Shown piece after piece: positions 1 to 64,000 of a DNA stretch of 64,000 bases (positions within the stretch are counted from its first letter, which is position 1; every line of letters begins with the position of its first letter). Location: contig MFEY01000007.1 in assembly GCA_001780035.1 (NCBI GenBank), forward strand, positions 331,146-395,145, read 5' to 3'. The DNA is from Candidatus Doudnabacteria bacterium RIFCSPHIGHO2_12_FULL_48_16. Lineage in GTDB: Bacteria; Patescibacteriota; Doudnabacteria; UBA920; O2-02-FULL-48-8. Below the pieces are notes generated by a model, which saw only the letters and a list, made by a program, of their open reading frames with translations, searched no databases and was not told where the DNA came from. The translations under genes and the position numbers were made by a program.

Positions 1-56
1 GCTTGGGCCAGACGCTGGATCAGGGTTTGTAAAATATTATTCGACGGGTTATTCAT
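1..56 (-). CDS. hypothetical protein, N-terminal fragment (gene runs off left edge)
   Basis: ATG at 56-54 on minus strand opens a frame reading MNNPSNNILQTLIQRLAQ to the window edge; no motif, no clear SD. Confidence 0.25.
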   Translation of the reverse strand, partial: MNNPSNNILQTLIQRLAQ

Positions 57-121
57 ATTTGAAATAATCATAGTAATATAGTAGATTTTACTTCTTAAGT
101 CAACCTCGTTAAAATGACTCT

Positions 122-541
122 ATGGCCAGTTACAAAAACCTCGACCTAAAACAGCTCCACCGCCTGGCGGCCGCCCTGGCTCTAACGCTTAAGGGCCGTG
201 GCGCCACCATCGGCCTAACCGGAACCTTGGGCGCGGGCAAAACAACCTTTGTCCAAGGCTTTGCCAAAGCTCTGGGGATCAAAAAAATTTCCAGCCCGAC
301 ATTTGTGATTCGGCACGATCACCGGGCCAGACGATCCAATCTTTATCATCTGGATTTTTACCGGCTGACCAAAGCCAGCCAGCTTAAAAATTTGGGACTC
401 ATGGAACTGTTGGGCCGGAACAATTTGATTCTGATTGAGTGGGTGGAAAAATTTTCGAAAATTGAAAAGCTCTGCGACATTGTTGTTACGTTTAAGATTA
501 AACCCGGAAACGTCCGTGACATTACCATCAAAGCTAATTAA
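122..541 (+). CDS. tsaE: tRNA t6A37 biosynthesis ATPase TsaE (YjeE family)
   Basis: 139 aa; P-loop GTLGAGKTTF and length/sequence typical of TsaE. Confidence 0.85.
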   Translation: MASYKNLDLKQLHRLAAALALTLKGRGATIGLTGTLGAGKTTFVQGFAKALGIKKISSPTFVIRHDHRARRSNLYHLDFYRLTKASQLKNLGLMELLGRNNLILIEWVEKFSKIEKLCDIVVTFKIKPGNVRDITIKAN

Positions 542-1664
542 AGCCTGTTTGATCGCCGCACCCCTGTTTTTGGCGCCGATGTTTGCCCATGCCGCAACTT
601 TTGCCTTCAACAATCAAACCTGGGAGATTGCGGTCCAGGTCGACAACTACACGCCACAGCTTTTGACCCGCAATGACGGGGATCTGGCAATTTTGGCGCG
701 GGCCGTTTTGTTTGGGCAGACCAATTTGCCAACAGCCGGTCTATTTGCCCCCACCACCATTAAGGAAGTCATGAAACTCCCTGCCCAAATCAACCAGCAG
801 TCGGCCGGGGCCGAGCTGACGATTGAAAATAAACGGGCCACGCACTTTATCCCCGGACAAAACGGACAAGCGCTCGATCTCTATGCTCTGCGCCAGCAAC
901 TGCTCGCCGACGGGTCCCAGCCGCTGCCGGTCCTGATTTCGGAGCCAACTGTTAAGCTTGCCAGCACCAATATCCTTGGAATTAATGAACTCGTGGCGAT
1001 CGGCGAATCAAACTTCAGCGGCTCACCCAGAAACCGTATCCACAATATCGCCGTGGGCGCAGACAAATTTGACGGTTTGATTGTGGCGCCGGGGCAAGAA
1101 TTCTCATTCAATAAATATCTGGGCGACGTCGACGCGGAACACGGGTTCCTGCCGGAGCTGGTGATTAAACCGGGAGGGGTGACGCCGGAATTCGGCGGCG
1201 GGCTGTGCCAGGTCTCTTCCACCACCTTCCGCGCGGCCATGAATGCCGGCCTGCCGATCACCGCTAGGCGCAATCATTCATTCGCCGTCCAATACTATGC
1301 GCCCCAAGGCACCGATGCCACAATTTACCCCGGCTCGGCGGACTTAAAATTCATCAATGACCTGCCCACTAGCCTGCTGATCCACACCAAAATTGTAGGC
1401 CGCAAACTTTATTTTGAATTTTATGGTACCAAGGACAGCCGGACCATAACCTTTGACGGCCCCACACAATATGACAAAAAACCTGACGGCTCCATGAAAG
1501 CAACCTGGACCAAACATGTCACCAAAAACGGCCAGCTCGTCACCCAAGTCTTCAAAAGCACCTATCTGCCGCCTGCGCTGTTCCACCGTGACGCAGTCGA
1601 ACAACCCTCCACCCCCAACCCGGAAACGCCGACCACCCCTATCACCCCACCATTAACCCAATAA
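435..1664 (+). CDS. VanW domain-containing secreted protein
   Basis: GGGLCQVSSTTFRAAMNAGLPI core typical of VanW; signal-like LIAAPLFLAPMFAHA; tracked start overlaps tsaE, real start probably near 534-579. Confidence 0.75.
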   Translation: MSGWKNFRKLKSSATLLLRLRLNPETSVTLPSKLIKACLIAAPLFLAPMFAHAATFAFNNQTWEIAVQVDNYTPQLLTRNDGDLAILARAVLFGQTNLPTAGLFAPTTIKEVMKLPAQINQQSAGAELTIENKRATHFIPGQNGQALDLYALRQQLLADGSQPLPVLISEPTVKLASTNILGINELVAIGESNFSGSPRNRIHNIAVGADKFDGLIVAPGQEFSFNKYLGDVDAEHGFLPELVIKPGGVTPEFGGGLCQVSSTTFRAAMNAGLPITARRNHSFAVQYYAPQGTDATIYPGSADLKFINDLPTSLLIHTKIVGRKLYFEFYGTKDSRTITFDGPTQYDKKPDGSMKATWTKHVTKNGQLVTQVFKSTYLPPALFHRDAVEQPSTPNPETPTTPITPPLTQ

Positions 1665-1666
1665 CC

Positions 1667-2908
1667 ATGTTTACTTTTCACCCCGATCAAAAAATACTCA
1701 ACCGCTACGCGCAAGTTCTCGTCCGGTTTGCCCTCGGTGGCGGGAAGGGCATCAAACGCGGAGAAGTCGTCCGCGTCAGCGCCAACGAATCAGCCCGGCC
1801 GCTATTTTTGGCTGTGTGCAACGCTGTCGTCGACGCGGGTGGCCATGTCATCTCCCACTACGCGCCGGATGATGAACAAGGCGACAAGCGCCGCAATGAA
1901 AGCTATACCCGATATTTTTATGAACAAGCGGAACAGCATCAATTGGATTTTTTTCCGGACAAATATCTTAAAGGTTTGATGAACCAGATGGATCACTCAA
2001 TCTTCCTGCTCTCAACCAATGATCCCCATGCCCTCCGGGGAGTGGACCCGAAAAAAATTATGCGTCGTGGCGTCGCCCTCAAACCGTTTATGGATTGGCG
2101 AAATGAAAAAGAGTGGGCCGGGAAATTTACTTGGACCATTGCCTTGTATGGCACGGCCGCCATGGCCGCCGAAGCCGGGCTGTCAGAAAAAGCATATTGG
2201 AATCAAATCATCAAGGCGTGCTTCCTGGATCACCCCAATCCGGTCGCGAAATGGAAACAAATTTACCGCGAATTAGAAAAATATCGAACCAAGCTCAACA
2301 AGCTCGCACCCCAGACCGAATCGCTCCACGCGGTGGGGCCAGATATGGATTTATGGGTCAAGCTGGGCGAGAAACGCCAGTGGCTCGGCGGCAGCGGGCG
2401 CAATATTCCCAGTTTTGAGCTCTTTACTTCGCCGGATTGGCGCGGCACCGAGGGCTGGATTCGCTTCAACCAACCCCTCTATCGCTATAGCAATAAAATT
2501 ACCGGCATCCAACTGTGGTTTAAAAACGGCCGGGTGGTGAAAAGCTCCGCCAAGTCGAATGAAAAATTGTTAAAACAAATGATCGCGACTCCGGGCGCAG
2601 ACCGGATTGGTGAATACTCTTTGACTGACCGGCGGTTTTCCCGCATCACCAAATTTATGGCGGAAACCCTCTTCGATGAAAATATGGGCGGTCCTCAAGG
2701 CAACACCCACCTCGCTCTCGGCATGTCCTATCGGGACACCTATGCCGGCGACGCCGCGAAGCTGACCAAAAAACAAGCTCTGGCGCTGGGATTTAACGAC
2801 TCCTCGGTGCATACGGATATCATCTCCACCACCCCTCGTGTTGTCACCGCGCACCTCAAAAACGGCTCCCGCAAAATTATTTACGCCAATGGCCAATTTG
2901 TCTTGTAA
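1667..2908 (+). CDS. aminopeptidase, M29 (AmpS/PepS) family
   Basis: 413 aa; IPSFELFTSPD, IGEYSLTD, ETLFDENMGG, THLALG, SVHTDII motifs as in thermophilic metalloprotease M29. Confidence 0.8.
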   Translation: MFTFHPDQKILNRYAQVLVRFALGGGKGIKRGEVVRVSANESARPLFLAVCNAVVDAGGHVISHYAPDDEQGDKRRNESYTRYFYEQAEQHQLDFFPDKYLKGLMNQMDHSIFLLSTNDPHALRGVDPKKIMRRGVALKPFMDWRNEKEWAGKFTWTIALYGTAAMAAEAGLSEKAYWNQIIKACFLDHPNPVAKWKQIYRELEKYRTKLNKLAPQTESLHAVGPDMDLWVKLGEKRQWLGGSGRNIPSFELFTSPDWRGTEGWIRFNQPLYRYSNKITGIQLWFKNGRVVKSSAKSNEKLLKQMIATPGADRIGEYSLTDRRFSRITKFMAETLFDENMGGPQGNTHLALGMSYRDTYAGDAAKLTKKQALALGFNDSSVHTDIISTTPRVVTAHLKNGSRKIIYANGQFVL

Positions 2909-2943
2909 TTACCAGGCACGAGGACTAGTGCTATACTTAAATC

Positions 2944-3981
2944 ATGATTGAAACCAACGAAATAGAAACTGATATTATAAATCCCGTCTCAATGCCTGAC
3001 GAGAGCTTGTTTGAGGCAACTCTACGGCCCCAGAAACTCGCCGAATATGTGGGCCAGGAAAAAATCAAGGAAAATCTAAAAATTTTGATTGACGCTGCCC
3101 GCGGTCGCAAAGAAACTCTAGAGCATATTTTATTCTACGGCCCCCCAGGCTTGGGCAAAACCACGCTGGCCCACATCATCGGCCGGGAAGTCGGCGTCAA
3201 TGTCAAAGTCACCTCCGGCCCGGCCATCGAAAAAGCCGGAGATCTGGCCTCAATCCTGACCAATTTGGCGGAAAATGATATTTTGTTCATCGACGAAATC
3301 CACCGCCTGAACAAAACCGTGGAAGAAATTTTGTATCCCGCCATGGAAGATTATTGCCTCGACATTGTCCTCGGTAAGGGCGCGGGGGCGAAAGCAGTTC
3401 GCCTCGACATGCCCAAATTTACCCTGATTGGGGCGACCACCCGGATCGGCCTGCTGACCGGCCCGTTCCGCGACCGGTTCGGCATGACTTACCGCCTGGA
3501 TTATTACGAGGAACCGGAGATCGAGAGAATTATCGGCCGGGCCGCCAAAATTTTAAATATCGGCATTGATGACCCCGGCAAAAAAGAAATCGCCAAGCGC
3601 TCCCGCCGCACGCCGCGCATCGCCAACCGGCTGCTGAAGCGCGTGCGGGATTTTGCCCAGGTCAAAGCCGCAGGCAAGATTACCGAAGACATCGCCCATC
3701 AAGCCCTGTCCATGATGGAAGTGGATGAATTGGGTCTGGATCAAAACGACCGGCGGATTTTGGAAGCCTTGATCGAAAAATTCGGCGGCGGCCCCACCGG
3801 CATCTCATCCATCGCCGCGGCCACGTCGGAAGACCAAGGCACGATCGAAGATATTTACGAACCCTACCTACTCCGCTTGGGCCTGATTGAGCGCACCCCC
3901 AAGGGCCGGGTCGCCACCCCTGCCGCTTACGATCATCTCAAAAAACCGGTCAAGAAACCGGCCGGGCAAACTCTTTTATAA
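2944..3981 (+). CDS. ruvB: Holliday junction branch migration helicase RuvB
   Basis: 345 aa; Walker [10 protein letters not shown], Walker [11 protein letters not shown], full-length RuvB-like. Confidence 0.95.
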
Positions 3982-3988
3982 ATTTCTT

Positions 3989-4216
3989 ATGACTCCTGAC
4001 ATTTACCAACCCACCACTCTCGGCCATACGATTTTGGCTTTGGCGTTTTACGTTTTGATGGCTGGGTTTGTGATTTACAGCCTCGTGGCGCTTTATTCGC
4101 TGCTGCGGTTTGGTCGCTCCATGATTCTTGCCATTATCGTCGCGCTGCTCTACCTAATTATCTCGGCCAGCCTCTACGCGGCGGCCGTCGGCAATCTTAA
4201 CGGCATTAAGTTTTAG
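3989..4216 (+). CDS. small membrane protein (2 TM), unknown function
   Basis: ATG at 3989 just after ruvB stop; hydrophobic segments; tracked ORF start 3887 lies inside ruvB. Confidence 0.5.
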   Translation: MTPDIYQPTTLGHTILALAFYVLMAGFVIYSLVALYSLLRFGRSMILAIIVALLYLIISASLYAAAVGNLNGIKF

Positions 4217-4222
4217 AATCCT

Positions 4223-4792
4223 ATGTATTGGCCGAAGTTCAAACGAACCATTATGTTTCCGGGGCAGCAAGCCGACGAAGAAGTGCTGCTCGTGGTACGC
4301 GAGCACTGGCTGGTTTTTCTAACCAAGCTGCTGGCTTGGCTGATGTTCGCCGCTTTTTTAATGCTCGGTGATTGGGCGATCAATGTTTACGCCCCGGTCC
4401 TTAATACCGCCCCTTATCTTGGCTACGTCAATCTGCTTAAAAGCATCTACTTGATGTTTCTCGTACTCGGCCTGCTAATCCTCTGGGTCATGTATTATCT
4501 CAATATTCAGATTGTGACCAACCAGCGAATCGTGGATATTACCCAGCGCTCGCTCATCCACCATACGATTTCGGAATTGCATCTGAGCCGGATCGAGGAT
4601 GTGACGGCGGAAGTTTCCGGCATCTTTGGCACCTTCCTCGACTACGGCAACGTCTACATCCAGACCGCGGGCGAAACCGAACGGTTTACCTTTAACAAAG
4701 TCCCCAACCCGCAGCGGATCGAAAAAATGATCCTCGATCTTTACGAACAGCTGCCGGAAGACCTCAGGGGCCACCCCCACGAAAAAAAATAA
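4223..4792 (+). CDS. membrane protein with bacterial PH (bPH_2/YdbS-like) domain
   Basis: two TM helices followed by a segment resembling PF03703 PH domains. Confidence 0.6.
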   Translation: MYWPKFKRTIMFPGQQADEEVLLVVREHWLVFLTKLLAWLMFAAFLMLGDWAINVYAPVLNTAPYLGYVNLLKSIYLMFLVLGLLILWVMYYLNIQIVTNQRIVDITQRSLIHHTISELHLSRIEDVTAEVSGIFGTFLDYGNVYIQTAGETERFTFNKVPNPQRIEKMILDLYEQLPEDLRGHPHEKK

Positions 4793-4797
4793 AAAAC

Positions 4798-4818
4798 AAA
4801 CCGCCTCAACGGCGGTTT
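4798..4818. terminator. bidirectional intrinsic terminator
   Basis: AAACCGCC-TCAAC-GGCGGTTT hairpin with A-run upstream and T-run downstream between convergent genes. Confidence 0.7.
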
Positions 4819-5882
4819 TATTTTAGCTGGTTATTTTCAACCTTAAAGATCTGCACATCCTTGGCGAGTTTTGGCAAATGATGTTCTTCCGTAGTTGTGA
4901 TAAAAATTTGATGGCCGGTTAACGTTTCCAGCAATTTCGTCCGGCGAATTTCATCGAGTTCGGAAAACACATCGTCCAGTAGGATGACCGGCTTACTCTC
5001 ACCATTCGTTAAATATTCGGCCTGCAGTAACTTGAGTGCCAAAATCTGGGCGCGCAATTCGCCGCGGGAGGAATTATAAATATTCAGTTCCCCATTTTTT
5101 TTGATCAAAAAATCATCCCGATGCGGGCCCAGCAAATTTTTACCAGCCCGGATTTCCGCCGGCTCCAACCGGCCCAGTTCCGCCAAAAATTCATTCTCGT
5201 TCGCGAACCGGTTAGCGCTTACAAATTCAATCTGATATATATGATCAAAGTTGGTGAGGTCACGGTTGACCTGATTAAAGCGGCGGTTCAAAAACCCGAT
5301 CAGTTCTGTGCGCTTGACCCAAATAGTTAGGGCTGTTTTGGCCAATTCCAGGTTCCAATAATCAAGCTCGCTCCTTTGACCCTCCCCGCGCCCCAGCAGC
5401 TGCAGGAGCGCTCCACGCTGCTTCAAGACATGCTCTAGCGAAGACAGACTCAGCACATACAGGGAGTCCCGCTGGCCGAGCACCTCGTCCAGATATTTGC
5501 GGCGGAAGACGGGACCCAAAATGAACAAATTCAAATCATTGGGGACGAACAGCACGGTAGCGAAAGTTTGCCACAAGCTCCGTTTCGTTTTTTGGCCATC
5601 GAGTTTAAATGAGCGCTTAACCAAACCGGACTTTTGGACCACGGTTTCCATCTGCCGGTTGCCCGCTCGGCCCTGGAGAGCAAAATAATCTTCCCGGTGG
5701 TTGATCAGCAGCTCATCCGGAGCGCGGAATGACCTGAGGCGCGACAAAAAATAAATGCTTTCGAGCAGGTTGGTCTTGCCGGACGCATTGGCTCCCAATA
5801 TCAAAACGAGGTCAGAGTTGAAACTGACCTCAAGGTTTTGATAGTTACGGAAATTTTTTAAAACCAGATTGGTTAATCTCAT
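4818..5882 (-). CDS. recF: DNA replication and repair protein RecF
   Basis: 354 aa; N-terminal LVLKNFRNY...GANASGKTNLLE P-loop; position after dnaN. Confidence 0.93.
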   Translation of the reverse strand: MRLTNLVLKNFRNYQNLEVSFNSDLVLILGANASGKTNLLESIYFLSRLRSFRAPDELLINHREDYFALQGRAGNRQMETVVQKSGLVKRSFKLDGQKTKRSLWQTFATVLFVPNDLNLFILGPVFRRKYLDEVLGQRDSLYVLSLSSLEHVLKQRGALLQLLGRGEGQRSELDYWNLELAKTALTIWVKRTELIGFLNRRFNQVNRDLTNFDHIYQIEFVSANRFANENEFLAELGRLEPAEIRAGKNLLGPHRDDFLIKKNGELNIYNSSRGELRAQILALKLLQAEYLTNGESKPVILLDDVFSELDEIRRTKLLETLTGHQIFITTTEEHHLPKLAKDVQIFKVENNQLK

Positions 5883-6983
5883 TTACAGTTTAATCGGCAT
5901 CACGATATACAAATAATTATCGCGCTTAATCGGCACAATCGCCGCCGGCGAGGAATCATTAATCATTTTGAAAATCACACCTTCCTCGGACAGGTTATTA
6001 AGACAATCCAGCAGATAGCGGAAATTAAAAACAGCGGAGTTGTCGCCCCCGGTAACTTTGGCCTTAACCTGCGTGGTATTTTCGCCGGCGGCCATGGAGG
6101 AGGCGGTGACGGTCAGACCGCTGTCCGGCCGAACTTCGATCGTGATGTTGTTCGAGTCCGGAGCAAACAAGGCTGTGGCTTTTAACGCATGTAGCAGGTC
6201 TTCGCGGGGGACTTCCACCATGGTTTTAAATTCTTTGGGAATAATCTGCCGGTAATCCGGGTATTGGCCGTCGATCAGGCGCGAGATTAGTTCAGTATCA
6301 TCAAATTTGAATAGGACTTGGGATTCGGAAAAATAAATTTCCACCACGCCTTTGCCTAGCCCCAAAATCTTATATAGCTCGCCAACCGTGCGGGCCGGGA
6401 TGATAACCTCTTTCTGGCTGCGGGCCGGCTCCAGGAGAGTTGCGGTACGCTCAGCCAACCGATACCGGTCAGTGGTCGCAATCCGGACGCGATCATTCTC
6501 AAAAGCCATGAATACGCCGGAAATTTCCGGTTGGGTTTCGTTGGCGGCAGCAGCCCAGGCGGTTTCGGACAAGGCGTTTTTGAGCTCCTGACTGTCGATT
6601 TTGGCCAACGGCTCTTCGGTCACCTGCGGGATCAGCGGAAAATCTTCAGATGAAAGGCCTTTGATACTGGTGTGGTAGTTCTCCGATTCCAGCTTCAGGG
6701 TATTGTTTTCTGTCGTTTCGATCTCAACTTTCTCGGTCGGCAGGTTATTAATATATTCATTAATAATCCGGGCTGGCACGGTGATCGCGCCCTCTTCTTC
6801 AATTTTGCCGCCGACCCAAGTGTTAACCCCAATTTCCAGATTGGTCGAAGACAGTTTAACCCGGCCCTCATCTGTTTTTATTAAAATATTATTCAAAACC
6901 TGAAGCGGATTACCAGATCCGACAATCCGGCTAACCGCAAATAAACCTTTCTTTAAATTATCCCGCGTGCAAGTTATTTTCAT
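5883..6983 (-). CDS. dnaN: DNA polymerase III beta sliding clamp
   Basis: MKITCTRDNLKKGL start at 6983 (M43 of tracked ORF); full-length DnaN-like; between dnaA and recF. Confidence 0.93.
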   Translation of the reverse strand: MKITCTRDNLKKGLFAVSRIVGSGNPLQVLNNILIKTDEGRVKLSSTNLEIGVNTWVGGKIEEEGAITVPARIINEYINNLPTEKVEIETTENNTLKLESENYHTSIKGLSSEDFPLIPQVTEEPLAKIDSQELKNALSETAWAAAANETQPEISGVFMAFENDRVRIATTDRYRLAERTATLLEPARSQKEVIIPARTVGELYKILGLGKGVVEIYFSESQVLFKFDDTELISRLIDGQYPDYRQIIPKEFKTMVEVPREDLLHALKATALFAPDSNNITIEVRPDSGLTVTASSMAAGENTTQVKAKVTGGDNSAVFNFRYLLDCLNNLSEEGVIFKMINDSSPAAIVPIKRDNYLYIVMPIKL

Positions 6984-7199
6984 AAAGAGTTTATAAAAAC
7001 AATAATGATAATAGAAGTTGTGGTTTTGTGTAAAAGATTTATTTATCCGATTTTTGTTCGAGGTATTTGGTTTAAAAAATTTAACGAACTGTCTGTAAGC
7101 TGTGAACAAGATTCTGACAAGTTTTGTTTTTGGAAACTAAATATTTTTTTATTCAATTTCCTCCACAGCTTATTTGTTCTTACCCACAACATTTGAACA
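6984..7199. promoter_or_regulatory. dnaA-dnaN intergenic region with DnaA-box-like 9-mers (possible origin half)
   Basis: TTACCCACA 7180-7188 (8/9 to TTATCCACA), TCCTCCACA 7159-7167 (7/9), TGTGAACAA 7101-7109 (7/9 on minus strand); AT-rich. Confidence 0.5.
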
Positions 7200-8537
7200 T
7201 CATATCAGATACAACCGGTCGCGGATTAAATCAATTTCCTGTTTGGTTGAACTTTTTTCTTTAATGATCCTCTCAATTTTATCAATCGCATGGATAACCG
7301 TGGTGTGGTCGCGCCCGCCAAACAAATCGCCGATCGACGGCAGGGAGGTTTCCAGTTCCTTGCGGATAATATACATGGCAATCTGGCGCGGGTTGACGTA
7401 TTCTTTCTTGCGGGATTGTTTGACCATATCATCGGTGGTGACGTTGTAAAAATCCGCCACCGCCTCAATGATTTTTTTGGCGGAAACCCCGCGTTTTTTG
7501 GGCGGGGTGATGACATTGACCAAAACACCCTTGACTTGATCGAGCGTTGGTTTGGTGTTGTTGAGCTGGCAATAAACCATCAGGCGGTTAAGCGCCCCTT
7601 CCAGTTCGCGGATATTGCTTTGGATGTTTTCGGCAATGTAATTGAGCACATCCGGATCGATATTGTAGTTTTTCTCCCGGGCTTTGGTTTTCAAAATCGC
7701 CAACCGGGTTTCCAGATCCGGTGATTGGATATCTGCAATCATCCCCCACTCAAACCGCGAGACCAGCCGCTCTTCGATGGCTGGAATTTCCTTGGGCAGC
7801 CGGTCGGAAGTCATGACCACCTGCTTGTTGTTCTGGTGCAGGGCATTGAAGGTATGAAAAAACTCTTCCTGGGTCCCTTCCCGGCCGGCCAGAAACTGAA
7901 TATCGTCCACCAGCAAGACGTCCACGTTGCGATAAGTGGACTTGAACTGGTCGGCGCGCCCTTGGGACAGGGCGGTCACAAAGTCGTTAGTGAATCGCTC
8001 AGAGGTAACATATAAGATTTTGGCTTCCGGCTCGCGCTTTAACACTTCTGCCCCAACCGCTTGCATCAAATGGGTTTTGCCCAGGCCGACGCCGCCGTAA
8101 ATGAAAAGCGGATTATAGACTGAGCCCGGTTTTTTGCTGACGGCCAGGCTGGCCGCGTGCGCGAGTTGGTTGTGGGACCCAACGATAAAGGTATTAAAGA
8201 CGTATTTGGGGTTGAGAGTTTGATTTTCGGCCCGTCGGGGAGCCACACGCGATGCTTCCCGGGACATGGATGGAGTAGTGGGGGCCGGGAAATTGTTGGC
8301 GATCTGGTATTTAATTTCTTTGATTTCCGGCAGGAGGGTTTTGGCGGCCCTGAGGATTTCGGGATTATATTTGTTCTGCAGCCATTCCTTGGTGAAGGCA
8401 TTGGGAACGCCAACAATCAGGCTGGAGTCTGCTTTTTCGGTGATGGTGGTGTTCTTGAACCAGGTGGTGAAGTTGGCTTTTGAAAGGGTTAATTCGAGAT
8501 TTCCGAGAATGGCTTGCCAGAGCTGTTGATTAGTCAT
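7200..8537 (-). CDS. dnaA: chromosomal replication initiator DnaA
   Basis: 445 aa; GGVGLGKTHL Walker A, LLVDDIQF Walker B, C-terminal DNA-binding domain. Confidence 0.97.
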   Translation of the reverse strand: MTNQQLWQAILGNLELTLSKANFTTWFKNTTITEKADSSLIVGVPNAFTKEWLQNKYNPEILRAAKTLLPEIKEIKYQIANNFPAPTTPSMSREASRVAPRRAENQTLNPKYVFNTFIVGSHNQLAHAASLAVSKKPGSVYNPLFIYGGVGLGKTHLMQAVGAEVLKREPEAKILYVTSERFTNDFVTALSQGRADQFKSTYRNVDVLLVDDIQFLAGREGTQEEFFHTFNALHQNNKQVVMTSDRLPKEIPAIEERLVSRFEWGMIADIQSPDLETRLAILKTKAREKNYNIDPDVLNYIAENIQSNIRELEGALNRLMVYCQLNNTKPTLDQVKGVLVNVITPPKKRGVSAKKIIEAVADFYNVTTDDMVKQSRKKEYVNPRQIAMYIIRKELETSLPSIGDLFGGRDHTTVIHAIDKIERIIKEKSSTKQEIDLIRDRLYLI

Positions 8538-8749
8538 AAAGGGGATTCTGAATAGGGGCTAAAAGTAAATCTTTACCCATTTTAACAGATAAGTTATCCC
8601 CACGTCCATTGAAATTTTTTGGCTAACTTAAGCTAAAAATATAAGCCATTGTTTATAATATGTGGATTACCGGTGTATTAGTCTCACCTACTCGTCCATT
8701 CGTGACAAAAATTGGAAATTATATTATAATCATGGGGTCATTTTAATGT
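8538..8749. promoter_or_regulatory. candidate oriC segment / divergent promoters between dnaA and rpmH
   Basis: TTATCCCCA 8594-8602 and TGTGGATTA 8661-8669 (reverse complement TAATCCACA), each 8/9 to the DnaA box; AT-rich tract 8700-8730. Confidence 0.55.
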
Positions 8750-8884
8750 ATGCAACCAACTTATAACCCCAAAAAGCTCCATCGCAAACGGGTCCATGGC
8801 TTCCGCAAACGGATGCGCACCGGCAACGGCCGGGCTGTGCTGTCCCGCCGCCGGGCCAAGGGCCGCAAACGCCTGACGGTTTAA
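8750..8884 (+). CDS. rpmH: 50S ribosomal protein L34
   Basis: hand translation [44 protein letters not shown]; too short for the ORF track; stop overlaps rnpA ATG (TAATG). Confidence 0.93.
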
Positions 8885-9222
8885 TGCCGAAGTTAACTCT
8901 TCTTAAAACTGAAAAAGATTTTTCAGCTTTTCGCAAAAGCCAATCCTATCACTCAAAGCTCCTAACGCTTCGTGTTCACTTTGCGGCAAACCAAAACTTT
9001 CCACGTTTTGGTTTTATTGTCCCCAAAAAGGTTCTGGCCAAAGCCACGGCGCGCAATTTGGTCAAACGCCGGATCAAAAACCTGCTGGTTAAGGTCCAGC
9101 CCCGGCTCAAACCGGCCGACCTGCTGTTCTTCCCGAAAGCCGGCCTGGTCAAGATCAAATTCGGAGAGCTGGAAGAGATCGTGAATAAATTATTTACCGA
9201 CGCGCGATTATGGAAATCCTAA
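8884..9222 (+). CDS. rnpA: ribonuclease P protein component
   Basis: 112 aa basic protein; FGFIVPKKV...ARNLVKRRIK motif; follows rpmH. Confidence 0.9.
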   Translation: MPKLTLLKTEKDFSAFRKSQSYHSKLLTLRVHFAANQNFPRFGFIVPKKVLAKATARNLVKRRIKNLLVKVQPRLKPADLLFFPKAGLVKIKFGELEEIVNKLFTDARLWKS

Positions 9223-9437
9223 AATCTGTCAGCAAATTTTTGGCCCTGCCGCTGGTCGGCCTGGTCGTGGTTTATCAGAAAACACTTTCACCCGACCATG
9301 GACCGCAGCAAATTTTGTATCCGTATGGCTACTGTCAGTTTTATCCGTCCTGTTCGGAGTTTGCCCGGTTAAGTTTATTAAACGACGGCTTGCTGTCCCT
9401 GCCGCAAATAATTAACCGGCTCATTCGCTGCCGCTAA
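9210..9437 (+). CDS. yidD: membrane protein insertion efficiency factor YidD
   Basis: 75 aa; YQKTLSP...CQFYPSCSEFA motif. Confidence 0.88.
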   Translation: MEILKSVSKFLALPLVGLVVVYQKTLSPDHGPQQILYPYGYCQFYPSCSEFARLSLLNDGLLSLPQIINRLIRCR

Positions 9438-9441
9438 ATTT

Positions 9442-10140
9442 ATGTCATATTGGTTTAATTTAATTTTAGTTTATCCCCTGCTCAATCTGTTGGTCTTTTT
9501 TTATCACTATATTCCGGACATCGGGGTGGTGATTATTATTTTGACGGTGCTGACGCGGCTGTTGCTCCTGCCATCGTTTCACAAGCAGCTCAAAAGCCAG
9601 AAAGTCATGAATGAGCTGCAGCCAAGAATGACTGCTCTCAAAGAAAAACATAAGGACGACAAAGAAGCGCACGCTAAGGCCATGATGGAGCTTTACAAGG
9701 AACATAAAGTAAACCCCCTAAGCGCCTGCCTGCCGTTGCTTATTCAGCTGCCGATTTTAATTGCCCTCTACCAGGTCTTTATCCAGAGCCTCAATGGCAC
9801 CCAACTGCACGGTCTGTATTCCTTCATTGCCGATCCGGGCCAAATTAATCCCATGTTTTTGCACTGGATTAACCTCGGGGGCCGCAATGTCGCCATGGCG
9901 ATCGTTGCCGGTTTGCTCCAGTATTTTCAAAGCCGGCTGATGCTGCCCAAGCAGCAGAGCGCCGATACCACGACCAAGATGATGCAATACCAGACGCTCT
10001 ATTTCCTGCCAGCCGTGACGGTTTTTATCGGCATGCGGTTTCCGGCCGGTTTGACCCTCTACTGGATTGTTACCACCCTGTTTGGCATTGCCCAGCAATA
10101 TTATATTTTAAGAAGAGAAGTGCAACCGGTTAAGGTATGA
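9442..10140 (+). CDS. yidC: membrane protein insertase YidC/Oxa1
   Basis: 232 aa polytopic; short YidC type; synteny with yidD and jag. Confidence 0.88.
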   Translation: MSYWFNLILVYPLLNLLVFFYHYIPDIGVVIIILTVLTRLLLLPSFHKQLKSQKVMNELQPRMTALKEKHKDDKEAHAKAMMELYKEHKVNPLSACLPLLIQLPILIALYQVFIQSLNGTQLHGLYSFIADPGQINPMFLHWINLGGRNVAMAIVAGLLQYFQSRLMLPKQQSADTTTKMMQYQTLYFLPAVTVFIGMRFPAGLTLYWIVTTLFGIAQQYYILRREVQPVKV

Positions 10141-10244
10141 ATCCCGTTATAAATTTTGCGTGGTTAACTACTGGCAAAAGCTATATTTTACGGGTTGATA
10201 ATAAAAATTATATATTATATTAACTAATCACTATTTCTAACGGG

Positions 10245-10763
10245 ATGAACGAGATACTTAAAAAAATTATTTTAGACTTACTGCGGCAGATGGGTTTTGA
10301 GGCCGAAGTTTATGAGCGGATGGAAGAAGACCGCACGGTTTTTAATGTCAAAACTAGAGACGCTCAGCTGTTGATCGGCAAGCAGGGTGCGAATCTGCAG
10401 GCTCTGCAGCATCTGATCCGAATTTTGTTTCGCAAGCAAACCAATGATGACCCGTCTCGCCCGGCGCGAGCCGAGGCGGACCGGTTTCCGTTTGCCGTCG
10501 ATATCGATGACTACAAAGACCAGCGCAGTTTGTATCTGAAGGAGTTGGCGCGCAAGGCCGCCCACCACGTGCGCCAAACCCGTAAGCCGGTGTCACTCGA
10601 ACCTATGCCGGCGCATGAGCGCCGGGTGGTCCATTCTTATCTTTCACTTTATAATGATATCGGTTCCGAAAGTGTGGGGGTGGAACCGAATCGCAAATTG
10701 ATTATCAAGCCCAAACAAAAACCCAAGGACAAGGATGGGTTTAATTTCGTCGAAAATAGTTAA
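10245..10763 (+). CDS. jag: Jag/KhpB RNA-binding protein (KH + R3H domains)
   Basis: 172 aa; C-terminal R3H-like ERRVVHSYL; follows yidC. Confidence 0.8.
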   Translation: MNEILKKIILDLLRQMGFEAEVYERMEEDRTVFNVKTRDAQLLIGKQGANLQALQHLIRILFRKQTNDDPSRPARAEADRFPFAVDIDDYKDQRSLYLKELARKAAHHVRQTRKPVSLEPMPAHERRVVHSYLSLYNDIGSESVGVEPNRKLIIKPKQKPKDKDGFNFVENS

Positions 10764-11545
10764 GCCCGGATCTTTAGTGGTTTAGAAATTTGCCAGATCA
10801 ATTCAAATTGGCCCTTTAGCATTTCAGCCAATTCTTCACTTTCAATCAAAAACCCGAAATTTTCCCGTGAGGATGAGATAAACCTCACGGTATTTTTGTA
10901 TATGGCGTACCCCAGGGAAAAATTAATGTTTGTTTGCGCGATTCGGACTTCCCTTTTGAATTCTGGGCCGAAAGCTAAGAATTTATGAACTTTGATAGAC
11001 GGGATTTGGTTTTGTGGCCAAATCACCTTGATTTTGATGTTGTTGGCTAATCTTTTTTTGTTGAATTCTTCTATAAAGTCAGGACCCAAAGTCTCCAACA
11101 CGTTCAGTATCGGCCAATAAGCCAAGAGGGTTATGTTTTCGTAGAGCAATAAATCCTTCATCATTTGCCGAAGTTCTTCCTGAGTTTCGAATAGCTGCAC
11201 CCGGGGCTGAAACAATTTACCATTCTTAGTATGTATACTTTTTAATTCATTCAAGGCTTGGCGGGCTTCAATAAGTTTATTCTCTTTTTCTTGGATTAAG
11301 AGATTGATTTTTTCGTATGGTGAAATAGCGAATAGTTTAATTCCATTTTTGAGAGTCTCAAAGACCAGACCCAGTTTAGTCATCTGGTCTAAAGAATTAT
11401 ATACTGTCGTCCGATTGGACTTTATTTGCTTAGCCAGAGAACTGGCTTTTTGAGGGCCGGTTAGAAGCAGGACCTCAAAAATTTGTATCTGAGAAGGATC
11501 CAAAGCAAATACTGAATAGATTGATTTTAAGTTCATTGTTGTCAA
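10760..11545 (-). CDS. TrmB-like winged-helix transcriptional regulator (paralog 1 of 5)
   Basis: N-terminal wHTH (IQIFEVLLLTGPQKASSLAKQIKSNRTTVYNSLDQMTKLGLV), coiled linker, C-terminal domain ending FELIWQ; stop overlaps jag stop. Confidence 0.7.
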   Translation of the reverse strand: MTTMNLKSIYSVFALDPSQIQIFEVLLLTGPQKASSLAKQIKSNRTTVYNSLDQMTKLGLVFETLKNGIKLFAISPYEKINLLIQEKENKLIEARQALNELKSIHTKNGKLFQPRVQLFETQEELRQMMKDLLLYENITLLAYWPILNVLETLGPDFIEEFNKKRLANNIKIKVIWPQNQIPSIKVHKFLAFGPEFKREVRIAQTNINFSLGYAIYKNTVRFISSSRENFGFLIESEELAEMLKGQFELIWQISKPLKIRA

Positions 11546-11615
11546 ATTGTCTCAACAGTCTTTACAATATATTATATTATTTGCATAATGTCAAATCAAC
11601 TTGATGGAGGACAAC

Positions 11616-12263
11616 ATGAAAAAACGATTGTTGGTAGTCGATCTGGGTTACACGCAGGGCCAATCGGTTATCGGCCAATTCCCCGAGTCTACGGAATTGA
11701 AGGTCGTGTATACATTGGAAGAGGCACATGAGGAAGTTCGGCCCAAATATGGTCATACGTGGGAAGAACTGTGGGCGCAGTATAGGCCGAACCATGCAGG
11801 AGGCAATACTCAATGGTGGCATCATTTCAAAATAAGACGTGAGAAGTTACTCCAATCGCGCCTGCCATACTGGGACGCAGTGTTGACTGACTTGTGGGAG
11901 AACGACACAGATCAGATTCCCGTAGGGTTTGGAATAGCCACGATCGCTGTATTCTCCGGGGCCAAATACGTAGGGATTATGCAAAGGCGTAGTCGCAAAG
12001 ACTCCATCTTTCATTGGCTGCCAGGTTTAGGTTTTGATAACCCATCATGGTTGCAGATCGAAGAAAGAAAAGTTATCGTGTCTAACGACCAACCATATGG
12101 GAAGGGGTGGTGTGAGCAGTGGAACGATCTTTTGAGAACATCGGTGGTCTCCAATGAATTCCCCACGGATAGTTACACGAACCAGCGGGTAAAGATGGAG
12201 GAAATGGGCGGCTATGAGGCAGCTGTAAACCACTACTGGCCAGATCTCATCAAACCTAAATAA
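11616..12263 (+). CDS. hypothetical Trp-rich protein
   Basis: GGAGG SD 5 nt before ATG 11616 (M6 of tracked ORF); no family recognised. Confidence 0.55.
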   Translation: MKKRLLVVDLGYTQGQSVIGQFPESTELKVVYTLEEAHEEVRPKYGHTWEELWAQYRPNHAGGNTQWWHHFKIRREKLLQSRLPYWDAVLTDLWENDTDQIPVGFGIATIAVFSGAKYVGIMQRRSRKDSIFHWLPGLGFDNPSWLQIEERKVIVSNDQPYGKGWCEQWNDLLRTSVVSNEFPTDSYTNQRVKMEEMGGYEAAVNHYWPDLIKPK

Positions 12264-12276
12264 AGCCTAAATAAAA

Positions 12277-12305
12277 GCATGGCTCAGTCGCTGACTGAGC
12301 CATGC
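12277..12305 (+). terminator. intrinsic terminator (13-bp stem)
   Basis: GCATGGCTCAGTC-GCT-GACTGAGCCATGC followed by TAGTTTTT; 21-nt core is repeated at 13171. Confidence 0.75.
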
Positions 12306-12335
12306 TAGTTTTTATATAGCGTTGGCGATAAAGAT

Positions 12336-12428
12336 TTAATCTTGGATATAGAACAGACTGATCATGAACCAAAATAAGATCGCCAGATCGTTTTTGAAGT
12401 AAGGGACATCGACCAAGTCGTGCAGAAT
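12336..12428 (-). pseudogene. 3'-terminal remnant of an O-antigen-ligase-like gene (31 codons + stop)
   Basis: hand translation HDQLILHDLVDVPYFKNDLAILFWFMISLFYIQD* versus the C-terminus of the 14385-15587 gene ...ILHGLVDVPYFKNDLAVLFWFAISLFYLDN*. Confidence 0.8.
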
Positions 12429-12520
12429 CAGTTGGTCATGAACCCGCCCGCAAATTGGTGATCCGGCCCAAACAAAAACCCAAAGATAAAGATGGGTTTA
12501 ACTTTGTGGAAAACAGCTAG
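12425..12520 (+). pseudogene. 3'-terminal remnant of a jag gene (31 codons + stop)
   Basis: hand translation ESVGHEPARKLVIRPKQKPKDKDGFNFVENS* versus jag C-terminus ESVGVEPNRKLIIKPKQKPKDKDGFNFVENS*; all differences in the last 13 codons are synonymous. Confidence 0.8.
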
Positions 12521-12556
12521 AAATTAAATCGTCCCGATTAATCGGGACGATTTTAC

Positions 12557-12832
12557 TTAATCGCGCTTTGGCTGACCGTTTGAATATTGGTGGATCAGCG
12601 AAGCCATCAGAGTTTGATACGGAATACCTTTTTGTAGAGCCATCGCTTTTATCTTCAACAAGTCGCTTTCCGATAGGCGAATGTTAACATTTCTTGTTTT
12701 ATCTAAAGCAGCCTTCGCGTATGCTTGGTAACGCAATTTCTCAATTTTTTGATTAGAGACAGGCTTAACTTTACCCTTTTCATAGGATTTTATTATCTCT
12801 TTTTCGTAATCATCGAGTTCTAAATATTGCAT
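12557..12832 (-). CDS. brnA: BrnA-like (CopG/RHH) antitoxin
   Basis: 91 aa; downstream partner of the BrnT-like ORF; C-terminal NIRLSESDLLKIKAMALQKGIPYQTLMASLIHQY resembles BrnA RHH region. Confidence 0.65.
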   Translation of the reverse strand: MQYLELDDYEKEIIKSYEKGKVKPVSNQKIEKLRYQAYAKAALDKTRNVNIRLSESDLLKIKAMALQKGIPYQTLMASLIHQYSNGQPKRD

Positions 12833-12835
12833 AGT

Positions 12836-13111
12836 TTATTTATTAATTAAGTATTTCTTAGTCGCCTTACGGCTCGGGATAATAGTTTTTAAAAAGATTT
12901 TTTTATCATCTTCCACAAAAGGAACCAAGTAAGCGTAATGATTGATTTCAACCACAAAGATTTTTTGGTTGAGGTATTTTTTTGAGTTCGGGTGTTCTAG
13001 GATGTCGAGTAACCGACCCTCATTTAAGGCTATAATGATATACTCAAATCCTATACCGCGGCTATCTATTAGCTGAATATTTTTATCAACACTCCAGTCA
13101 AAATACTTCAT
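12836..13111 (-). CDS. brnT: BrnT-like (DUF497) ribonuclease toxin
   Basis: 91 aa; FDWSVDKN start and C-terminal IIPSRKATKKY resemble the BrnT family; 3-nt gap to antitoxin gene. Confidence 0.65.
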   Translation of the reverse strand: MKYFDWSVDKNIQLIDSRGIGFEYIIIALNEGRLLDILEHPNSKKYLNQKIFVVEINHYAYLVPFVEDDKKIFLKTIIPSRKATKKYLINK

Positions 13112-13170
13112 AAATATAGTTTATGACAAAGCATACTATTTGTCAATATATAGGTTCAAATAAAAAGGAA

Positions 13171-13193
13171 CGGCTCAGTCGCTGACTGAGCCG
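13171..13193 (-). terminator. terminator hairpin sharing a 21-nt core with 12281-12301
   Basis: CGGCTCAGTC-GCT-GACTGAGCCG; on minus strand followed by TTCCTTTTTA; just downstream of the 13207 stop. Confidence 0.65.
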
Positions 13194-13206
13194 TGCCGCC
13201 GACTTT

Positions 13207-13500
13207 TTAAGTTGGCGGCATTCGGAACGAATCCAAGAGCGCGGCAAGAAGCTTCGATTTACCCAATTTCTTGATAGGCCCACTTGCTGTAAAGCGTGTT
13301 CCTGTCCAACGCACTATTTTGTGTGCGATCCGGCCGATTACGATGCCCATTGGCAGAGATATCGCGAAGGACACGTACCACGCATGTAGCCATCTCGCAA
13401 CAAAATCGTCAACGAAACCCAAGTTCCGCCAGGTCGCCACGCCGGTCACGAGTAGGCTCATGAACAGCATCCGGAGCACTTGCTCTGCGTACCAGACCAT
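13207..13500 (-). CDS. small membrane protein, DUF2798-like
   Basis: strong SD AAGGAGGA before ATG 13500 (M22 of tracked ORF); two-TM pattern resembling DUF2798. Confidence 0.5.
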   Translation of the reverse strand: MVWYAEQVLRMLFMSLLVTGVATWRNLGFVDDFVARWLHAWYVSFAISLPMGIVIGRIAHKIVRWTGTRFTASGPIKKLGKSKLLAALLDSFRMPPT

Positions 13501-13629
13501 TATTCCTCCTTTGTGTTGCCAGAGTGCAACGATATAGATTATCAGTTCTAGGAATATATACAATAATTTGGGCAGTTATTTCGAGATATTGACAAAAAGC
13601 CAATAAATAAGGCATTATATAGGCAATTA

Positions 13630-14388
13630 ATGCCGCCAGTTTTTATGGCAGAATCCCAATTAGAGCGCATTCTTATCGAATATGGGCTTAGACAAAAACA
13701 AGCCAAGGTTTACTTGGCGTGTTTGGAAGTGGGTTCAGGCACCGTGCTGAAGATCGCCCAAGCCGCTGGCATGCCCCGTTCCACTACGGAACTGGAACTG
13801 AACCACTTGTTGGACAGCGGTCTGGTCTCCATGTATAAAAAGAAAAGCGTGAAGTATTTTAGTGCCGATGACCCTCATTCGCTTTTGAATTTACTGGAAG
13901 AAAAATCCGAACTAATCCAAAGAGCGCTGCCAAAATTTGTTTCTTTATATGGCAGCAATAAAACCAGGCCCTCAGTGCGATTTTACGAAGGCCGTCAGGG
14001 GTTGAAGCTAGTCTTAGGTGAAATACTTGTGGAAGCCAAGGAATTAATTTCACTTGGTTCAGCAGAGGATTTATTTAAAGTTTTGGAAGACTTTCCGGAA
14101 TTCGTAATGAAAAGAGTGGAACGTAAAATTCCTGTTAAAGTTATTCTTATAGATTCTCCGAAGGCCAGAGAGAGAAAGCTTCTGGGACCACAACAGCTTC
14201 GGCAGGTAAGACTGATACCGGAAACTTACAGTTATCACGGTCAATACAATGTTTGGAACAACAAGATCGCGATGTTTTCCTTTGGCCGTAATTTGTCAGC
14301 TGTGGTAATAGAAAGCCTAGAACTGGCGCAAATGCAAAAGGCTGCCTTTAATTTTATGTGGGACAGCCTGGAGGTCAAGAGAAATTAA
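13630..14388 (+). CDS. TrmB-like winged-helix transcriptional regulator (paralog 2)
   Basis: KQAKVYLACLEVGSGTVLKIAQAAGMPRSTTELELNHLLDSGLV wHTH; C-terminal AFNFMWD; stop overlaps ligase stop by 4 nt. Confidence 0.7.
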   Translation: MPPVFMAESQLERILIEYGLRQKQAKVYLACLEVGSGTVLKIAQAAGMPRSTTELELNHLLDSGLVSMYKKKSVKYFSADDPHSLLNLLEEKSELIQRALPKFVSLYGSNKTRPSVRFYEGRQGLKLVLGEILVEAKELISLGSAEDLFKVLEDFPEFVMKRVERKIPVKVILIDSPKARERKLLGPQQLRQVRLIPETYSYHGQYNVWNNKIAMFSFGRNLSAVVIESLELAQMQKAAFNFMWDSLEVKRN

Positions 14389-15587
14389 TTGTCTAAGTAA
14401 AATAGTGAAATCGCAAACCAAAACAGCACGGCTAAATCATTCTTGAAATAAGGGACATCGACCAAGCCGTGCAAAATCACAATCAGCAGGAATGCCGCGG
14501 CCGCCAGGCCCCACACCGTGGGGTGTTTTTTTTGCCGCTCGCCGACGGCACCTATGATCAGACCAAATGCCAGCAGCCCAAGCAAGCCGGTTTCGAGCCA
14601 GAAGTTCAGAAAAATATTGTGCGGATAATTGAGAATCTCTCCTTGAAAGTCGGCCGCGCTCAGAGTCGTGCGAAAACCGTGCAGTCCGTTGCCCAAAAAT
14701 GGTTCGTCTTGGATTTTTTGGATGCCAAGCCGCATGAGCTCCAGCCGGGCGTCACTGGAAGCATCGGAGACGGCGGAGACGAGCCGTTGCCGGATCGGAG
14801 CCACTCCCACTCCCAATGATCCGAGCAATACCAGGGTGACGATGGTCAGTACAGCCCGGCCGCTGTGGTTTTTGATCAGGAACAGAGTCAGGGTAATTGC
14901 AACCGCGAGCCAGGCGCCCCGGGAAAAGGTGAGAATCAAGGCCGCGGCCATGAGCAGGAGCCCCAGAATTTCCAGCCATTCGCGTTCAAATAACCGATAT
15001 TTTTTGTAAATTAAAATCGCAAACAGACCAAACAACGGCGCCAGGAACAAGGCCAGGGCATTCGGATAATCGAAAACCGAAGTTATGCGCTCCGGTTCTA
15101 TCCCCGTGCCCCAAAATCGGATTGGCAAGCCGGACAGGGTAAAATATTGGACGACGCCGAACAGCGAGATTAATCCGGAGCTCACAAACAATCCCTGCAG
15201 CGCCAATCTGATATTTGATTTTTCTTCCCATAGCAACACTAGCGCGTAAAATACCAAGACTGGTTCGATAAAGAAAGCCTTCAGTTCTCCCAGGGCCTTA
15301 AGTTTTTCCGGCGAGAGATAGGCGGCCACAGACGCGGCCAGTAAAAATAACCCGATGATCCAATTGAGCCGGCCGAGTTTGCGAAGCGGCCGGAAGTCCG
15401 GCTGTTGGGCCAGCAATCCGACAAGAAAAGCCAGGATTAAAACTTCAAGCAGAGTGGTTGGCAATCCCAGCAGCGTGAATCGGACTTGATAAGCCGGCAG
15501 CAAAAACAGCAGGACGGCCAAAGCCCAGCCAGGTTTTTTGAAAGCCAGATATAAGAAACAGACACTGATGACAAAAATGATCGTCAT
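14385..15587 (-). CDS. O-antigen ligase-like (Wzy_C) polytopic membrane protein
   Basis: 400 aa, about 10 TM; FSRGAWLAVAITL motif typical of Wzy_C/O-antigen ligase family. Confidence 0.7.
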   Translation of the reverse strand: MTIIFVISVCFLYLAFKKPGWALAVLLFLLPAYQVRFTLLGLPTTLLEVLILAFLVGLLAQQPDFRPLRKLGRLNWIIGLFLLAASVAAYLSPEKLKALGELKAFFIEPVLVFYALVLLWEEKSNIRLALQGLFVSSGLISLFGVVQYFTLSGLPIRFWGTGIEPERITSVFDYPNALALFLAPLFGLFAILIYKKYRLFEREWLEILGLLLMAAALILTFSRGAWLAVAITLTLFLIKNHSGRAVLTIVTLVLLGSLGVGVAPIRQRLVSAVSDASSDARLELMRLGIQKIQDEPFLGNGLHGFRTTLSAADFQGEILNYPHNIFLNFWLETGLLGLLAFGLIIGAVGERQKKHPTVWGLAAAAFLLIVILHGLVDVPYFKNDLAVLFWFAISLFYLDN

Positions 15588-15590
15588 TTA

Positions 15591-18170
15591 TTATTTGGCG
15601 ACATTGATTGATATGCTGTTTTGAATTGTCCCCTGGCCGGGCACATGGGCAAATGCCGAGAGCCGGTGGGCACCGTTATCAATATGCGGAATGGTGAAAC
15701 TAAAGGGCGAATTATTTTTGGTTCCAATCTGCTGATCATCCAGATAAAGTTCGACTGACGTCGGTACGAACCCCGTAACGTCAACCTGCACGGTCAGCGG
15801 CAGCTTATTGATGATCTGATTATTGACCGGCGCGACAAAGCTCACCAGCTTGTCATTGCTGCCCGGCGTTCCATCCAAGCCGCCGCTCCCGGCTGACCCA
15901 TCATCCTCTTCAGTCGGCGGGTAGGCAAAGCCGGCGGCCAGGGCCCAAGCCCGAACCGGGTTTTCCCAGTTGGGATTATTGGGCATTTCCGAATGCAGCA
16001 CGGTGTAGACCCGGTTTTCCAGCGCATCCGGCGGGGTCAGGCTGGAGGCTTTTAAGCCGTTGTATTTGTTGATGGCCACGGAGATGTGGACGTCGTCGAA
16101 ATCTTTGGGCAGGGCGAAGCTGGCAAAAACTTCGCTCTTGGTCGACGGGGTCAATTCGGTCGGCAATTTACCGGAAATAGCATCCACCACCACGCGCTGG
16201 ATGCCCGGCGGCTCAGCAAAGGTTTCCGCCGGCGTTCCTTTGAGCGCATTGAGCATAAACTGACGCCAGATCGGAGCGGCCACGATGACGCCGTCCGCAC
16301 CGCGGCGCATGACGGAAGAATCGTTGTTGCCCACCCAGACGCCGGCTACCAGCGAGGGAGTAAAGCCCAGGGCCCAGCCGTCCTTCCATTCTTGGGTCGT
16401 GCCGGTTTTGGCGGCCACCACCCGACCGGGCAAAGTTAACGGCGAGTTGGGCCCGAAGACAAATGCGCGCGCGTCGTTGTCAGTCATGACGCTGTCAACT
16501 TCGTAGGCGACTTGGGGGTCAATCACTTCGCGGCCCTCGCCCGGCTTGTATTCTTCCAAGACGTTGCCCTGGCCGTCCTCCACTTTCAGAATCGGTGTTG
16601 CCTCGTGCCGGATTCCCATATTGGCAAAGACCCCCATGGCTGAGACGTGGTCCAACAGTTTAAGTTCACAGCCGCCCAAAACCAGGGCCAAGCCACAGCG
16701 ATCGGCGCTGATGTCCGAGGTAATGCCCATGTCTTTGGCCGTATCAATGGCATTTTGGACGCCGACCAGGGCCAGGGTTTTAACCGCCGGGATGTTTAAC
16801 GATCCGGCAAACCCTTTGCGGATATTCACGATCCCGTGGTTGGCGCCGTCATAATTGCCCGGGGCGTATTCCTTGCCGCCGTAGGTGCCAAACACGGTTC
16901 GCACATCCACCAGCATCGTAGCCGGGCTCAATCCCTGTTTGAAGGCGGTGGCGTAAATGTAAGGTTTGATTGAGGATCCGGGCTGGCGTTCGCGCAGGGC
17001 GACATTGACCTGGCCGTCGTGTTCATCGTCAAAATAATTGCGTGAGCCGACCATGGCCAGAATCTCGCCGGTCTTTGGATCAATTGCAACCAGCGAGGCA
17101 TTGGAGGCGTTGTTTCGTTTTTCATTGATGGTCACACCATCGGTAACCGCTTTTTCCGCTATTTGCTGCAGGTTCCAGTCCAGCGAGGTCGTAACTTTGA
17201 GGCCGCCCACTTCCAAAGTTTGTTCGCCGTATTTTTCCGCCAGCAAGCTTTCCACGTAGAGCACGAAGTGCGGGGCCAGGATCGCGTCGCGGACTTTGTT
17301 GAAGGTCACTTTTTCCGCCTTGGCGGTCTCTGCCTGATCATGAGTGATGTATCCTTGCTCGGCCATTTGATCGAGCACGTAATTTTTTCGGCCATCGAGC
17401 CGGTCGCGGTTCGGCCCGCTCGGGTTATAAAAACTTGGCGCCTGGGGCAGGGCCGCGACATAAGCGGATTCGGCCAGGGTCAGATCGTGGGCGTGTTTGT
17501 CGAAGTAAGTCTGTGCGGCCGCTTCGATCCCGTAGGCATTCTGGCCGTAAGGAATTTCGTTTAAATAAAAACCGAGAATCTGGTCTTTGGAATAGCGCTG
17601 ATCCAGTTCGACGGCCAATACAATCTCTTTGATTTTCCTGACCCAGGTTTTTTCCCGCGTCAGAATGGCGTTGCGCACAAATTGCTGGGTGATGGTGGAG
17701 CCGCCCTGGCTGAGACTGCCGGAGGTTAAATCCACCCAAATCGAACGAAGAATTCCGGTCCAGCTGACCCCGGAGTTTTTATAAAAATTTTTATCCTCGA
17801 TTGCGATCGCGGCCTGCTTGGCATAATCGGGAATCTCGCTTAAGTCAATCAAAGTCCGCTTGGCCTCGCCATGAACTTCATACAACAGCGTCGTGCCGTC
17901 GCGGGCGTAAATTTTGGTCGATTGGGGAATCAGCCGCGTATCCAGTTTGGCCGGGTCAGGCAGGGTCAGGGCGATGACGGTAAACGAGACGCTGACAAAG
18001 AGCAGGCAGAACCCGCCGAAGTAAAGGACGAACCGGGTGATTTTTTGGCGATAAGCCTTGTCGCTGCGGAATCGTTCCACGAACCGGCGCGGCCAGGCGG
18101 TGGCCAAACCCCAGATTTTTTTGATCGAAAATTTGCGGTGTTTGTTCCAATTGGATTGGATGTAAGCCAT
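15591..18170 (-). CDS. class A penicillin-binding protein (glycosyltransferase + transpeptidase)
   Basis: 859 aa; GT51 motifs IEDKNFY, GGSTITQQ; transpeptidase SSIKP and KTGTT; extra C-terminal beta-rich domain. Confidence 0.92.
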   Translation of the reverse strand: MAYIQSNWNKHRKFSIKKIWGLATAWPRRFVERFRSDKAYRQKITRFVLYFGGFCLLFVSVSFTVIALTLPDPAKLDTRLIPQSTKIYARDGTTLLYEVHGEAKRTLIDLSEIPDYAKQAAIAIEDKNFYKNSGVSWTGILRSIWVDLTSGSLSQGGSTITQQFVRNAILTREKTWVRKIKEIVLAVELDQRYSKDQILGFYLNEIPYGQNAYGIEAAAQTYFDKHAHDLTLAESAYVAALPQAPSFYNPSGPNRDRLDGRKNYVLDQMAEQGYITHDQAETAKAEKVTFNKVRDAILAPHFVLYVESLLAEKYGEQTLEVGGLKVTTSLDWNLQQIAEKAVTDGVTINEKRNNASNASLVAIDPKTGEILAMVGSRNYFDDEHDGQVNVALRERQPGSSIKPYIYATAFKQGLSPATMLVDVRTVFGTYGGKEYAPGNYDGANHGIVNIRKGFAGSLNIPAVKTLALVGVQNAIDTAKDMGITSDISADRCGLALVLGGCELKLLDHVSAMGVFANMGIRHEATPILKVEDGQGNVLEEYKPGEGREVIDPQVAYEVDSVMTDNDARAFVFGPNSPLTLPGRVVAAKTGTTQEWKDGWALGFTPSLVAGVWVGNNDSSVMRRGADGVIVAAPIWRQFMLNALKGTPAETFAEPPGIQRVVVDAISGKLPTELTPSTKSEVFASFALPKDFDDVHISVAINKYNGLKASSLTPPDALENRVYTVLHSEMPNNPNWENPVRAWALAAGFAYPPTEEDDGSAGSGGLDGTPGSNDKLVSFVAPVNNQIINKLPLTVQVDVTGFVPTSVELYLDDQQIGTKNNSPFSFTIPHIDNGAHRLSAFAHVPGQGTIQNSISINVAK

Positions 18171-18210
18171 GTTTTTAATTGTATCAAAAAATTGCTATAA
18201 TGTCTTTACT

Positions 18211-19362
18211 ATGAATGAATTACTCACCCGCTCGATTTCCGAAATTATTGACCGGAAGCATTTGGAAGATAATTTGAATTCCGGCCAAAAACTCCGGGTA
18301 AAATTGGGCATTGATCCCACGGCCGCCAAGCTTCATTTGGGTCACGCCGTCGTGCTGCGGATTTTGCGGCGTTTTCAAGACGAAGGACACACGGCGGTCT
18401 TAATCATTGGCGACACCACCGCGTCCATCGGTGACCCCTCGGGGAAAAACGAAACGCGGCCGGCGCTTACTGCCGAACAAATTGCCAAAAATTTTGCTAC
18501 GTATGAAAAACAAGCCTTGAGGATTTTGGACAAGTCTCGGCTGGAAGTCCGCTGGCAATCCGAGTGGTTCAAAAATTTCAATCTTAGCGATGTGATCAGG
18601 GAAGCAGCCCAACTTTCCGCCGGTTGGATTCTTTCCCACGAAACTTTCCGCAATCGTTTGCAGCACGGTCAGCCCTTGGCTTTTCATGAATTATTGTATC
18701 CGTTGGTCCAGGCCTATGACTCGGTGGCGGTGCAGGCGAATGTCGAACTGGGCGGGCCGGATCAAAAATTTAATTTGTTAACCGGTCGGGAGCTGATGCG
18801 GTCACACAAAATGGAGCCCCAAGACATTGTCTTGGGGAAATATTTGATCGGTACCGATGGTCAGAAGATGGGGAAAACCACCGGTAATTTTATCGCTCTG
18901 GAAGAAGAGCCATTTGAAATGTTTGGTAAAGTTATGGCCTTGGTGGACGAGGTTGTGATTGATTATTTTGAGAACGCGACCACTGTGCCGGTGGATGAAA
19001 TTAAAACAATTGAAAAAGAACTGAAAAAAGGGACCAATCCCCGTGACATTAAAAAACGGCTGGCGGCGGAGATTGTTACTTTGTATCATGGCGAGCAGGC
19101 CGCCAGTGTAGCCTCGGATGAATGGCAGAAAGTTTTTAGCAACAAAGAAAAACCCACGGAGATTGAAGAGGTCAAGGTGAAATCAGAAAATATAGTTGAT
19201 GTTCTTGTTGAAACAAAACTAGCCTCAAGCAAAAGCGAGGCCAAGAGATTGATTGAGCAGGATGGTGTAAGGATTGATGATCAGATTGCTTCCGAGGAAT
19301 CAGACACAAGTTCTGGTAATTTAATTCAAGTTGGAAAAAGAAGGTTTATAAAAATTAAGTAA
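18211..19362 (+). CDS. tyrS: tyrosine--tRNA ligase
   Basis: HLGH (HIGH) and KMGKT (KMSKS) motifs, C-terminal S4-like domain; start at MNELLTRS (M15 of tracked ORF). Confidence 0.9.
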   Translation: MNELLTRSISEIIDRKHLEDNLNSGQKLRVKLGIDPTAAKLHLGHAVVLRILRRFQDEGHTAVLIIGDTTASIGDPSGKNETRPALTAEQIAKNFATYEKQALRILDKSRLEVRWQSEWFKNFNLSDVIREAAQLSAGWILSHETFRNRLQHGQPLAFHELLYPLVQAYDSVAVQANVELGGPDQKFNLLTGRELMRSHKMEPQDIVLGKYLIGTDGQKMGKTTGNFIALEEEPFEMFGKVMALVDEVVIDYFENATTVPVDEIKTIEKELKKGTNPRDIKKRLAAEIVTLYHGEQAASVASDEWQKVFSNKEKPTEIEEVKVKSENIVDVLVETKLASSKSEAKRLIEQDGVRIDDQIASEESDTSSGNLIQVGKRRFIKIK

Positions 19363-19471
19363 TTACTCCCCCGTTGACTCTCTTCTGACGCACCCCCTCT
19401 TATATTAAGAGGGGGTTTTAGATTGCTTATTTACTCCTCCCCTTAGAATAAGGGGAGGGTGGGAGGGGTTA

Positions 19472-19500
19472 TTGACCTTGGGTCTTAAAACTGCTATCTT
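19472..19500 (+). promoter_or_regulatory. putative sigma70-type promoter of the GC-rich small ORF
   Basis: TTGACC (19472-77), 17-nt spacer, TATCTT (19495-500). Confidence 0.4.
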
Positions 19501-19562
19501 AATGAGCTTACTTGACCGGGCGAATCCGGTCCGTATGGCGACGAAAGGCAGCAGGGGGAAAA

Positions 19563-19826
19563 ATGAAGAACGCAGGAGCAAAGCGACAGACCGGTGGCGA
19601 GAGCGGAACCGATCGGCCATCGCGTCGCCGCACGCCGACCGAGCGCATGCCGACGCGGGAGCCGGGCACGGGCGGCGACGCGGATGACCAGGGCGGTCAG
19701 TCCGATCGCCCGGCGTGGGACACGCCGACCGACCGCTTGCCCACGAGCGACCCGCCGCCGGCCGATGAAGCGGATACGGCCGACGCGGCGCCCGATCGCG
19801 GACAGGCCACCACGGCGATCGCGTAG
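19563..19826 (+). CDS. hypothetical low-complexity Pro/Thr/Asp/Arg-rich protein (87 aa) in a very GC-rich patch
   Basis: SD GGGGG 4 nt before ATG 19563; internal repeat TPTERMPT / TPTDRLPT; strong terminator follows; every frame is open here, so coding status is uncertain. Confidence 0.35.
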   Translation: MKNAGAKRQTGGESGTDRPSRRRTPTERMPTREPGTGGDADDQGGQSDRPAWDTPTDRLPTSDPPPADEADTADAAPDRGQATTAIA

Positions 19827-19849
19827 AACGCGACGCGGACAACCAGATG

Positions 19850-19890
19850 GACCGGGTGTGCAGTGACAGTGCACATCCCGGTCTTTTTTT
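19850..19890 (+). terminator. strong intrinsic terminator
   Basis: GACCGGGTGTGCA-GTGACAG-TGCACATCCCGGTC followed by T7. Confidence 0.8.
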
Positions 19891-19891
19891 A

Positions 19892-19941
19892 TTCCGACCT
19901 CGACAAAGTCGAGCGTCGGAACTCCGACCGAAGCGTCGGAG
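19892..19941. repeat. two-hairpin TTCCGAC/GTCGGAA module (copy 1)
   Basis: TTCCGAC-CTCGAC-AAA-GTCGAG-C-GTCGGAA then CTCCGAC-CGAAGC-GTCGGAG; shares TTCCGACC, GCGTCGGAAC and (opposite strand) CCGACGCTTCGG with 32170-32304. Confidence 0.75.
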
Positions 19942-19946
19942 TTTTC

Positions 19947-20411
19947 TTATCGTCCGATTCCAGACCAGGCGATCGCGCACGCATCTGCGGCATCATCGGG
20001 TTTGGGAATTTTTTTCAGTTTCAAAAGTTTGACGATCATGGTCTGCACTTGTTTTTTGTCCGCCTTGCCATAGCCGGTCGTGGACATTTTGACTTGCAAC
20101 GGCGTGACTTCAATCATTTTGAGTCCGGCTTCAGCCAAAGTTACCATGACCATGCCCCGCGCCTGCCCGACGGTCATCGCGGTTTTGACATTGGTTTCGA
20201 AAAACAACGATTCGATGCAGGCGCTGTCCGGTTTTAATTTTTTGATTAAGGTGGTTAAATCTTTTTTGATTTCCAAAAGCCGGGCCGGCTCGGCCGTCCC
20301 CGCCTTGGTCGTGATACAGCCGCATTCCAGCAAAGAAGTTTCCTTGCCAGTATGTTTGAGGAATGCATAGCCGGTGCGCGCTATCCCTGGATCAATTCCT
20401 AGTATGATCAT
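19947..20411 (-). CDS. ruvC: crossover junction endodeoxyribonuclease RuvC
   Basis: 154 aa; MIILGIDPGIARTGYA start typical of RuvC. Confidence 0.92.
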   Translation of the reverse strand: MIILGIDPGIARTGYAFLKHTGKETSLLECGCITTKAGTAEPARLLEIKKDLTTLIKKLKPDSACIESLFFETNVKTAMTVGQARGMVMVTLAEAGLKMIEVTPLQVKMSTTGYGKADKKQVQTMIVKLLKLKKIPKPDDAADACAIAWSGIGR

Positions 20412-21124
20412 AAATTTACGTTACTATGAACCGCCACGACATCATCGTCTTCATTCAGCGCATCGAGTAGAGTTTGAATTTTGATAGCATCATCCAGAGC
20501 GACTTCCACTGATTGCTGCGGGCGCATAATAAGCTCGCTCGAAAGCGTTTTTATCCCCTTGGCCTCGATAAACTTTTTGGTTTTTTCCAGGTCCATCGGC
20601 AGAGTGTAAATTTCCAATCCTTCTGGCGTTTCTTTCACGTCTTCGACTCCTTGGTCAATCAATTCCAGAGGTAAATCCTCGGCGCCCTTCTGCTTCTCCA
20701 CCAGGATCTGGCCTTTGGACTCAAACATCCAAGCGACGCTGCCCTGCTCCCCCAGGCGGCCGTTATTTTTCGTAAAGATGTTGCGAACGCTTTGGAGTGT
20801 GCGATTGGTGTTATCAGTCACGGTTTCTACAATCAGGGCCGAGCCGGCGGGTCCATATCCTTCATAGGTAGCTTGCTGGATGCTTTCTTTGCCTTCGCCT
20901 TTGCCGCGCGCAATCGCGCGTTCCACATTTTCCTTGGGCATGCCGACTTCCTTGGCTTTATCCATGGCCATACGCAACTGAAAATTAAACGTCGGGTCAG
21001 CCCCGCCTCCGGTGCGCACCGCCACCGTGATGTTTTTGGCAATTTTAGTAAAAGCCTTGCCCTTGCGAGCATCCGTGATTGTCTTGGCCCGTTTGATTGT
21101 ATTCCATTTACTGTGTCCACTCAT
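20408..21124 (-). CDS. yebC: YebC/PmpR family DNA-binding regulator
   Basis: 238 aa; MSGHSKWNTIKRAK start is diagnostic of the family. Confidence 0.92.
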   Translation of the reverse strand: MSGHSKWNTIKRAKTITDARKGKAFTKIAKNITVAVRTGGGADPTFNFQLRMAMDKAKEVGMPKENVERAIARGKGEGKESIQQATYEGYGPAGSALIVETVTDNTNRTLQSVRNIFTKNNGRLGEQGSVAWMFESKGQILVEKQKGAEDLPLELIDQGVEDVKETPEGLEIYTLPMDLEKTKKFIEAKGIKTLSSELIMRPQQSVEVALDDAIKIQTLLDALNEDDDVVAVHSNVNL

Positions 21125-21129
21125 AAAAA

Positions 21130-21876
21130 TTATTTTATAATCTTATCATACGGCTCCGCTTGTTTCCAAGCAAACTCAAATAATGTCCGAAGCGACTGAT
21201 GAATGGTTTTGCTTTGAATTAATACAGCAAAAATATGCGGTTGATAGGAAAAAAACACCACGTTGCCATCGAATAAGCAATTATCTGTGAGAAATTCTTC
21301 TCCGGGTTTGGTAAATCGTTGTTGGTAATATTCAGTATGAGTTACATTTTCCGCGAATTTGAGGTCCGCGGGATTTTGAGTCAAAATCTCCAAGACTTTA
21401 GTTTTTTTGGCCAGTGTGTTGGCAACTAACTTTTTTTCATAATCCGGATAGATGGTGACAAAATCTCGGATAGTGCCGAAAAAAATAACCTCTTTGGCAT
21501 TTAAAATTTTATCATATAAATCTTTTATCGCTTCTTTGCCTTCAAACAATAAAACCTGTGGTTTATTTTTTGGTTCATTATAGACGGCCAGTAGGTTAGG
21601 CATGAACCTTTTGACTAGCTCTTGTTTGCGATTCAGATCCGAGAGGATTTTGTCCGGCGACTCTGGCATGTATAAAATCTTCTTCGCTCGCGGTACTAGA
21701 GCGGCCAATCCCTTCTTCTGTAGCTCGTCGAGGATCAGATAAGTCGTGGGGCGCTTAGTCCCCGCTTTCTTGGCGATCCCTTCAACTGAAGAGGTACCCA
21801 ATTCCAATAAAGCCATATAGACCATGGCTTCTTTTTGGTTTAATCCGATTTTCTCCAGTATTTCTGCGATTTCCAT
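21130..21876 (-). CDS. TrmB-like winged-helix transcriptional regulator (paralog 3)
   Basis: QKEAMVYMALLELGTSSVEGIAKKAGTKRPTTYLILDELQKKGL wHTH; C-terminal LFEFAWKQ; divergent from ABC operon. Confidence 0.72.
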   Translation of the reverse strand: MEIAEILEKIGLNQKEAMVYMALLELGTSSVEGIAKKAGTKRPTTYLILDELQKKGLAALVPRAKKILYMPESPDKILSDLNRKQELVKRFMPNLLAVYNEPKNKPQVLLFEGKEAIKDLYDKILNAKEVIFFGTIRDFVTIYPDYEKKLVANTLAKKTKVLEILTQNPADLKFAENVTHTEYYQQRFTKPGEEFLTDNCLFDGNVVFFSYQPHIFAVLIQSKTIHQSLRTLFEFAWKQAEPYDKIIK

Positions 21877-21899
21877 TTGGTTCTCTTCAGATTAGATCT

Positions 21900-21936
21900 C
21901 CCCTCTCCTGACTAGGAGAGGGGCCGGGGGTGAGGT
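21900..21936 (-). repeat. REP-like element (CCCCTCTCC hairpin + GGTGAGGT tail), copy A
   Basis: its reverse complement matches 56380-56416 at 33 of 37 positions by hand alignment. Confidence 0.7.
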
Positions 21937-21970
21937 TAGCCCAGTCAACTTATCAGCATTTTGCTCTTTT

Positions 21971-22059
21971 GTCAATAATTCTGACAACATAACAACTAAA
22001 GATAAAAAAAGCTTTATATAAGCTATTATTTGACTATTATATAAGTCAGAATTATTGAC
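21971..22059. promoter_or_regulatory. candidate operator: perfect 15-bp inverted repeat pair
   Basis: GTCAATAATTCTGAC (21971-85) and GTCAGAATTATTGAC (22045-59), 59 nt apart, in the divergent TrmB-like/ABC intergenic region. Confidence 0.5.
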
Positions 22060-22113
22060 CTAAGGATTAATAAATGGTATTATTACCCGTTAAAACAGTA
22101 TTAATCATTATTT

Positions 22114-23097
22114 ATGAAAAAACTATATGCGGGGTTTGGGGTTGTGGTATTGCTTGTTGTTTTAATCATGGGATTGAAAGGTTTAAACCATTCTCAGGAC
22201 AGTAAGTCAGCCACTCTAAAGATCGGACTTAATCCGTGGATCGGCAATGGGCTGTATTTTATCGCTCAGGAAAAAGGATTCTTCGAGGCAAATAATATCA
22301 ACGTTAAGCTCGAGAGCTTTGACGATGGCGCAATCGGCAAGCAATTGTTAAATAGTGGGAAAGTGGATGTGCTTCCTATTACGCCTGAAACCGTAGTGAT
22401 AATTAAAGATTCGGGTCTGGGCATTAAAATTATTGGAATGACGGTTGCCAGTAAAGGCGCTGATGGCATAATTGCGACTAGAGATGTTCAGAATCTTACC
22501 GATCTTCGCGGTAAAAAAGTTGCATTCGAAGTTGGCTCCCCTTCTCATTTCCTGCTGTCTTATTTTTTAGATCAGCAGAATTTAGATACCAGTATTTTGG
22601 ATGTGGTTAATACCACAGCCCCTGATGCCGGAGCTGCTTTCGTGGCGGGTCAGGTGGACGCCGCTGTAACTTGGGAGCCGTGGCTGTCCAAAGCAAGCGA
22701 ACGACCAGGTGGGCATGTCTTGCTGAGTTCTAAAACCATGGAATTATTTCCTGACATGATGATTATCAGGAACGATGTACTCGAAAGCAACCCAGAAGCA
22801 GCCGCGGCTCTATTGCGCTCTTTGTTTGCTGCGATTGATTGGATAAATGCCAACAATGACGAAGCGGCTGAAATTATCGGGAAAAATTTTCAAATCTCCC
22901 CGGAAGAAGTTAAGGCACAGCTTGCGACCATCCAGTGGTTAACTTATGACGATAACATTGTCAGCTTCAAATCTGGCCAGCCTCAGGACTTGCTGCAAAA
23001 AGCCGGGGATCTCTGGCTTAGACTGGATTTGATCCGGAATCCTATTAGTGGCACTAATTTGGTTGATGACTCTATATTAATTAATCTCTATAAATGA
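22114..23097 (+). CDS. ABC transporter substrate-binding protein (NitT/TauT, NMT1-like)
   Basis: 327 aa with signal/anchor; resembles sulfonate/nitrate/taurine-type binding proteins; operon with permease and ATPase. Confidence 0.75.
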   Translation: MKKLYAGFGVVVLLVVLIMGLKGLNHSQDSKSATLKIGLNPWIGNGLYFIAQEKGFFEANNINVKLESFDDGAIGKQLLNSGKVDVLPITPETVVIIKDSGLGIKIIGMTVASKGADGIIATRDVQNLTDLRGKKVAFEVGSPSHFLLSYFLDQQNLDTSILDVVNTTAPDAGAAFVAGQVDAAVTWEPWLSKASERPGGHVLLSSKTMELFPDMMIIRNDVLESNPEAAAALLRSLFAAIDWINANNDEAAEIIGKNFQISPEEVKAQLATIQWLTYDDNIVSFKSGQPQDLLQKAGDLWLRLDLIRNPISGTNLVDDSILINLYK

Positions 23098-23876
23098 AAT
23101 TAGAAAGGAAAATCAGCAGGAATAAATATATACTCTTCGGATCCGCAGGATTGCTGGTTTTCCTTTCTGTTTGGTCGTTACTGACGTATACAGGATTAGT
23201 GCCAGCGTTCTTTCTACCGCCACCGAGCAAGGTATTATCGGCTATTGCAGATTTGCTAATCAAAGGGAATTTGTTGGGCGATATCTTCGCCAGCTCTTCC
23301 AGGATTTTTTTTGGTTTCCTTTTGTCTCTAGTGGTAGCTTTGCCTATTGGAATTGCCCTCGGTATATCACGGAAGTTTGAGGCGTTCATAGAACCCATTA
23401 TCGCCTTTATTCGATATATTCCGCCCTCTGCATTTATACCATTAGCAATCATTTGGTTTGGGATTGGGGAGCTTGAAAAAGTCACGATATTGTTTATGGG
23501 GATAGCGCCTTACTTGACATTATTGATCGCTGACGTTGTCATAAACAGCCGTAGGGATTTGGTTGAGGCTGCCTTAACTCTCGGAGCTGATCATCAAAGC
23601 GTGATCCTTAAAGTCATACTGCCAAACTGTTTTCCTGGGATTTGGGACTCGTTACGGATCATGATGGGGGCAGCTTGGACTTTTGTGATTATCGCAGAAA
23701 TTGTCGGAGCAAGTGCCGGCTTGGGACATTTGATGATTGAATCGCAGAGATTTTTAAGAACTGACAATATTTTTGGCGGGATTGTTGTGATTGGGTTTTT
23801 GGGACTGACTACGGATTATTTTTTTAAAGTAACTTACAAGTCGTTATTTAAGTGGACCGAGAAATCCAATGCTTGA
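23094..23876 (+). CDS. ABC transporter permease (NitT/TauT family)
   Basis: 260 aa, about 6 TM, BPD_transp_1-like; 4-nt overlaps with both neighbours. Confidence 0.8.
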   Translation: MKLERKISRNKYILFGSAGLLVFLSVWSLLTYTGLVPAFFLPPPSKVLSAIADLLIKGNLLGDIFASSSRIFFGFLLSLVVALPIGIALGISRKFEAFIEPIIAFIRYIPPSAFIPLAIIWFGIGELEKVTILFMGIAPYLTLLIADVVINSRRDLVEAALTLGADHQSVILKVILPNCFPGIWDSLRIMMGAAWTFVIIAEIVGASAGLGHLMIESQRFLRTDNIFGGIVVIGFLGLTTDYFFKVTYKSLFKWTEKSNA

Positions 23877-24615
23877 AATATCAAATATTTCTAAATTATA
23901 TAAACATAACGACCAGTGGTCGGAAGTTATCAAAGATGTCACCTTGCCGATTGCAGACCGGGAGTTCATTGCGATTGTAGGACCGAGCGGTTGCGGTAAA
24001 ACAACACTACTCAAGATTCTTGCGGGGTTGCTGGAACCTTCAAGCGGCAAAATTTTACTGGACGGCAAAGAGATCACCGCACCGGGAAAGGACTTGGGGT
24101 TGGTGTTCCAGGGCTTCACGCTTTTCCCCTGGTTGAACGTCTGGGAAAACATTGCCTTCGGATTAAATATAAGAAACTTGAAGCAAGAAGAAGTGGTAAA
24201 GACCGTGAATCATTATTTAACCGTAACTGGCCTAAAAGACTTTGCTGAATATTTTCCCAAGGATTTGTCCGGAGGCATGCAGCAAAGGGTTGCCATTGCG
24301 CGTACTTTGGCCAATAATCCCAAGATATTGTTGATGGATGAGCCGTTTGGCGCTCTCGACTCCCAGACCCGTTCGCAGATGCAGGAGTTCTTGACCCGTC
24401 TATGGGAAGCAGAACATAAAACAGTTGTTTTTGTTACTCACGATGTAAATGAAGCGGTTTTTTTGGCTGATAAGGTCTATGTTTTTAGCCCCCAACCCAC
24501 TGAGATAAAAAAAGTTTTTAACGTGCCTTTCCCCCGCCCACGTACTCACGCGCTTAAACGTACTAAGGAATTTTTTGACTTCAGTAATCAAGTCGCACAC
24601 GAGTTCGAGCAATAG
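23869..24615 (+). CDS. ABC transporter ATP-binding protein (NitT/TauT family)
   Basis: Walker A GPSGCGKTT, signature LSGGMQQR, Walker B LLMDEPF. Confidence 0.9.
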   Translation: MLEISNISKLYKHNDQWSEVIKDVTLPIADREFIAIVGPSGCGKTTLLKILAGLLEPSSGKILLDGKEITAPGKDLGLVFQGFTLFPWLNVWENIAFGLNIRNLKQEEVVKTVNHYLTVTGLKDFAEYFPKDLSGGMQQRVAIARTLANNPKILLMDEPFGALDSQTRSQMQEFLTRLWEAEHKTVVFVTHDVNEAVFLADKVYVFSPQPTEIKKVFNVPFPRPRTHALKRTKEFFDFSNQVAHEFEQ

Positions 24616-24688
24616 AAATTAATTTGTTGAACAGAGTTAAATTAAGGTATAAATAATACAAGTATTAATACACCGAAAGGAAGATTAT

Positions 24689-25420
24689 ATGGGCAGAGGA
24701 GATACTACTAACAGGCCATCCGATCCAAGCAATCCAGAGGCGCAATCAAGTTCGCTGGAAATCTTACAAAGGAGAATGGCACAATTACAAGAACAGACAG
24801 CTTCTGCGCAGAGAGAGAAAGAGGCAGCCGTAGGCAGAAAACAGGCAGATTTGGCTAGGACTCTAACTGCACACCAAGGTGCCCAATTGGAAAAGCAAAG
24901 AGTGGCTGCTGGGATAGAACAGACTAAAGCAGAATTAATACAGTTTGAGGCGGTAAAGCAACAAGCCAAAGCCGCAGGGATTGCAGTAGAGGACGACGAA
25001 GGATTTACGGCTGCTTTTCAGGCAGAAAAGAATAGGTTGGCAGAATTAGAACAAAGTCAAAGGGAATTAACAATAAGGATCAATGTTCTGGCAAGTGATC
25101 CTGAAGCTGTGGCAGGAATAAAGACTGAAATCGAGGCAAATAACAAGAAAGAATTGGAAGAAACAGAAACAGATATGCGCATGGCTTTACTTGAATTCGC
25201 ACTTAATTTACGGAATAGATTTATTGATTCTGATCATAGACCAGGCGACGTAGCAGAAGAAATGAGGCAAGCACTCGAATCCTCTGAAACACTCGACTCC
25301 CTTACTGCTCAGGGTGAAGTTTTTAGGCAGCATGAATATAATATCGGGCAAGATCGAGTTGCAATAAGATATCTTGAACTTAAGGCAAAAGCACAAAGTC
25401 TTAGGGAATCAGGGAAGTAA
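24689..25420 (+). CDS. hypothetical coiled-coil protein
   Basis: 243 aa, Gln/Glu/Ala-rich heptad-like sequence, no signal peptide; promoter/5' region paralogous to the next gene. Confidence 0.55.
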   Translation: MGRGDTTNRPSDPSNPEAQSSSLEILQRRMAQLQEQTASAQREKEAAVGRKQADLARTLTAHQGAQLEKQRVAAGIEQTKAELIQFEAVKQQAKAAGIAVEDDEGFTAAFQAEKNRLAELEQSQRELTIRINVLASDPEAVAGIKTEIEANNKKELEETETDMRMALLEFALNLRNRFIDSDHRPGDVAEEMRQALESSETLDSLTAQGEVFRQHEYNIGQDRVAIRYLELKAKAQSLRESGK

Positions 25421-25440
25421 AAGAATTTACCGGTTAAAGA

Positions 25441-25467
25441 AAACTGCCTCGAATTGAGGCGGTTTTG
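25441..25467 (+). terminator. intrinsic terminator
   Basis: CTGCCTC-GAATT-GAGGCGG followed by TTTT. Confidence 0.65.
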
Positions 25468-25658
25468 AAATTTATTTATACAAATTGCTGTGCGTGTGGG
25501 TTAAAATTAACTCCCCCGCAACCCCTCCCTGTCGGGTTAGAATAGACAGGAGTTTTTTCCAGCAGATTTAATAAGTTAGTCTGTTGAAAAGAATTAAATT
25601 AGGTATATAATAAGGTTAGAAAAAGTAACTAGCTTTGTTGTAAAAAGAAAGGAAAAAT

Positions 25659-26312
25659 ATGGGGACAGAAACTGAAGATGATGAGCAGGCAAAAGCAAAT
25701 TTTAAATTTCCTGAAAATCGTGTAGAAGATCCTAGCCCAGTAGCCGTTGAATCCAGAGACAGTCAAGCCGAAAAAGCAGAAGCAAAAATAGAGCAGAGTC
25801 TGACCGAGTGCCTGAATTTGGCACAAAACGATACTGACAGAGAAGATGTAAAGTATCTTTTCAGACAATTTTTAACAGGGTCTAGTTCGGTAGATAAGAC
25901 AGAAAGGTTACGAGGACTAACCCCTGACAACATACAGATTCTGGAAGCGAGAATAAACCGGGTTAGTGAATACGCAAAACTTCACATGGCGGTTTCGCAT
26001 ACAGGTGAAGCTTGGCAAGAAGCGAAAGGTAAATTTACTGAAGATTCAAAAGAATATCAAGCCGCACAAAAAGCTTATAAAGATACCCTTGAATCATACA
26101 ATGTTGCCAGAGCAATGGTCGCCGCTTCCGATGTTGAAGTTATTAAATACAATGATCCGAATCTTGAAGACGACGAAAACTTGCGAAGAACAGCATTTGA
26201 ACTTGATACCGCCACAAAGTATACGGATTCAGTGGATAGCCTGCCTTATTCCCAGCAGGAAATTAGGGCTATCCGGGCCAGAAGTGAAGCCAAGAATAAA
26301 TTAAGTTCTTAA
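25659..26312 (+). CDS. hypothetical acidic helical protein
   Basis: 217 aa, acidic; starts MG like its upstream neighbour; no family recognised. Confidence 0.55.
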   Translation: MGTETEDDEQAKANFKFPENRVEDPSPVAVESRDSQAEKAEAKIEQSLTECLNLAQNDTDREDVKYLFRQFLTGSSSVDKTERLRGLTPDNIQILEARINRVSEYAKLHMAVSHTGEAWQEAKGKFTEDSKEYQAAQKAYKDTLESYNVARAMVAASDVEVIKYNDPNLEDDENLRRTAFELDTATKYTDSVDSLPYSQQEIRAIRARSEAKNKLSS

Positions 26313-26330
26313 ATCTAAATCGAGATAACT

Positions 26331-26358
26331 AAAACCCGCCAGGCTTGGGCGGGTTTTT
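26331..26358. terminator. bidirectional intrinsic terminator
   Basis: AAAACCCGCC-AGGCTTG-GGCGGGTTTTTT between convergent genes. Confidence 0.8.
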
Positions 26359-26362
26359 TATT

Positions 26363-28846
26363 TTATATCAATGCGGTGGAGGCAACTTTGTCGCCGGCAT
26401 CCAGAGTCATAATTTTGACGCCCTGGGTGGCGCGGCCGAGGGTGGAGATCTTACCCACCGGCGTGCGCAGCGCCTGGCCGAGTTTGGACAGCACCACCAG
26501 GTCATGCTCTTCGGATTTGTCGATCACATGCAGGCTGACAATTTTGCCGGTCTTAGGGGTGACTTTCAGCGTCTTGATGCCGGAGCCGCCGCGGTGTTGT
26601 TTTTTGTAGAATTTCAAGTCGGTTTTTTTGCCCAGGCCGTTTTCCGTCACAATCAGCAGCTGGATGTTGTCGAGGCTTTCTTTCTTGCTGACTAGGTCCA
26701 TGCTGATCACGACGTCGTCCTTTTTAAGGCGCATGCCTTTGACCCCGGAGGCGGTGCGGCCCATGGGCCGGGCATCTTTTTCGTCGAAGCGGATGGCCTG
26801 GCCGTTGGCCGTGGTGAAAATCACGTCATCTGTGCCGGCGGAAGATTTGACCCAGCGCAGCTCGTCGCCGGGTTTGATTTTGATGGCAATCAGGCCGCTG
26901 CGGCGGACTTTGACGAACTCCTCAATTGGCGTTTTTTTGATCAAGCCTTTTTTCGTGGCCAGGACCAGGAATTTGGCCGCGGTTTTTTTGGAAATCGTCA
27001 GTACGGCCGAGACCAGCTCGTCGCTGGGCAGATCGAGGAAATTGACCAAAGCCTGGCCGCGCGCGGTGCGCGAGGCTTCTGGCAGCTCATATACTTTGGT
27101 GGCAAAAACTCGGCCCTTGGTTGTAAAGAACAGGATGTCGTCGTGGGTGTTGGTGGTCTTGAGCCATTCAACCACGTCCTCTTCTTTGGTCGCCATGCCG
27201 ATCACGCCCTTGCCGCCGCGGCCCTGGGATTTGTAAGTATCCGTCGGCAGGCGCTTGACATAGCCGGATTTAGTGATAATCACAATCGCCTGCTCTTCCG
27301 GAATCAGGTCTTCCGCCTTGAATTCGCCGATCGGCTGTTTGACCAAGACGGTCTTGCGCGGGTTGCCATATTTGTCCTTCAGTTCCAGCAGTTCGGTTTT
27401 GACCACGCCGCGGATCTTTTTCTCGCTTTTGAGCAGCGTTTCCAGCTCTTCGATCAGCTTCATTTTTTCTTTCAGTTCGTCATCAACTTTTTTGCGCTCC
27501 AGACCCGCTAACGCGCGCAGCTGCATTTGTAAAATTGCCGTCGCCTGTTTGTCCGACAGCTTGAATTTGCTCATCAGGCTGGCGTGGGCCTCTTCGGTCG
27601 TGTCGGATTTGCGGATGGTGGCAATGACGGCGTCGATATGGTCGAGGGCTTTTTTCAACCCCTCCAGAATATGCGCCCGGTCTTTGGCCTTGTTCAGATC
27701 GAACACGGTCCGGCGCGTAATAATCTGGATCCGATGTTTAATGTAATATTCCAAAGTGTTCTTCAGATTCAAAACCTGGGGCTCAATGCCATCCACCAGG
27801 GCCAGCATGTTGACGTGGAATGTTTCCTGCAGCTGGGAGAATTTAAACAGTTGGTTGAGAATTTTGTTCGGCAGGGCTTCTTTTTTCATTTCGACCACGA
27901 TCCGGACGCCGTCCTTGTCGGATTCGTCGCGCAGGTCCCGGATACCTTCGATTTTTTTGTCCTTGACCAGTTCGGCGAATTTTTCCAGCAGCGTGGCTTT
28001 GTTGACCTGGTAAGGAATTTCAGTAATTAAAATTTTGTGCATCCCCTTTTCTTCCACGATTTCGGTTTTGGCCCGCATGACGATCGGCCCCTTGCCCGTG
28101 GCATAGACTTGCTTGATCGTATTCCAGTCATAGATAAAGCCGCCGGTTGGGAAATCCGGGCCCTTTACAAATTCCAGCAATTCTTCGGTGGTGGTCGCCG
28201 GCTCTTCGATCAGTTTGACGGTGGCATCCACGATTTCACCTAAATTGTGCGGCGGGATATTGGTGGCCATGCCGACCGCGATCCCCAGGGTGCCGTTAAG
28301 CAGCAAGTTTGGGGCTTTGGCCGGCAGCACGCGCGGCTCCTGCCTGGTAGCGTCATAGTTTTCCATCCAGTCCACGGTGTCTTTGTCGAGGTCGGAGAGC
28401 ATCTCTTCGGCCAGGGCCATCATCCGCGCTTCGGTGTAACGCATGGCTGCGGGCGCGTCGCCATCCATGGAGCCGAAGTTGCCTTGGCCGTCGATCAGCG
28501 GATAGCGCATGGCAAACTCTTGGGCGAGGCGCACCAAAGAATCATATACGGCCACGTCGCCGTGCGGATGGTATTTGGCCAGCACTTCGCCAACAACTGC
28601 CGCGGATTTGCGGAATTTGGCGTTGTTGCGCAGGCCTAGCTCGTTCATGGCATAGAGAATCCGCCGGTGCACCGGCTTTAACCCATCCCGGACATCGGGC
28701 AGGGCGCGGGAAACGATCACGCTCATCGCGTAATCGAGATAAGATTCTTCCATTTCGCGTTCGATAGAGCGCGAGTTGACAGAGCCGATATTGGTGTTGG
28801 CCGCGGTTTTAATTTCGGACATTGGGGGATTGGTTAAGTTTGTCAA
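26363..28846 (-). CDS. gyrA: DNA gyrase subunit A
   Basis: 827 aa; AAMRYTE active-site region, C-terminal beta-pinwheel repeats; start could be M9 at 28822. Confidence 0.96.
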
Positions 28847-29357
28847 AATCCAAATCTAATTCCTGCCTGAAAATTTTATCAGGATTTTTTTCCAAAAATA
28901 GATTGTCAAAACTGAGCACCCCGGTTTTGTCGTTGGTGGCTTTGAAATTCATGATCCCGAAAATCTGGGTGTGGGACAGGACTTTTTGGGCCAGAGGCTG
29001 GCCTTGCCGGTCCAGCAAGCTGCCGGGATGCAGGCTGCCTTCGTCAACCGTCAAAGAGATGTCATCTGTTTTGGAAACGTTCAGGATATCATTGGTCTCA
29101 TTTTTGAGGGTAAAGTAGATTTTTAAGCTGCCCGCGATGCGCTCGACCCGCTCCACTCCCAAAAACTGATTGGTCAGTTCGCTGCTCGCCGGCTCCTGGG
29201 GCGGTGCGCTTTGGCCGTCGCTGTTTTTAATCGTTGATTTGAGGTTTACTGTCCAGATGATGAGCAGGCCTATGGCGATGACCACGGTGGTTATCCAGAG
29301 AATTTTAACCCGGGTCTCGTATGGTTGGTTTTGGAGGCGTTCAAGCAAGCGGCGCAT
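28809..29357 (-). CDS. hypothetical membrane-anchored protein
   Basis: 182 aa; single N-terminal TM ([17 protein letters not shown]) then soluble domain. Confidence 0.5.
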
Positions 29358-29360
29358 AAT

Positions 29361-29990
29361 TTACCTTTGCGGAGTTAGGACGACCAGGGATGTCGCCTCG
29401 CCGACCAAATCTTTTTTCTTAAGGCTGAGCTTTTCCTCTTCGGTGTGTTTGCCGCCCATTTCCTGTAAAAACTTATCCAGCTTATCCAGGTTAAGAGCCA
29501 GGCCGGAGGTTTTGTAGCTATGCGGCACGATAATGAAGGGTTCCAGCTGCGTGGCGATTTTGGCGCCGACCTCAAAGTCCAAAATTTGCCGGCCGCCGAC
29601 CGGCACCAAGGCGATGTCGGATCCTTCCAGCACTTCCTTCTGTTCATCGGTTAGCTGCGCTTGTTTGATTGGGCCCAAAAAAGCAATCCGGATCCCTTCT
29701 AGCTCAATGCTGTAAATCGTGGTGGCGCCCAGCTCCTTGTTTTCGGCGCCCGTTCCGATGATAAAGGCTTCTTTGATGTCGTATTCGCCTGGGCCCGTGA
29801 TTATAAACGGCGCGCCAGAGATGGACGAAAAATTATTGCACCAATCCAAGGCGGGATTGGAACAAACAACGACGTCAGCGCCGCCCCGCACCGCGGTTAA
29901 TCCGCTGCTGGAGCCAAACGGGTCGGTAATGATGGTGATGTCTTTGCCGGTAATTTTAAAGCTGCTGAGTCCGAACCAGGAAATAGTCAT
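29361..29990 (-). CDS. metal-dependent hydrolase (MBL fold, UPF0173-like)
   Basis: 209 aa; ISWFGLSSFKITGKDITIITDPF start typical of UPF0173 hydrolases. Confidence 0.65.
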   Translation of the reverse strand: MTISWFGLSSFKITGKDITIITDPFGSSSGLTAVRGGADVVVCSNPALDWCNNFSSISGAPFIITGPGEYDIKEAFIIGTGAENKELGATTIYSIELEGIRIAFLGPIKQAQLTDEQKEVLEGSDIALVPVGGRQILDFEVGAKIATQLEPFIIVPHSYKTSGLALNLDKLDKFLQEMGGKHTEEEKLSLKKKDLVGEATSLVVLTPQR

Positions 29991-30156
29991 TTGGGGATAA
30001 GATTATGAAATTCTGCCTTTGTATTTTAGCAAATTTCGGGCAATTTTGGAAGTCCAGCAGCCCTTGATTTTTCTGCCCCAAAAGCGTATAATTCTCACAG
30101 TTATAGAAGGGGTTTGGATCATCGCAGCGTCGAATGGCCAGACCCAAATTTAAGCA

Positions 30157-31278
30157 ATGAGCAACACAGCAACCATGGACGCCAAAACCATGCAAGAGCT
30201 TTTGGCAGCCGACGGCGGGGAAATCAAAGTCCCCAAAGCCGGCGATGTGATTGAAGGCACGGTTTTAACCGTCGCCAAGAATGAAGTTTATGTCGACATC
30301 GAAGGCATCGGCCTGGGTGTGGTGCGGGGCCGCGAACTTTATGACGAATCCGTGCGTCTCGGGCAACTGAAAGCCGGCGATACGGTTTTGGCCCAGGTCC
30401 TTGAGCCGGAAAACAAGGACGGCAACATCGAATTGTCGTTCCGGGCCGCCGGCCAGGAACGCGTTTGGCAAACTCTGGCCGAACGGCTCAAAGCCAAGGA
30501 AATTATCCAGACCAAAATCATCGAAGCCAATAAGGGCGGGCTCATGGTCGAACTCAACGGCGTGGTTGGATTTTTACCGGTGTCGCAGTTAGCGACTGAG
30601 CATTATCCACGCGTGGAAGAGGGTGACAAAAACAAGATTTTGGAAATTCTCAAAAGCTATGTCGGCCAAACTTTTGACGTACAGATCATTACCGCCGATC
30701 CCCAGGAAGAAAAATTGATCGTCTCCGAAAAAGCTGTCGGCGAGGGCGCCCTCCGCGAAAAGATGGGCAAGCTGCATATCGGTGACGTGGTCGAAGGTGA
30801 AGTTTCTGGCATTGTTGACTTTGGTATCTTCATGAAATTTGGCGAAGGCCTGGAAGGTCTGGTCCATATTTCAGAATTGGCCTGGTCGCGGATTGAACAC
30901 CCCAAAGACCTCTATAAGGTCAGCCAAAAAGTCCAGGCCCAGATTATTTCGATTGACCGGGACCGCATTTCGCTGTCAATCAAGCGCTTGCTGGCTGACC
31001 CGTGGCTCGAATCAATCAAGAAATACCAGGTTGGGCAGATCGTGACCGGCAAAATCACAAAAGTCACGCCTTACGGCGCTTTTGTGGAACTGGATCCGGA
31101 AATTTCCGGGTTGGTACACTCCGTGGAATTATCAGCCGAAGAAGGCAAAGAGCCCGGCGAAATTGTCGCCGTGGGTGATGAGAAACAATTCAAAATCATT
31201 TCCATCGATCCAGCCGATCACCGCTTGGGATTATCTCTTCGAGCCGTGATCGCATCAGCTCCAGCCGAAGCCAAATAA
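30157..31278 (+). CDS. rpsA: 30S ribosomal protein S1 (four S1 domains)
   Basis: 373 aa with repeated S1 motifs (G..V.G.V....GAFV/GIFM, GLVHISE). Confidence 0.85.
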   Translation: MSNTATMDAKTMQELLAADGGEIKVPKAGDVIEGTVLTVAKNEVYVDIEGIGLGVVRGRELYDESVRLGQLKAGDTVLAQVLEPENKDGNIELSFRAAGQERVWQTLAERLKAKEIIQTKIIEANKGGLMVELNGVVGFLPVSQLATEHYPRVEEGDKNKILEILKSYVGQTFDVQIITADPQEEKLIVSEKAVGEGALREKMGKLHIGDVVEGEVSGIVDFGIFMKFGEGLEGLVHISELAWSRIEHPKDLYKVSQKVQAQIISIDRDRISLSIKRLLADPWLESIKKYQVGQIVTGKITKVTPYGAFVELDPEISGLVHSVELSAEEGKEPGEIVAVGDEKQFKIISIDPADHRLGLSLRAVIASAPAEAK

Positions 31279-31293
31279 TTCTCAATAAAAAAA

Positions 31294-31320
31294 CTCTCCC
31301 GGTATGCCGGGAGAGTTTTT
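31294..31320. terminator. bidirectional intrinsic terminator
   Basis: CTCTCCCGG-TATG-CCGGGAGAG flanked by an A-run and a T-run. Confidence 0.8.
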
Positions 31321-31322
31321 TG

Positions 31323-32006
31323 TTATTCAATGCTACTTTCGATGGCGACCAGATCGTTGTAAACGGATTTGTTATTGTTAACCCAATGATCACCCGGCGG
31401 TTGCTTGTAGAGCCCATTCATGCGTTCAAAACTCATTTGGGAATATTTGACCGTAGACCGCAGTGGATATTTGTTTAAGAACCGATTCATGGCGATGACG
31501 CCTTCGCCCAAGTTGTCGCCCATGTCCCAGAGGTCTGAGCCCCCCACCCCCCAGCAATTGGCTTTGTCCAAAGGGTAGCGCCGACAGAGCGTGCTTTCGG
31601 CATTGGCCAGAGCGGTGATTTTTTTCCAGTTGCGCAGGCTGACCAAAGTCGAAGCATAAGGCGCGAGTGGCGAGCGCTGGGAGGCCAGGTAAGCGCCGAC
31701 TGCCGTAGCGAGCTTCTGCTGCCGGATCGCCTGCTGCACCGCCTGCCGCTGATAATACTCGTCGGTTAAGTCTTGGTTTAGCTGGGAGAGGTAATCTTCA
31801 TAGTCGGAAATCCCGGATTCAAAAACCAGGGCCGGACCCAATTCGGGCGCTAGCAACGGCGGCTGGGCATAAGTGACATGCGGCACCAGCGTTGCCAAAA
31901 GCCCCAGCAAAAAGAGGGTAAGTGAAAACTTATGGCGCAGGGCCAGTGTGTTAAAGCTGGCTTTCAGCGGATAATTTTTTATTTTACGAACAATGTCTAT
32001 GTCCAT
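31323..32006 (-). CDS. hypothetical secreted protein
   Basis: 227 aa; N-terminal TM/signal (FSLTLFLLGLLATLVPHVTYA). Confidence 0.5.
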   Translation of the reverse strand: MDIDIVRKIKNYPLKASFNTLALRHKFSLTLFLLGLLATLVPHVTYAQPPLLAPELGPALVFESGISDYEDYLSQLNQDLTDEYYQRQAVQQAIRQQKLATAVGAYLASQRSPLAPYASTLVSLRNWKKITALANAESTLCRRYPLDKANCWGVGGSDLWDMGDNLGEGVIAMNRFLNKYPLRSTVKYSQMSFERMNGLYKQPPGDHWVNNNKSVYNDLVAIESSIE

Positions 32007-32169
32007 TTAGGATTTGTGGGGGTAATCTCAGCAGAACCGTATCAAATTTAAACTGTCGGGTCAATGCTAACATGTGGATTGTCTGTGCAGAATAAGATAT
32101 AATATTTGGAGTTTGCGGTTCAATATGGGATGGCGTCATGGCCGAGCGGTTAGGCAGAGGTTAAGTCTG

Positions 32170-32304
32170 CCCCGACGCTTCGGCCGGGGTTCCGACCCAA
32201 AATTTTGGACTTGGTCTGGTGGCCGAGCGGTTAGGCAGAGGTCTGCAAAACCTCGTACACCGGTTCAACTCCGGTCCAGACCTCCAAAATTTTGGCGTCG
32301 GAAC
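32170..32304 (+). repeat. two-hairpin TTCCGAC/GTCGGAA module (copy 2) carrying a tRNA as cargo
   Basis: UUCG-capped hairpin 32170-32189; stem TTCCGAC 32190-96 / GTCGGAA 32297-303; 12-nt palindrome CCAAAATTTTGG at 32197-208 and 32284-95 flanks the inner tRNA. Confidence 0.75.
32213..32286 (+). tRNA. tRNA-Cys (GCA), intact, CCA encoded
   Basis: hand fold: GGTCTGG/CCAGACC acceptor, GAGGT-CTGCAAA-ACCTC anticodon arm, ACCGG-TTCAACT-CCGGT T arm, U73, CCA. Confidence 0.88.
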
Positions 32305-32416
32305 AAAACCTCGTACACCGGTTCAACTCCGGTTGACGCCTCCAGAATAATAAAATGTAGGTAAACGTAGGAGGATAGAGATTGTCTTTGTCTTTACCAT
32401 CAGATATACTTTTGTT

Positions 32417-32899
32417 ATGAGTAAAGACAGAAAAAAGAAGTGGACAGGAGACCAGTTAAAGAAAGCGGCACAGGAATCCTTTAGTATACGACAGGTAATC
32501 TTTAAGCTGGGTTTAATTCCTGCTGGAGGCAATTATGTTCAAATTCAAAATTATTTAAGGTCGCTTCATATTGATACATCTCATTTTAAAGGGAAGAGTT
32601 GGAATAAAGGGCTAACGGGATTAGTGCGAGCGAGTATGCCCATAGAGCAGATTCTTGTTAAAGAAAGTTATTATCAGAGTTATAAACTAAAAAAGCGTTT
32701 GTTTTCCCTCGGATTGAAGGCCAGGAAATGCGAAGAATGCGGTTGGGCAAAAACTACACCAGAAGGTCGGCTGCCACTAGAGCTAGATCATATTAATGGT
32801 AACCGTAACGACAATAGGTTAGAGAACCTAAGAGTTCTTTGTCCCAACTGCCATAGCTTGCAACCAACTCATAGAGCTAGGAACAAGAAGAAAAAATAG
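32417..32899 (+). CDS. HNH endonuclease (free-standing, homing-type)
   Basis: 160 aa; CEECGW...LELDHINGNRNDNRLENLRVLCPNCHS HNH/zinc motif. Confidence 0.85.
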   Translation: MSKDRKKKWTGDQLKKAAQESFSIRQVIFKLGLIPAGGNYVQIQNYLRSLHIDTSHFKGKSWNKGLTGLVRASMPIEQILVKESYYQSYKLKKRLFSLGLKARKCEECGWAKTTPEGRLPLELDHINGNRNDNRLENLRVLCPNCHSLQPTHRARNKKKK

Positions 32900-32907
32900 T
32901 TTTATTT

Positions 32908-32993
32908 GCCCGGGTGGTGGAATGGTATACACGCAGCACTTAAAATGCTGTGGGCGTAAGCTCTTGAGAGTTCGAATCTCTCCCCGGGCACCA
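32908..32993 (+). tRNA. tRNA-Leu (TAA)
   Basis: hand fold: GCCCGGG/CCCGGGC acceptor, CAGCA-CTTAAAA-TGCTG, long variable arm, GAGAG-TTCGAAT-CTCTC, A73 CCA. Confidence 0.88.
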
Positions 32994-33071
32994 GAAAGGA
33001 AAAGTCAAAGAGTTTTGGGGGAAGAAATTTTTTTAATCACAAAGTCGAAAAAATAATTTACGAATAACCAT

Positions 33072-33695
33072 ATGAATCAAAAAGGATTTGCAAATATAGT
33101 TTTGATAGTAGTAATTATTGCCATTGTCGCTGTTGGTGGATATTTTGTTTTTTCCAAAAAATCAAATCAATTTAGTAAAAGTCCGATACCTACCTCGACT
33201 CAAAATTTCGGTCCAATCGCAGATTGGGAAACATACACCTTGCCGACTACGGACGAATTTTTAAGTCCAGCCCCAGCACTTGGTTTTAGTTTTCGCTACC
33301 CTAGTATTTTTCGGGCTCCAATACTTAGTTTTAATCGGGTTACGCCAGGGGATTCGCCGCGTCGTCAGATTAATATTTCTACGGGTAGCGGGTCATTTCT
33401 AGTAGATATTACCGTTAACGCTCGTAGTTACGGTGGAACAATAGTTCCTGAGTTAAAAAATACTTCGTCAGGTACTGTTGTATCCGGAGATAATCGTACA
33501 CTTACTTACCAGACTGGCCGATTCACTCCTCTAGGAGGTCCTGTGAGGATGTGGTATGTTGGCACTAGAGTTAATGAGGACGCTTACTTCATGATTAACG
33601 GAGATGTCTATTCCATTAGATTCTCGGCCAATGACGATAGTGATCAAACACAACTTGTCCGCCAGATCCTCTCTACAATCAAATTTACGAATTAG
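33072..33695 (+). CDS. hypothetical membrane-anchored/secreted protein
   Basis: 207 aa; N-terminal MNQKGFANIVLIVVIIAIVAVGGYFVF anchor. Confidence 0.5.
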   Translation: MNQKGFANIVLIVVIIAIVAVGGYFVFSKKSNQFSKSPIPTSTQNFGPIADWETYTLPTTDEFLSPAPALGFSFRYPSIFRAPILSFNRVTPGDSPRRQINISTGSGSFLVDITVNARSYGGTIVPELKNTSSGTVVSGDNRTLTYQTGRFTPLGGPVRMWYVGTRVNEDAYFMINGDVYSIRFSANDDSDQTQLVRQILSTIKFTN

Positions 33696-33786
33696 TTTTC
33701 AAAGAATTTGCCGCTAAAGAAAAACTTGCCTGTCCGCCGAAACTTTAGTGCAGGCGAAAAATTGTCAGCGGTGCGGCTCCGCCGCC

Positions 33787-33844
33787 TTTCCGAATTTTCG
33801 CGGGGTGAATTCCCCGCCGCCGCAGGCGGCGAAATGCGTTCGGA
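33787..33844. repeat. compact three-way-junction palindromic element (TTCCGAA/TTCGGAC arms)
   Basis: TCCGAA/TTCGGA and TTTCG/CGAAA outer stem enclosing CGGGG-TGAATT-CCCCG and CCGCC-GCA-GGCGG hairpins with no unpaired junction nucleotides. Confidence 0.6.
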
Positions 33845-33992
33845 CTAATTCAAGAATACTGCACCATAATTTATAGAAGAGTTATTGGAAATAAATAAGC
33901 GGGTAAAACCGCTTATTTTTCAATATGAGCCCTGTAACATTTAACCTGCTTGGGGCATTATATTACTGTGATCACATTATTAACTTCACGAT

Positions 33993-34511
33993 ATGAACTC
34001 GGCGGATGAGCGGTTGTTAGTGGTTAAAGCACAAGGAGGCGACCGCGAAGCCATAGGGCAGCTTTGGGATCTTTTGACCCCCAAGCTTTACGGATATTTG
34101 TTAAACACCCTACGCCACCGTCCCCTCGCTGAAGATATTTTACAGTCGACCTGGCTAAAAGCGATCGAGGCACTCCCCAAATTTCAGCAGAAACATATCC
34201 GTGTCGGCTCTTGGCTGTTTGCGATTGCCCGGAATGAATGCCGGCAACATTGGCGTAAATCAAACCGAGAGGTTGGGTTGAATGCGTCCCTAAACGAATT
34301 GCCAAGCAATACCTATATCGATTCAGAGAATCAAATTTTAGTTGAACAAATGCTGGCCCCTTTATCTGAAGATGATCGGGAATTGATTCGTCTTCGATAC
34401 ATTGCCGATTTGCCCTTGAATGAAATAGCCAAAATTTTGAATCTTAATTTTGTGGCCGTCCGAGTCCGCCTCCACCGAGCTCTCACTCGGGCCAAAAGTA
34501 GCCTTAACTAA
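33993..34511 (+). CDS. ECF-type RNA polymerase sigma-70 family factor
   Basis: 172 aa; region 2 (DILQSTWLKAIE) and region 4 (LPLNEIAKILNLNFVAVRVRLHRA). Confidence 0.88.
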   Translation: MNSADERLLVVKAQGGDREAIGQLWDLLTPKLYGYLLNTLRHRPLAEDILQSTWLKAIEALPKFQQKHIRVGSWLFAIARNECRQHWRKSNREVGLNASLNELPSNTYIDSENQILVEQMLAPLSEDDRELIRLRYIADLPLNEIAKILNLNFVAVRVRLHRALTRAKSSLN

Positions 34512-34516
34512 TACGT

Positions 34517-35632
34517 ATGAATAACCAGCACGATATAGAAGATGTTTTAACTTCCTGGGGTAAAAATTCCCGGCAGGAGCCGGTCAATAATCAGATTTTA
34601 AAATCTGAAATTTTATCGAAAGAATTTGCGACCGCGAAAAAGATTGCTCCGACCAGGGCTTGGCCATTGTGGTTTTCTCTGAGCCTTACTGGTGTTGCCG
34701 TAATTCTATTTTTCGTTAATTTGTTTCCTACGGTTAATTTTTCCTCTCCTAAATTATGGGCACCGTCCGAGAGCAGTCCTACTGCCGGTGTGAGCGCTCC
34801 CCAAAATAGCATCATTGCTCCAGATTATTATCCCAGAGATGTCACGCCTGTTTCCGACAACCGCGAGTTCTTGAAAAAAGATTACAATGCCACTCTTCGC
34901 TCCCGTGACGTTTCAGAATTAGTAGATCGAATTCAAATTACGGTCCGTGGGTTCAATGGCCGCGTAGATGGTTCGAGTGGCTCTGTCAAAAATGGATATG
35001 TTAGCTTTGTAATACCGGCGAGTTCATTGGAGACTTTCCGAGCTCAGATTAAGACATTGGTTCCTGGCAAATTTTATGCAGAGCAAATTTATACGCAAAA
35101 TCTTCTGCCCCAAAAACAATCAATCGAACAAAGCCGAACGGAAGCCGAAAAAACTCTGGCCCAGCTTCAGGCCAGCCGCCAACAGTTAATCACTGCGCAT
35201 TCGTCAGCTGTTAATTCCCTGCAGCAGCGGCTGAATGCTGTGGCCAAAGAACAGACGGCTCTACAGTCGGAAGTAACGTTTGACCCAGCCCGGCAAGCTC
35301 AAATCAACGCTCGCCTGGACCAGCTGGCCAAGCAGAAAATAAGCCTGCAGAGTCAGCTGGTCAGCGAAAACAATTCATACAGCCAGAAACTTGGCTCTTG
35401 GGACAGCCAAATCTCCTATACTCAGACTAACCTGGAAAACATTCAGAAACAGGATCAGAGCCTGGTGGATAATGTTGCCACAGTTCAAGGCTACATTGCC
35501 ATCAATTGGATTAGTCTTTGGGAAGCGGCAGACCTATACATGTCTGGACCGTTAGTCGCTTGGTTATTTTTAGCTGCTGCGCTTGCCGTGTATTTATGGC
35601 AGCGTCGAACGCCAGAAATTTTACTGCCGTAA
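34517..35632 (+). CDS. DUF4349-like membrane protein (possible anti-sigma partner)
   Basis: 371 aa; TM near residue 50, coiled-coil middle, C-terminal TM; 5 nt after the sigma gene. Confidence 0.55.
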   Translation: MNNQHDIEDVLTSWGKNSRQEPVNNQILKSEILSKEFATAKKIAPTRAWPLWFSLSLTGVAVILFFVNLFPTVNFSSPKLWAPSESSPTAGVSAPQNSIIAPDYYPRDVTPVSDNREFLKKDYNATLRSRDVSELVDRIQITVRGFNGRVDGSSGSVKNGYVSFVIPASSLETFRAQIKTLVPGKFYAEQIYTQNLLPQKQSIEQSRTEAEKTLAQLQASRQQLITAHSSAVNSLQQRLNAVAKEQTALQSEVTFDPARQAQINARLDQLAKQKISLQSQLVSENNSYSQKLGSWDSQISYTQTNLENIQKQDQSLVDNVATVQGYIAINWISLWEAADLYMSGPLVAWLFLAAALAVYLWQRRTPEILLP

Positions 35633-35670
35633 GAATTTTAAAAGCCCCCGATATTCGGGGGCTTTATTTT

Positions 35671-36399
35671 TTATTCGATTGTTTTAGCCACTGGAGCCAC
35701 AGCCACGGGTTTCAAAAACTTTTTGTAAGTACCTTTGGTGTAAGCATACCAGGGTTGGAATCCGCGAGCCTTATATTTGAGCAAGGCAATGTCGAGGTTG
35801 AATTTGCAATCCCGCAATTGCTCAACGCTGTAAGGCGGGTGGTATTTGGGATTCCAGTTGATCTGAGCCAATCCGACGTCGAGCGAACCATTGCGGTTCA
35901 CGCCGCGGTTGTCGCGGGTACATTCATGGGTCCCATTTTCACCCTTTAGCACTGCGATAAAGATTTCACACTGGGCCAGACCCATCTTCGGACAGACATA
36001 AGCGCGGATTTCTGGCTCATGCATGTAAACTCGGTCATCGCCCAAAATCTTGGGCGGGAAGGAGTAAGAAGATTTGGTGACCGCAATTGTTTTCTTCGGT
36101 GCAATCACAACTGGAGCGGGCGCGGGATCAACGATCGGTTCCGGTTCAGCCACAGTTTCATCATTATCATTGTTATCAATGAAGTCAGAAATCTGTTGGA
36201 TGTTGGGAATTGTAATTGTTTGAAAGTTTTTTATTTCAAGGACTTGTCGTGTTTTGTTTTCCGCCTTCGCTAAAGCTATGGCGGACAAGTCAGTTGAGGC
36301 CATCGCTGCCTGGGGTAACAACAGGGTTGGCAGGATGGTTAGCAAACTGATCAAGATGATCCGGTTTGCTAAGGTCAACCGTTCAAAACGGCTAGTCAT
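35671..36399 (-). CDS. secreted lytic transglycosylase-like (SLT/lysozyme-like) protein
   Basis: 242 aa; signal anchor; C-terminal GENGTHECTRDNRGVNRNGSLDVGLAQINW resembles the SLT catalytic region. Confidence 0.6.
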   Translation of the reverse strand: MTSRFERLTLANRIILISLLTILPTLLLPQAAMASTDLSAIALAKAENKTRQVLEIKNFQTITIPNIQQISDFIDNNDNDETVAEPEPIVDPAPAPVVIAPKKTIAVTKSSYSFPPKILGDDRVYMHEPEIRAYVCPKMGLAQCEIFIAVLKGENGTHECTRDNRGVNRNGSLDVGLAQINWNPKYHPPYSVEQLRDCKFNLDIALLKYKARGFQPWYAYTKGTYKKFLKPVAVAPVAKTIE

Positions 36400-36605
36400 G
36401 AAATATGTCCTTGCCGATTATGAACCTGGAACCTGAGACCGCCGGCCGAGGTTGAAATTCGGCCAGACTCCATTCAAGGAAGATCAGGTAAGGACCATAA
36501 AACGGTTTGGTTGAGACCTTATAAAAGAGCTTTGATTGCGTGGTAACATAGGGGTTCCTATGTTGCCTGCCCCCGCCTGGCACAAGGCCAGGACGGGGTA
36601 CGCAA
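36400..36605 (-). promoter_or_regulatory. long structured 5' leader (about 205 nt) of the lytic transglycosylase gene
   Basis: at least three stable hairpins (36571-98, 36545-64, 36444-64) between the predicted TSS and the ATG. Confidence 0.45.
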
Positions 36606-36611
36606 CTATCA

Positions 36612-36640
36612 ATATTAGCATAAAACCGGGGTTTTGTCAA
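36612..36640 (-). promoter_or_regulatory. sigma70-type promoter (minus strand)
   Basis: TTGACA (36640-35), 17-nt spacer, TAATAT (36617-12). Confidence 0.55.
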
Positions 36641-36664
36641 GGGTTAAGTCAAAGTGTGCTAGAA

Positions 36665-36693
36665 TTGACCTAGAGGCGATTTTGGCCTATAAT
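36665..36693 (+). promoter_or_regulatory. sigma70-type promoter of the four-tRNA cluster
   Basis: TTGACC (36665-70), 17-nt spacer, TATAAT (36688-93), 17 nt before tRNA-Leu. Confidence 0.65.
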
Positions 36694-36710
36694 TGATAGG
36701 ATTTTTGTTG

Positions 36711-36796
36711 GCGCGGGTGGCGAAATGGCAGACGCACTACCTTGAGGTGGTAGCGCCCGCAAGGGCATGGAGGTTCGACTCCTCTCCCGCGCACCA
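36711..36796 (+). tRNA. tRNA-Leu (GAG)
   Basis: hand fold: GCGCGGG/CCCGCGC acceptor, CTACC-TTGAGGT-GGTAG, long variable arm, CCA encoded. Confidence 0.88.
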
Positions 36797-36798
36797 GA

Positions 36799-36875
36799 GG
36801 ACGCTTAGCTCAGTTGGTTAGAGCGTCTCGTTTACACCGAGAAGGTCGAAGGTTCGAATCCTTCAGCGTCCACCA
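36799..36875 (+). tRNA. tRNA-Val (TAC)
   Basis: hand fold: GGACGCT/AGCGTCC acceptor, TCTCG-TTTACAC-CGAGA, GAAGG-TTCGAAT-CCTTC, CCA. Confidence 0.9.
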
Positions 36876-36903
36876 GAAAAATTGCTATAATAAGAATCCG
36901 CGA

Positions 36904-36978
36904 GCCTCGGTAGCTCAGTGGTAGAGCGCAGCCCTGAAGAGGCTGGCGTCGTCAGTTCGATTCTGACCCGAGGCACCA
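36904..36978 (+). tRNA. tRNA-Phe (GAA)
   Basis: hand fold: GCCTCGG/CCGAGGC acceptor, CAGCC-CTGAAGA-GGCTG, GTCAG-TTCGATT-CTGAC, CCA. Confidence 0.9.
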
Positions 36979-36987
36979 AAATAACGA

Positions 36988-37061
36988 GCAGGTATGGTTT
37001 AATGGTAGAACGCTTCCTTGCCAAGGAAGGGGTGGGGGTTCGATTCCCCCTACCTGCTCCA
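36988..37061 (+). tRNA. tRNA-Gly (GCC)
   Basis: hand fold: GCAGGTA/TACCTGC acceptor, CTTCC-TTGCCAA-GGAAG, GGGGG-TTCGATT-CCCCC, CCA. Confidence 0.88.
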
Positions 37062-37063
37062 AG

Positions 37064-37095
37064 AAAACACCCGATTATTCGGGTGTTTTCTTTTG
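37064..37095 (+). terminator. intrinsic terminator of the tRNA cluster
   Basis: ACACCCG-ATTATT-CGGGTGT followed by TTTTCTTTT. Confidence 0.8.
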
Positions 37096-37159
37096 AAAAG
37101 ATAAATTTAAGGTTACCGGAACGTGGAATAGAATTCTAAATGCAGCAAAAGCTTAAGCT

Positions 37160-37519
37160 CTAGTGTCTATAGTTGGAGTAAATAAGACTAACAATTTTGA
37201 CCAAGTTAATTGCAATTAACCCTGCAAGCAACCAGTAGTCTAAAGCGTGATTAAACAACTGCACCAACACGCCGATTGATAGAATAACGGTTCCAGCGAT
37301 TAATGCTAACCGGTTGGATGTATATCTGTGCTGCATATCTCTTTCATCTATGATCTTACCTTCACCAACCAAAGATATAGCGACCACATAAACCCCTAAT
37401 AATAATGAAACCGAAATTATTTGCTCCATGCTCATTGAATCAGGGGTTCCTTGCACCAAAAATCCTGTAAGTAAAGCTATTAAAATTAACAGTACCAGGT
37501 AATATATAATAATCTTCAT
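37160..37519 (-). CDS. small polytopic membrane protein (DUF2178-like)
   Basis: 119 aa, 4 TM; usual partner of YozG-type XRE regulators. Confidence 0.5.
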   Translation of the reverse strand: MKIIIYYLVLLILIALLTGFLVQGTPDSMSMEQIISVSLLLGVYVVAISLVGEGKIIDERDMQHRYTSNRLALIAGTVILSIGVLVQLFNHALDYWLLAGLIAINLVKIVSLIYSNYRH

Positions 37520-37523
37520 ATAG

Positions 37524-37721
37524 TTATTTTACGCTAAAAAGTTTTTCTACGGAAACATCAAAAAAACTAGCAAGATTTATAGCCAGTAAAAGCGATGGGG
37601 TATAGTTGCCTTTTTCAATGGCGACTATCGTTTGTCTCGATACTCCCACGGCTTCTGACAATTGCTCTTGGGTCACGTTTTTTTTGATTCTTAATTCTTT
37701 AATATTGTTTTGAATTGTCAT
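37524..37721 (-). CDS. XRE-family helix-turn-helix regulator (YozG-like)
   Basis: 65 aa; IKELRIKKNVTQEQLSEAVGVSRQTIVAIEKGNYTPS HTH_3 pattern. Confidence 0.85.
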   Translation of the reverse strand: MTIQNNIKELRIKKNVTQEQLSEAVGVSRQTIVAIEKGNYTPSLLLAINLASFFDVSVEKLFSVK

Positions 37722-37726
37722 TAATA

Positions 37727-38767
37727 TTATCCGAAGGTGAAGGTAAAGGCTTCAAAACCAGCCCCTTCAATTTGCAACTCTAAAATCCGCTGTTTGGAAT
37801 CCGTACCTTCAACAAGAGTATAAAGGCTGGAATCTTGAATCTTTGTTGTTTTAATTAGCTTGCCATCAATTAATACTTTAACGTTAATTTCACTATCGCC
37901 CTTGGCTACTATATGAACATCTTTGGAATAAAAATTAAGCCTGATTTTGCCCGAAGTGCCGACAAGTTTGACGCCTTCATCATTAAATGACCACTGGCCT
38001 TCCAGAGCAAAATTATTCAAAGGAAGCTCAGAAGGAAAATTATATTGTTGATTCGCTTCTGATGGTTTCTGGTTTTTTGAAAGCAGCTCCAGACGCTTTA
38101 ATCCAAAATATATTTCGGGAGTCTCAACCACTTTCTGGATATTTTCTTCCGCCATCTCATTTTCATCACCAAGTCCAATCAGCTGCTGAATGGCTTGTTC
38201 GGTTTCTTGATATTTTCCTTCGCCAAAATGGGTATAAACAATCTTTCCAGATTGATCTATCAAATAATGTGCTGGCCAGTAGCGATTGCTATAGGCTTGC
38301 CAAGTGCCATAGTCATTATCTTGGGCTACAGGATAATTTATCCCATGTCTTTTCAAAGCGGTTTGAACGTTTGATGTGTCTTTTTCAAACGCAAATTCCG
38401 GCGTATGGACGCCGACGACCACAAAACCTTTGTCTTTATATTTCTCATACCATCCTGTGACATAAGGCAGCGTCCTGATACAGTTGATGCATGAGTATGT
38501 CCAAAAATCGATCAACACAACTTTGCCGCGTAATTGCTGCATGGTTAATGGATCTGAACCTGCCTGACCGGCAGGCAGGTTAAGCCAATTTGCAATACCG
38601 GTAAATTCGGGCGCTACGCCATAATTTTCTAATTTAACATCATCCATGGAATCATTTTTAAATAAGGACAAGCTAGTATCAGACCCATCTTTGGTTCTAT
38701 CCAGATAAAATCCGCCAACAACTAGAAAAATTGCGACTATTAAAATGTAGAGATAAGTTTTTTTCAT
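37727..38767 (-). CDS. membrane-anchored thioredoxin-like redoxin (DipZ C-terminal-like)
   Basis: 346 aa; VVLIDFWTYSCINCIRTLP CxxC motif, followed by a beta-rich C-terminal domain. Confidence 0.75.
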   Translation of the reverse strand: MKKTYLYILIVAIFLVVGGFYLDRTKDGSDTSLSLFKNDSMDDVKLENYGVAPEFTGIANWLNLPAGQAGSDPLTMQQLRGKVVLIDFWTYSCINCIRTLPYVTGWYEKYKDKGFVVVGVHTPEFAFEKDTSNVQTALKRHGINYPVAQDNDYGTWQAYSNRYWPAHYLIDQSGKIVYTHFGEGKYQETEQAIQQLIGLGDENEMAEENIQKVVETPEIYFGLKRLELLSKNQKPSEANQQYNFPSELPLNNFALEGQWSFNDEGVKLVGTSGKIRLNFYSKDVHIVAKGDSEINVKVLIDGKLIKTTKIQDSSLYTLVEGTDSKQRILELQIEGAGFEAFTFTFG

Positions 38768-38769
38768 GT

Positions 38770-39471
38770 CTAGAACTTTGGGTTTAATGCCGGGATAAAT
38801 TCCAAAAGTTTGGCTTGGAGCAAGGTATCATATTGAAAATATATGGCTACAGCCAGAAGTAAAATAATAATACCGAATACCTGCTGTAATCTGTGGGCAT
38901 AGGGTGCAATACCTTTGACTTTAGTAGTCAACGCTTGGCCGCCATAGGCAATGGCCAGCATTGGAAGCCCTGCCCCTACCGCATAGGCAATAAGTAATAT
39001 TCCGGCTCTGGTTATATCCTGCTGCTGTGCGACTAAAGTTAAAATTGAACCAAGAATTGGGCCAGCGCAAGGAGCCCAGACAATTCCAATCACCACTCCG
39101 ATTATGAACCCTCCCAAATTTCCCTTGCCCGCACTTCGGCCGGTTTGACTGGCTTTGTTAATCAACCCAGACAAGTGCATTGTCATCCTCTCAAATGGAG
39201 TCGGCCAGATCATGAACAAGGCAAAAATTGCCAGGACAATAGCCGCGCTATTTCTTAAGGCATTTGGGGACAACCCCAAATTTTGGATTATGAAGTTAAG
39301 GGTCAATCCTAGAACCGCAAAGGTCAGAACAAATCCTAATGTTATAAATATCGGTCGGGTTTTGCTTTGCTGGCCTACGGAACTGCCTAAAATAATCGGC
39401 AACGGCAAAAGAATACAAGGAGCGGCAATAGTTAAAATTCCAGCTAAAATTGCAAGTAATACTTCAATCAT
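38770..39471 (-). CDS. ccdA: cytochrome c biogenesis/thiol-disulfide transporter CcdA (DsbD TM domain)
   Basis: 233 aa, 6 TM, conserved Cys in TM1 (AAPCILLPLP) and TM4 (WAPCAGP). Confidence 0.85.
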   Translation of the reverse strand: MIEVLLAILAGILTIAAPCILLPLPIILGSSVGQQSKTRPIFITLGFVLTFAVLGLTLNFIIQNLGLSPNALRNSAAIVLAIFALFMIWPTPFERMTMHLSGLINKASQTGRSAGKGNLGGFIIGVVIGIVWAPCAGPILGSILTLVAQQQDITRAGILLIAYAVGAGLPMLAIAYGGQALTTKVKGIAPYAHRLQQVFGIIILLLAVAIYFQYDTLLQAKLLEFIPALNPKF

Positions 39472-39472
39472 T

Positions 39473-39991
39473 TTATTTTAAATATTTCTTGAGATTATCT
39501 ATGTCGCCACCATTCCATTTGCTGACTTGATTTTCATTATTGTCGATCTGAACGAAAGTGTGCTGATAAGTAACTCCATATTTTTGTTTCAATTCTGTAT
39601 TGGAATCATAATTGGTTTTAAGTACAGTTACACCAGCTGGAATTTCATTGGCGCGGGATATAAATTCAGCATTAGCGGCTTTGCAGAAAGGACACCATGG
39701 AGCGTGGAAAAACAACACGACCTTGTTTCCAGCTTTCTGTTCAGCCTCAACCGTAGCAATAGAATAATCCTTATACGATCCAGCTTTTTGCATCATAGTA
39801 TCGGAATCATCCATCATTTTATCATCTTTCATGATACTCTCGTCAGATTTATCCTCCATCATTGCGTTTTCAGATTTATTATTATTTTGAACTAAAGCCC
39901 AAACTAGCCCAACGCCGATCAATAGAATCACAACAATTGATATTACCAAGGTTTGTGAAAATCCTTTTTGTTTATTCATAAAATTGGACAT
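39473..39991 (-). CDS. membrane-anchored thioredoxin
   Basis: 172 aa; N-terminal TM; VVLFFHAPWCPFCKA active site. Confidence 0.8.
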   Translation of the reverse strand: MSNFMNKQKGFSQTLVISIVVILLIGVGLVWALVQNNNKSENAMMEDKSDESIMKDDKMMDDSDTMMQKAGSYKDYSIATVEAEQKAGNKVVLFFHAPWCPFCKAANAEFISRANEIPAGVTVLKTNYDSNTELKQKYGVTYQHTFVQIDNNENQVSKWNGGDIDNLKKYLK

Positions 39992-40028
39992 TACTTATAT
40001 ATTTTTTAGTTTACGCTTATAACAAATT

Positions 40029-40048
40029 AATGTCAAGTTGACTTGACA
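40029..40048. promoter_or_regulatory. palindrome upstream of the thioredoxin/CcdA operon (candidate operator)
   Basis: ATGTCAAGT-TG-ACTTGACAT, 9-bp arms, about 40 nt upstream of the 39991 start. Confidence 0.35.
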
Positions 40049-40113
40049 TTAAGCAAAAATATTAGAGTCAATATTTATAATTGCGACACGGTCGGGTTTT
40101 TTCTTAGAAGTAT

Positions 40114-40959
40114 TTAGAATTTACGATCGCGACCGACAATGATTTTGAGCGCCTGGGGCAGGACGGAAATCTGCGCCGGGGTGCGGGCTACGATTTTGCC
40201 GTCCACCCGCAGGGGTAGGCCGGCCGGCGTCGTGATTTCCATTTGCCGCACATGGATCAGGGAGCTGCCGGGGATGGCTTCAAAACGGCCGGTGAGAATT
40301 TCGCGACGGTAGCGGAAGGTGCGAAATCGGTTTAGCTTTGGCAACAGCACGACATCGAGCACGCCGTCGGTCGGATTGAACATTTGGGACGATTCCGAGC
40401 CAGTGGCCCGGCTGTTGACCACAATCCCGCCCACGGCGCTGAGCGTGGCGCTAAAGTCATTGTTGTCCGCCGTGAATTTAATCTGAAACGTGGGCATGCC
40501 GAATAAATTTTTCAGGGTTTTGTAGCCCAATCCGCTCAACGGTCCGGCCGGTAGCGCGCCAAAGGTCAGGTTCGACAAAAAAAAGTTACTGTTCACTTGC
40601 GCCAGATCCAGTTCCGCCACGCGGCGCAGGCCGATGGTTTTGGCCGAGTGCTCGATATCGCCCAGCCCCAATATTTCCCCCAGCTCGGTGCGCAGGAGCG
40701 GGATAAAGCCGATAATCACCTCTCGGCCTTTGACCGCGTTGATAACTTCGTGCAAAGTTTCATCCGTGCCGACCGCGACCAGGGTTTTGACCCCGCGCGC
40801 AAGCGCCGTTTCGACCAGCTGGTTGATGGTGCGCAGGCCGGTGACCCGGGCGGTTTCGCCGCTGATCCGATACTCAGACACAGACGAGTACAAAATATTT
40901 TGTACTTGGTCGAAATGCCGTTGTGAAATTTTTTGGGGATCGACGATGTAGTAATACAT
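40114..40959 (-). CDS. diacylglycerol/lipid kinase family protein (YegS-like)
   Basis: 281 aa; LVAVGTDETLHEVINAV is a degenerate GGDGT motif region. Confidence 0.55.
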   Translation of the reverse strand: MYYYIVDPQKISQRHFDQVQNILYSSVSEYRISGETARVTGLRTINQLVETALARGVKTLVAVGTDETLHEVINAVKGREVIIGFIPLLRTELGEILGLGDIEHSAKTIGLRRVAELDLAQVNSNFFLSNLTFGALPAGPLSGLGYKTLKNLFGMPTFQIKFTADNNDFSATLSAVGGIVVNSRATGSESSQMFNPTDGVLDVVLLPKLNRFRTFRYRREILTGRFEAIPGSSLIHVRQMEITTPAGLPLRVDGKIVARTPAQISVLPQALKIIVGRDRKF

Positions 40960-41027
40960 GGGGAGGAAGAACGAATAATGAATTAGGAATTAGGGGAAAC
41001 GCGGCCGTAATTCATAATTCTTAATTC

Positions 41028-41393
41028 CTAATTCGACTCGGAAGCGTTTATCGGGCTCTTGGGTTCGGCCATCTTACAGGCGCCGGAAAAGTAAGCGCCT
41101 TCGCGTATGCCTAAGGAAGCGCAGCTGACATTGCCGACAATTTTGCCGGTTTCCAAAATTACCAGCGCGCCTTTGACCATGACGTTGCCTTTGACTGCGC
41201 CAGCCACGGTGGCATTGCCCGCAATCAAATCGGCATCAATCTGGGCGTTGGGGCCGATGATCAGATCCTGCGCGGTCTGGACTTTGCCGTTGACGATCCC
41301 GTCGATTTTGATATTGCCGGCGCTTTTGAGTTCCCCCTCGATCCGCATGGAGGAGGAAACAATGGTCTCGGCGAATTCTTGTATCTTGGCCAT
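41028..41393 (-). CDS. bactofilin (polymer-forming cytoskeletal protein)
   Basis: 121 aa; repetitive beta-helix pattern IEGELKSAGNIKIDGIVNGKV... Confidence 0.85.
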   Translation of the reverse strand: MAKIQEFAETIVSSSMRIEGELKSAGNIKIDGIVNGKVQTAQDLIIGPNAQIDADLIAGNATVAGAVKGNVMVKGALVILETGKIVGNVSCASLGIREGAYFSGACKMAEPKSPINASESN

Positions 41394-41428
41394 TTTAATT
41401 TATAATTTATAATCTAAAATTTATAATT

Positions 41429-41893
41429 CTATTTGGCGTCCTTTATTGCCTGCATTTCTTCTTCCGTCAGCTGGGTTTCGCTGCGGCCGGCCTTAACGGC
41501 CTTGGCATAAACGCGCGTCCCGTCCCGCCCATGGAGCGAGGACATGACAACGCCTTCATCCTTGGCATTCAGGAGCGCGAGCGTAAAACTGATATTGCCA
41601 CCGGCATCGTCAAACGGGTTGAATCGTACAAAGCCGACTTTCTGGATGTTATTCCGGTTACCGGTAAAAATTGTATCCAGGCTTTCGTCAATCTCTTTGA
41701 TTTGCTGGGTAATTTTGCTGATTGAGCGGTTCTGATCGATCAGGATTTGTTCCAGATCTTTTTTGAGGCCGGAAGAGAAAAATTCCCGCCGCATCCGATC
41801 CAGCCGGTGGAGCTTTAACGCCTGCCAAAAGACGATAATCAAAAGAGCTACGCTTAAAATAGTGCTGATTAAAGCTAAATATTGAGAATCCAT
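41429..41893 (-). CDS. DUF4446 family protein
   Basis: N-terminal TM, FVRFNPFDDAGGNISFTLALLN motif; start moved to M5 because the tracked start overlaps the tRNA. Confidence 0.65.
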   Translation of the reverse strand: MDSQYLALISTILSVALLIIVFWQALKLHRLDRMRREFFSSGLKKDLEQILIDQNRSISKITQQIKEIDESLDTIFTGNRNNIQKVGFVRFNPFDDAGGNISFTLALLNAKDEGVVMSSLHGRDGTRVYAKAVKAGRSETQLTEEEMQAIKDAK

Positions 41894-41904
41894 AAAAATT
41901 TCCA

Positions 41905-41978
41905 TGGTGGACCCGGGGAGAATCGAACTCCCGCCTCAGCAATGCGAATGCCGCGTAATACCACTTTACTACGGGCCC
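41905..41978 (-). tRNA. tRNA-Ala (CGC)
   Basis: hand fold of minus strand: GGGCCCG acceptor with G3:U70, CGGCA-TTCGCAT-TGCTG, GGGAG-TTCGATT-CTCCC, A73 CCA. Confidence 0.82.
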
Positions 41979-41988
41979 ACGTCAACCT

Positions 41989-42171
41989 TTAAAATTTCAG
42001 TAGGTGAGCAAAGAAGGCATCAACCTGGCCCGTAGCGTGGTTGAAAAAATATAGTCCAATCAATGCGGCGAAAAAAACGACATTGAGTGTGACCACAAAA
42101 ATCAAATCTCGGCGGACTTGGGCGGTTTCTTCTTGCTCGTTGCGGATTAAAACAGGGTTATTTTTTATCAT
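41989..42171 (-). CDS. small membrane protein
   Basis: 60 aa with one TM (LIFVVTLNVVFFAALIGLYFF). Confidence 0.4.
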   Translation of the reverse strand: MIKNNPVLIRNEQEETAQVRRDLIFVVTLNVVFFAALIGLYFFNHATGQVDAFFAHLLKF

Positions 42172-42204
42172 AAGTAGCTTGATTATAAAGATAAATTGGT
42201 TTTT

Positions 42205-42432
42205 TTACAAACCGTTGATGGTTTCGTCGATCCGGGTTTGCACGCGCCGCAGCTCGTCGCGGATAAAGCCGCGCTCTTCCCGTTCGTAAATGTTGTCGGC
42301 GGGCACCCGCTCATAGTAGCGGTTAATGATGGCTCTAATTTCGTTGTAGACATCCGAGCGCAGCGTTTCCAGCCGGCCCATGGTTTCATAATGTCGGTCT
42401 TTGGCTTGTTGCTGTTCTTGTTCATCGGCCAT
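42205..42432 (-). CDS. hypothetical small charged helical protein
   Basis: 75 aa; downstream of TrmB-like paralog 4, 10-nt gap. Confidence 0.45.
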   Translation of the reverse strand: MADEQEQQQAKDRHYETMGRLETLRSDVYNEIRAIINRYYERVPADNIYEREERGFIRDELRRVQTRIDETINGL

Positions 42433-42442
42433 ATATTTTGGA

Positions 42443-43192
42443 TTAATTCACTCTTTTCCCTATTTTACCAACTTCCCAGGTAATCTCAAAGAAATTATTT
42501 AAAGTCTGAAACAAATCTTCGGATTCGATAATGATGCCGAAGTTTTCTTTTTTCGTGCCAATGATCGAAACCTTGCGATCATACAAATAAATGGTCATGG
42601 GGAAAATCATTTTTTGCGGCGCGTAGCGCAACTCGCGGAACTCTTTTTGGCTGCTCGGCCAGGTTTCTTCCACCTCTTTGATCTCGGAGCGGATGACCCG
42701 CAGCTTGATCTGGGCCGCAATCCGCTTGGCAACGTATTCGTCCATAAATTGTTTCCCGGGGGTTTTGTATAAGTCCTCCATGGATAGAATGCCGCGTAGC
42801 GTTTTGTTGTTCACGGTCAGAGTGTCTTTGAAAACTTCTTTCATACCCTCGACGCCCTCATAAAATTTAATCCGGGGCCGAAAACCGGCCGAATTAAACA
42901 ACAACTTTAGTTCGGGCAACGCCTCGTCGAGCTTGTGTTCCTGCTCTTTAAGCAACAATTTGAGCTGGATGGGGGGTTCGGCCTCGAAGATCAAGGTCCG
43001 GCCGCGTTGGATTTTCCGGATCAATCCCCGATGGGCCAAGTGTTCCAAGATTTCATTGGCCGTGGTGCGCGGAACCCCGGCTTTATCCGCAATGGTCCGA
43101 ACTTTGGCGCGGCCCAATTCCAAGGCCGCCAGATAAACCTCGGCTTTGGTTTTATGGATTCCTAATTCCCCCAGAACCAGTTTAATATCCAT
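42443..43192 (-). CDS. TrmB-like winged-helix transcriptional regulator (paralog 4)
   Basis: KTKAEVYLAALELGRAKVRTIADKAGVPRTTANEILEHLAHRGL wHTH; C-terminal FFEITWEV. Confidence 0.72.
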   Translation of the reverse strand: MDIKLVLGELGIHKTKAEVYLAALELGRAKVRTIADKAGVPRTTANEILEHLAHRGLIRKIQRGRTLIFEAEPPIQLKLLLKEQEHKLDEALPELKLLFNSAGFRPRIKFYEGVEGMKEVFKDTLTVNNKTLRGILSMEDLYKTPGKQFMDEYVAKRIAAQIKLRVIRSEIKEVEETWPSSQKEFRELRYAPQKMIFPMTIYLYDRKVSIIGTKKENFGIIIESEDLFQTLNNFFEITWEVGKIGKRVN

Positions 43193-43356
43193 TTTGTCGG
43201 AAAATTACGACGACAATAATTAGTTAATTTTGGCTTAGCAAAAGCAAAATTTAAATCTAGATCAATGTGTATATACAACTATTATAGACCAAATATCCAA
43301 ATTCGTCTAAGCTTACCGGTCAACCTTAATTTCGGGTTGATCAGCAGGAGGAAACA

Positions 43357-43551
43357 ATGAAAGCCAGATTTTTCTTCGTCAGATCCGCGACCAGGCCGGA
43401 TCGCCTCAACAAGTTCCTGGCCTCGGTCAAAGTCACCCAGGTTCTTCAGAGTTCGGCCGCGCATACCAATTTCAATTTGGCGTCCGCGGTAATTCCCAAC
43501 CCCTTGGACATGTTGACTCAGATCACGGTTCTTTACGAACCAAAGGAGTAG
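43357..43551 (+). CDS. hypothetical small protein (64 aa), first of three coupled ORFs
   Basis: SD AGGAGG 5 nt upstream of the ATG; no family recognised. Confidence 0.4.
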   Translation: MKARFFFVRSATRPDRLNKFLASVKVTQVLQSSAAHTNFNLASAVIPNPLDMLTQITVLYEPKE

Positions 43552-43553
43552 TT

Positions 43554-43682
43554 GTGCAGAACAAGCAAATTGCGGCGAGAGTGCGGCGTGAACTGCGGAT
43601 CTGGTGGCTGCAGCAGTCCATTGAGGACTTGTTGTCCGGCCGCCGCCCGGTCAGCTTCCAGAAGTTCCTGGGAGGTGCGTAA
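43554..43682 (+). CDS. hypothetical small basic protein (42 aa, GTG start)
   Basis: GGAG 5 nt before GTG 43554; hand translation VQNKQIAARVRRELRIWWLQQSIEDLLSGRRPVSFQKFLGGA; stop overlaps the next ATG (TAATG). Confidence 0.3.
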   Translation: MQNKQIAARVRRELRIWWLQQSIEDLLSGRRPVSFQKFLGGA

Positions 43683-44008
43683 TGGATCCCGGAATTACGC
43701 AGGCATTGCTCAGGCGGCATTTGCGCCTGAACGTTCCGCAGCAGCAGGTCAGCTATCACATCGAAGAGCAGATCCGAAATACTGCCGCTGACATTCCGGT
43801 GATGATTTTTACCGATGGCATCTTGATCCGTGTTGATAAGGCCGACCACCAGATCCGCGAAGCGAGGGTTTCGTTCCAGAGCCTGATTGAGGCCCTGGTG
43901 AAGGACGGCGCGGCGGTTAAGCAGCACGCCAAGTTTCACGGGATGGAGATCGACGAGATCTGCCACATCGTCATCGACGGCGAGGAGGTGCAGCTCTGGC
44001 TCACCTGA
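43682..44008 (+). CDS. hypothetical protein (108 aa), third coupled ORF
   Basis: ATG overlaps the upstream stop; followed by a 10-bp-stem terminator. Confidence 0.4.
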   Translation: MDPGITQALLRRHLRLNVPQQQVSYHIEEQIRNTAADIPVMIFTDGILIRVDKADHQIREARVSFQSLIEALVKDGAAVKQHAKFHGMEIDEICHIVIDGEEVQLWLT

Positions 44009-44020
44009 ACACAAAACTAA

Positions 44021-44062
44021 ACCGGCTGATAGCTTTGACGAACGTCATAGCAATCAGCCGGT
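44021..44062. terminator. terminator hairpin between convergent genes
   Basis: ACCGGCTGAT ... ATCAGCCGGT 10-bp stem with inner TGACG-AA-CGTCA, then a T-rich run. Confidence 0.65.
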
Positions 44063-44065
44063 CGT

Positions 44066-45385
44066 TTATTTTTGCAAAATCTTTTTGAGTTCTTCTCTGG
44101 CCACAGTCCGGTCATCCCACGGGATATAACCGCCCCGGACTGCCATTTTTTGTTCCGCGCCTTTGCCGGTGATCAGAATTAAATCATTGGCTTGCGCCAG
44201 GGCGAAAGCTTTGGCCATGGCTGCGCGCCGGTCCGGAATTTTATATAAATTTTGATTGAGGAGTTTGCCCTGTGCCATGCTGCCTGCCGCCATCTCATCC
44301 ATAATTGTTTGCGGGTCGTCGTCATACGGATCGTCGGTCGTCAGAATCACCACGTTCGCATTTTCTGCCGCGAGTCTTCCCAGCACCGGCCGGCGCGCCT
44401 GATCGCGGCCCCCGCCGGTTGACCCGAGGATTTGAATAATATTTTTTTCGCTCCAATTTTTGATTGTGGCGTAAACTTGCTTCAGGGCTGCGGGTTCGTA
44501 GGCATAGTCAACCAGGACTTGGAATGCCTGGCCCTCATCAACGAGCTCCATCCGGCCCGGGACATTGGGAATTTTTTCCAAGGCGTGCCTGGCCAGGCTC
44601 AGATCAATCCCTAAGCGCGAGGTTATGGCAATCGCAGCTAGGGCATTGTAAAGATCAAAAATTCCTTTTAAATTCAGGCTAAAATCCACGTCGGCCACGC
44701 GGAACGCCACTCCCCGTTCGCTGGCTTTCAAATCCATGCCGCGGATGTTGGCGACTTCTGCTTGGCCGTAAGTTATTTTTTGATCCACGCTGAAGTTCAA
44801 AAATTCCGCGGCCGCACGATCGTCAATGTTAGCCGCAATTATTTTGGGCACGCGCTGCTTGGCGATCGTCTTGTGCGGCAGATTTTGCAAAGTTTCAAAA
44901 TACTTTAATTTTGATTGTTTGTAATTTTTAAATCCCCCGTGCGCTTCCAGATGCTCCGGCGTTAAGTTAGTAAAGACCAGGCAATCATAATGAAGGCCAA
45001 CCTGGCGGTGCTGCAGGATTCCTTCTGAGGACGATTCAATCACAGCAAAGCCGGCGCCGTTTCGCACTCCCTGCGCCAGCAGGCGCTGCAGGAAGAATCG
45101 TCCCGGCATGGTCATCTTTAGATTATTGAGCCATTCGTTTTTGCCGTCGCTGAAACTGACGGTCGACGAGACCACGACTTTGTGCCGGGCCTCGCGTAAA
45201 ATTTCCGCGATCAAATTAACGGTCGTAGATTTGCCGTTGGTGCCAGTCACTCCGATCACGATCAGATTTTCCGACGGCCGGCCATAAATAAAATTGGCTA
45301 AGTGAGCCAGCATTAAATGATACCAGCCAAGCAAGAATTTCGGAATAAATTTTTTAATAAAGTTTTTCAATTTATAATTTATCAT
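44066..45385 (-). CDS. murE: Mur ligase, MurE-like (UDP-MurNAc-tripeptide synthetase)
   Basis: 439 aa; IGVTGTNGKSTT P-loop, VDYAYEPAAL (compare DYAHTPDAL), C-terminal Mur ligase domain. Confidence 0.75.
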   Translation of the reverse strand: MINYKLKNFIKKFIPKFLLGWYHLMLAHLANFIYGRPSENLIVIGVTGTNGKSTTVNLIAEILREARHKVVVSSTVSFSDGKNEWLNNLKMTMPGRFFLQRLLAQGVRNGAGFAVIESSSEGILQHRQVGLHYDCLVFTNLTPEHLEAHGGFKNYKQSKLKYFETLQNLPHKTIAKQRVPKIIAANIDDRAAAEFLNFSVDQKITYGQAEVANIRGMDLKASERGVAFRVADVDFSLNLKGIFDLYNALAAIAITSRLGIDLSLARHALEKIPNVPGRMELVDEGQAFQVLVDYAYEPAALKQVYATIKNWSEKNIIQILGSTGGGRDQARRPVLGRLAAENANVVILTTDDPYDDDPQTIMDEMAAGSMAQGKLLNQNLYKIPDRRAAMAKAFALAQANDLILITGKGAEQKMAVRGGYIPWDDRTVAREELKKILQK

Positions 45386-46709
45386 TTAAAATTTCATGCT
45401 GTAGGTTTGGCAAAGCCGCGAGTAATCCCAGCACGACAAACAGCATGAGTCTCCCCTGCTGAATTGTAACAAAATAATGATCAAACTGTCCCAGGATCAA
45501 AAAAATCAATCCTAGAAAGATCAGGGAAAATTTAAGCGGCCCAACTGGGCCATGCCGCGCGCCGCGGAAAATTTGGATGATGATCAGGACAAAAATAGCC
45601 AAAGCTCCGACACCGGATTCCGCCGCAATGAAAATAAAAATATTATGGGCCGGTTGGTATTGCCAGGCCTTCAAAGCATACAGATCCCGCAGTGCCGGCA
45701 CGTAGTTCCCTACCCCTACCCCCAGCCAGGGATGTTGGGCCACCAAGTTTAACCCTAGGTCATTGAAGAATCCACGGTCTGTAATGGAGGTTTGATTCTG
45801 ATCCAAAACCCGGGTTTTGAGTAGCTCAAAATAAGTTCCATCCGCCTTCGTTAAAACTCCGGCGGACAGGCATGAAACAATGCCAATAATGGCTAAGATA
45901 AGCGATTTTTTCCATTGTTTGTGCCAGAGCCAATAGATGCCAAAGCCCAAATATCCGATGGCCGTGGCCAACCAGGCTAGCCGGGAAAAAGTCACAAAGA
46001 TTCCGAGCGTGATTAAGATCGTTCCACATGAAACCAAGAATAGCCTTAGTTTTGTTTCACGCCTGCCCGCCGAAGCCTCGGCGAAGGCGGATGAAACCAA
46101 AAAAAAGCCCATAAATAAGGCAAAAATCAGGAAAGACGCTAAAACATTGGGGTGTGGGAATGTTCCGTAAGCCCGAATAACCTTCCCTCCCAGAGTATCG
46201 ATCGTGGCTAATCCCGTCGTTCCCAGCGGCGGGATATATTCCCCAAGGAATTTCAGGCCAAGCATATGTTGCACGTGAAACTGCCAGAGAGCCAAAATCG
46301 CCTGGGTAACCCCTAATATAAATAGTATAGTGGCTGAAAGCCGGAACTGAATTGTTTCACGGAATGTTTCACGGAGGTAAATTAGCAGTAATAATAGCTC
46401 AAACCATTTAAAAACCCCGTAAATCCCCAGTTTTATTTGTTTCACGTGGAACACCGAGACTACAACCCAGAGAAATAACCCCAATAATAGCCAGAGTTTG
46501 CTGGTCAGGCTAATTCGAGGGCGCTCAAAAACCAGCCAGCTTAAGAAACACAAAATTAAGATTAAATCAGTCAGATAAACAAAGATGGCCAGGTGGTAAT
46601 TGAAATACCAGGAGATATATGATTGGGCCGGATTATAAAGCATCCGGGTTTGAATGGGCAGCAATAATAGGAATAAATAAAAGAAAACTTCATGAAACCG
46701 AAGTTTCAT
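45372..46709 (-). CDS. O-antigen ligase-like (Wzy_C) membrane protein, second copy
   Basis: FSRLAWLATAIGYL motif, many TM; tracked ORF extends to 46847 but that extension is made of parS-type repeats, so start set at MKLRFHEVFFYLF (46709). Confidence 0.65.
   Translation of the reverse strand: MKLRFHEVFFYLFLLLLPIQTRMLYNPAQSYISWYFNYHLAIFVYLTDLILILCFLSWLVFERPRISLTSKLWLLLGLFLWVVVSVFHVKQIKLGIYGVFKWFELLLLLIYLRETFRETIQFRLSATILFILGVTQAILALWQFHVQHMLGLKFLGEYIPPLGTTGLATIDTLGGKVIRAYGTFPHPNVLASFLIFALFMGFFLVSSAFAEASAGRRETKLRLFLVSCGTILITLGIFVTFSRLAWLATAIGYLGFGIYWLWHKQWKKSLILAIIGIVSCLSAGVLTKADGTYFELLKTRVLDQNQTSITDRGFFNDLGLNLVAQHPWLGVGVGNYVPALRDLYALKAWQYQPAHNIFIFIAAESGVGALAIFVLIIIQIFRGARHGPVGPLKFSLIFLGLIFLILGQFDHYFVTIQQGRLMLFVVLGLLAALPNLQHEILNDKL
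46053..46098. repeat. imperfect palindromic element bounded by parS half-sites, inside the ligase CDS
   Basis: TGTTTCAC-GCCTGCCCGCC-GAAGCCTC-GGCGAAGGCGG-ATGAAACC; encodes the in-frame insert-like AEASAGRRETK. Confidence 0.55.
46438..46453. promoter_or_regulatory. parS centromere-like site
   Basis: TGTTTCACGTGGAACA; its reverse complement TGTTCCACGTGAAACA is the Bacillus-type parS as I recall it. Confidence 0.8.
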
Positions 46710-46773
46710 AAGCCAAGCTGATAAATGTTTCACGCCTGCCCGCCACGCCGCATTTTCTAGAAAATTTAAAAAT

Positions 46774-46789
46774 TGTTTCACGTGAAACA
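46774..46789. promoter_or_regulatory. parS centromere-like site (perfect palindrome)
   Basis: TGTTTCACGTGAAACA, 16/16 palindromic parS consensus. Confidence 0.85.
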
Positions 46790-46938
46790 TAAATTTTTGG
46801 CTAATATTATTGATAAAAGGCAAGGCAGGCGGGTGAAACATTGACATATTGAATAATTTATTTTTTAATAAAAATATGAATTTACATTTTGAGTTTCTGC
46901 TTTTTCAAGATATCATGGAACGTAAGAGGAGGTAACCC

Positions 46939-47187
46939 ATGACGCCAAGAATCGTCGTGGCCAAGGGAGCGGGGTTGATCCGGCAATACGCGCAGCTGCG
47001 TTCCCGCTGGGATCGTGAAGCCTGGCTTGCCAAGGCTGAGCGGGCCGTCAGCTTGTGCACAAGAGATGAAGAAGAAAGGCTCCTGGCCATGATCCGTCTC
47101 ACGCAATATGCGCTGGGACAGGGGAGCCCTTACCCGGATAATAAAGAAGGAGGAGACCATGGGACGAAGGGAGGAGGTTCTCGCTGA
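46939..47187 (+). CDS. hypothetical small protein (82 aa) in a GC-rich islet
   Basis: SD GAGGAGG 6 nt upstream of the ATG; no family recognised. Confidence 0.4.
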   Translation: MTPRIVVAKGAGLIRQYAQLRSRWDREAWLAKAERAVSLCTRDEEERLLAMIRLTQYALGQGSPYPDNKEGGDHGTKGGGSR

Positions 47188-47413
47188 TGCAATTGCGGCG
47201 CTTAATCGAGCCGCCTGGGCTCTGAATGAGCCTTGGTCAGAGCAGAGTGCGCGCCGCAATCAGGACACTCTCGCCGCCATTTGTCGCGCCTTGCCGTATT
47301 GTCAAGGGCAGTGGTCGAGCCGCTTGCCTGGCCATTTCCAGGCCGCGGCCGAGGCTATGAAACAAAAGCTTCTGGCGCGCTTGGCCCAGCCGGGGACACT
47401 CAAGGAGCGTTGA
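47159..47413 (+). CDS. hypothetical small helical protein (84 aa) in a GC-rich islet
   Basis: SD AAGGAGGAG 3 nt upstream of ATG 47159 (M18 of tracked ORF); overlaps the previous ORF by 29 nt. Confidence 0.4.
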   Translation: MGRREEVLADAIAALNRAAWALNEPWSEQSARRNQDTLAAICRALPYCQGQWSSRLPGHFQAAAEAMKQKLLARLAQPGTLKER

Positions 47414-47560
47414 ATGGTCCACCCAATCGTCGATTGAACGCCAGGTAGTCGGGCCGATAGCCAGATAATAAGGCTATCATCCAACACTGGCGTTCGTTCC
47501 TGCTCTAGAAAACATACGGAGATAAATGTATAATATATGAACTTGAAAATTGTTGAAATA

Positions 47561-47590
47561 CGGGGTGTCGTATACCGGTAGTATGCACGC
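47561..47590 (+). pseudogene. duplicated 5' half of a tRNA-Pro gene (fragment)
   Basis: CGGGGTGTCGTATACCGGTAGTATGCACGC matches 25/30 positions of the intact tRNA-Pro 5' half that starts 53 nt downstream. Confidence 0.65.
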
Positions 47591-47613
47591 CACGCCCCCC
47601 ACACCAGTTTTAT

Positions 47614-47687
47614 CGGGATGTAGTATACCGGTAGTACACGCGCTTCGGGTGCGTGAAGACCGGGTTCGATTCCCGGCATCCCGACCA
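47614..47687 (+). tRNA. tRNA-Pro (CGG)
   Basis: hand fold: CGGGATG/CATCCCG acceptor, CGCGC-TTCGGGT-GCGTG, CCGGG-TTCGATT-CCCGG, A73 CCA. Confidence 0.85.
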
Positions 47688-47697
47688 AAAGACGCTC

Positions 47698-47799
47698 GGA
47701 CCTTGCAAAATTACCGGTTGTCGAAATTTAATTAAATTTCGCAACCTGCGTTCTCGACCCGCTTAAAGCGGGTCTGCGAAGGCTAATTTTGCAAGGTCC
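47698..47799. repeat. 102-nt element with perfect 16-bp terminal inverted repeats and two internal hairpins
   Basis: GGACCTTGCAAAATTA (47698-713) / TAATTTTGCAAGGTCC (47784-799); inner GGTTGTCGAAATTT-AATT-AAATTTCGCAACC and GACCCGCT-TAA-AGCGGGTC. Confidence 0.6.
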
Positions 47800-47816
47800 T
47801 CGCTGAAAGCAATTAT

Positions 47817-48416
47817 ATGAAACCTTTAATACTCGGCATTAACGGCTCGCCGAACCAAAACGGCCGCGTGGAACAATATTTAAAACTGGTTTTGAAAGAG
47901 ATCGGCATAGCGGGCGGGACAACCCGGCTTTTAAATTTGCGGAAATACAAGATCTTGCCGCACCGGGGTGCGTTGAATGCCAAAAGTTATTTGGAAAAGA
48001 GCCAAGACGACATGGCTGAACTGGTAAAACAGATTTTAAGGGCCGACGGCGTCATTTTTGCCACTCCCACACACTGGTTCCATGTTTCATCGCTCATGAA
48101 ATTATTTATTGATCGACTGACTAGCCTGGAGCATTACAATTTTTTGTTGGAAGGCAAAACAGCCGGCGTGATCACTTACGGTCCGCAGGGCGGGGCGCTC
48201 AATAGCGCTATGAATCTGCTGATGATCCTGAATCAATGGGGCATGAGTGTCCCGCCATACGGAACGTTGTTTGATGAGGGCCGGCAGGACAAATGGTTTG
48301 CTAGGGACTTGAAGCTCCTAGCTAAAAACATTTTGACCCAAATAAAAATATCCCGGCAGACGAATTGGGGATACAAGGGGGCCAAGTATAAATACCGGCC
48401 GACCGAGCTGATATGA
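47817..48416 (+). CDS. NAD(P)H-dependent FMN reductase / flavodoxin-like fold protein
   Basis: 199 aa; MKPLILGINGSPN start and VIFATPTHWF motif. Confidence 0.75.
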   Translation: MKPLILGINGSPNQNGRVEQYLKLVLKEIGIAGGTTRLLNLRKYKILPHRGALNAKSYLEKSQDDMAELVKQILRADGVIFATPTHWFHVSSLMKLFIDRLTSLEHYNFLLEGKTAGVITYGPQGGALNSAMNLLMILNQWGMSVPPYGTLFDEGRQDKWFARDLKLLAKNILTQIKISRQTNWGYKGAKYKYRPTELI

Positions 48417-48507
48417 GCAGAATTTTTTTCGTAGAGCCGTTATAAGTATTTACAAATCCGCCAAAAATCTATAAAATAAAGTGCAAGTTCACTCGGTGAG
48501 GATTGTA

Positions 48508-48582
48508 GCCCTCGTAGCTCAACGGATAGAGCCGGCGCGTCCTAAGCGCACGATGGGGGTTCAATTCCCTCCGGGGGCACCA
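48508..48582 (+). tRNA. tRNA-Arg (CCT)
   Basis: hand fold: GCCCTCG/CGGGGGC acceptor, GGCGC-GTCCTAA-GCGCA (27:43 mismatch), GGGGG-TTCAATT-CCCTC, A73 CCA. Confidence 0.78.
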
Positions 48583-48601
48583 CAAGGAAAATATTATTTT
48601 A

Positions 48602-48677
48602 GGGCCCATAGCTCATTTGGTAGAGCGCTTCCATGGCATGGAAGAGGTGACCGGTTCGAGCCCGGTTGGGTCCACCA
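48602..48677 (+). tRNA. tRNA-Ala (GGC)
   Basis: hand fold: GGGCCCA acceptor with G3:U70, CTTCC-ATGGCAT-GGAAG, ACCGG-TTCGAGC-CCGGT, A73 CCA. Confidence 0.85.
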
Positions 48678-48698
48678 AAATAATAAGTTAACAAACTT

Positions 48699-48869
48699 AT
48701 GAAGAAGTTATTTTACGGTTCGATGTTCTTGACGATTGCGTCACTGGTTATTGGCATGTTTAGTTTCGATAACTTTCGGGATCGAGTATATTTAGCTGCG
48801 ATGTTGTTGGGTTTTATATCAATTTTTGCCGGGCTGGAATATTTAATCAGAAATGCAAATAAGAAATAG
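48699..48869 (+). CDS. small membrane protein (56 aa)
   Basis: hand translation MKKLFYGSMFLTIASLVIGMFSFDNFRDRVYLAAMLLGFISIFAGLEYLIRNANKK, two TM; preferred over the antisense 69-aa tracked ORF. Confidence 0.4.
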   Translation: MKKLFYGSMFLTIASLVIGMFSFDNFRDRVYLAAMLLGFISIFAGLEYLIRNANKK

Positions 48870-48922
48870 TCAGAGAAAAACAACCCAATTACGGGCTGTT
48901 TTTTAAATGCTAAAATAGTCAT

Positions 48923-49564
48923 ATGAAATTCCCGACGTTCGTTTATGAAACCAAAAAATATAAAGAGGGGCTTTTCTTTGTTGCCGGGTGCGATGAAGTC
49001 GGGCGGGGGCCATTAGCTGGACCAGTCGTGGCCGCGACCGTGATCCTGGATCCGCTCTCGATCGGCAAGCAGCGGTCCAAAACCAAATGGTGGTATCGGG
49101 TGCGCGATTCCAAGACCGTGAATGAGCGGGAGCGCAGCGAACTGGAGCGGTTTATCAAAGATCATTGTCTGGATTTTGCCATTGCCGAAGTCTCGCATGA
49201 AACAATTGATGAAATCAACATTCACCAGGCTGGGATGCTGGCCATGCGCAAATCGGTTGATGGCCTGAAACCAAAACCGGATTTTTTATTTCTCGACGGC
49301 CGGCATACGATCAGGGGTTTGGATATGAAACAGGAAGCAGTGATTCAGGGCGATACAAAAATTTTGTCGATCGCGGCCGCCTCGATAATCGCCAAAGTCG
49401 CCCGGGACAAAATTCTTGGACAGCTTCATGCGATTTACCCACAGTATGGTTTTGGCAAGCACAAAGGCTACCCGACGCGGCAACACCGCGAGGCGATTCT
49501 AAAATTTGGCGTCCTGCCCGTGCATCGCCGCAGCTTTGCCTTCGTGAAACAATGTTTGCGATGA
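48923..49564 (+). CDS. rnhB: ribonuclease HII
   Basis: 213 aa; GCDEVGRGPLAGPVVAA and SIIAKV motifs. Confidence 0.93.
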   Translation: MKFPTFVYETKKYKEGLFFVAGCDEVGRGPLAGPVVAATVILDPLSIGKQRSKTKWWYRVRDSKTVNERERSELERFIKDHCLDFAIAEVSHETIDEINIHQAGMLAMRKSVDGLKPKPDFLFLDGRHTIRGLDMKQEAVIQGDTKILSIAAASIIAKVARDKILGQLHAIYPQYGFGKHKGYPTRQHREAILKFGVLPVHRRSFAFVKQCLR

Positions 49565-49743
49565 AACTTGCCAATCATTGAAACAAGAGCAATTTTCGGC
49601 TATCATTTATGGGCTTGGAGAGGTCGCAGATGCCGCCTCCGGCGGCACCCCGCCTTCATTAGAATTAATCGAGGTGGCGGTGGGTGGCCACCGCATTATG
49701 CGGGGTCCCGCCTACGTCTAATAAATAGTAATGGCGGGATCGA

Positions 49744-49989
49744 ATGAGATTTTACGCATATATTCTCAAAAGCCAGAAGCACGGCAGATATTATGTTGGA
49801 TCAACAAATGATCTTCAAGATCGATTGAAAAGACATAACGCCGGTTATAATAAATCAACCAAGGATGGCGTTCCTTGGGAACTAGTCTATAGTGAAACTT
49901 TTTTGACGAAGCAAGAAGCATACAAAAGAGAATTAAAAATAAAAAGTTATAAGGGCGGTGAAGCCTTTAAGCGCTTGATAAATTTATAA
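49744..49989 (+). CDS. GIY-YIG nuclease family protein (small, stand-alone)
   Basis: 81 aa; FYAYILKS...GRYYVGSTNDLQDRLKRHN GIY-YIG motif. Confidence 0.85.
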   Translation: MRFYAYILKSQKHGRYYVGSTNDLQDRLKRHNAGYNKSTKDGVPWELVYSETFLTKQEAYKRELKIKSYKGGEAFKRLINL

Positions 49990-49993
49990 ATAC

Positions 49994-50083
49994 GGAAGCG
50001 TGGCCGAGTGGTTGAAGGCACGGCTCTCGAAAAGCCGCAGAGGTGAAAGCCTCTCGTGAGTTCGAATCTCACCGCTTCCGCCA
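49994..50083 (+). tRNA. tRNA-Ser (CGA)
   Basis: hand fold: GGAAGCG/CGCTTCC acceptor, CGGCT-CTCGAAA-AGCCG, long variable arm, GTGAG-TTCGAAT-CTCAC, G73 CCA. Confidence 0.88.
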
Positions 50084-50091
50084 AGAAATCA

Positions 50092-50166
50092 AGCTAGTTC
50101 GTCCGGTCGAATGACCGGACGCCCGATCGGATGATCGGGCGACTCCCACCCTCTCCGCCAAGAAAT
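50092..50166 (+). repeat. twin-hairpin insert plus a second copy of the tRNA-Ser 3' end
   Basis: GTCCGGTC-GAAT-GACCGGAC and GCCCGATC-GGAT-GATCGGGC, then CCCACCCTCTCCGCCAAGAAAT, which matches the tRNA 3' end + flank (last 13 nt identical). Confidence 0.65.
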
Positions 50167-50168
50167 TT

Positions 50169-50510
50169 ATGATTATTACTTACGAAGATTTTCAGAAAGT
50201 GGATATCAGACTCGGCAAAATTATTGACGTCCAAGATTTTCCGGAAGCGAAAAAACCGGCATTTAAGCTTCGGATAGATTTCGGGACTGATGTGGGCATC
50301 AAAAATTCCAGCGTCCAAGCCGTCGGCGCCCATACTAAAGAAGAGTTGTTGGGGATGCCAGTGATGTGCGTAGTTAACTTTCCTGTTAGAAAAATTGGCC
50401 CGTTTGAATCCGAAGTTTTAACTCTCGGTTTCAAAAATAATTCAGGAACTGGTTGGATCCTGGCAACTCCAGCCAAAAATTCAGTAAACATTGGTGATCG
50501 ACTGCAATAA
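50169..50510 (+). CDS. tRNA-binding domain protein (CsaA-like)
   Basis: 113 aa; FQKVDIRLGKIIDVQDFPEAKKPAFKLRIDFG typical of CsaA/EMAP-type tRNA-binding domains. Confidence 0.8.
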   Translation: MIITYEDFQKVDIRLGKIIDVQDFPEAKKPAFKLRIDFGTDVGIKNSSVQAVGAHTKEELLGMPVMCVVNFPVRKIGPFESEVLTLGFKNNSGTGWILATPAKNSVNIGDRLQ

Positions 50511-50512
50511 GT

Positions 50513-50968
50513 ATGGACAACGTGCAAGAGAAATTTATGCGGGTCGCTTTGGCAGAAGCCAAGGCTGCCCAAGCCGCGGGCGACTTGCCGTTTGGCGCAG
50601 TCATAGTTTGTGACGACAAAGTTGTTGGCGCAGGCCGTGCGCAAAATAACACGGTCGGCGATGTCACCGACCACGCAGAATTATTGGCCATTCGACAGGC
50701 CTGTCAGACTTTGAGTAAGAACAATTTGTCCGATTGTGTCATTTATTGCAGCAATGAACCGTGTATTATGTGTGCGGCCGGAATCTTTCAAGCCAACATA
50801 CCCAAAGTCGTGATCGGTGTTTCACGGGATGATCTGCCTAATTTTTTACGCCCGCGCCGGATAAAGATTGAACATCTGGCTGAAGATTCCAGTTATAAAA
50901 TTGAAATTATACGGGGTGTTTTGAAAGATCAAATTTTGTCATTGTTTGAAAATATTAAAAATAATTAA
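50513..50968 (+). CDS. CMP/dCMP-type zinc deaminase (TadA/guanine deaminase-like)
   Basis: 151 aa; HAELLAI and PCIMCAAGI zinc-binding motifs. Confidence 0.8.
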   Translation: MDNVQEKFMRVALAEAKAAQAAGDLPFGAVIVCDDKVVGAGRAQNNTVGDVTDHAELLAIRQACQTLSKNNLSDCVIYCSNEPCIMCAAGIFQANIPKVVIGVSRDDLPNFLRPRRIKIEHLAEDSSYKIEIIRGVLKDQILSLFENIKNN

Positions 50969-50977
50969 GCAAAATTT

Positions 50978-51136
50978 ATGGACAACATCAAAGTCAAAGT
51001 TGTCGAGCATGGGGCCAAGGGCGGGGTTTGGTTCATCGGCTGGTTATTTACCATCGGTTTCGTGCATCTCTCATTTGGGCAGGGGGTGCTGGCCATTATT
51101 ATCTGGCCCTACTATCTGGGCAACGCGCTTAGCTAA
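50978..51136 (+). CDS. small membrane protein (52 aa)
   Basis: hand translation MDNIKVKVVEHGAKGGVWFIGWLFTIGFVHLSFGQGVLAIIIWPYYLGNALS; terminator follows; preferred over the tracked 50946-51176 frame. Confidence 0.4.
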   Translation: MDNIKVKVVEHGAKGGVWFIGWLFTIGFVHLSFGQGVLAIIIWPYYLGNALS

Positions 51137-51142
51137 GTTCTC

Positions 51143-51169
51143 AAAAAGTCGCCTCGTCAGCGACTTTTT
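51143..51169 (+). terminator. intrinsic terminator
   Basis: AAAAAGTCGC-CTCGTCA-GCGACTTTTT. Confidence 0.75.
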
Positions 51170-51197
51170 GATATGATTAAGCTAGAGAATTAAAGAA

Positions 51198-51575
51198 ATG
51201 AATATGGGAAGTTTTATTGAGCTCAATGATACGCTACAAATAACGAGAGACCAGGGATTTCCGAAGGAACTGGATCTGACTAGGCATATGAGTAAGCCCT
51301 TTCAAGCGGCAGATTTTGCGGGTCAGGTTTTTGAATTTCGTGATAAGAAAGATCCGCGGGTTTACCATATGCCGCCGGTCAGAGTTTTTTTTGCCGAGAA
51401 CATTGACGGCAAATGGCTTTACTGGGGCCACGCAGAAATTTTGGAAATTAATATCGATACGGTTAAACGCATGACCAGCGGTAAGTATCGAATTACTAAA
51501 ATATTTACTTTCGAAGAAATGAAATCCGCATTTAACTTTCTTGATAATAGATCAGAGATAGACTACTTAAAATAA
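51198..51575 (+). CDS. hypothetical protein
   Basis: 125 aa; no family recognised; abuts the cyclase gene. Confidence 0.5.
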   Translation: MNMGSFIELNDTLQITRDQGFPKELDLTRHMSKPFQAADFAGQVFEFRDKKDPRVYHMPPVRVFFAENIDGKWLYWGHAEILEINIDTVKRMTSGKYRITKIFTFEEMKSAFNFLDNRSEIDYLK

Positions 51576-52178
51576 ATGTATATTGACCTGACACAAACTT
51601 TTGGTCCAGTAATGCCAGTATATCCCGGTGATCCGGCTCCGGAATTGAAACAAATTACCACCATTGAAAAAGACGGTTTTACCGATCATCAGCTCAACAC
51701 AGCGATGCATGTGGGGACGCATATGGATGCGCCGTGGCACATGATTGCTGGCGGCAAACGGATTTCGGAAATTAGCCCTGAGAAATTTTTTGGCCGCGGA
51801 ATCCTGATCGACGTCCGCGGCCGGGACCAAATCGGCCCGGAACTTCTGGCCGGAGCGCAAGCCGGGGATATGGTTTTGGTACTGACCGGTTTTGGTGCGA
51901 AGTTCCACAAGGCGGATTATTATGACACCTATCCGGAACTCACTGTCGAGTTTGCGCAAAAAGCCGCGGAGCTCCAAGTGAACCTGATTGGTCTGGATAC
52001 GCCGAGCCCGGATCGCACGCCGTTTGCGGTCCATAAGATTTTACTGGGCGCGGGTATTTTAATTGTTGAAAATTTAACTAATTTAGAACAATTGTTAAAT
52101 CAAAAGTTTGAAGTCGTCGCCCTGCCGGCTAAGCTGGAAACCGATGCCGCCCCTACCAGAGTGATCGCCATGCTTTAA
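51576..52178 (+). CDS. cyclase family protein (kynurenine formamidase-like)
   Basis: 200 aa; HVGTHMDAPWH motif of the putative cyclase family. Confidence 0.8.
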   Translation: MYIDLTQTFGPVMPVYPGDPAPELKQITTIEKDGFTDHQLNTAMHVGTHMDAPWHMIAGGKRISEISPEKFFGRGILIDVRGRDQIGPELLAGAQAGDMVLVLTGFGAKFHKADYYDTYPELTVEFAQKAAELQVNLIGLDTPSPDRTPFAVHKILLGAGILIVENLTNLEQLLNQKFEVVALPAKLETDAAPTRVIAML

Positions 52179-52191
52179 GCTATTTGGCATA

Positions 52192-52767
52192 TTGACATAT
52201 ACTACCATATTAGCTATGATGATAGTAATTTGTCGTATATATACATATATAAACGTGAAGACTGTAAAAAATCGATTAACCAAACAGCAGCAAGAAGGGC
52301 TCTTGATCAAGCTGGCGCGGGCCGTGGCTTCAGTTAATCGTGCCGAGGAAGGCGCCAAATTCCTTAGGGATTTATTGTCTGAGCCCGAGGTATTTATGTT
52401 AGCTCGTCGGCTGCAAATTGCTGAATTGTTGATGGACGGTTTAACTTATGAACAGATTCGAGAAGAATTAAACGTAGGCTATAATACCATTGCTAAGGTT
52501 CAAACTTGGCTGGAGCTTTATGGCGACGGATATAGGACGGTGATTAACCGGACAATTAAGAATAAAGTAGAAAAAAATATTAATGAACCATTTACAAAGT
52601 TGAAGCGAAAATACCCGATATCGTTTTGGCCGCAGTTGTTGCTCGAAGAGATGATTAGAAACGCCAATCAACGGGAGAAACAAAGATTACGGAATGTGGT
52701 GGAAGGGTTACGGAACAAAACGCAACTCTCGCGTGAGCTAACAAAATTATTAGCTAAAATAAATTAA
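52192..52767 (+). CDS. TrpR-related YerC/YecD family protein
   Basis: RLQIAELLMDGLTYEQIREELNVGYNTIAKV motif; real start may be the GTG near 52255. Confidence 0.65.
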   Translation: MTYTTILAMMIVICRIYTYINVKTVKNRLTKQQQEGLLIKLARAVASVNRAEEGAKFLRDLLSEPEVFMLARRLQIAELLMDGLTYEQIREELNVGYNTIAKVQTWLELYGDGYRTVINRTIKNKVEKNINEPFTKLKRKYPISFWPQLLLEEMIRNANQREKQRLRNVVEGLRNKTQLSRELTKLLAKIN

Positions 52768-53885
52768 TGAAAACCAAAATTTTGGTTTTATGCACCTCGG
52801 TGGGCGGTGGGATCAAATCCACGGCTGACAATGTCGCCGAGCAGCTCAATTTGTCCGGCCGTTATGAGACGCGGGTCGAAGACGTGGAAAAAGTTGAACG
52901 CGGAGTCGTCACTTCCATCATCCGCTCCGGCACGGTTGGCATGTTAAATCACATGCCTTGGCTGTGGGGATTTTTGTATGACGCCCAAATTATTCTGAGC
53001 CTGAGTCTGCCGCTGCGCAAAGTATTGGCTTCGTTTAAATCCAAGCACGTATTGGAGCTGCTGCGCTCCTGGCAGCCGGCAATCGTGATCTCCACCGGCG
53101 TCAACCCGTCCGCCATTATGGCGTATTTGAAATCCAAGGGTCTATATCGCGGCAAATTCGTGACTGTGTTTTCGGATTACCATGTCCAGAGGTTTTGGCT
53201 GCATCGCGAAACGGATTTGTTTGTCTGCAACGTCCCAGAGCAGATTTCCGAGCTAAAACGCTTGGGATATGGCGAAGTGCCAGCCGTCCTAACCGGCACC
53301 CTGATTGCCCAAAAGTTCCACCGGCCGCTTAGCCGGGATCTCGCCCGCGATCAACTGGGCCTGCTCAAGAGTATGCCCCTGGTCCTGGTCGGCGGAGCGG
53401 GCAAAACCCGATCCAGCATGCGAGAAGTGTTCCATCAGCTGCTGCGGAGCTCTCAATCGTTCCAGGTCGTAGCGCTGTGCGGCAGTAATCAGACGTTGAA
53501 GGAGGAGTTGGCCCAAATTTCCGCGCCGGATCGGCACCCGGTAAAAATTTTGGGCTTCATCGGTAACATGGATGTCTGGATGGCGGCCAGTGAAGTTTTG
53601 GTTTACAAAACCGGCGGGCCGAGCATGGCCGAAGCTGTGGCCAAAAAGCTGCCGATTGTTTTCGTCGATGTCCGGCCCGGCCACGAACAGAAAAATTTGG
53701 AATATTTGACAGACCATGGCATTGGGGTTTATGCTCGCAGCCCGCGGGAAGCCCAGCATTGGGTCGAGGAAATTTTGGCTCATCGGCTGAAATTTAACCA
53801 TGAAAAAAGTTTCCAGACCATTGTGCGGCCGCCCGGCGCGATTGCCTTAATCGAGGCGATTGACAGGTTGCATCCGAAAGATTAG
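52767..53885 (+). CDS. glycosyltransferase (MGDG synthase/GT28-like)
   Basis: 372 aa; N-terminal MKTKILVLCTSVGGG and C-terminal GT-B pattern. Confidence 0.6.
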   Translation: MKTKILVLCTSVGGGIKSTADNVAEQLNLSGRYETRVEDVEKVERGVVTSIIRSGTVGMLNHMPWLWGFLYDAQIILSLSLPLRKVLASFKSKHVLELLRSWQPAIVISTGVNPSAIMAYLKSKGLYRGKFVTVFSDYHVQRFWLHRETDLFVCNVPEQISELKRLGYGEVPAVLTGTLIAQKFHRPLSRDLARDQLGLLKSMPLVLVGGAGKTRSSMREVFHQLLRSSQSFQVVALCGSNQTLKEELAQISAPDRHPVKILGFIGNMDVWMAASEVLVYKTGGPSMAEAVAKKLPIVFVDVRPGHEQKNLEYLTDHGIGVYARSPREAQHWVEEILAHRLKFNHEKSFQTIVRPPGAIALIEAIDRLHPKD

Positions 53886-53912
53886 TATTTAGATACTTAA
53901 TGAGTAATCACT

Positions 53913-54386
53913 ATGGCTAAAGAAAAACTTATCAACAAACTTATGGGTTCTCAAACCACCACGGAGGATAGTGACGACGAAATTGCAACCCCGGAAGAAA
54001 CCGAAACCGCAGCTGCCGCTCCGGCCTCTCAGGAAGATTGGCTGTCGGAATACGAAGGCCAATTAACGATTGATATGTATCAGACCAAGGACAACGTGAT
54101 TATCAAATCGACCATTGCCGGCGTGCGGCCGGAAGACATCGACGTCACGATCGCTAATGACATGGTGACGATCCGCGGCGAACGCAAGCGCGATTTTGAA
54201 GCCTCAAGTGAAGATTATTTTTATCAGGAATGTTACTGGGGTTCATTCTCCCGTTCCGTGGTTCTGCCGGTCGATGTCGACATCGAACAGGTCAACGCCG
54301 ATTTGAAGGATGGCATCCTGACCGTGATTCTGCCGAAAGCCGCCAAAGCCAAGGCCAAAAAAGTCAAAGTCGGCGCCAGAGTGTAA
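53913..54386 (+). CDS. Hsp20/alpha-crystallin small heat shock protein
   Basis: 157 aa; alpha-crystallin domain ending GILTVILPKA. Confidence 0.85.
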   Translation: MAKEKLINKLMGSQTTTEDSDDEIATPEETETAAAAPASQEDWLSEYEGQLTIDMYQTKDNVIIKSTIAGVRPEDIDVTIANDMVTIRGERKRDFEASSEDYFYQECYWGSFSRSVVLPVDVDIEQVNADLKDGILTVILPKAAKAKAKKVKVGARV

Positions 54387-54523
54387 GGCAGGTATCAGAT
54401 AATACTAAACAGATAACAAAGAGAAGAAGCAGGCCTGTTGCAGGTCTGCTTCTTTAGTTACGTAATTGCCACGCCACGGCCGGCGCAAATTTGAGCGGCC
54501 CGATGAGCCGGCGGGCCGGAAGG

Positions 54524-54808
54524 TCATTGCGACTTGCTTTGATAGAAGTTATCCACTATTTCGGCGGCGCCAAAAAGATCACCAATTAGAGATCTCACCT
54601 TATAGTCGTTAAGTTGTTGTCCTTCGAGGTCCATCTTCCGTAGAATCAATTGAACGTAGTCCAGCAGTTTTTCTCTTGCTTCGGGGCTGAGATTCCTAAT
54701 TGCCCAGCTCGGAATATCCTCGTCCGTAAGTGTAATTATTCTTTTCAATTGAACCTCCAAAAAAGATAGGGCAAGCCTTGCGACTCGCCCTGGTCCCCAT
54801 TCAATCAC
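54524..54808 (-). CDS. hypothetical protein (94 aa), downstream member of a two-gene unit
   Basis: 4-nt start/stop overlap with the upstream gene; no family recognised. Confidence 0.4.
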   Translation of the reverse strand: MIEWGPGRVARLALSFLEVQLKRIITLTDEDIPSWAIRNLSPEAREKLLDYVQLILRKMDLEGQQLNDYKVRSLIGDLFGAAEIVDNFYQSKSQ

Positions 54809-55398
54809 TTGCCGGGCTTATACACGACATAGGTCCGGACCACGACGTTGCCATGGATATTCTTGAAGGCCGTCGTGGCAATGTTCGTGCCCTTAAGCTT
54901 GGGAACTTTGACGCTGGCGCGCAGGCCGACCCCTGTAGTGGTTTTGGCCGGCTTGCCGTGAGCCTTGTCCTCAAACACCACGACCTGCTCGTATTCAACT
55001 CCGACGCGCCAGCCCAGGGTGTCCGAGGTTACTGGGACCGTCACGAACCCGCTCATCAGCGCTAGATTGCTCCGTAGCTGAAACTCGGTGTAGAGATCGG
55101 TGCGCCGGCTTTTGGCGTAAGACCGGAAGTTGGCCACGGGTTTGACCACACCGTCAGTGCCGATCACGGAGCCGAACATGACTTCTTTCCAGCCCCGGTC
55201 GTCGCGGGTAAGGTACCCCGCGACCAAAAGCAGTTGCCGCGGCGTGCGCGTGGCGTCAGGCACAATGACCCAGCCGGCCAAGTGGCCCGCCTGCCAGTGG
55301 AGCAGGGGTCGGAACTGATAATCATTCGGCGGCGTCTGCGCGGTAACAAGAGAGGGGAGAACGAGCACGGCACATGCGGCCAGAATCAGGTGCTTCAT
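54805..55398 (-). CDS. hypothetical secreted beta-rich protein
   Basis: SD GGAGG 5 nt before ATG 55398 (M8 of tracked ORF); signal peptide MKHLILAACAVLVLPSLVTAQ; alternating beta-strand-like pattern. Confidence 0.5.
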   Translation of the reverse strand: MKHLILAACAVLVLPSLVTAQTPPNDYQFRPLLHWQAGHLAGWVIVPDATRTPRQLLLVAGYLTRDDRGWKEVMFGSVIGTDGVVKPVANFRSYAKSRRTDLYTEFQLRSNLALMSGFVTVPVTSDTLGWRVGVEYEQVVVFEDKAHGKPAKTTTGVGLRASVKVPKLKGTNIATTAFKNIHGNVVVRTYVVYKPGK

Positions 55399-55508
55399 GG
55401 TTTCCTCCATGGAAATCATTAGGGCCGCAATTGGCCGCTAGTTAACAGGTCTTGCCTGTTAACGTCAAAGCATATATTATATAGTTGGAGTGGCCAATAC
55501 CACCACGA

Positions 55509-55524
55509 GGTGATAATTATCACC
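55509..55524. promoter_or_regulatory. perfect 16-bp palindrome just upstream of TrmB-like paralog 5 (candidate auto-operator)
   Basis: GGTGATAATTATCACC, 8 nt before ATG 55533. Confidence 0.4.
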
Positions 55525-55532
55525 ACAAAAAT

Positions 55533-56330
55533 ATGTATCAAGAAACTCTACAATCCTTGGGATTAAGCCCAAATGAGGCGAAAATTTATGAAACCCTGGT
55601 CGGGACTGGGGAGACGACTATTGGGGACATTGCCGTGGCCGCCAAAGTTCACCGGCGGAATGTTTATGATTCCGTTCAACGCTTGATTGAAAAAGGCCTG
55701 TGTTTTGAGGTTTTTTCGAGCGGCGGGAATTTATATAGCGCAGTCGATCCAGGTAAACTTTCCGAATTGGTGGCGGAAAAACAACAAAAATTAGAATTGA
55801 TTTTACCAGAATTGCAAAAGAAATTTCGGAAAGGAACTGAGAAGGAAGAAGCTTACATTTATAGAGGCTTTGAAGGTCAGAAAAATGTTTGGCGTGATAT
55901 ATTGCGAGTTGGTAAAGACAGTTATTTTATTGGAGCCAAAGGAGGTTGGTTTGATCCGCGGATTGATAAAACTGCCCGTGATGTTTTTTTCCGCGAAGCT
56001 AATCGAAAAAAAATAAAATTTACTCAACTATTTGATTATGAAGTTAAGGAGCAAATGCCGGACTTTCCGCGTTATTTTCCAGGAGACTTAAAATATCGCT
56101 TTCTCCCAAAAAAATATTCCACTACTTCCGGGGTTGGGATATTTGGGGATTATGTGATTACTTACACCGGGTTAGGGGTTATTGGCCGAATGGAGGAGAA
56201 TACTGTATTTTTTATTTTACACAGCAAAGATTTGGCAGAATCCTACCGGACTTGGTTTTGGTATATGTGGGAGCAGTCGGAGGAAGATAAAAAGCCACGT
56301 AGCGCGAATCACGAAACACGTAACAAATAA
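55533..56330 (+). CDS. TrmB-like winged-helix transcriptional regulator (paralog 5)
   Basis: start at MYQETLQSLGLSPNEAKIYETL (M17 of tracked ORF); wHTH; C-terminal WFWYMWEQ. Confidence 0.7.
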   Translation: MYQETLQSLGLSPNEAKIYETLVGTGETTIGDIAVAAKVHRRNVYDSVQRLIEKGLCFEVFSSGGNLYSAVDPGKLSELVAEKQQKLELILPELQKKFRKGTEKEEAYIYRGFEGQKNVWRDILRVGKDSYFIGAKGGWFDPRIDKTARDVFFREANRKKIKFTQLFDYEVKEQMPDFPRYFPGDLKYRFLPKKYSTTSGVGIFGDYVITYTGLGVIGRMEENTVFFILHSKDLAESYRTWFWYMWEQSEEDKKPRSANHETRNK

Positions 56331-56379
56331 GCTTGATTTTTATCTGAAATTTTGTCATAATAGTTTGATTCTAGTGACG

Positions 56380-56416
56380 ACCTCACCCCTGGCCCCTCTC
56401 CTCGCCAGGAGAGGGG
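56380..56416 (+). repeat. REP-like element (copy B) in the infB 5' region
   Basis: ACCTCACCCCTGGCCCCTCTCCTCGCCAGGAGAGGGG; 33/37 identical to the reverse complement of 21900-21936. Confidence 0.7.
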
Positions 56417-56437
56417 AATCTAAATTGAAATAAGTAA

Positions 56438-58360
56438 ATGGATATCTCAACTTTATCGAAGCAACTGAATATGTCCTCGCAGCAGCTGCGCTACAAGATC
56501 CGCGAAGCGGGATTTTTCGTCTCGCCCAAGGCCAACAAAATCGACAACCAGCTGGCGAAACAGATTTTGAATTCCTTAAGCCAGAAGAAGCCCGAAACCG
56601 GCGTTCCCGCTGAACCCAAGGACGTGTCCCTCCCTAAGGTCCTGTCAGTCAAAGAGCTGGCCGCCAAATTGGGACTCGACATTACGGTCGTGATCAAAAA
56701 ATTGATCCAAAACGGCGTCATGGCCACGATTAACGAAGAAATCGACTATGATACGGCCGCCATCGTGGCCGGGGATTTGGGATTCAATGTTTCGGAAGTG
56801 CAGGAAGCCACGACGCGGTTGGGGCTGGGCTATATTGCCGATGAAATGAAAAAAGAGCAGGCCGTCAATCCGGAAACTTTTATTGTCCGGCCGCCGATTG
56901 TAGCCATCATGGGCCACGTCGACCACGGTAAAACGACATTACTCGATACGATGCGCAACACCAAGGTGGTCGACACAGAAGCCGGCCGGATTACCCAGCA
57001 TATCGGTGCCTATCAAGTGGCGCACAACGGCAAGTTTGTCACCTTTTTGGATACGCCGGGCCATGAGGCTTTTTCCGCCATGCGCGCCCGCGGCGCCAAT
57101 GTCACGGACATGATAGTTTTGGTTGTGGCTGCGGATGACGGCGTCAAGCCGCAGACGATCGAAGTCATCAACCGGGCCAAATTGACCGCGACGCCCTTGA
57201 TCGTGGCAATTAACAAGATCGACAAGCCGGATGCCAATCTCGAGCGCGTCAAAAAAGAACTGGCGGACTTTGGTGTCTTGATTGAAGAATGGGGCGGCAC
57301 CACTCCGGTGGCCAAAATTTCCGCCCTAACCGGCCAAGGCGTGGATGATCTGTTGGATTTGATTTTGCTCCAGGCCGAAGTCATGGATTTGAAAGCCAAT
57401 CCAACGGGCCAAACTATGGGCACCGTGATCGAGGCGCATTTGTCCCGAACTTTGGGGCCGGTGGCCACCGTGATTGTCCAGAACGGGACTCTGAGCCTGT
57501 CCGATATTGTGGCGGCCGGCAAGGCCTTTGGGAAAATCCGATCAATGATCGACGCGCGGGGCGCTAAGCTCAAAACCGCGCCGCCGTCGCGCGCGCTGCG
57601 AATCAGCGGAATTTCCGACGTACCGCAGGCCGGTGACATTTTGAAGACTTACGCGACTTTGGATGAAGCCAAAATCCAGGCCACGGCCGTGGCCCGGGGC
57701 GAGCGCGCGAAAAAATTTGCGACCACGAAGCAGCTGGCCTTTGCCGGCAAGGATCTGAATTTGATTATCAAAGTCGACGTGCTCGGCAGCCTCGAGGCAA
57801 TCAATGATGCCTTATCCAAACTTAAAAATACGGAAGTCAAAATCAATGTTTTGGATGAAGGCGCCGGCGAAGTCAACGAAAACGACGTGTTGCGGGCCGA
57901 TTCGGCCAGCGGCGTGATCATCGGTTTCCATACCAAAGTCAGCAGCCAAGCGGCGAAACTCGCCCAGGCCAAAGGCGTGACAATTCAGACTTACGATGTG
58001 ATTTACGAACTGATTGAAGACATCACCCGCCAGGTCGTGGACATGCTGACGCCGGAAGTGTTGCGCACGGATCTGGGTCGGGCCAAAATTTTGGCCATTT
58101 TCCGCACGGAAAAAGACAGCATGATTATCGGCGGCAATGTCGCGGAAGGCAAAATCAAGGACGGGGCGGAATTTGAAATCAAACGCGGGGACGAAATCGT
58201 CGGCAAGGGTCTCGTCACCCAGCTGCAGCAAAATAAGATCAAAACCAAAGAAGTCCTCCATGGCTCGGAATTTGGCGCCAACGTCAAAACCGCGACCAAA
58301 ATCGAGGCCGGGGACGTGCTGGTATTGTTTGAGGAAAGCGTCCGCAAGAAAACTTTATAG
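56438..58360 (+). CDS. infB: translation initiation factor IF-2
   Basis: 640 aa; G domain GHVDHGKTTLLD, DTPGH, NKID. Confidence 0.96.
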   Translation: MDISTLSKQLNMSSQQLRYKIREAGFFVSPKANKIDNQLAKQILNSLSQKKPETGVPAEPKDVSLPKVLSVKELAAKLGLDITVVIKKLIQNGVMATINEEIDYDTAAIVAGDLGFNVSEVQEATTRLGLGYIADEMKKEQAVNPETFIVRPPIVAIMGHVDHGKTTLLDTMRNTKVVDTEAGRITQHIGAYQVAHNGKFVTFLDTPGHEAFSAMRARGANVTDMIVLVVAADDGVKPQTIEVINRAKLTATPLIVAINKIDKPDANLERVKKELADFGVLIEEWGGTTPVAKISALTGQGVDDLLDLILLQAEVMDLKANPTGQTMGTVIEAHLSRTLGPVATVIVQNGTLSLSDIVAAGKAFGKIRSMIDARGAKLKTAPPSRALRISGISDVPQAGDILKTYATLDEAKIQATAVARGERAKKFATTKQLAFAGKDLNLIIKVDVLGSLEAINDALSKLKNTEVKINVLDEGAGEVNENDVLRADSASGVIIGFHTKVSSQAAKLAQAKGVTIQTYDVIYELIEDITRQVVDMLTPEVLRTDLGRAKILAIFRTEKDSMIIGGNVAEGKIKDGAEFEIKRGDEIVGKGLVTQLQQNKIKTKEVLHGSEFGANVKTATKIEAGDVLVLFEESVRKKTL

Positions 58361-58362
58361 CC

Positions 58363-58698
58363 ATGAGCCGAAGAACCGAAAAAGTTGCTTCGTTGCTGCA
58401 CCATGAAGTGGGAGAGTATTTGCTTCATTTCGAGCTGCCGGCAATTACCACGATCAGCAAAGTGGAAGTGACGCCGGATCTTAAATGGTGCAAAATTTGG
58501 GTCACAATCCTCGGCGATGCCAGTAAGCAGCAGGCCGTGCTCGCTCAGATCAAAGAGAATTTGCCGGAAATGCAGCGCTCAATCAATCATAAAATGAGCA
58601 TGAAGATCGTGCCGCGGATTTCGTTCGTGATCGACCACGGGGAAGAATATGCTTCCCATATCAACGAGCTCTTAAAGAAAACCCACGATGAGTATTAA
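58363..58698 (+). CDS. rbfA: ribosome-binding factor A
   Basis: 111 aa; follows infB; RbfA-like KH fold pattern. Confidence 0.85.
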   Translation: MSRRTEKVASLLHHEVGEYLLHFELPAITTISKVEVTPDLKWCKIWVTILGDASKQQAVLAQIKENLPEMQRSINHKMSMKIVPRISFVIDHGEEYASHINELLKKTHDEY

Positions 58699-59638
58699 AC
58701 TCCAGTTCAAAAAAGCCCAGGAATTGATTGACCAGTCCACGGTAATCTTTTTGACCACGCATGAGGGCACGGACGGCGACGATTTGGGCAGCTGCCTTGC
58801 CATCTATCAGTATCTAAAAAAGTTGGGCAAAACTCCCCTGATTGGAATTAAAGGAGGCGTGCCGACTAACTTGCTGTTTTTGCCGTTTGTGTCCGAAGTT
58901 GCCGGACCGTTTGAAACGACCGAGGCGGATTTGTTAATTACCTTTGGTTGCTCGCGGATCGAGCGCACCGGCCAGCGGCTGCTGCAAAGTTTCAAGGGGC
59001 CGATTATCAATTTTGACCACCATCCGGACAACACTAACTTTGGCACGGTCAATGTCGTCGACGAGAAACTGGCGGCGGTGGCGCAACTGATCTATTATTT
59101 TTTGCAGTATAAGGAAGCGGCGATTGATCAAAAAACCGCCAACTGTCTGCTGACCGGGCTGTTTACGGATACCGGGGGGTTTAAGCACGTCAACACGTCG
59201 GCCGAAGTGCTTGAGGTCGCGGCGGAACTTTTAAAGCGCGGCGGCCGGATCGATAAGATCGCGTTTGAGACCATGGGCAAGAAGCGGCCGCAGGCGCTTC
59301 GGGCCTGGTCCAAGGGCTTGGAGAATGCGCGGTTTGACGGCGACAAGCGGATGGTGTTTTCGGTGTTAACGGAAGAGGATCTGCGCGAAATCGGCGCCAG
59401 CGACGAAGATCTGGACGGTTTCGTGGAGCTGTTAAACAATTTGCCGCAAGCGAAATTCGCCTTGTTGTTGCGCCAGGACGGCGACGTGGTCCGGGGCAGT
59501 TTGCGATCCGAACCCGACAAGAAAGTGGATGTCTCCAAAATCGCCAAATCGTTCGGCGGCGGCGGCCATAAACTGGCAGCCGGATTCAAAGTCAAGGGTC
59601 GGCTCAAGCGCGCCGGCAGCGCATGGCAGATTGAATAA
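58688..59638 (+). CDS. DHH/DHHA1 phosphoesterase (NrnA-like)
   Basis: 316 aa; HEGTDGDDLGS, FDHHPDN and GGGGHKLAAG motifs. Confidence 0.85.
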   Translation: MSIKLQFKKAQELIDQSTVIFLTTHEGTDGDDLGSCLAIYQYLKKLGKTPLIGIKGGVPTNLLFLPFVSEVAGPFETTEADLLITFGCSRIERTGQRLLQSFKGPIINFDHHPDNTNFGTVNVVDEKLAAVAQLIYYFLQYKEAAIDQKTANCLLTGLFTDTGGFKHVNTSAEVLEVAAELLKRGGRIDKIAFETMGKKRPQALRAWSKGLENARFDGDKRMVFSVLTEEDLREIGASDEDLDGFVELLNNLPQAKFALLLRQDGDVVRGSLRSEPDKKVDVSKIAKSFGGGGHKLAAGFKVKGRLKRAGSAWQIE

Positions 59639-59662
59639 GCTTTATGTTAAAATAAACCCATT

Positions 59663-61879
59663 ATGGCCCGCAAACGAAACCAAGATTCAAACGACTTTCC
59701 CTCATTCAAAAGACCGCAGCTCAATTTAAAGCACGAAACCCGCAAGGGCGTGCTGATTGTGCTGTTTTTGGTCTTGGCGATTGTGTTTGTGCTCAGTTTA
59801 GTTGGCCTCGCCGGCCCGTTTGGCAGCATCACCAACCGGGTTTTGAAGCTGGCGTTTGGATGGGTCGCCTATCTGGTGCCGCTGATTTTTATGTTTGTGG
59901 CCTTTGCGCTGTTTCGGCAGAAGAGCGAAGATGATGCGTCTTCGGTTTCAACCCATGCTTATGTCGGTGCCGTGCTGATTACCTTGACCTTGACCGGTTT
60001 TTTGCATCTGCTAATGCTGCGGTCGAATATTAACCGCGCGTTTGATTTGGTCAAAGAGGGGGCCGGCGGCGGTTATTTGGGAGTACTGACCAGCTATCCC
60101 TTGATGCACTTTATGGGATTCGTCGCCTCGCTGGTGATTTTGCTCGCCGGTATCATTGTTTCATTTCTCGTGACCTTCAATGTTTCCTTCTCCGATTTGT
60201 TTGGCGGCCCGGCCGACGCGCCAGCGCCAAAACCTCTAAATGGCAAGCTGAAAATCAATAATGCCGCCAATGCCGGTTTTACCAAAGAGCCGGTGGGTGA
60301 GCCGAACAGAGTTGCGCTGCGCGAAAAAGTGGAGTTTACGGTCAACGGTCTGGATGATCTGGACAAAGGGATTGCGAAAAAATCCAAAGCCGTGCTAGCC
60401 GCGGATAAAAATTGGAAATTTCCGCCGCTGGATTTGCTGGAGGAATCCAAGACCAAAGTTGATTCCGGCAATATCGAAGCCAACGTCGCGATCATCCAAA
60501 AAACTTTGAATGATTTTGGCATTGACGTCGAGATGGGCGAAGTCAACGTCGGCCCCACCGTCACCCAATATACTTTCCGGCCGGCCGTCGGGGTCAAACT
60601 GTCTCAAATTGCCGGTTTGCAAAATGACCTGGCCTTGTCCTTGGCGGCTTCATCGTTGCGTATGGAGCTGCCGATTCCCGGCAAGGCTCTGGTCGGCGTC
60701 GAAATTCCCAATAAATCTGCGGCATTGGTGCGCGTTAAGGACATTATTGGCAATGCCGCGTTAAGTGAAAATCCGTCGAAGGTGGCATTTGCCCTGGGTC
60801 GCGATGTGGCGGGCCATCCAATGGTCGCTGATTTGGCCAAGATGCCGCATTTACTGATTGCGGGCGCGACCGGCACTGGGAAATCGGTGGCGATCAATTC
60901 AATCCTGATCAGTTTTCTGTATCGGGCGACGCCCTCGGAAGTGAAATTTATTGTCATTGATCCCAAGCGGGTGGAGCTCAATCTTTACAACGATCTGCCG
61001 CATCTTCTGACTGGCGTGATCACTGATCACCAAAAAGCGGTCAATTCTTTAAAGTGGGCCGTGGCGGAAATGGACCGTCGGTATAAGTTGCTGTCCGAAG
61101 TGCATAAGCGCAACATCGGGGAATTTAATAACTCATCTTTGATCAAACTGCCCTACATCATAGTGGTGGTGGATGAGTTGGCTGATTTGATGAGTGTGGC
61201 CCAAAATGAAGTGGAAGCGACCATTGTGCGTTTGGCCCAAATGGCGCGCGCCGTGGGGATTCATTTGGTTTTGGCCACGCAACGGCCGTCAGTTGATGTC
61301 ATCACGGGATTGATCAAAGCCAATGTTACGGCCCGCATGGCGTTTGCGGTGGCTTCTCAGGTGGACTCGCGAACAATTTTGGATATGGCCGGGGCGGAAA
61401 AACTGTTAGGCTCCGGGGATATGCTTTACGTGACTTCGGATTTGCCTAAACCAAAACGCGTGCAGGGTGCCTATGTGAGCGAGAGGGAAATCAAAAAAGT
61501 CGTAGAATTTATCAAAGAGCAAGCCGGCAGCATTATTTATGACGAGCAGATTACAGAGAAGCCGCAGCGGGGTGTGAGCATTCCCGGGTTCGAAGGCGGC
61601 AACGATGATGAAGATGAATTGTTGAACGAAGCGATGGAAATTGTAAAAGCCGCGGGTAAAGCATCGGCGTCATTGTTGCAACGAAGGTTGCGCGTCGGTT
61701 ATGCGCGCGCTGCCCGTCTTTTGGACATTTTGGAAGACAAGGGAATCATCGGCCCCGGCGAAGGCGCCAAGCCGCGGGAAGTCTATATGTCAAATGATTC
61801 ACCGCGCGAACAAGGTTTTGGTGAGTCTGACGAAGCGGCCGAATTTGAAAAGTCTCAAAAGAGCGAAGAGGAAGAATAA
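59663..61879 (+). CDS. ftsK: DNA translocase FtsK
   Basis: 738 aa; N-terminal TMs, motor domain Walker A GATGTGKS, VVVDELADLM, C-terminal gamma wHTH. Confidence 0.95.
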   Translation: MARKRNQDSNDFPSFKRPQLNLKHETRKGVLIVLFLVLAIVFVLSLVGLAGPFGSITNRVLKLAFGWVAYLVPLIFMFVAFALFRQKSEDDASSVSTHAYVGAVLITLTLTGFLHLLMLRSNINRAFDLVKEGAGGGYLGVLTSYPLMHFMGFVASLVILLAGIIVSFLVTFNVSFSDLFGGPADAPAPKPLNGKLKINNAANAGFTKEPVGEPNRVALREKVEFTVNGLDDLDKGIAKKSKAVLAADKNWKFPPLDLLEESKTKVDSGNIEANVAIIQKTLNDFGIDVEMGEVNVGPTVTQYTFRPAVGVKLSQIAGLQNDLALSLAASSLRMELPIPGKALVGVEIPNKSAALVRVKDIIGNAALSENPSKVAFALGRDVAGHPMVADLAKMPHLLIAGATGTGKSVAINSILISFLYRATPSEVKFIVIDPKRVELNLYNDLPHLLTGVITDHQKAVNSLKWAVAEMDRRYKLLSEVHKRNIGEFNNSSLIKLPYIIVVVDELADLMSVAQNEVEATIVRLAQMARAVGIHLVLATQRPSVDVITGLIKANVTARMAFAVASQVDSRTILDMAGAEKLLGSGDMLYVTSDLPKPKRVQGAYVSEREIKKVVEFIKEQAGSIIYDEQITEKPQRGVSIPGFEGGNDDEDELLNEAMEIVKAAGKASASLLQRRLRVGYARAARLLDILEDKGIIGPGEGAKPREVYMSNDSPREQGFGESDEAAEFEKSQKSEEEE

Positions 61880-61961
61880 TAATAGTTGTAATAGTAAGTT
61901 GAAACTCGCAAATTTGCGTGTCGGAATAAATTATTCTATAATAGTATAAATTACCTAAAAT

Positions 61962-62519
61962 ATGATCGAACTCAGAGATAAATCTAGGTTTGACGCTTCA
62001 AAATATGACTCTAGTGAAAAGGCTGACAAAGCCTTTGAAAGGTTGTCATTAGACGAAATTGAACGCCAAAAAGCCGAGCATAGATTTTTAGACGAGAGGC
62101 AGCATGAGCTATATAAGTTTCAGACTGGAATTGGTACAGACATTAGACTTATTAGCCACGAACTTCAATCCAATAGTCCACCAACAGAAATTTCTCGACA
62201 ACGATTGGATGAGTTACAACGTCAATTTAATGGGCTTAAGATAAAAGCTGAAAGATTTTTTCAAGACCAAAAGGAAAAATTTAGAGGAGGTGTGTATCCT
62301 CTGAAAACTGATTTTAGTGTAGTGACTAAAGGGACTGATGTAGGTCATCACTACGATACTGCTTTACATGCAGAACGAGCATCTTTAATAGAACAATACC
62401 AAATTTTAATAATGGCTATTGGTAATTATCAAATAGTTCTTGAGGATCTGGATATACCCAGTATTCAGAGGAGACTGAATGAACGAAAGCAAGCAGGAGC
62501 TGCTAAGGAAGCAAAATAA
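61962..62519 (+). CDS. hypothetical helical protein
   Basis: 185 aa, charged/coiled; no family recognised. Confidence 0.5.
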   Translation: MIELRDKSRFDASKYDSSEKADKAFERLSLDEIERQKAEHRFLDERQHELYKFQTGIGTDIRLISHELQSNSPPTEISRQRLDELQRQFNGLKIKAERFFQDQKEKFRGGVYPLKTDFSVVTKGTDVGHHYDTALHAERASLIEQYQILIMAIGNYQIVLEDLDIPSIQRRLNERKQAGAAKEAK

Positions 62520-62575
62520 TTTAAGTGGGCTTAAGACAAGATTCAAAATGAAATTGCAGAACAAGATTAATTAGT

Positions 62576-62604
62576 TTGACAAAATAATTTAGCGGGAGCA
62601 TAAT
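62576..62604 (+). promoter_or_regulatory. sigma70-type promoter of a candidate small RNA
   Basis: TTGACA (62576-81), 17-nt spacer, CATAAT (62599-604). Confidence 0.55.
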
Positions 62605-62610
62605 TTATTT

Positions 62611-62714
62611 ATTAGAGCGGCCATAGTCCGTCAGAAGTCCGATGCGTTCTCGCATCGGCAGTCGCCAAAAGGCGACTTACTTCTAACGGGCTGAAGAGCC
62701 GTTTTTGTTTTTTG
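62611..62714 (+). ncRNA. candidate small structured RNA (about 100 nt), class unknown
   Basis: own promoter; outer helix CCGTCAGAAG/CTTCTAACGG (1 mismatch) enclosing CCGATGCG-TTCT-CGCATCGG and AGTCGCC-AAAA-GGCGACT; ends in GGCT-GAAG-AGCC + GTTTTTGTTTTTT. Confidence 0.4.
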
Positions 62715-62809
62715 TGATATCATTTAGGCATTAATTGAATTGTTGCATTTTTTGCAACAGCTGAACTTACCGGAATTTCCGGGCAGTTGGGCGGTTTAGG
62801 AGGTATTTT

Positions 62810-63799
62810 ATGGAAATTCAGGAAAATAAGGGCGAAATTATCATTTATAAGGCTGAATCAGGCCCAGAACTTCAAGTTAAACTTGAAGACGAAACTATTT
62901 GGCTTAATCAAGCCGAAATTGCCAGCCTTTTTGACACTGACCGTAGTTCTATAGCAAAACACATAAAAAATCTAATAAAATCAGGGGAATTAGAAGAAAA
63001 AAGCAATGTGCAAAATTTGCACATTGCAAATTCAGACAAACCGGTTAAGTTTTATAATCTAGATTTTATCTTATCCGTTGGTTATCGAGTAAATTCAAAG
63101 AGAGCTACCCAATTCCGTATTTGGGCCACTAAACACCTTCGGGATTATCTTTTGAAAGGCTATCTTGTCAATGAAAAGCGGCTAAAAGAGAATGAGGAAA
63201 TTAAGCTCAAGGAACTCCAGGCGGCTGTGGGACTCATGCAGCAGGCGCTGGAAGTCAAAAGACTTGAAGGTTATGAGAAAGAATTACTCAATATCATTAC
63301 GGATTATGCCAATACCTGGCTGACGTTTTATCAATTTGATGCCGGTCAGTTGCCGCTTCAGGGCAGCAAGAAGTCGGCAAAGTATTTGGAATACGATCAA
63401 ATCAAAAAAGCGATTATACGATTCAAACAACGGTTGCTGAAAAACGAAGAGGCCAGCGAATTGTTTGCTCAGGAAGTTTCGGAAAAATTGCTTTCACTGC
63501 TCGGTAATATCAAGCAGAGCTTGGGCGGGCAGGATGTTTATCCGACGCTGGAAGAAAAAGCCGCCCATCTGTTATACTTCGCGGTCAAAAATCATCCGTT
63601 CGTGGACGGCAACAAGCGGATCGGAGCGCTGCTGTTTATCTTGTTTCTGGTCGAGAATAATTATCTGCACAACAAAAAAGGCGAACGCAAGATCAATGAC
63701 GCGGCGCTGACTGCCGTTACTTTGTTGGTGGCGGAATCCAAACCGCAGCAGAAAGAGGTTATGATCAAGCTGATCGTTAACTTGATCAATAAAAAATAA
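62810..63799 (+). CDS. RhuM-like N-terminal domain fused to a Fic/DOC domain protein
   Basis: 329 aa; N-terminal RhuM-type region (WLNQAEIASLFDTDRSSIAKHIKN, SVGYRVNSKRATQFRIWAT); C-terminal Fic motif HPFVDGNKRIG. Confidence 0.8.
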   Translation: MEIQENKGEIIIYKAESGPELQVKLEDETIWLNQAEIASLFDTDRSSIAKHIKNLIKSGELEEKSNVQNLHIANSDKPVKFYNLDFILSVGYRVNSKRATQFRIWATKHLRDYLLKGYLVNEKRLKENEEIKLKELQAAVGLMQQALEVKRLEGYEKELLNIITDYANTWLTFYQFDAGQLPLQGSKKSAKYLEYDQIKKAIIRFKQRLLKNEEASELFAQEVSEKLLSLLGNIKQSLGGQDVYPTLEEKAAHLLYFAVKNHPFVDGNKRIGALLFILFLVENNYLHNKKGERKINDAALTAVTLLVAESKPQQKEVMIKLIVNLINKK

Positions 63800-64000
63800 T
63801 GCCGACCCCGTTATTTAAAACCAAGACAGTAAAGATCGATACGCTCGGAGAATATTTGGCTTCTGTTCGCAACCAGTTTAATTTCGATATTAAAACTGTC
63901 AGCACCCTAACTCAGATCAAGCCGGCATACCTGGAGCATTTGGAAGCCGGAAGGTTCGCCGCTCTGCCGGCCGATGTTTACGTCCGGGGGTTTTTGAAGA
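63799..64000 (+). CDS. RodZ-like helix-turn-helix protein, N-terminal part (runs off right edge)
   Basis: ATG overlaps the upstream stop (TAATG); LGEYLASVRNQ...YLEHLEAGRFAALPADVYVRGFLK resembles the HTH_25/RodZ N-terminus. Confidence 0.6.
   Translation, partial: MPTPLFKTKTVKIDTLGEYLASVRNQFNFDIKTVSTLTQIKPAYLEHLEAGRFAALPADVYVRGFLK

Follow-up and report, generated by a model that had tools for sequence, protein, structure and literature searches.

A double-hairpin block beside ruvC of a Doudnabacteria genome, probably one copy of a non-autonomous insertion element found in several bacterial phyla

The 50 nt at 19892-19941 of the 64,000-nt stretch analysed (the window), which belongs to the genome of a member of Candidatus Doudnabacteria (CPR), probably represent one copy of a non-autonomous double-hairpin insertion element, a reading given a probability of about three in four. 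The element is a discrete block, present or absent at homologous sites and found in either orientation, and strong compensatory changes in both of its helices indicate that the structure is under selection. Its closest analogues would be the mitochondrial double-hairpin elements (DHEs) and the Rickettsia palindromic elements (RPEs).

The features of the two copies in the window and of their surroundings are listed in Table 1. The sequence of the first copy was exactly as the sequence-only reading had described it; it started 5 nt past the ruvC stop codon, directly abutted the A-run of a convergent terminator, and was matched by the covariance model of the family with 52 bits (E 7e-14). Relative to the consensus of 40 other members, its P2 interior and bulge were inverted, being canonical on the plus strand; the plus-strand model alignment also scored 32.8 bits, and both strands folded into two adjacent hairpins (z about -5.4). 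The second copy was located between G34 and C35, in the anticodon of a resident tRNA-Cys, and 74 of its 134 nt were those of an inner tRNA with the acceptor stem GGTCTGG/CCAGACC. The outer 5' half was the same as the 5' part of the uninterrupted tRNA-Cys in a relative (L088), except for an extra TAAGT, and the whole region folded as a 19-bp rod with a tRNA cap. The CCAAAATTTTGG palindrome, described earlier as split by the tRNA, turned out to be present in two full copies (32197-32208 and 32284-32295) flanking the inner tRNA. The nested tRNA-in-tRNA unit recurred in L061, a distant genome, and a degenerate form of the cargo was seen in L070; the tRNA-Cys cargo of the three looks like one ancestral event, not a general capacity. 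The suggestion that the apical loop accepts cargo stands only in a limited form, in that the apex varies while the real cargo seen was tRNA-Cys only.

Table 1. Coordinates of the element copies and neighbouring features in the window
Feature	Position	Strand	Evidence or remark
Intrinsic terminator (hairpin + T7) of a GC-rich 87-aa ORF	19848..19891	+	Neighbour, outside the element; its T-run directly adjoins the element
Complete cargo-free double-hairpin element, 50 nt	19892..19941	-	Minus-strand reading gives P1, then P2
P2 hairpin TTCCGAC G CTCGAC TTT GTCGAG GTCGGAA	19892..19921	-	Sequence, comparison with 40 other copies
P1 hairpin CTCCGAC GCTTCG GTCGGAG, 7-bp stem and hexaloop	19922..19941	-	Sequence, fold
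Outer (resident) tRNA-Cys, 5' half, ending ...GAGGT[TAAGT]CTG	32132..32169	+	
Second element copy, 134 nt, with a tRNA in the P2 apex	32170..32303	+	29 bits for the 5' part
P1 of the second copy, CCCCGAC GCTTCG GCCGGGG, one A.C mismatch	32170..32189	+	
P2 5' arm TTCCGAC and first CCAAAATTTTGG palindrome	32190..32208	+	
Inner intact tRNA-Cys(GCA), the cargo	32213..32286	+	ARAGORN; Rfam tRNA 60.8 bits
Second CCAAAATTTTGG (overlapping the CCA of the inner tRNA), bulged C and P2 3' arm GTCGGAA	32284..32303	+	
Outer tRNA-Cys, 3' half, CAAAACCTCG...TGACGCCTCCA	32304..32344	+	Comparison with L088
Possible diverged relative, double hairpin 3' of tRNA-Ser, membership uncertain	50101..50140	-	14.7 bits, E 0.017

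Of the words that the sequence-only reading gave as shared by the two copies, TTCCGACC was found in the window only at 19892 and 32190 and GCGTCGGAAC only at 19913 and 32295, while CCGACGCTTCGG was located at 32172 and, as its reverse complement, at 19928. The reading was also right about the strands, the long hairpin lying on the same strand as that of the 32-kb copy and the short one on the opposite strand. The minus strand of 19915-19941 (CTCCGACGCTTCGGTCGGAGTTCCGAC) was colinear with the plus strand of 32170-32196 (CCCCGACGCTTCGGCCGGGGTTCCGAC), with 24 of 27 bases identical; a degenerate 27-mer with up to 3 mismatches matched only at the two copies and not once in 100 shuffles, and two TCCGAC...GTCGGA hairpins were present in the window versus 0.05 expected. 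The compensated T-A versus C-G pair noticed in the short hairpin is real, and the same helix of the 32-kb copy contains in addition an uncompensated A.C mismatch. The segment 33787-33844, proposed as a distant relative, gave no match to the covariance model even at E = 10. The double hairpin near tRNA-Ser was situated within a 64-nt insert between 13-nt direct repeats, TCCGCCAAGAAAT. A DNA-uptake sequence was rejected as a candidate, TCCGAC and GTCGGA occurring 14 and 19 times in 64 kb versus about 16 each expected.

Scans of genome and metagenome collections and a covariance-model search gave 43 distinct copies. The genome collection yielded 37 matches versus about 17 expected, 15 of them full two-hairpin units, the metagenomes yielded 28 matches (about 24 complete), and the model added further diverged copies in the retrieved loci. 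Taken with the shuffles, these scans spoke against the alternative that no further copies exist and that the shared words arose by chance. Several CPR phyla contained copies, as did MAGs with the labels Bacteroidota, Gammaproteobacteria and Methylomirabilis; phylum labels are those of the MAG records, where mis-binned contigs are possible. Often there were 2-3 copies per genome, as in Doudnabacteria JACPFQ (L015, L038 and L044, plus model-only copies in L038 and L044), and one Berkelbacteria genome also had multiple copies (L029, L037). The window had two sure copies in 64 kb, a number low for a selfish repeat and counted against a mobile element. No Rfam family covered the motif, either at gathering score or at E up to 10; a viral contig scan gave 0 matches, BLAST of the element against plasmids and phages gave none, and a full-text literature search for the core sequence returned unrelated primer matches only. 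Literature on MITEs or interrupted tRNAs in Patescibacteria amounted to one group I intron preprint, with no hairpin module in it.

The unit followed a fixed plan, in which P1 (NN-CCGAC GCTTCG GTCGG-NN) is directly followed by P2 (TTCCGAC, then an inner hairpin that varies, in most cases a bulged C, and finally GTCGGAA), with both hairpins built on a CCGAC/GTCGG core, a length of 39-57 nt and a G+C content of 44-75%. Its ends, YNCCGAC and GTCGGRR, are mutual inverted repeats of 5-7 nt and at the same time feet of two separate hairpins; all 43 copies begin with YNCCGAC or YNCTGAC. At the P2 apex, copies had unrelated hairpins of 5-23 nt, and expansion was also possible at the P1 apex. Pair cells were paired in 97.3% of cases, a value reached by none of 500 shuffles. 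Among 26 copies, P1 pairs 1-20, 2-19 and 4-17 covaried, with pair 1-20 being CG and UA in 12 copies each, and pair 2-19 being CG in 14, UA in 7 and GC in 4; the P2 arms of diverged copies showed compensated changes. Inner P2 pairs were of 3-4 types each, the counts for the three innermost depending on the trimming of the P2 interior to 8 nt in the copies from which the model was built, which was done because a MAFFT alignment of full-length copies put the 3' arm in the wrong place. The 27-nt core was almost unchanged across phyla and, as read off the sequence, contained no stop codon in any of the six frames. That GAC-GCTTCG-G and TTCCGAC look invariant is in part a matter of ascertainment, since most copies were found by exact pattern; loop variants were present among the model-only copies. 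Decaying junk would not usually show a core so nearly constant from phylum to phylum, and some function for the host could lie behind this, a further point counted against a mobile element.

Copies occupied spacers at the ends of genes, loops of tRNAs or of tRNA-derived sequence, and protein genes. About a third of the copies were in or beside tRNA sequences; 9 of the 43 were within 100 nt of an intact tRNA, versus about 5% expected, and 5 more were inside tRNA fragments. Seven copies were inside continuous ORFs, namely those of SecA, cysteine desulfurase, MetRS, UvrC, ParB, RNR and GalT. In the first four of these proteins, which included both orientations, homology was found on both sides of the insert, and the copy in cysteine desulfurase split the Aminotran_5 domain. 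The length was a multiple of 3 in 6 of the 7 ORF-internal copies versus 7 of 27 elsewhere (Fisher p = 0.007). Because in-frame copies leave the reading frame open, the element appears to be carried into the gene product and not spliced out. In Doudnabacteria, four copies were located 0-6 nt past a stop codon in the sense orientation (L015, L025, L044 and the window). Upstream of mraZ, a copy was kept at the same position in 7 contigs, which was likewise counted against a mobile element.

Comparison with relatives revealed empty sites for both copies in the window. At ruvC, L057 had kept a hairpin homologous to the neighbouring terminator as well as the GC-rich ORF and lacked the 50 nt, and in L056 the spacer was just 39 nt; L088, with its uninterrupted tRNA-Cys at the same locus, corresponded to the empty site of the 32-kb copy. 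Insertion was exact, with no target-site duplication wherever the target was known, and copies were found either way round. The interrupted sequences were tRNA-Pro at position 12/13 in L029, tRNA-Ala at 12/13 in L075 (element reversed), tRNA-Asp 3' fragments in L036/L084 and L031/L082, and tRNA-Cys in the window and L061, and in all of these the tRNA sequence ran on past the insert with no base repeated. No common target motif was found in the left or right flanks of 34 copies, CTG^ recurring at some tRNA-loop sites only. Within species, no presence/absence variation was seen at ruvC (10 loci) or tRNA-Cys; the only differences among the ruvC spacers were a duplication of 9 nt and an indel of 1 nt, both outside the element, and 7 of the 8 tRNA-Cys loci were comparable and all identical. 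Since same-species contigs were identical at both loci, no ongoing movement was observed. Pfam searches of 52 neighbouring ORFs revealed no transposase and nothing shared except three GIY-YIG matches; the lack of a transposase or shared neighbour protein was, with the identity of same-species loci, also counted against a mobile element. No RAYT gene was found in the window or among these 52 ORFs, no integrase was seen near the copies, which were solitary, and tblastn found no window orthologues of the genes flanking the Doudnabacteria copies.

By this account the ruvC copy would have entered the DNA that separates the ruvC stop codon from the T-run of the convergent terminator, where it is presumably passive, co-transcribed 3'-UTR DNA. 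Insertion of the 32-kb copy into the anticodon would have destroyed the resident tRNA-Cys, a loss tolerable only because a replacement tRNA-Cys was carried in the element apex. Mobilisation may take place at the DNA level, through a hypothetical activity provided in trans and recognising the hairpins on one strand.

Several other explanations were weighed. That the two loci simply contain ordinary GC-rich terminator hairpins, alike by chance or convergence, can be regarded as refuted: both are in non-coding, hairpin-rich DNA and TTTTCTT directly follows 19922-19941 on the plus strand, but none of 100 shuffles reproduced the match, and the identical unit occurs in dozens of unrelated genomes and inside genes. 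The ruvC copy was also rejected as an intrinsic terminator in its own right, as its hairpin has no U-run on the transcribed strand, TAAAAAAAG following the element there instead, and a terminator scan listed only 19392-19416 and 19854-19878, both on the plus strand. The strong covariation, which denotes a folded structure, would equally be expected of a conserved functional RNA motif (a 3'-end stabiliser, processing signal or protein-binding site) that is selected and not mobile, and that at ruvC would protect or terminate the transcript. Outer P2 pairs changing from U-A to U-G on one strand only point to folding of one specific strand, and the sense copies just after stop codons in Doudnabacteria, the conserved position upstream of mraZ and the conservation of the core across phyla would fit as well. 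Such a motif is nonetheless improbable given the in-frame copies in SecA, cysteine desulfurase, MetRS and UvrC in both orientations, the copies inside dead tRNA fragments, the missing U-run and terminator call on the ruvC strand, the close relatives without the element at ruvC, and the lack of a matching Rfam family. Removal from RNA as an intron-like intervening sequence, by which the outer tRNA-Cys would be restored and the inner tRNA released from the excised piece, is very improbable, even though exact removal of 32170-32303 rejoins CTG^CAAA of the tRNA-Cys anticodon loop (likewise in L061), the outer halves are still nearly identical to the intact L088 gene, and the region folds as a tRNA-capped rod. 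At the junction, the outer anticodon arm is spoiled by additional bases (TAAGT in the window, about 10 nt in L061), truncation or lack of a pairing acceptor stem is seen in other interrupted tRNAs (L029, L075), and coding copies keep the frame, which would be needless if they were spliced. Moreover, no group I intron was matched in the window, where Rfam gave tRNAs only at gathering score, the element is too short, and bacteria are not known to have a tRNA splicing endonuclease.

The element might also be a by-product or working part of GIY-YIG or HNH homing cassettes targeting tRNA genes, either copied by break repair or disrupting the site of the nuclease itself. GIY-YIG ORFs sharing 40-48% identity with that of the window (49744-49989) adjoined copies in L036, L084, L082, L070 and L073, and a partial one adjoined the copy in L031; in the window, the GIY-YIG gene was beside tRNA-Ser, followed by the weakly similar double hairpin, and an HNH gene (32417-32899) adjoined the nested tRNA-Cys. 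Mitochondrial double-hairpin elements were reportedly observed, by Paquin et al. in 2000, at the borders of a mobile endonuclease insert. Such an origin is doubtful, however: none of three GIY-YIG loci sampled from the protein side had a canonical element, most copies, the ruvC one included, had no nuclease gene nearby, and the link may be indirect, with cassettes making spare tRNA fragments where insertions are harmless. The HNH gene was set aside as driver of the tRNA-Cys insertion since it accompanies an intact tRNA-Cys in 4 of 4 relatives, located between that gene and tRNA-Leu, and is missing from L061, in which the nested unit is present.

Seen as an insertion element, the unit could be compared with several known systems. 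REP/BIME sequences and REPINs, which RAYT transposases mobilise, are short, imperfect, bulged palindromes, dispersed, often located at gene ends and regarded as folding into single-stranded hairpins. The sequence-only reading had proposed a REP/MITE-like family, of which the dispersed and structured character was borne out; the name is loose, because there is neither the GTAG head of REP, found in none of the 43 copies, nor the target-site duplication of a classical MITE, at any of the exact insertions given above. The low copy number and the seven copies inside ORFs, not extragenic only, are further differences from REP/REPIN. Miniature elements derived from IS200/IS605 (PATEs) have hairpins at both ends, no classical terminal inverted repeats and no target-site duplication. 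Lack of duplication and hairpins near both ends are shared by the present element; however, insertion of IS200/IS605 elements is 3' to a fixed target of 4-5 nt, and their guide sequences lie outside subterminal hairpins, whereas the present element ends at the feet of its hairpins and has flanks without a common target. Integron attC sites consist of a stem with an extrahelical base and a variable apex, lie right after a stop codon and fold in a strand-specific manner. The arms TTCCGAC/GTCGGAA do not fit RYYYAAC/GTTRRRY, however, there is no cassette array or integrase, and the extra P1 hairpin has no attC counterpart.

DHEs and the repetitive hairpin-forming elements of sponge mitochondria are likewise short and G+C-rich, with two adjacent stem-loops and no encoded protein, and DHEs are likewise scattered through spacers and RNA genes. 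In chytrid fungi and fission yeasts, DHEs are regarded as potentially mobile and are near-identical across species (PMC10085805), and those inside fungal genes are not removed from transcripts, according to a statement in PMC2800124 that cites fungal work. Presence or absence between relatives, a feature of DHEs, was observed here at ruvC (L057 versus the window) and tRNA-Cys (L088 versus the window). The comparison is one of structure, and whereas DHEs occur in organelle genomes, the present element is in bacterial chromosomes of several phyla and differs in its in-frame insertions in essential proteins, strong association with tRNAs and tRNA cargo. RPEs are 100-150 bp long, confined to Rickettsiales and inserted in housekeeping genes, for example that of an aminoacyl-tRNA synthetase (PMC1779305). 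They are likewise interspersed palindromes, both intergenic and in frame in protein genes, with no transposase of their own, but the present unit is shorter, has a fixed two-hairpin plan and crosses phyla. A more far-reaching but unlikely proposal is that of a bacterial counterpart of DHEs, protein-free, structure-guided and moving between phyla. One of its forms would be a tRNA cassette homing into the tRNA-Cys anticodon loop and supplying its own tRNA-Cys from the hairpin apex; processing of the precursor might then give a function to the split outer tRNA or to some stable by-product as well. For its mobilisation the element would rely on a widely distributed nuclease, of the host or of the homing kind, that cleaves DNA hairpins or cruciforms.

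Small palindromic insertion elements are already known from Rickettsia, enterobacteria and organelles. In the literature searched, none has been described with a 27-nt core common to CPR phyla and other bacteria, nor one that inserts into tRNA genes and essential proteins (SecA and MetRS, for example) of bacteria whose genomes have already shrunk to about 1 Mb. Movement without target duplication or a visible enzyme leaves a mechanism still to be found. Unexplained inserts of 13-29 residues in CPR proteins, as well as broken or duplicated tRNA genes, would obtain a simple cause, and annotation calls of this sort would be put right by a covariance model of the element. Copies of it mark a recent exchange of DNA among unculturable lineages, and the tRNA-inside-tRNA unit illustrates how an essential single-copy gene can survive invasion.

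Two copies of a double-hairpin unit were present in the window, a 50-nt copy beside ruvC (the 19.9-kb copy) and a 134-nt copy carrying a tRNA-Cys gene within a resident tRNA-Cys (nt 32170–32303, plus strand; the 32-kb copy). The sequence-only reading had described the former correctly, and the 8-, 10- and 12-mers common to both loci were confirmed to be restricted to these two places in the window. The minus strand of nt 19915–19941 was colinear with nt 32170–32196, matching at 24 of 27 bases, with a closing GTCGGAA at the end of both; a degenerate 27-mer allowing up to 3 mismatches matched the window at these two loci only and gave no match in 100 shuffles. On either strand, the 50-nt copy folded into two adjacent hairpins (z about -5.4), designated as P1, a short hairpin of 7 bp with the loop GCTTCG, and P2, a long hairpin with arms TTCCGAC/GTCGGAA enclosing an inner hairpin. 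The 19.9-kb copy was a full unit, but compared with other copies its P2 interior, bulge included, was inverted with respect to P1. Its plus-strand P2, TTCCGAC CTCGAC AAA GTCGAG C GTCGGAA, was close to those of other Doudnabacteria copies, L044 and L038 among them, and we infer that the interior was flipped by inversion between the 7-nt inverted arms.

A scan of one genome per species (596 Gb) with the query GACGCTTCGGNCNNNNTTCCGAC gave 37 matches versus about 17 expected by chance. In 15 of them compensated outer pairs kept P1 complementary throughout, and a closing GTCGGRR lay 5–23 nt past TTCCGAC; one more (L047) was a degenerate copy, and the remainder look random. A metagenome scan, with a pattern designed to leave out the window's own copies, yielded 28 matches, about 24 of them complete. 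CPR hosts included Doudna-, Berkel-, Brenner-, Uhr- and Saccharibacteria, and other hosts, by MAG label, were Flavobacteriales, Chitinophagaceae, Saprospiraceae, Bacteroidetes, Gammaproteobacteria and Methylomirabilis. The structure of the element is under selection: among 26 copies, 97.3% of the pair cells were paired, a value reached by none of 500 shuffles, and pairing dropped to 18–56% when partner columns were shifted by 1–3. P1 pair 1-20 was CG in 12 copies and UA in 12, and pair 2-19 was CG in 14, UA in 7 and GC in 4; since these P1 positions had been left free in the search pattern, this evidence is unbiased. Inner P2 pairs showed 3–4 pair types each. U-A to U-G changes in the outer P2 pairs were confined to one strand, suggesting that it is one particular single strand that folds.

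A covariance model built from the 26 aligned copies recovered the known loci in the window (scores of 52 and 29 bits) and, beyond them, nothing but a weak candidate at nt 50101–50140. The GC-rich, three-way-junction-like sequence at nt 33787–33844, earlier considered a possible distant relative, gave no match and is not a family member. On the fetched loci, the model detected additional, more diverged copies with P1 loop variants (GCTACG, GCTGCG), compensated P2 arms (CTCCGAC/GTCGGAG, CCCCGAC/GTCGGGG) and expanded P1 apices; the family is therefore undercounted by the exact-pattern scans. The further copies from both scans, together with the model, support the main claim of the sequence-only reading, that of a dispersed structured repeat family.

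Comparison with empty sites defined the inserted unit. The ruvC spacer was only 39 nt long in the closest relative, whose RuvC was 86% identical. The next relative (83% identical) kept a GC-rich ORF as well as a homologue of the terminator hairpin, with the ruvC stop abutting the A-run and the element absent. In another Doudnabacteria species with the same gene order (S1 protein, 224-aa protein, tRNA-Cys, HNH gene, tRNA-Leu), tRNA-Cys (L088, nt 1361–1434) was uninterrupted and matched the outer halves in the window, once joined, at all but 2 nt; this places the 134-nt unit in the anticodon of the resident tRNA-Cys, between G34 and C35. At other tRNA sites the sequence was cut exactly at the first and last base of the unit, with no target base repeated. 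The element is a discrete unit, inserted exactly, without target duplication and in both orientations.

Features of the tyrS-ruvC spacer and sites of the element in tRNA and protein-coding genes
Feature or locus	Position	Strand	Remark
Tyrosyl-tRNA synthetase gene (tyrS)	18169–19362	+	
Terminator of tyrS	19392–19416		
Second hairpin of the spacer, CTCCTCCCCTTAGAATAAGGGGAGG	19434–19470		directly past tyrS terminator
87-codon ORF	19563–19826		in 77% G+C island
Terminator of 87-codon ORF	19848–19891		followed by T7
Element copy, 50 nt	19892–19941	-	in tyrS-ruvC spacer
ruvC	19947–20411	-	
L029, tRNA-Pro	interrupted at 12/13		intact copy 47 nt downstream
L075, tRNA-Ala	interrupted at 12/13	opposite orientation	intact copy 32 nt upstream
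L036/L084, L031/L082, tRNA-Asp 3′ fragments	unit within fragment		GIY-YIG ORF between fragment and intact gene
SecA	within DEAD domain		part of 27-residue insert
Cysteine desulfurase	profile position 171/172		splits Pfam domain
MetRS	between conserved blocks		insert of ~29 residues
UvrC	linker		
ParB	N-terminus		
GalT	N-terminus		
Class II ribonucleotide reductase	a C-terminal region		

The source genome is that of a Candidatus Doudnabacteria (CPR/Patescibacteria) assembled from Rifle groundwater, and its RuvC, HNH and GIY-YIG proteins in the window were each identical to NCBI-named Doudnabacteria RIFCSPLOWO2 proteins. The spacer holding the 19.9-kb copy is 584 bp long, between convergent genes. 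On the ruvC strand, no U-run followed the element and it was absent from the terminator scan output, so that no evidence was seen for a role as ruvC terminator. The second hairpin had a sub-threshold Rfam match to NsiR4 (18.9 bits, gathering score 40), probably by chance. The 77% G+C island (nt 19512–19891, against about 47% for the genome), with its low-complexity ORF and own terminator, was missing in the closest relative, and three further relatives had other GC-rich small ORFs of 80–130 codons in its place; the island is apparently a foreign insert that varies among relatives. Among strains compared over this spacer, one (L007, nt ~2190–2210, corresponding to window ~19490) had a 9-nt tandem duplication, AAGATAGCA, and two others a 1-nt length difference in the A-run near nt 19420.

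For 9 of 43 copies an intact tRNA was no more than 100 nt away (about 5% expected), and five more copies were inside tRNA fragments. In Doudnabacteria, four copies began 0–6 nt past a stop codon in sense orientation, directly before the A-run of a convergent terminator. One position upstream of mraZ was common to seven contigs (L066, L067, L073, L074, L077, L081 and L085); these metagenome copies were a short version with the P2 apex TGAAAAC, flanked by two terminator-like hairpins, and in L073 a GIY-YIG ORF ended about 95 nt away. Seven copies lay inside long ORFs, in either orientation, where frame was preserved: unit length was a multiple of 3 in 6 of 7 versus 7 of 27 elsewhere (Fisher p = 0.007), and the element core lacked stop codons in every frame. 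This pattern is that expected from open-frame selection if the insert is translated, unlike that expected from splicing. In SecA of L078 (nt 6960–7200), the flanks of the element formed a further 9–10-bp inverted repeat (GCGCTCCGA...TCGGAGCGC). The same domain had another insert, ~22 residues long, about 70 residues upstream, and this gene may be a case of one hairpin element nested within another.

The 32-kb copy places a complete tRNA-Cys inside the anticodon loop of another (nt 32132–32344). The CCAAAATTTTGG palindrome, earlier read as split by the tRNA, was in fact present as two full copies (nt 32197–32208 and 32284–32295). The same nested unit was found in a 1.2-kb metagenome contig (L061, nt 580–760, minus strand). 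Outer tRNA-Cys halves, P1 and the arms of P2 were all shared, as were the two CCAAAATTTTGG copies and an inner tRNA-Cys whose acceptor stem reads GGTCTGG. The nested region was 90% identical over 224 nt, in an organism that is distant (neighbouring protein 35%, adjacent tRNA-Leu 71% identical) and has an 11-nt spacer without the HNH gene between tRNA-Cys and tRNA-Leu. With a third, degenerate instance in L070, this recurrence indicates that the cargo form was inherited or transferred as a unit. Inner and outer tRNA-Cys of the window had identical bodies and differed in the acceptor stem alone, and in L061 the bodies differed, which suggests gene conversion between the two tRNAs in the window lineage. 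tRNA-Cys was the sole cargo seen among the copies. The cargo form makes sense as the only way for an insertion into a single-copy essential tRNA to survive; in agreement, an intact copy adjoined each of the other interrupted tRNAs.

The HNH endonuclease gene (nt 32417–32899, 160 aa) lies between tRNA-Cys and tRNA-Leu(UAA); homologues 64–73% identical occupied the same spacer at all four other CPR loci examined, one of them in a Liptonbacteria genome, and the gene resembles that of a free-standing homing endonuclease whose site is fixed. A Pfam search of 52 neighbouring ORFs revealed no common partner except small GIY-YIG proteins, whose ORFs adjoined copies in five loci and were 40–48% identical to that of the window (nt 49744–49989, beside tRNA-Ser). 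When GIY-YIG loci were sampled starting from the protein, the element was absent from all three; these were homologous genes of other CPR genomes, each followed 4–19 nt later by tRNA-Ser or tRNA-Tyr, and in one case tRNA-Ser was duplicated. The simplest reading is that the link is indirect, such cassettes making spare tRNA fragments in which insertion is harmless. At nt 49744–50166 of the window, the 81-aa GIY-YIG gene ends 5 nt before tRNA-Ser(CGA) (nt 49994–50083); TCCGCCAAGAAAT (nt 50077–50089, the last 7 nt of the tRNA plus 6 flanking nt) is repeated at nt 50154–50166, and the 64-nt insert between the repeats contains the double hairpin of nt 50101–50140. The element itself would be moved in trans, by a DNA-level process recognising hairpins, a proposal made with low confidence.

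No match to the unit was found among Rfam families, in viral, phage and plasmid sequence collections or in the literature searched. Features that define other classes were lacking: the GTAG head of REP elements, the target-site duplication of classical MITEs, the conserved insertion target of IS200/IS605-type elements, the core sites of attC, the U-run of a terminator and the ribozyme core of group I introns. Nearest in behaviour were mitochondrial double-hairpin elements (PMC10085805, PMC2800124) and Rickettsia palindromic elements (PMC1779305). The family is a new variant among small palindromic insertion elements, a class already known.

What the first reader, a model, noticed from the sequence alone, without database searches (positions are those of the whole stretch)
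32132..32344. Nested tRNA locus: an intact tRNA-Cys inside a hairpin element inside the anticodon loop of a second tRNA-Cys-like gene
**Outer gene (seen directly).** Its halves are 32132-32170 and 32305-32344. They supply complementary acceptor strands (GGCGTCA / TGACGCC), a D arm, GAGGT/ACCTC anticodon-stem strands, a T arm, U73 and CCA.
- The loop letters CTGC and AAA are separated by 134 nt, inserted between C35 and A36.
- An extra TAAGT sits between the stem and the loop.

**Insert (seen directly).**
- A UUCG-capped hairpin at 32170-32189.
- A perfect 7-bp stem, TTCCGAC (32190-96) with GTCGGAA (32297-303).
- Two copies of the 12-nt palindrome CCAAAATTTTGG (32197-208 and 32284-95). They directly flank a complete 74-nt tRNA-Cys(GCA) at 32213-32286, whose CCA is the start of the right-hand copy.

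**Inner versus outer tRNA.** The two are 100% identical over the 24-nt D-arm/anticodon-stem segment and the 29-nt anticodon-stem/variable/T-arm segment. Their acceptor stems differ at 4 of 7 base pairs, and every change is compensated on the other strand (GGTCTGG/CCAGACC versus GGCGTCA/TGACGCC).

**Inference.** An identical body with orthogonal acceptor helices is what would let both cloverleaf parts fold in one precursor. It does not look like random decay of a dead gene. I see two possible readings:
- A resident tRNA-Cys was killed by a small element that carries its own replacement tRNA.
- The locus gives one precursor in which RNase P and 3' processing release the inner tRNA. That would leave two outer halves held together by the 7-bp stem plus the palindrome, which is geometrically like the split tRNAs of Nanoarchaeum. 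I know of no such arrangement described in bacteria.
Basis: partly seen in the sequence, partly recalled or inferred. Interest (0 to 1): 0.85.

Follow-up and report, generated by a model that had tools for sequence, protein, structure and literature searches.

The report
tRNA gene nested inside broken tRNA
In an uncultured ultra-small bacterium (Candidatus Doudnabacteria), a 134-base hairpin repeat element carrying its own cysteine tRNA gene sits in the anticodon of the resident cysteine tRNA gene, so the element breaks an essential gene and supplies the replacement.

Summary
Window 32132-32344 holds two halves of a tRNA-Cys gene around a 134-nt insert that contains an intact tRNA-Cys(GCA). 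The 213-nt core is byte-identical in at least 7 assemblies, so it is not an assembly artefact.

The outer gene is the ancestral resident gene. Joined without the extra TAAGT, its halves are 74/74 identical to the intact tRNA-Cys of the closest relative. Ten other Doudnabacteria species have an uninterrupted gene at this locus.

A distant Doudnabacteria contig (L142) carries the same nested architecture. It has the same inner acceptor stem and a near-identical frame, but a different inner body and no HNH gene.

The frame belongs to a Doudnabacteria-specific double-hairpin repeat family: 5 copies in 145 kb, none in 825 kb of other phyla. Its sites are filled or empty by lineage and its stems covary. 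The tRNA is the cargo of one member.

The outer gene is dead, because both loci carry a second lesion at the anticodon-loop edge. The identical bodies in the window are best explained by gene conversion.

The closest concept is phage tRNA-dependent lysogeny. How the element moves is unknown.

The parts
32098..32103 (+). TATAAT box 28 nt upstream of the outer tRNA-Cys 5' end; presumed promoter for the whole nested unit
   Evidence: Read from the sequence. L142 and L134 also have a TATAAT 16-20 nt upstream of the gene. The consensus scan found no promoter-like site inside 32132-32344. Its function is inferred.
32132..32161 (+). Outer (ancestral) tRNA-Cys 5' part: acceptor 5' strand GGCGTCA, D arm and anticodon-stem 5' strand GAGGT
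   Evidence: Identical to positions 1-30 of the intact tRNA-Cys in L134, L117, L023 and L137.
32162..32166 (+). Second lesion: 5 extra bases (TAAGT) between the anticodon stem and the loop of the outer gene
   Evidence: Absent from all intact orthologues. L142 has a different 9-10-nt insertion at the same spot.
32167..32169 (+). CTG: C32, U33 and G34 of the outer anticodon loop
   Evidence: Comparison with the native sequence GGTCTGCAAAACC.
32170..32303 (+). Inserted element (134 nt): pyrimidine, hairpin 1, one base, then stem 2 enclosing the cargo
   Evidence: Boundaries are taken from the other family members. The same element with 2 substitutions and 1 indel in its non-tRNA parts is found in L142.
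32171..32188 (+). Hairpin 1 of the element (CCCGAC-GCTTCG-GCCGGG; one A.C mismatch here)
   Evidence: Family consensus is TCCGACGCTTCGGTCGGA. Its first pair covaries, T-A versus C-G.
32190..32196 (+). Stem 2, 5' arm (TTCCGAC)
   Evidence: Pairs with 32297-32303. The arms covary between copies: TT/AA, CC/GG, TC/GA.
32197..32208 (+). Left copy of the palindrome CCAAAATTTTGG; with the right copy it extends stem 2 by 12 bp
   Evidence: Identical in L142.
32213..32286 (+). Inner tRNA-Cys(GCA), the functional gene: acceptor GGTCTGG/CCAGACC, U73, encoded CCA
   Evidence: ARAGORN and Rfam at 60.8 bits. The L142 counterpart keeps all stems through 2 compensatory changes and 1 wobble change.
32284..32295 (+). 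Right copy of the palindrome; its CCA is the 3' end of the inner tRNA
32297..32303 (+). Stem 2, 3' arm (GTCGGAA), preceded by a bulged C at 32296
   Evidence: The bulged C is also present in the L136 and L142 copies.
32304..32344 (+). Outer tRNA-Cys 3' part: C35, the rest of the loop, anticodon-stem 3' strand, variable loop, T arm, acceptor 3' strand TGACGCC, U73 and CCA
   Evidence: Identical to the 3' part of the intact L134 gene.
19892..19941 (-). tRNA-free member of the same repeat family, lying between the convergent tyrS and ruvC genes
   Evidence: On the minus strand it reads C TCCGACGCTTCGGTCGGA G TTCCGAC G CTCGACTTTGTCGAG GTCGGAA. Flanking genes were identified by Pfam. No family member lies in this interval in L150.
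32417..32899 (+). Free-standing HNH endonuclease gene in the tRNA-Cys/tRNA-Leu spacer; a neighbour that is not part of the nested element
   Evidence: Pfam HNH_3/HNH. Its closest homologues all sit in the same slot, and the slot is empty in seven other loci (L092, L117/L150, L134, L135, L142, L145, L152). L142 has the nested element without HNH.
32908..32993 (+). tRNA-Leu(UAA), downstream partner of tRNA-Cys in all Doudnabacteria loci examined

Best explanation
A small non-coding element sits in the anticodon of the resident, presumably single-copy, tRNA-Cys gene, between G34 and C35 give or take one base. It belongs to a Doudnabacteria-specific family built as hairpin 1, one base, then stem 2. 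In this member the loop of stem 2 carries a complete foreign tRNA-Cys gene.

The resident (outer) gene is dead. Its promoter still drives transcription, so the outer 5' half and hairpin 1 form the leader of a precursor. The inner tRNA would be released from that precursor by the ordinary enzymes, RNase P at G32213 and 3' trimming at the encoded CCA. The cell now depends on the cargo tRNA.

The cargo keeps its own acceptor stem (GGTCTGG/CCAGACC). In this lineage its body has been overwritten by gene conversion from the flanking outer halves, which explains the identical body with a different acceptor stem.

Because the two acceptor stems do not match, a single crossover between the direct repeats would give a tRNA with a mismatched acceptor helix. 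The arrangement is therefore hard to lose.

Shown here: the anatomy, the ancestral status of the outer gene, a second independent instance, membership in a repeat family, stem covariation, and inactivation of the outer gene.

Inferred: transcription from the outer promoter, the processing route, gene conversion, the anti-deletion lock, and how the element moves (enzyme unknown).
For: 1. Reality of the locus. The 213-nt core is identical in at least 7 assemblies.

2. The outer gene is ancestral.
- The joined halves are 74/74 identical to the intact tRNA-Cys of L134. That genome has S1 90% identical at the amino-acid level, yet third-codon identity is only about 45%.
- The gene at the syntenic S1/p227 ... 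tRNA-Leu(UAA) locus is intact in L023, L092, L117/L150, L134, L135, L137, L139, L141, L145 and L152.

3. A second nested locus. L142 has p227 only 35% identical and no HNH gene. It shows the same order of parts, the same inner acceptor stem, and frame differences of only 2 substitutions plus 1 indel.

4. The cargo tRNA is under selection. There are 10 body differences between the two inner genes. All 3 changed stem pairs stay paired, and 2 are fully compensatory. Rfam scores are 60.8 and 54.6 bits.

5. Repeat family.
- A tRNA-free copy lies at window 19892-19941, with further copies in L136 and L117/L150.
- The count is 5 distinct copies in 145 kb of Doudnabacteria DNA against 0 in 825 kb of other phyla.
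- The site upstream of the tRNA-Leu(GAG) promoter is filled in L136 and L117 and empty in the window, L134 and L135.
- The tyrS-ruvC site is filled in the window, and no family member lies in that interval in L150.

6. Stem covariation. 96.9% of cells are paired, 3 pairs change on both sides, and 0 of 500 shuffles reach the observed score.

7. The outer gene is dead.
- Intron-aware ARAGORN does not call it.
- Removing the element leaves a 5-nt or 9-nt lesion at the loop edge.
- L142 has lost a G of the anticodon stem.

8. Gene conversion. The inner body equals the outer body in the window (0/60 differences) but differs at 8 positions in L142. At the 2 positions where the outer alleles differ between the genomes, each inner gene matches its own outer gene.

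9. No promoter-like site lies inside the unit.

10. The concept is known to work: prophages that disrupt an essential tRNA gene and carry a complementing tRNA (PMC10865867).
Against: - No transposase, recombinase or RAYT-like gene was found in the ORFs examined within about 15 kb on each side. How the family moves is unknown.
- Only two nested loci were found. They share the second lesion at the same place, so they probably descend from a single insertion event. Transposition of the tRNA-carrying member into tRNA-Cys has therefore not been seen twice.
- The patchy distribution could reflect horizontal recombination of the whole allele, or ancient origin with repeated reversion.
- The outer acceptor strands, D arm and T arm show no decay in either genome, although the junction has diverged. 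That hints at constraint on the outer halves which this model does not require.
- The rest of the genome could not be scanned, so a second tRNA-Cys gene elsewhere is not excluded.
- No expression data were available.
- No native, free-standing source of the GGTCTGG-type tRNA-Cys was found. It was absent from the 120 loci returned by the truncated scan with the shared 22-mer and from the viral contigs.
Confidence: 0.7

Rival explanations
1. The arrangement is an ancient, vertically inherited rearrangement kept as an RNA-processing scaffold, and not the product of a mobile element. The nested arrangement arose once deep in Doudnabacteria. The frame and the outer acceptor and T arms are conserved because maturation of the inner tRNA (and separation from tRNA-Leu) needs them. 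Lineages with an intact gene reverted by double-strand-break repair templated on the inner gene, or by acquiring another allele.
For: - Both nested loci share a second lesion at the same position, which argues for one origin.
- The frame and the outer halves are almost invariant between genomes whose p227 is 35% identical.
- tRNA-Cys alleles clearly turn over at this locus; L139, L141 and L145 have unrelated alleles.
- The predicted folds of both loci keep the outer acceptor and T arm plus a long stem around the inner tRNA.
Against: - The frame is demonstrably a member of a dispersed repeat family with filled and empty sites, so it did not originate as a dedicated processing scaffold.
- Ten of 12 species have the intact gene, including the two closest relatives. 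This model would need many independent precise reversions.
- Ordinary tRNA flanks do not need such structures.
Confidence: 0.15
2. The locus is a functional nested or split outer tRNA, as in the first reader's second reading. After RNase P and 3' processing release the inner tRNA, the two outer halves stay paired through the 7-bp stem and the palindrome, and are used or ligated as a second tRNA-Cys.
For: - The outer acceptor strands, D arm and T arm are intact in both nested loci.
- The fold predicts that the outer acceptor helix and T arm form.
Against: - The anticodon would be cut within GCA.
- Extra bases (5 nt or 9 nt) remain at the loop edge after removal of the element.
- The L142 anticodon stem has lost a G, and the base before the hairpin differs between the loci, C versus T.
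- There is no bulge-helix-bulge geometry, no group I core and no ribozyme hit.
- RNase P and RNase Z products (5'-phosphate, 3'-OH) are not substrates for RtcB-type ligation (established enzymology, not tested here).
- No bacterial tRNA-splicing endonuclease is known.
Confidence: 0.04
3. The locus is a scar or immunity device made by the neighbouring HNH homing endonuclease. The HNH enzyme cuts tRNA-Cys in the anticodon loop. Aberrant repair created the nested structure, which now protects the locus from re-cleavage.
For: - The HNH gene lies 72 nt downstream and behaves like a homing endonuclease gene. It occupies a fixed slot that is filled or empty by lineage.
- HNH presence goes with one tRNA-Leu allele, 5/5 against 0/6 (p = 0.002).
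- L092 has an orphan tRNA-Cys 3' half that starts at the same loop position.
Against: - L142 has the nested element and no HNH gene; its outer tRNA-Cys is 11 nt from tRNA-Leu.
- Four HNH-carrying loci (L023, L137, L139, L141) have intact tRNA-Cys genes.
- The inner tRNA in the window has the same anticodon stem-loop as the native gene, so it would not be immune.
- The allele linked to HNH is tRNA-Leu, not tRNA-Cys.
Confidence: 0.04
4. The locus is an assembly artefact, a collapse or chimera of two tRNA-Cys genes.
For: The locus contains 23-nt and 30-nt exact direct repeats, which can confuse assemblers.
Against: - The same 213 nt is recovered by different assemblers and samples.
- A diverged copy with the same order of parts exists in an unrelated metagenome.
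- The repeats are much shorter than a read.
Confidence: 0.01

Closest known systems
tRNA-dependent lysogeny of actinobacteriophages (Guerrero-Bustamante & Hatfull 2024, PMC10865867)
   Same: A mobile element inserts into an essential host tRNA gene without reconstructing it. [quoted passage not shown]
   Different: - There, the element is a 40-60-kb temperate phage with a tyrosine integrase and an attP/attB core of about 10 bp.
- Here, it is a 134-nt non-coding hairpin element with no enzyme gene.
- Here, the replacement tRNA lies inside the disrupted gene and apparently uses its promoter.
- The insertion point is within the anticodon, and the host is a CPR bacterium.
REP/REPIN and MITE-type small palindromic repeats of bacteria (for example REPINs moved by RAYT transposases, PMC3337134; the prokaryotic MITE survey, PMC11602168)
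   Same: - Short, non-coding and hairpin-forming.
- Multi-copy and mostly intergenic.
- Presence or absence differs between related genomes.
- Short inverted termini, (C/T)(T/C)CCGAC ... GTCGGRR.
- Stems are kept by compensatory change.
   Different: - No conserved GTAG motif.
- No visible target-site duplication.
- No partner transposase identified.
- One member carries a whole functional gene (a tRNA) in its second hairpin and sits inside an essential gene.
[quoted passage not shown]
   Same: The same phylum-level group, the same kind of target (a single-copy tRNA gene), an insertion point in the anticodon within one base of 35/36, and standard tRNA finders miss the interrupted gene.
   Different: - Those are self-splicing ribozymes of more than 200 nt that restore the host tRNA at the RNA level.
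- This insert has no group I core (no Rfam hit) and a C or G instead of U before the junction.
- It restores function by bringing a new gene, not by splicing.
Genomic islands and prophages integrating at tRNA genes through anticodon-loop crossover (classification recalled from K. P. Williams, NAR 2002; not re-read here)
   Same: The break falls in the anticodon loop, and the tRNA 3' half occurs as a direct repeat.
   Different: - Integrases leave attL and attR with a duplicated 3' segment flanking a large element that encodes the integrase.
- Here both halves are duplicated in nested order, at most 1 nt is duplicated at the junction, and there is no integrase.
Phage T4 SegB, a free-standing homing endonuclease in a tRNA gene cluster (PMC2330249). 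This is relevant to the neighbouring HNH gene, not to the nested element.
   Same: An endonuclease gene is lodged between tRNA genes, and the neighbouring tRNA gene appears to travel with it. Here the HNH gene goes with one tRNA-Leu(UAA) allele.
   Different: SegB is a GIY-YIG enzyme in a phage. Here the gene is an HNH gene in a bacterial chromosome. No cleavage site is known, and it is not linked to the nested tRNA, because L142 lacks it.
Archaeal split, permuted and intron-containing tRNA genes (Nanoarchaeum, Cyanidioschyzon; reviews PMC4390854, PMC3978253)
   Same: A tRNA gene is interrupted near the anticodon, with a helix that could bring the two halves together.
   Different: Those depend on a bulge-helix-bulge motif, the splicing endonuclease and a ligase, and they yield a functional tRNA. 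None of these applies here, and the outer gene carries an additional lesion.

Membership tests
Group I intron in a bacterial tRNA gene | Matches the group I intron covariance model (conserved P3-P9 catalytic core) | tested here: not met
   No Intron_gpI hit at the gathering threshold in the window, nor at E<=1 in 32000-32450 or in L142.
Group I intron in a bacterial tRNA gene | U at the last exon position and G at the last intron position | tested here: not met
   The junctions are CTG|C or CTGC| on the left and ...GTCGGAA|C on the right. The last base of the insert is A or C.
Group I intron in a bacterial tRNA gene | Located in the anticodon loop | tested here: met
   The insertion is between G34/C35 or C35/A36.
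Archaeal-type tRNA intron / split tRNA | Bulge-helix-bulge motif (3-nt bulges separated by 4 bp) at the exon-intron junctions | tested here: not met
   In the minimum-free-energy and centroid folds of both loci the junctions lie in a multiloop next to a long stem (7 bp + 12 bp + acceptor), with no BHB.
Archaeal-type tRNA intron / split tRNA | Splicing endonuclease and RNA ligase encoded by the organism | not testable with these tools
   Only 64 kb of the genome is available. None was seen among the 23 ORFs scanned against Pfam.
Integrase-mediated island at a tRNA gene | Element encodes a tyrosine or serine integrase | tested here: not met
   The insert is 134 nt, 74 of which are the tRNA, so there is no room for an ORF.
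Integrase-mediated island at a tRNA gene | attL/attR: one direct repeat of the tRNA 3' segment flanking the element, with the 5' half single | tested here: not met
   Both the 5' segment (23 nt) and the 3' segment (30 nt) are repeated, in nested order. At most 1 nt is duplicated at the junction.
Disrupt-and-complement elements (tRNA-dependent lysogeny) | Host tRNA gene is interrupted and not reconstructed | tested here: met
   The outer gene is not called even with introns allowed, and a second lesion remains after removal of the element.
Disrupt-and-complement elements (tRNA-dependent lysogeny) | [quoted passage not shown] | tested here: met
   The inner gene is tRNA-Cys(GCA) in the window and in L142.
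Disrupt-and-complement elements (tRNA-dependent lysogeny) | Element is a temperate phage that integrates by its own integrase | tested here: not met
   The element is 134 nt and non-coding. It has no match in viral contigs or in phage and plasmid records.
Disrupt-and-complement elements (tRNA-dependent lysogeny) | The disrupted tRNA is essential and single-copy, so the cargo tRNA is required | not testable with these tools
   There is only one tRNA-Cys call in the 64-kb window. The rest of the genome could not be scanned.
REP / REPIN | Short imperfect palindromes, many copies, mainly intergenic | tested here: met
   There are 5 distinct copies in 145 kb and 0 in 825 kb of other phyla. Three copies are intergenic.
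REP / REPIN | Conserved GT[AG]G tetranucleotide at the 5' end of the palindrome | tested here: not met
   The flanks next to hairpin 1 are CTAC (L136, L117), CTGC or CTGT (nested) and AAAC (19.9-kb copy).
REP / REPIN | Cognate RAYT (Y1 transposase) gene in the genome | not testable with these tools
   None was found among the ORFs scanned, but most of the genome was not seen.
MITE | Terminal inverted repeats | tested here: met
   The left end is (C/T)(T/C)CCGAC and the right end GTCGG(A/G)(A/G), complementary at 6-7 nt.
MITE | Target-site duplication | tested here: not met
   In tRNA-Cys the native sequence is known exactly, and at most one C is duplicated. At the tRNA-Leu(GAG) site the left edge is sharp but the right side is too diverged to judge.
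IS200/IS605-derived palindrome elements (PATE) | No target duplication, a subterminal hairpin, and insertion 3' of a fixed tetranucleotide | tested here: inconclusive
   The absence of a duplication and the hairpin one base from the left end fit. The left flanks CTA|, CTG| and AAA| are too few and too varied to define a target.

The most novel reading that the evidence does not exclude
The tRNA-carrying member is a dedicated, horizontally spreading gene-swap cassette. It is a non-autonomous mini-element that can invade an essential single-copy tRNA gene because it brings an orthogonal replacement.
- Its mismatched acceptor stem makes loss by simple recombination lethal, acting as an addiction lock.
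- The outer halves are retained under selection as homology arms and as a processing scaffold.

This would be a third way for an insertion in a tRNA gene to be tolerated, beside self-splicing introns and att-site reconstruction.
Probability: 0.3. Interest if true: 0.8.

Novelty: new variant of a known kind. Interest (0 to 1): 0.66.

Why it matters
- Mechanism. Insertions into single-copy tRNA genes are normally tolerated only if the element splices itself out (group I introns) or rebuilds the gene at its attachment site (integrases). Here a 134-nt non-coding element achieves the same result by carrying a whole replacement gene inside the gene it breaks. The principle has so far been described only for large prophages.
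- Annotation. The organism's only detectable tRNA-Cys has a non-native acceptor stem, and tRNA finders do not see the native gene at all.
- Mobile elements in CPR. The locus exposes a previously undescribed small hairpin repeat family in CPR bacteria, whose genomes are usually considered poor in mobile elements.
- tRNA evolution. It offers a natural example of concerted evolution between a tRNA gene and its own fragments, and of how tRNA alleles can be swapped between lineages.
- Testability. If the anti-deletion lock is real, it is a simple addiction mechanism that can be tested.

Tried and rejected
1. Hidden similarity between the non-tRNA parts of the insert and the tRNA in either orientation, or the L092 spacer. 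Local alignments against shuffles gave p = 0.08-0.69, so I rejected these eyeballed similarities.
2. The genome-collection scan with the 22-nt D-arm/anticodon-stem word. It was poor for finding nested loci but served as a control, and it yielded three Doudnabacteria orthologues (L023, L092, L117).
3. Viral contigs for the inner tRNA 5' end, the left repeat and the family consensus. There were no hits.
4. Phage and plasmid records. Only generic tRNA-Cys matches came back.
5. L143 and L144 from the metagenome scan. The match is isolated, with no tRNA and no right arm, so these are chance matches.
6. A homology search with the p227 fragment of L142 to reach its clade. It found no hits, which used the last protein search.
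7. Rfam at a permissive threshold on both loci. It returned nothing but tRNA, plus a weak tmRNA-like hit that is simply the outer T arm and acceptor.
8. A transposase search in ORFs around both family copies. None was found.
9. The other copies of CCAAAATTTTGG in the window (52774, 58083). They lie in coding sequence and are unrelated.
10. The shared 9-mer GGTTAAGTC, present at the nested junction and at the empty tRNA-Leu(GAG) upstream site of the window. The orientation does not fit transduction of a flank, so I left it as unexplained.
11. The integrase att-site model. I rejected it because the order is nested and at most 1 nt is duplicated.
Full report
**What is there**

The window is a chromosomal segment of a CPR bacterium. 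Its proteins and the 213-nt locus are identical to those of Candidatus Doudnabacteria MAGs from the Rifle aquifer (GCA_001777855.1, GCA_001777635.1).

ARAGORN and Rfam both call the inner tRNA-Cys(GCA) at 32213-32286, at 60.8 bits. Neither calls the outer gene, even when introns are allowed.

Inner and outer differ at 8 of 14 acceptor-stem positions and at none of the other 60 (p = 2e-7). The 213-nt unit folds much better than shuffled sequence (z = -7.35).

**Not an artefact**

The 213-nt core is byte-identical in at least seven contigs from different samples and assemblers. A diverged second instance exists elsewhere, described below.

**The outer gene is the ancestral resident gene**

In other Doudnabacteria the same neighbourhood (gyrA, an MBL-fold gene, an S1-domain gene, p227, then tRNA-Cys followed by tRNA-Leu(UAA)) holds a single uninterrupted tRNA-Cys. 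This is true of L023, L092, L117/L150, L134, L135, L137, L139, L141, L145 and L152.

The closest relative, L134, has S1 90% identical at the protein level, while third-codon identity is only about 45%. Its tRNA-Cys is 74/74 identical to the window's outer halves joined without TAAGT.

The inner acceptor stem GGTCTGG/CCAGACC occurs in none of these genes. It is also absent from the 120 tRNA-Cys genes that share the same D-arm word across phyla. That control also shows the tRNA-Cys body is conserved very widely while acceptor stems vary. One Lentisphaerae gene (L015) has exactly the window's body with yet another acceptor stem.

**A second nested locus**

A metagenome scan for the left repeat in a different left context returned L142. 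This 1.2-kb contig has a p227 homologue only 35% identical, followed by the same architecture and then tRNA-Leu(UAA) 11 nt later, with no HNH gene. The region-by-region comparison with the window is:

| Region | Window versus L142 |
|---|---|
| Outer 5' positions 1-28 | 0 differences |
| Junction filler | GTTAAGT versus TGAGTGAGTT |
| Base before the hairpin | C versus T |
| Hairpin | 2 substitutions |
| 7-nt arms, both palindromes, right flank | 0 differences |
| Spacer | ACTT versus ACTTT |
| Inner acceptor stem and NCCA | 0 differences |
| Inner body | 10 differences |
| Outer 3' half | 2 differences |

- All three changed stem pairs in the inner body remain paired, and two are fully compensatory. 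Both inner genes are therefore under selection as tRNAs (54.6 and 60.8 bits).
- The two differences in the outer 3' half correspond to the two native allele types seen in intact relatives, the L134 type and the L117 type.
- In L142 the inner body differs from its own outer body at 8 positions.
- At the two positions where the outer alleles differ between the genomes, each inner gene matches its local outer gene.

The simplest account is a foreign cargo tRNA whose body is progressively overwritten by gene conversion from the flanking halves. Conversion is complete in the window and partial in L142. This is an inference.

**The outer gene is dead**

Removing the element cleanly still leaves 5 extra bases (window) or 9 (L142) at the 5' edge of the anticodon loop. 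L142 has also lost a G of the anticodon stem.

A second lesion at the same position in both loci also argues that the two nested alleles descend from one insertion event.

No bulge-helix-bulge geometry appears in the predicted folds. No intron or ribozyme family matches either locus.

**The frame is a repeat element**

A permissive search for the hairpin found a second copy in the window at 19892-19941. Read on the minus strand it is C TCCGACGCTTCGGTCGGA G TTCCGAC G CTCGACTTTGTCGAG GTCGGAA. That is the same design as the insert: hairpin 1, one base, then stem 2 with the same arm sequence. Here it encloses a 15-nt mini-hairpin instead of the palindromes and tRNA. It lies between the convergent tyrS and ruvC genes.

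More members occur in L136 and in L117/L150, just upstream of the tRNA-Leu(GAG) operon promoter. That site is empty in the window, L134 and L135. Conversely, no family member lies in the tyrS-ruvC interval of L150.

The family totals five distinct copies in 145 kb of Doudnabacteria DNA and none in 825 kb from other phyla.

The stems covary between copies. Stem 2 ends are TT/AA, CC/GG or TC/GA, and the first pair of hairpin 1 is T-A or C-G. Overall 96.9% of cells are paired, and no shuffle or slid register reaches the observed score. With only five sequences this is supportive and not conclusive.

Boundaries taken from the family place the element at 32170-32303, between G34 and C35. At most one base is duplicated.

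No transposase or recombinase gene was found in the ORFs examined around either copy. The mobilising activity is unknown.

**The HNH gene is a separate story**

The ORF at 32417-32899 is an HNH endonuclease of a very large CPR-wide family. Its closest homologues (71-76% identity) all sit in the same tRNA-Cys/tRNA-Leu(UAA) spacer. Where the gene is absent the two tRNA genes are usually only 4-11 nt apart (L092 is the exception, with its 101-nt scar).

All five HNH-positive loci share one tRNA-Leu anticodon-arm allele, and none of six HNH-negative loci has it (p = 0.002, ignoring phylogeny). The window's tRNA-Leu differs by 2 nt from that of L141 but by more than 20 nt from that of its closest relative L134. 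This is the pattern expected of a free-standing homing endonuclease that co-converts its flank, as for T4 SegB (PMC2330249).

The HNH gene is not tied to the nested tRNA. L142 has the nested element without HNH, and four HNH loci have an intact tRNA-Cys.

**How it most likely works**

- Shown: a small hairpin repeat element with a tRNA-Cys cargo interrupts the resident tRNA-Cys, and the resident gene is non-functional.
- Inferred, transcription and processing: transcription starts at the resident promoter (TATAAT at 32098-32103; no promoter-like site inside the unit). The inner tRNA is cut out by RNase P and 3' processing. The long helix around it (7 bp + 12 bp + acceptor) may help to present it.
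- Inferred, stability: because the inner and outer acceptor stems do not match, a single crossover between the 23-nt or 30-nt direct repeats would produce a tRNA with a mismatched acceptor helix. Simple deletion should therefore be lethal and the arrangement is stabilised.
- L092 fits this idea. It has an intact tRNA-Cys followed by 59 nt and an orphan 3' half that starts at the same loop position. That is the topology such a crossover would leave if the two acceptor stems matched. This is suggestive only.

**Comparison with what is known**

- The closest concept is tRNA-dependent lysogeny (PMC10865867), where a prophage disrupts an essential tRNA gene and carries the complementing tRNA. The present case does the same with a 134-nt non-coding element, nested within the broken gene.
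[quoted passage not shown] This insert lies within one base of that position but is not an intron.
- Literature searches found no description of a tRNA nested in a tRNA gene, nor of this repeat family. The searchable library is limited to open-access papers.

**Open points**

- Is the nested allele spread by transposition, by recombination of the whole allele between lineages, or is it ancient with repeated reversion?
- Why do the outer acceptor, D and T arms show no decay in either genome?
- Where did the GGTCTGG-type tRNA-Cys come from?
- Which enzyme moves the family?

**Verdict**

The feature is real. It is a new variant of a known principle and of moderate to high interest.

Noticed in passing
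window 32417-32899 (HNH) and 32908-32993 (tRNA-Leu-UAA); loci L023, L137, L139, L141 compared with L092, L117, L134, L135, L142, L145: The HNH gene occupies a fixed slot between tRNA-Cys and tRNA-Leu(UAA) and is present or absent by lineage. Its presence goes with one tRNA-Leu anticodon-arm allele (CAGCA-CTTAAAA-TGCTG), 5/5 against 0/6. The window's tRNA-Leu is 2 nt from that of L141 but more than 20 nt from that of its closest relative. This looks like a free-standing homing endonuclease that co-converts, or targets, the tRNA-Leu gene.
   Followed up: partly
L092 426-526 (minus strand), between tRNA-Cys 527-599 and tRNA-Leu 340-425: An intact tRNA-Cys is followed by a 59-nt hairpin-rich spacer and an orphan copy of the tRNA-Cys 3' half. 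The copy is 38 nt, identical to the gene's own 3' half, and starts at the same anticodon-loop position (C|AAAACC) as the outer 3' half in the window. The spacer may hold a decayed anticodon-stem remnant (AGGCGGCGGTCTG, p = 0.08). It may be the collapsed form of a similar nested insertion.
   Followed up: partly
L134 6988-7152, L135 7051-7215, L145 2070-2241 and L152 3647-3811, compared with window 32132-32993 and L117: The tRNA-Cys/tRNA-Leu(UAA) pair is inverted relative to the p227 gene in several close relatives, and unrelated tRNA-Cys alleles occur in L139, L141 and L145. The locus is a hotspot for rearrangement and allele replacement.
   Followed up: no
L142 inner tRNA (L142 597-670, minus strand) and L145 tRNA-Cys 2166-2241 (minus strand): Two tRNA-Cys genes have a T-loop reading TGCAA (G at the position of the near-universal U55) together with a D-loop lacking the usual GG. 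This may be covariation of the G18-U55 tertiary contact.
   Followed up: no
window 32140-32148 with 32176-32185; the same regions in L142: The outer D-arm strand GGCCGAGCG is complementary to the loop and 3' strand of hairpin 1 (CGCTTCGGCC). The minimum-free-energy folds of both nested loci pair them. The window's T-to-C change, which weakens hairpin 1, improves this alternative pairing.
   Followed up: no
window 32158-32166 and 36641-36649 (approximate): The 9-mer GGTTAAGTC occurs at the nested junction (…GAGGTTAAGTCTG…). It also occurs at the empty insertion site upstream of the tRNA-Leu(GAG) promoter (…gtcaagGGTTAAGTCaaag…), where L136 and L117 carry a family member. The orientation does not fit simple flank transduction, so this is unexplained.
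   Followed up: no
window 52774-52785, 58083-58094 and 34430-34439: Further copies of CCAAAATTTTGG or its 10-nt core lie inside coding sequence (K-I-L codons) and are unrelated to the element.
   Followed up: yes
window 36711-37061, 47614-50083 and others: The 64-kb window holds eleven tRNA genes, most with encoded CCA. They include a Leu(GAG)-Val-Phe-Gly operon with a canonical TTGACC-17-TATAAT promoter that is conserved across Doudnabacteria.
   Followed up: no
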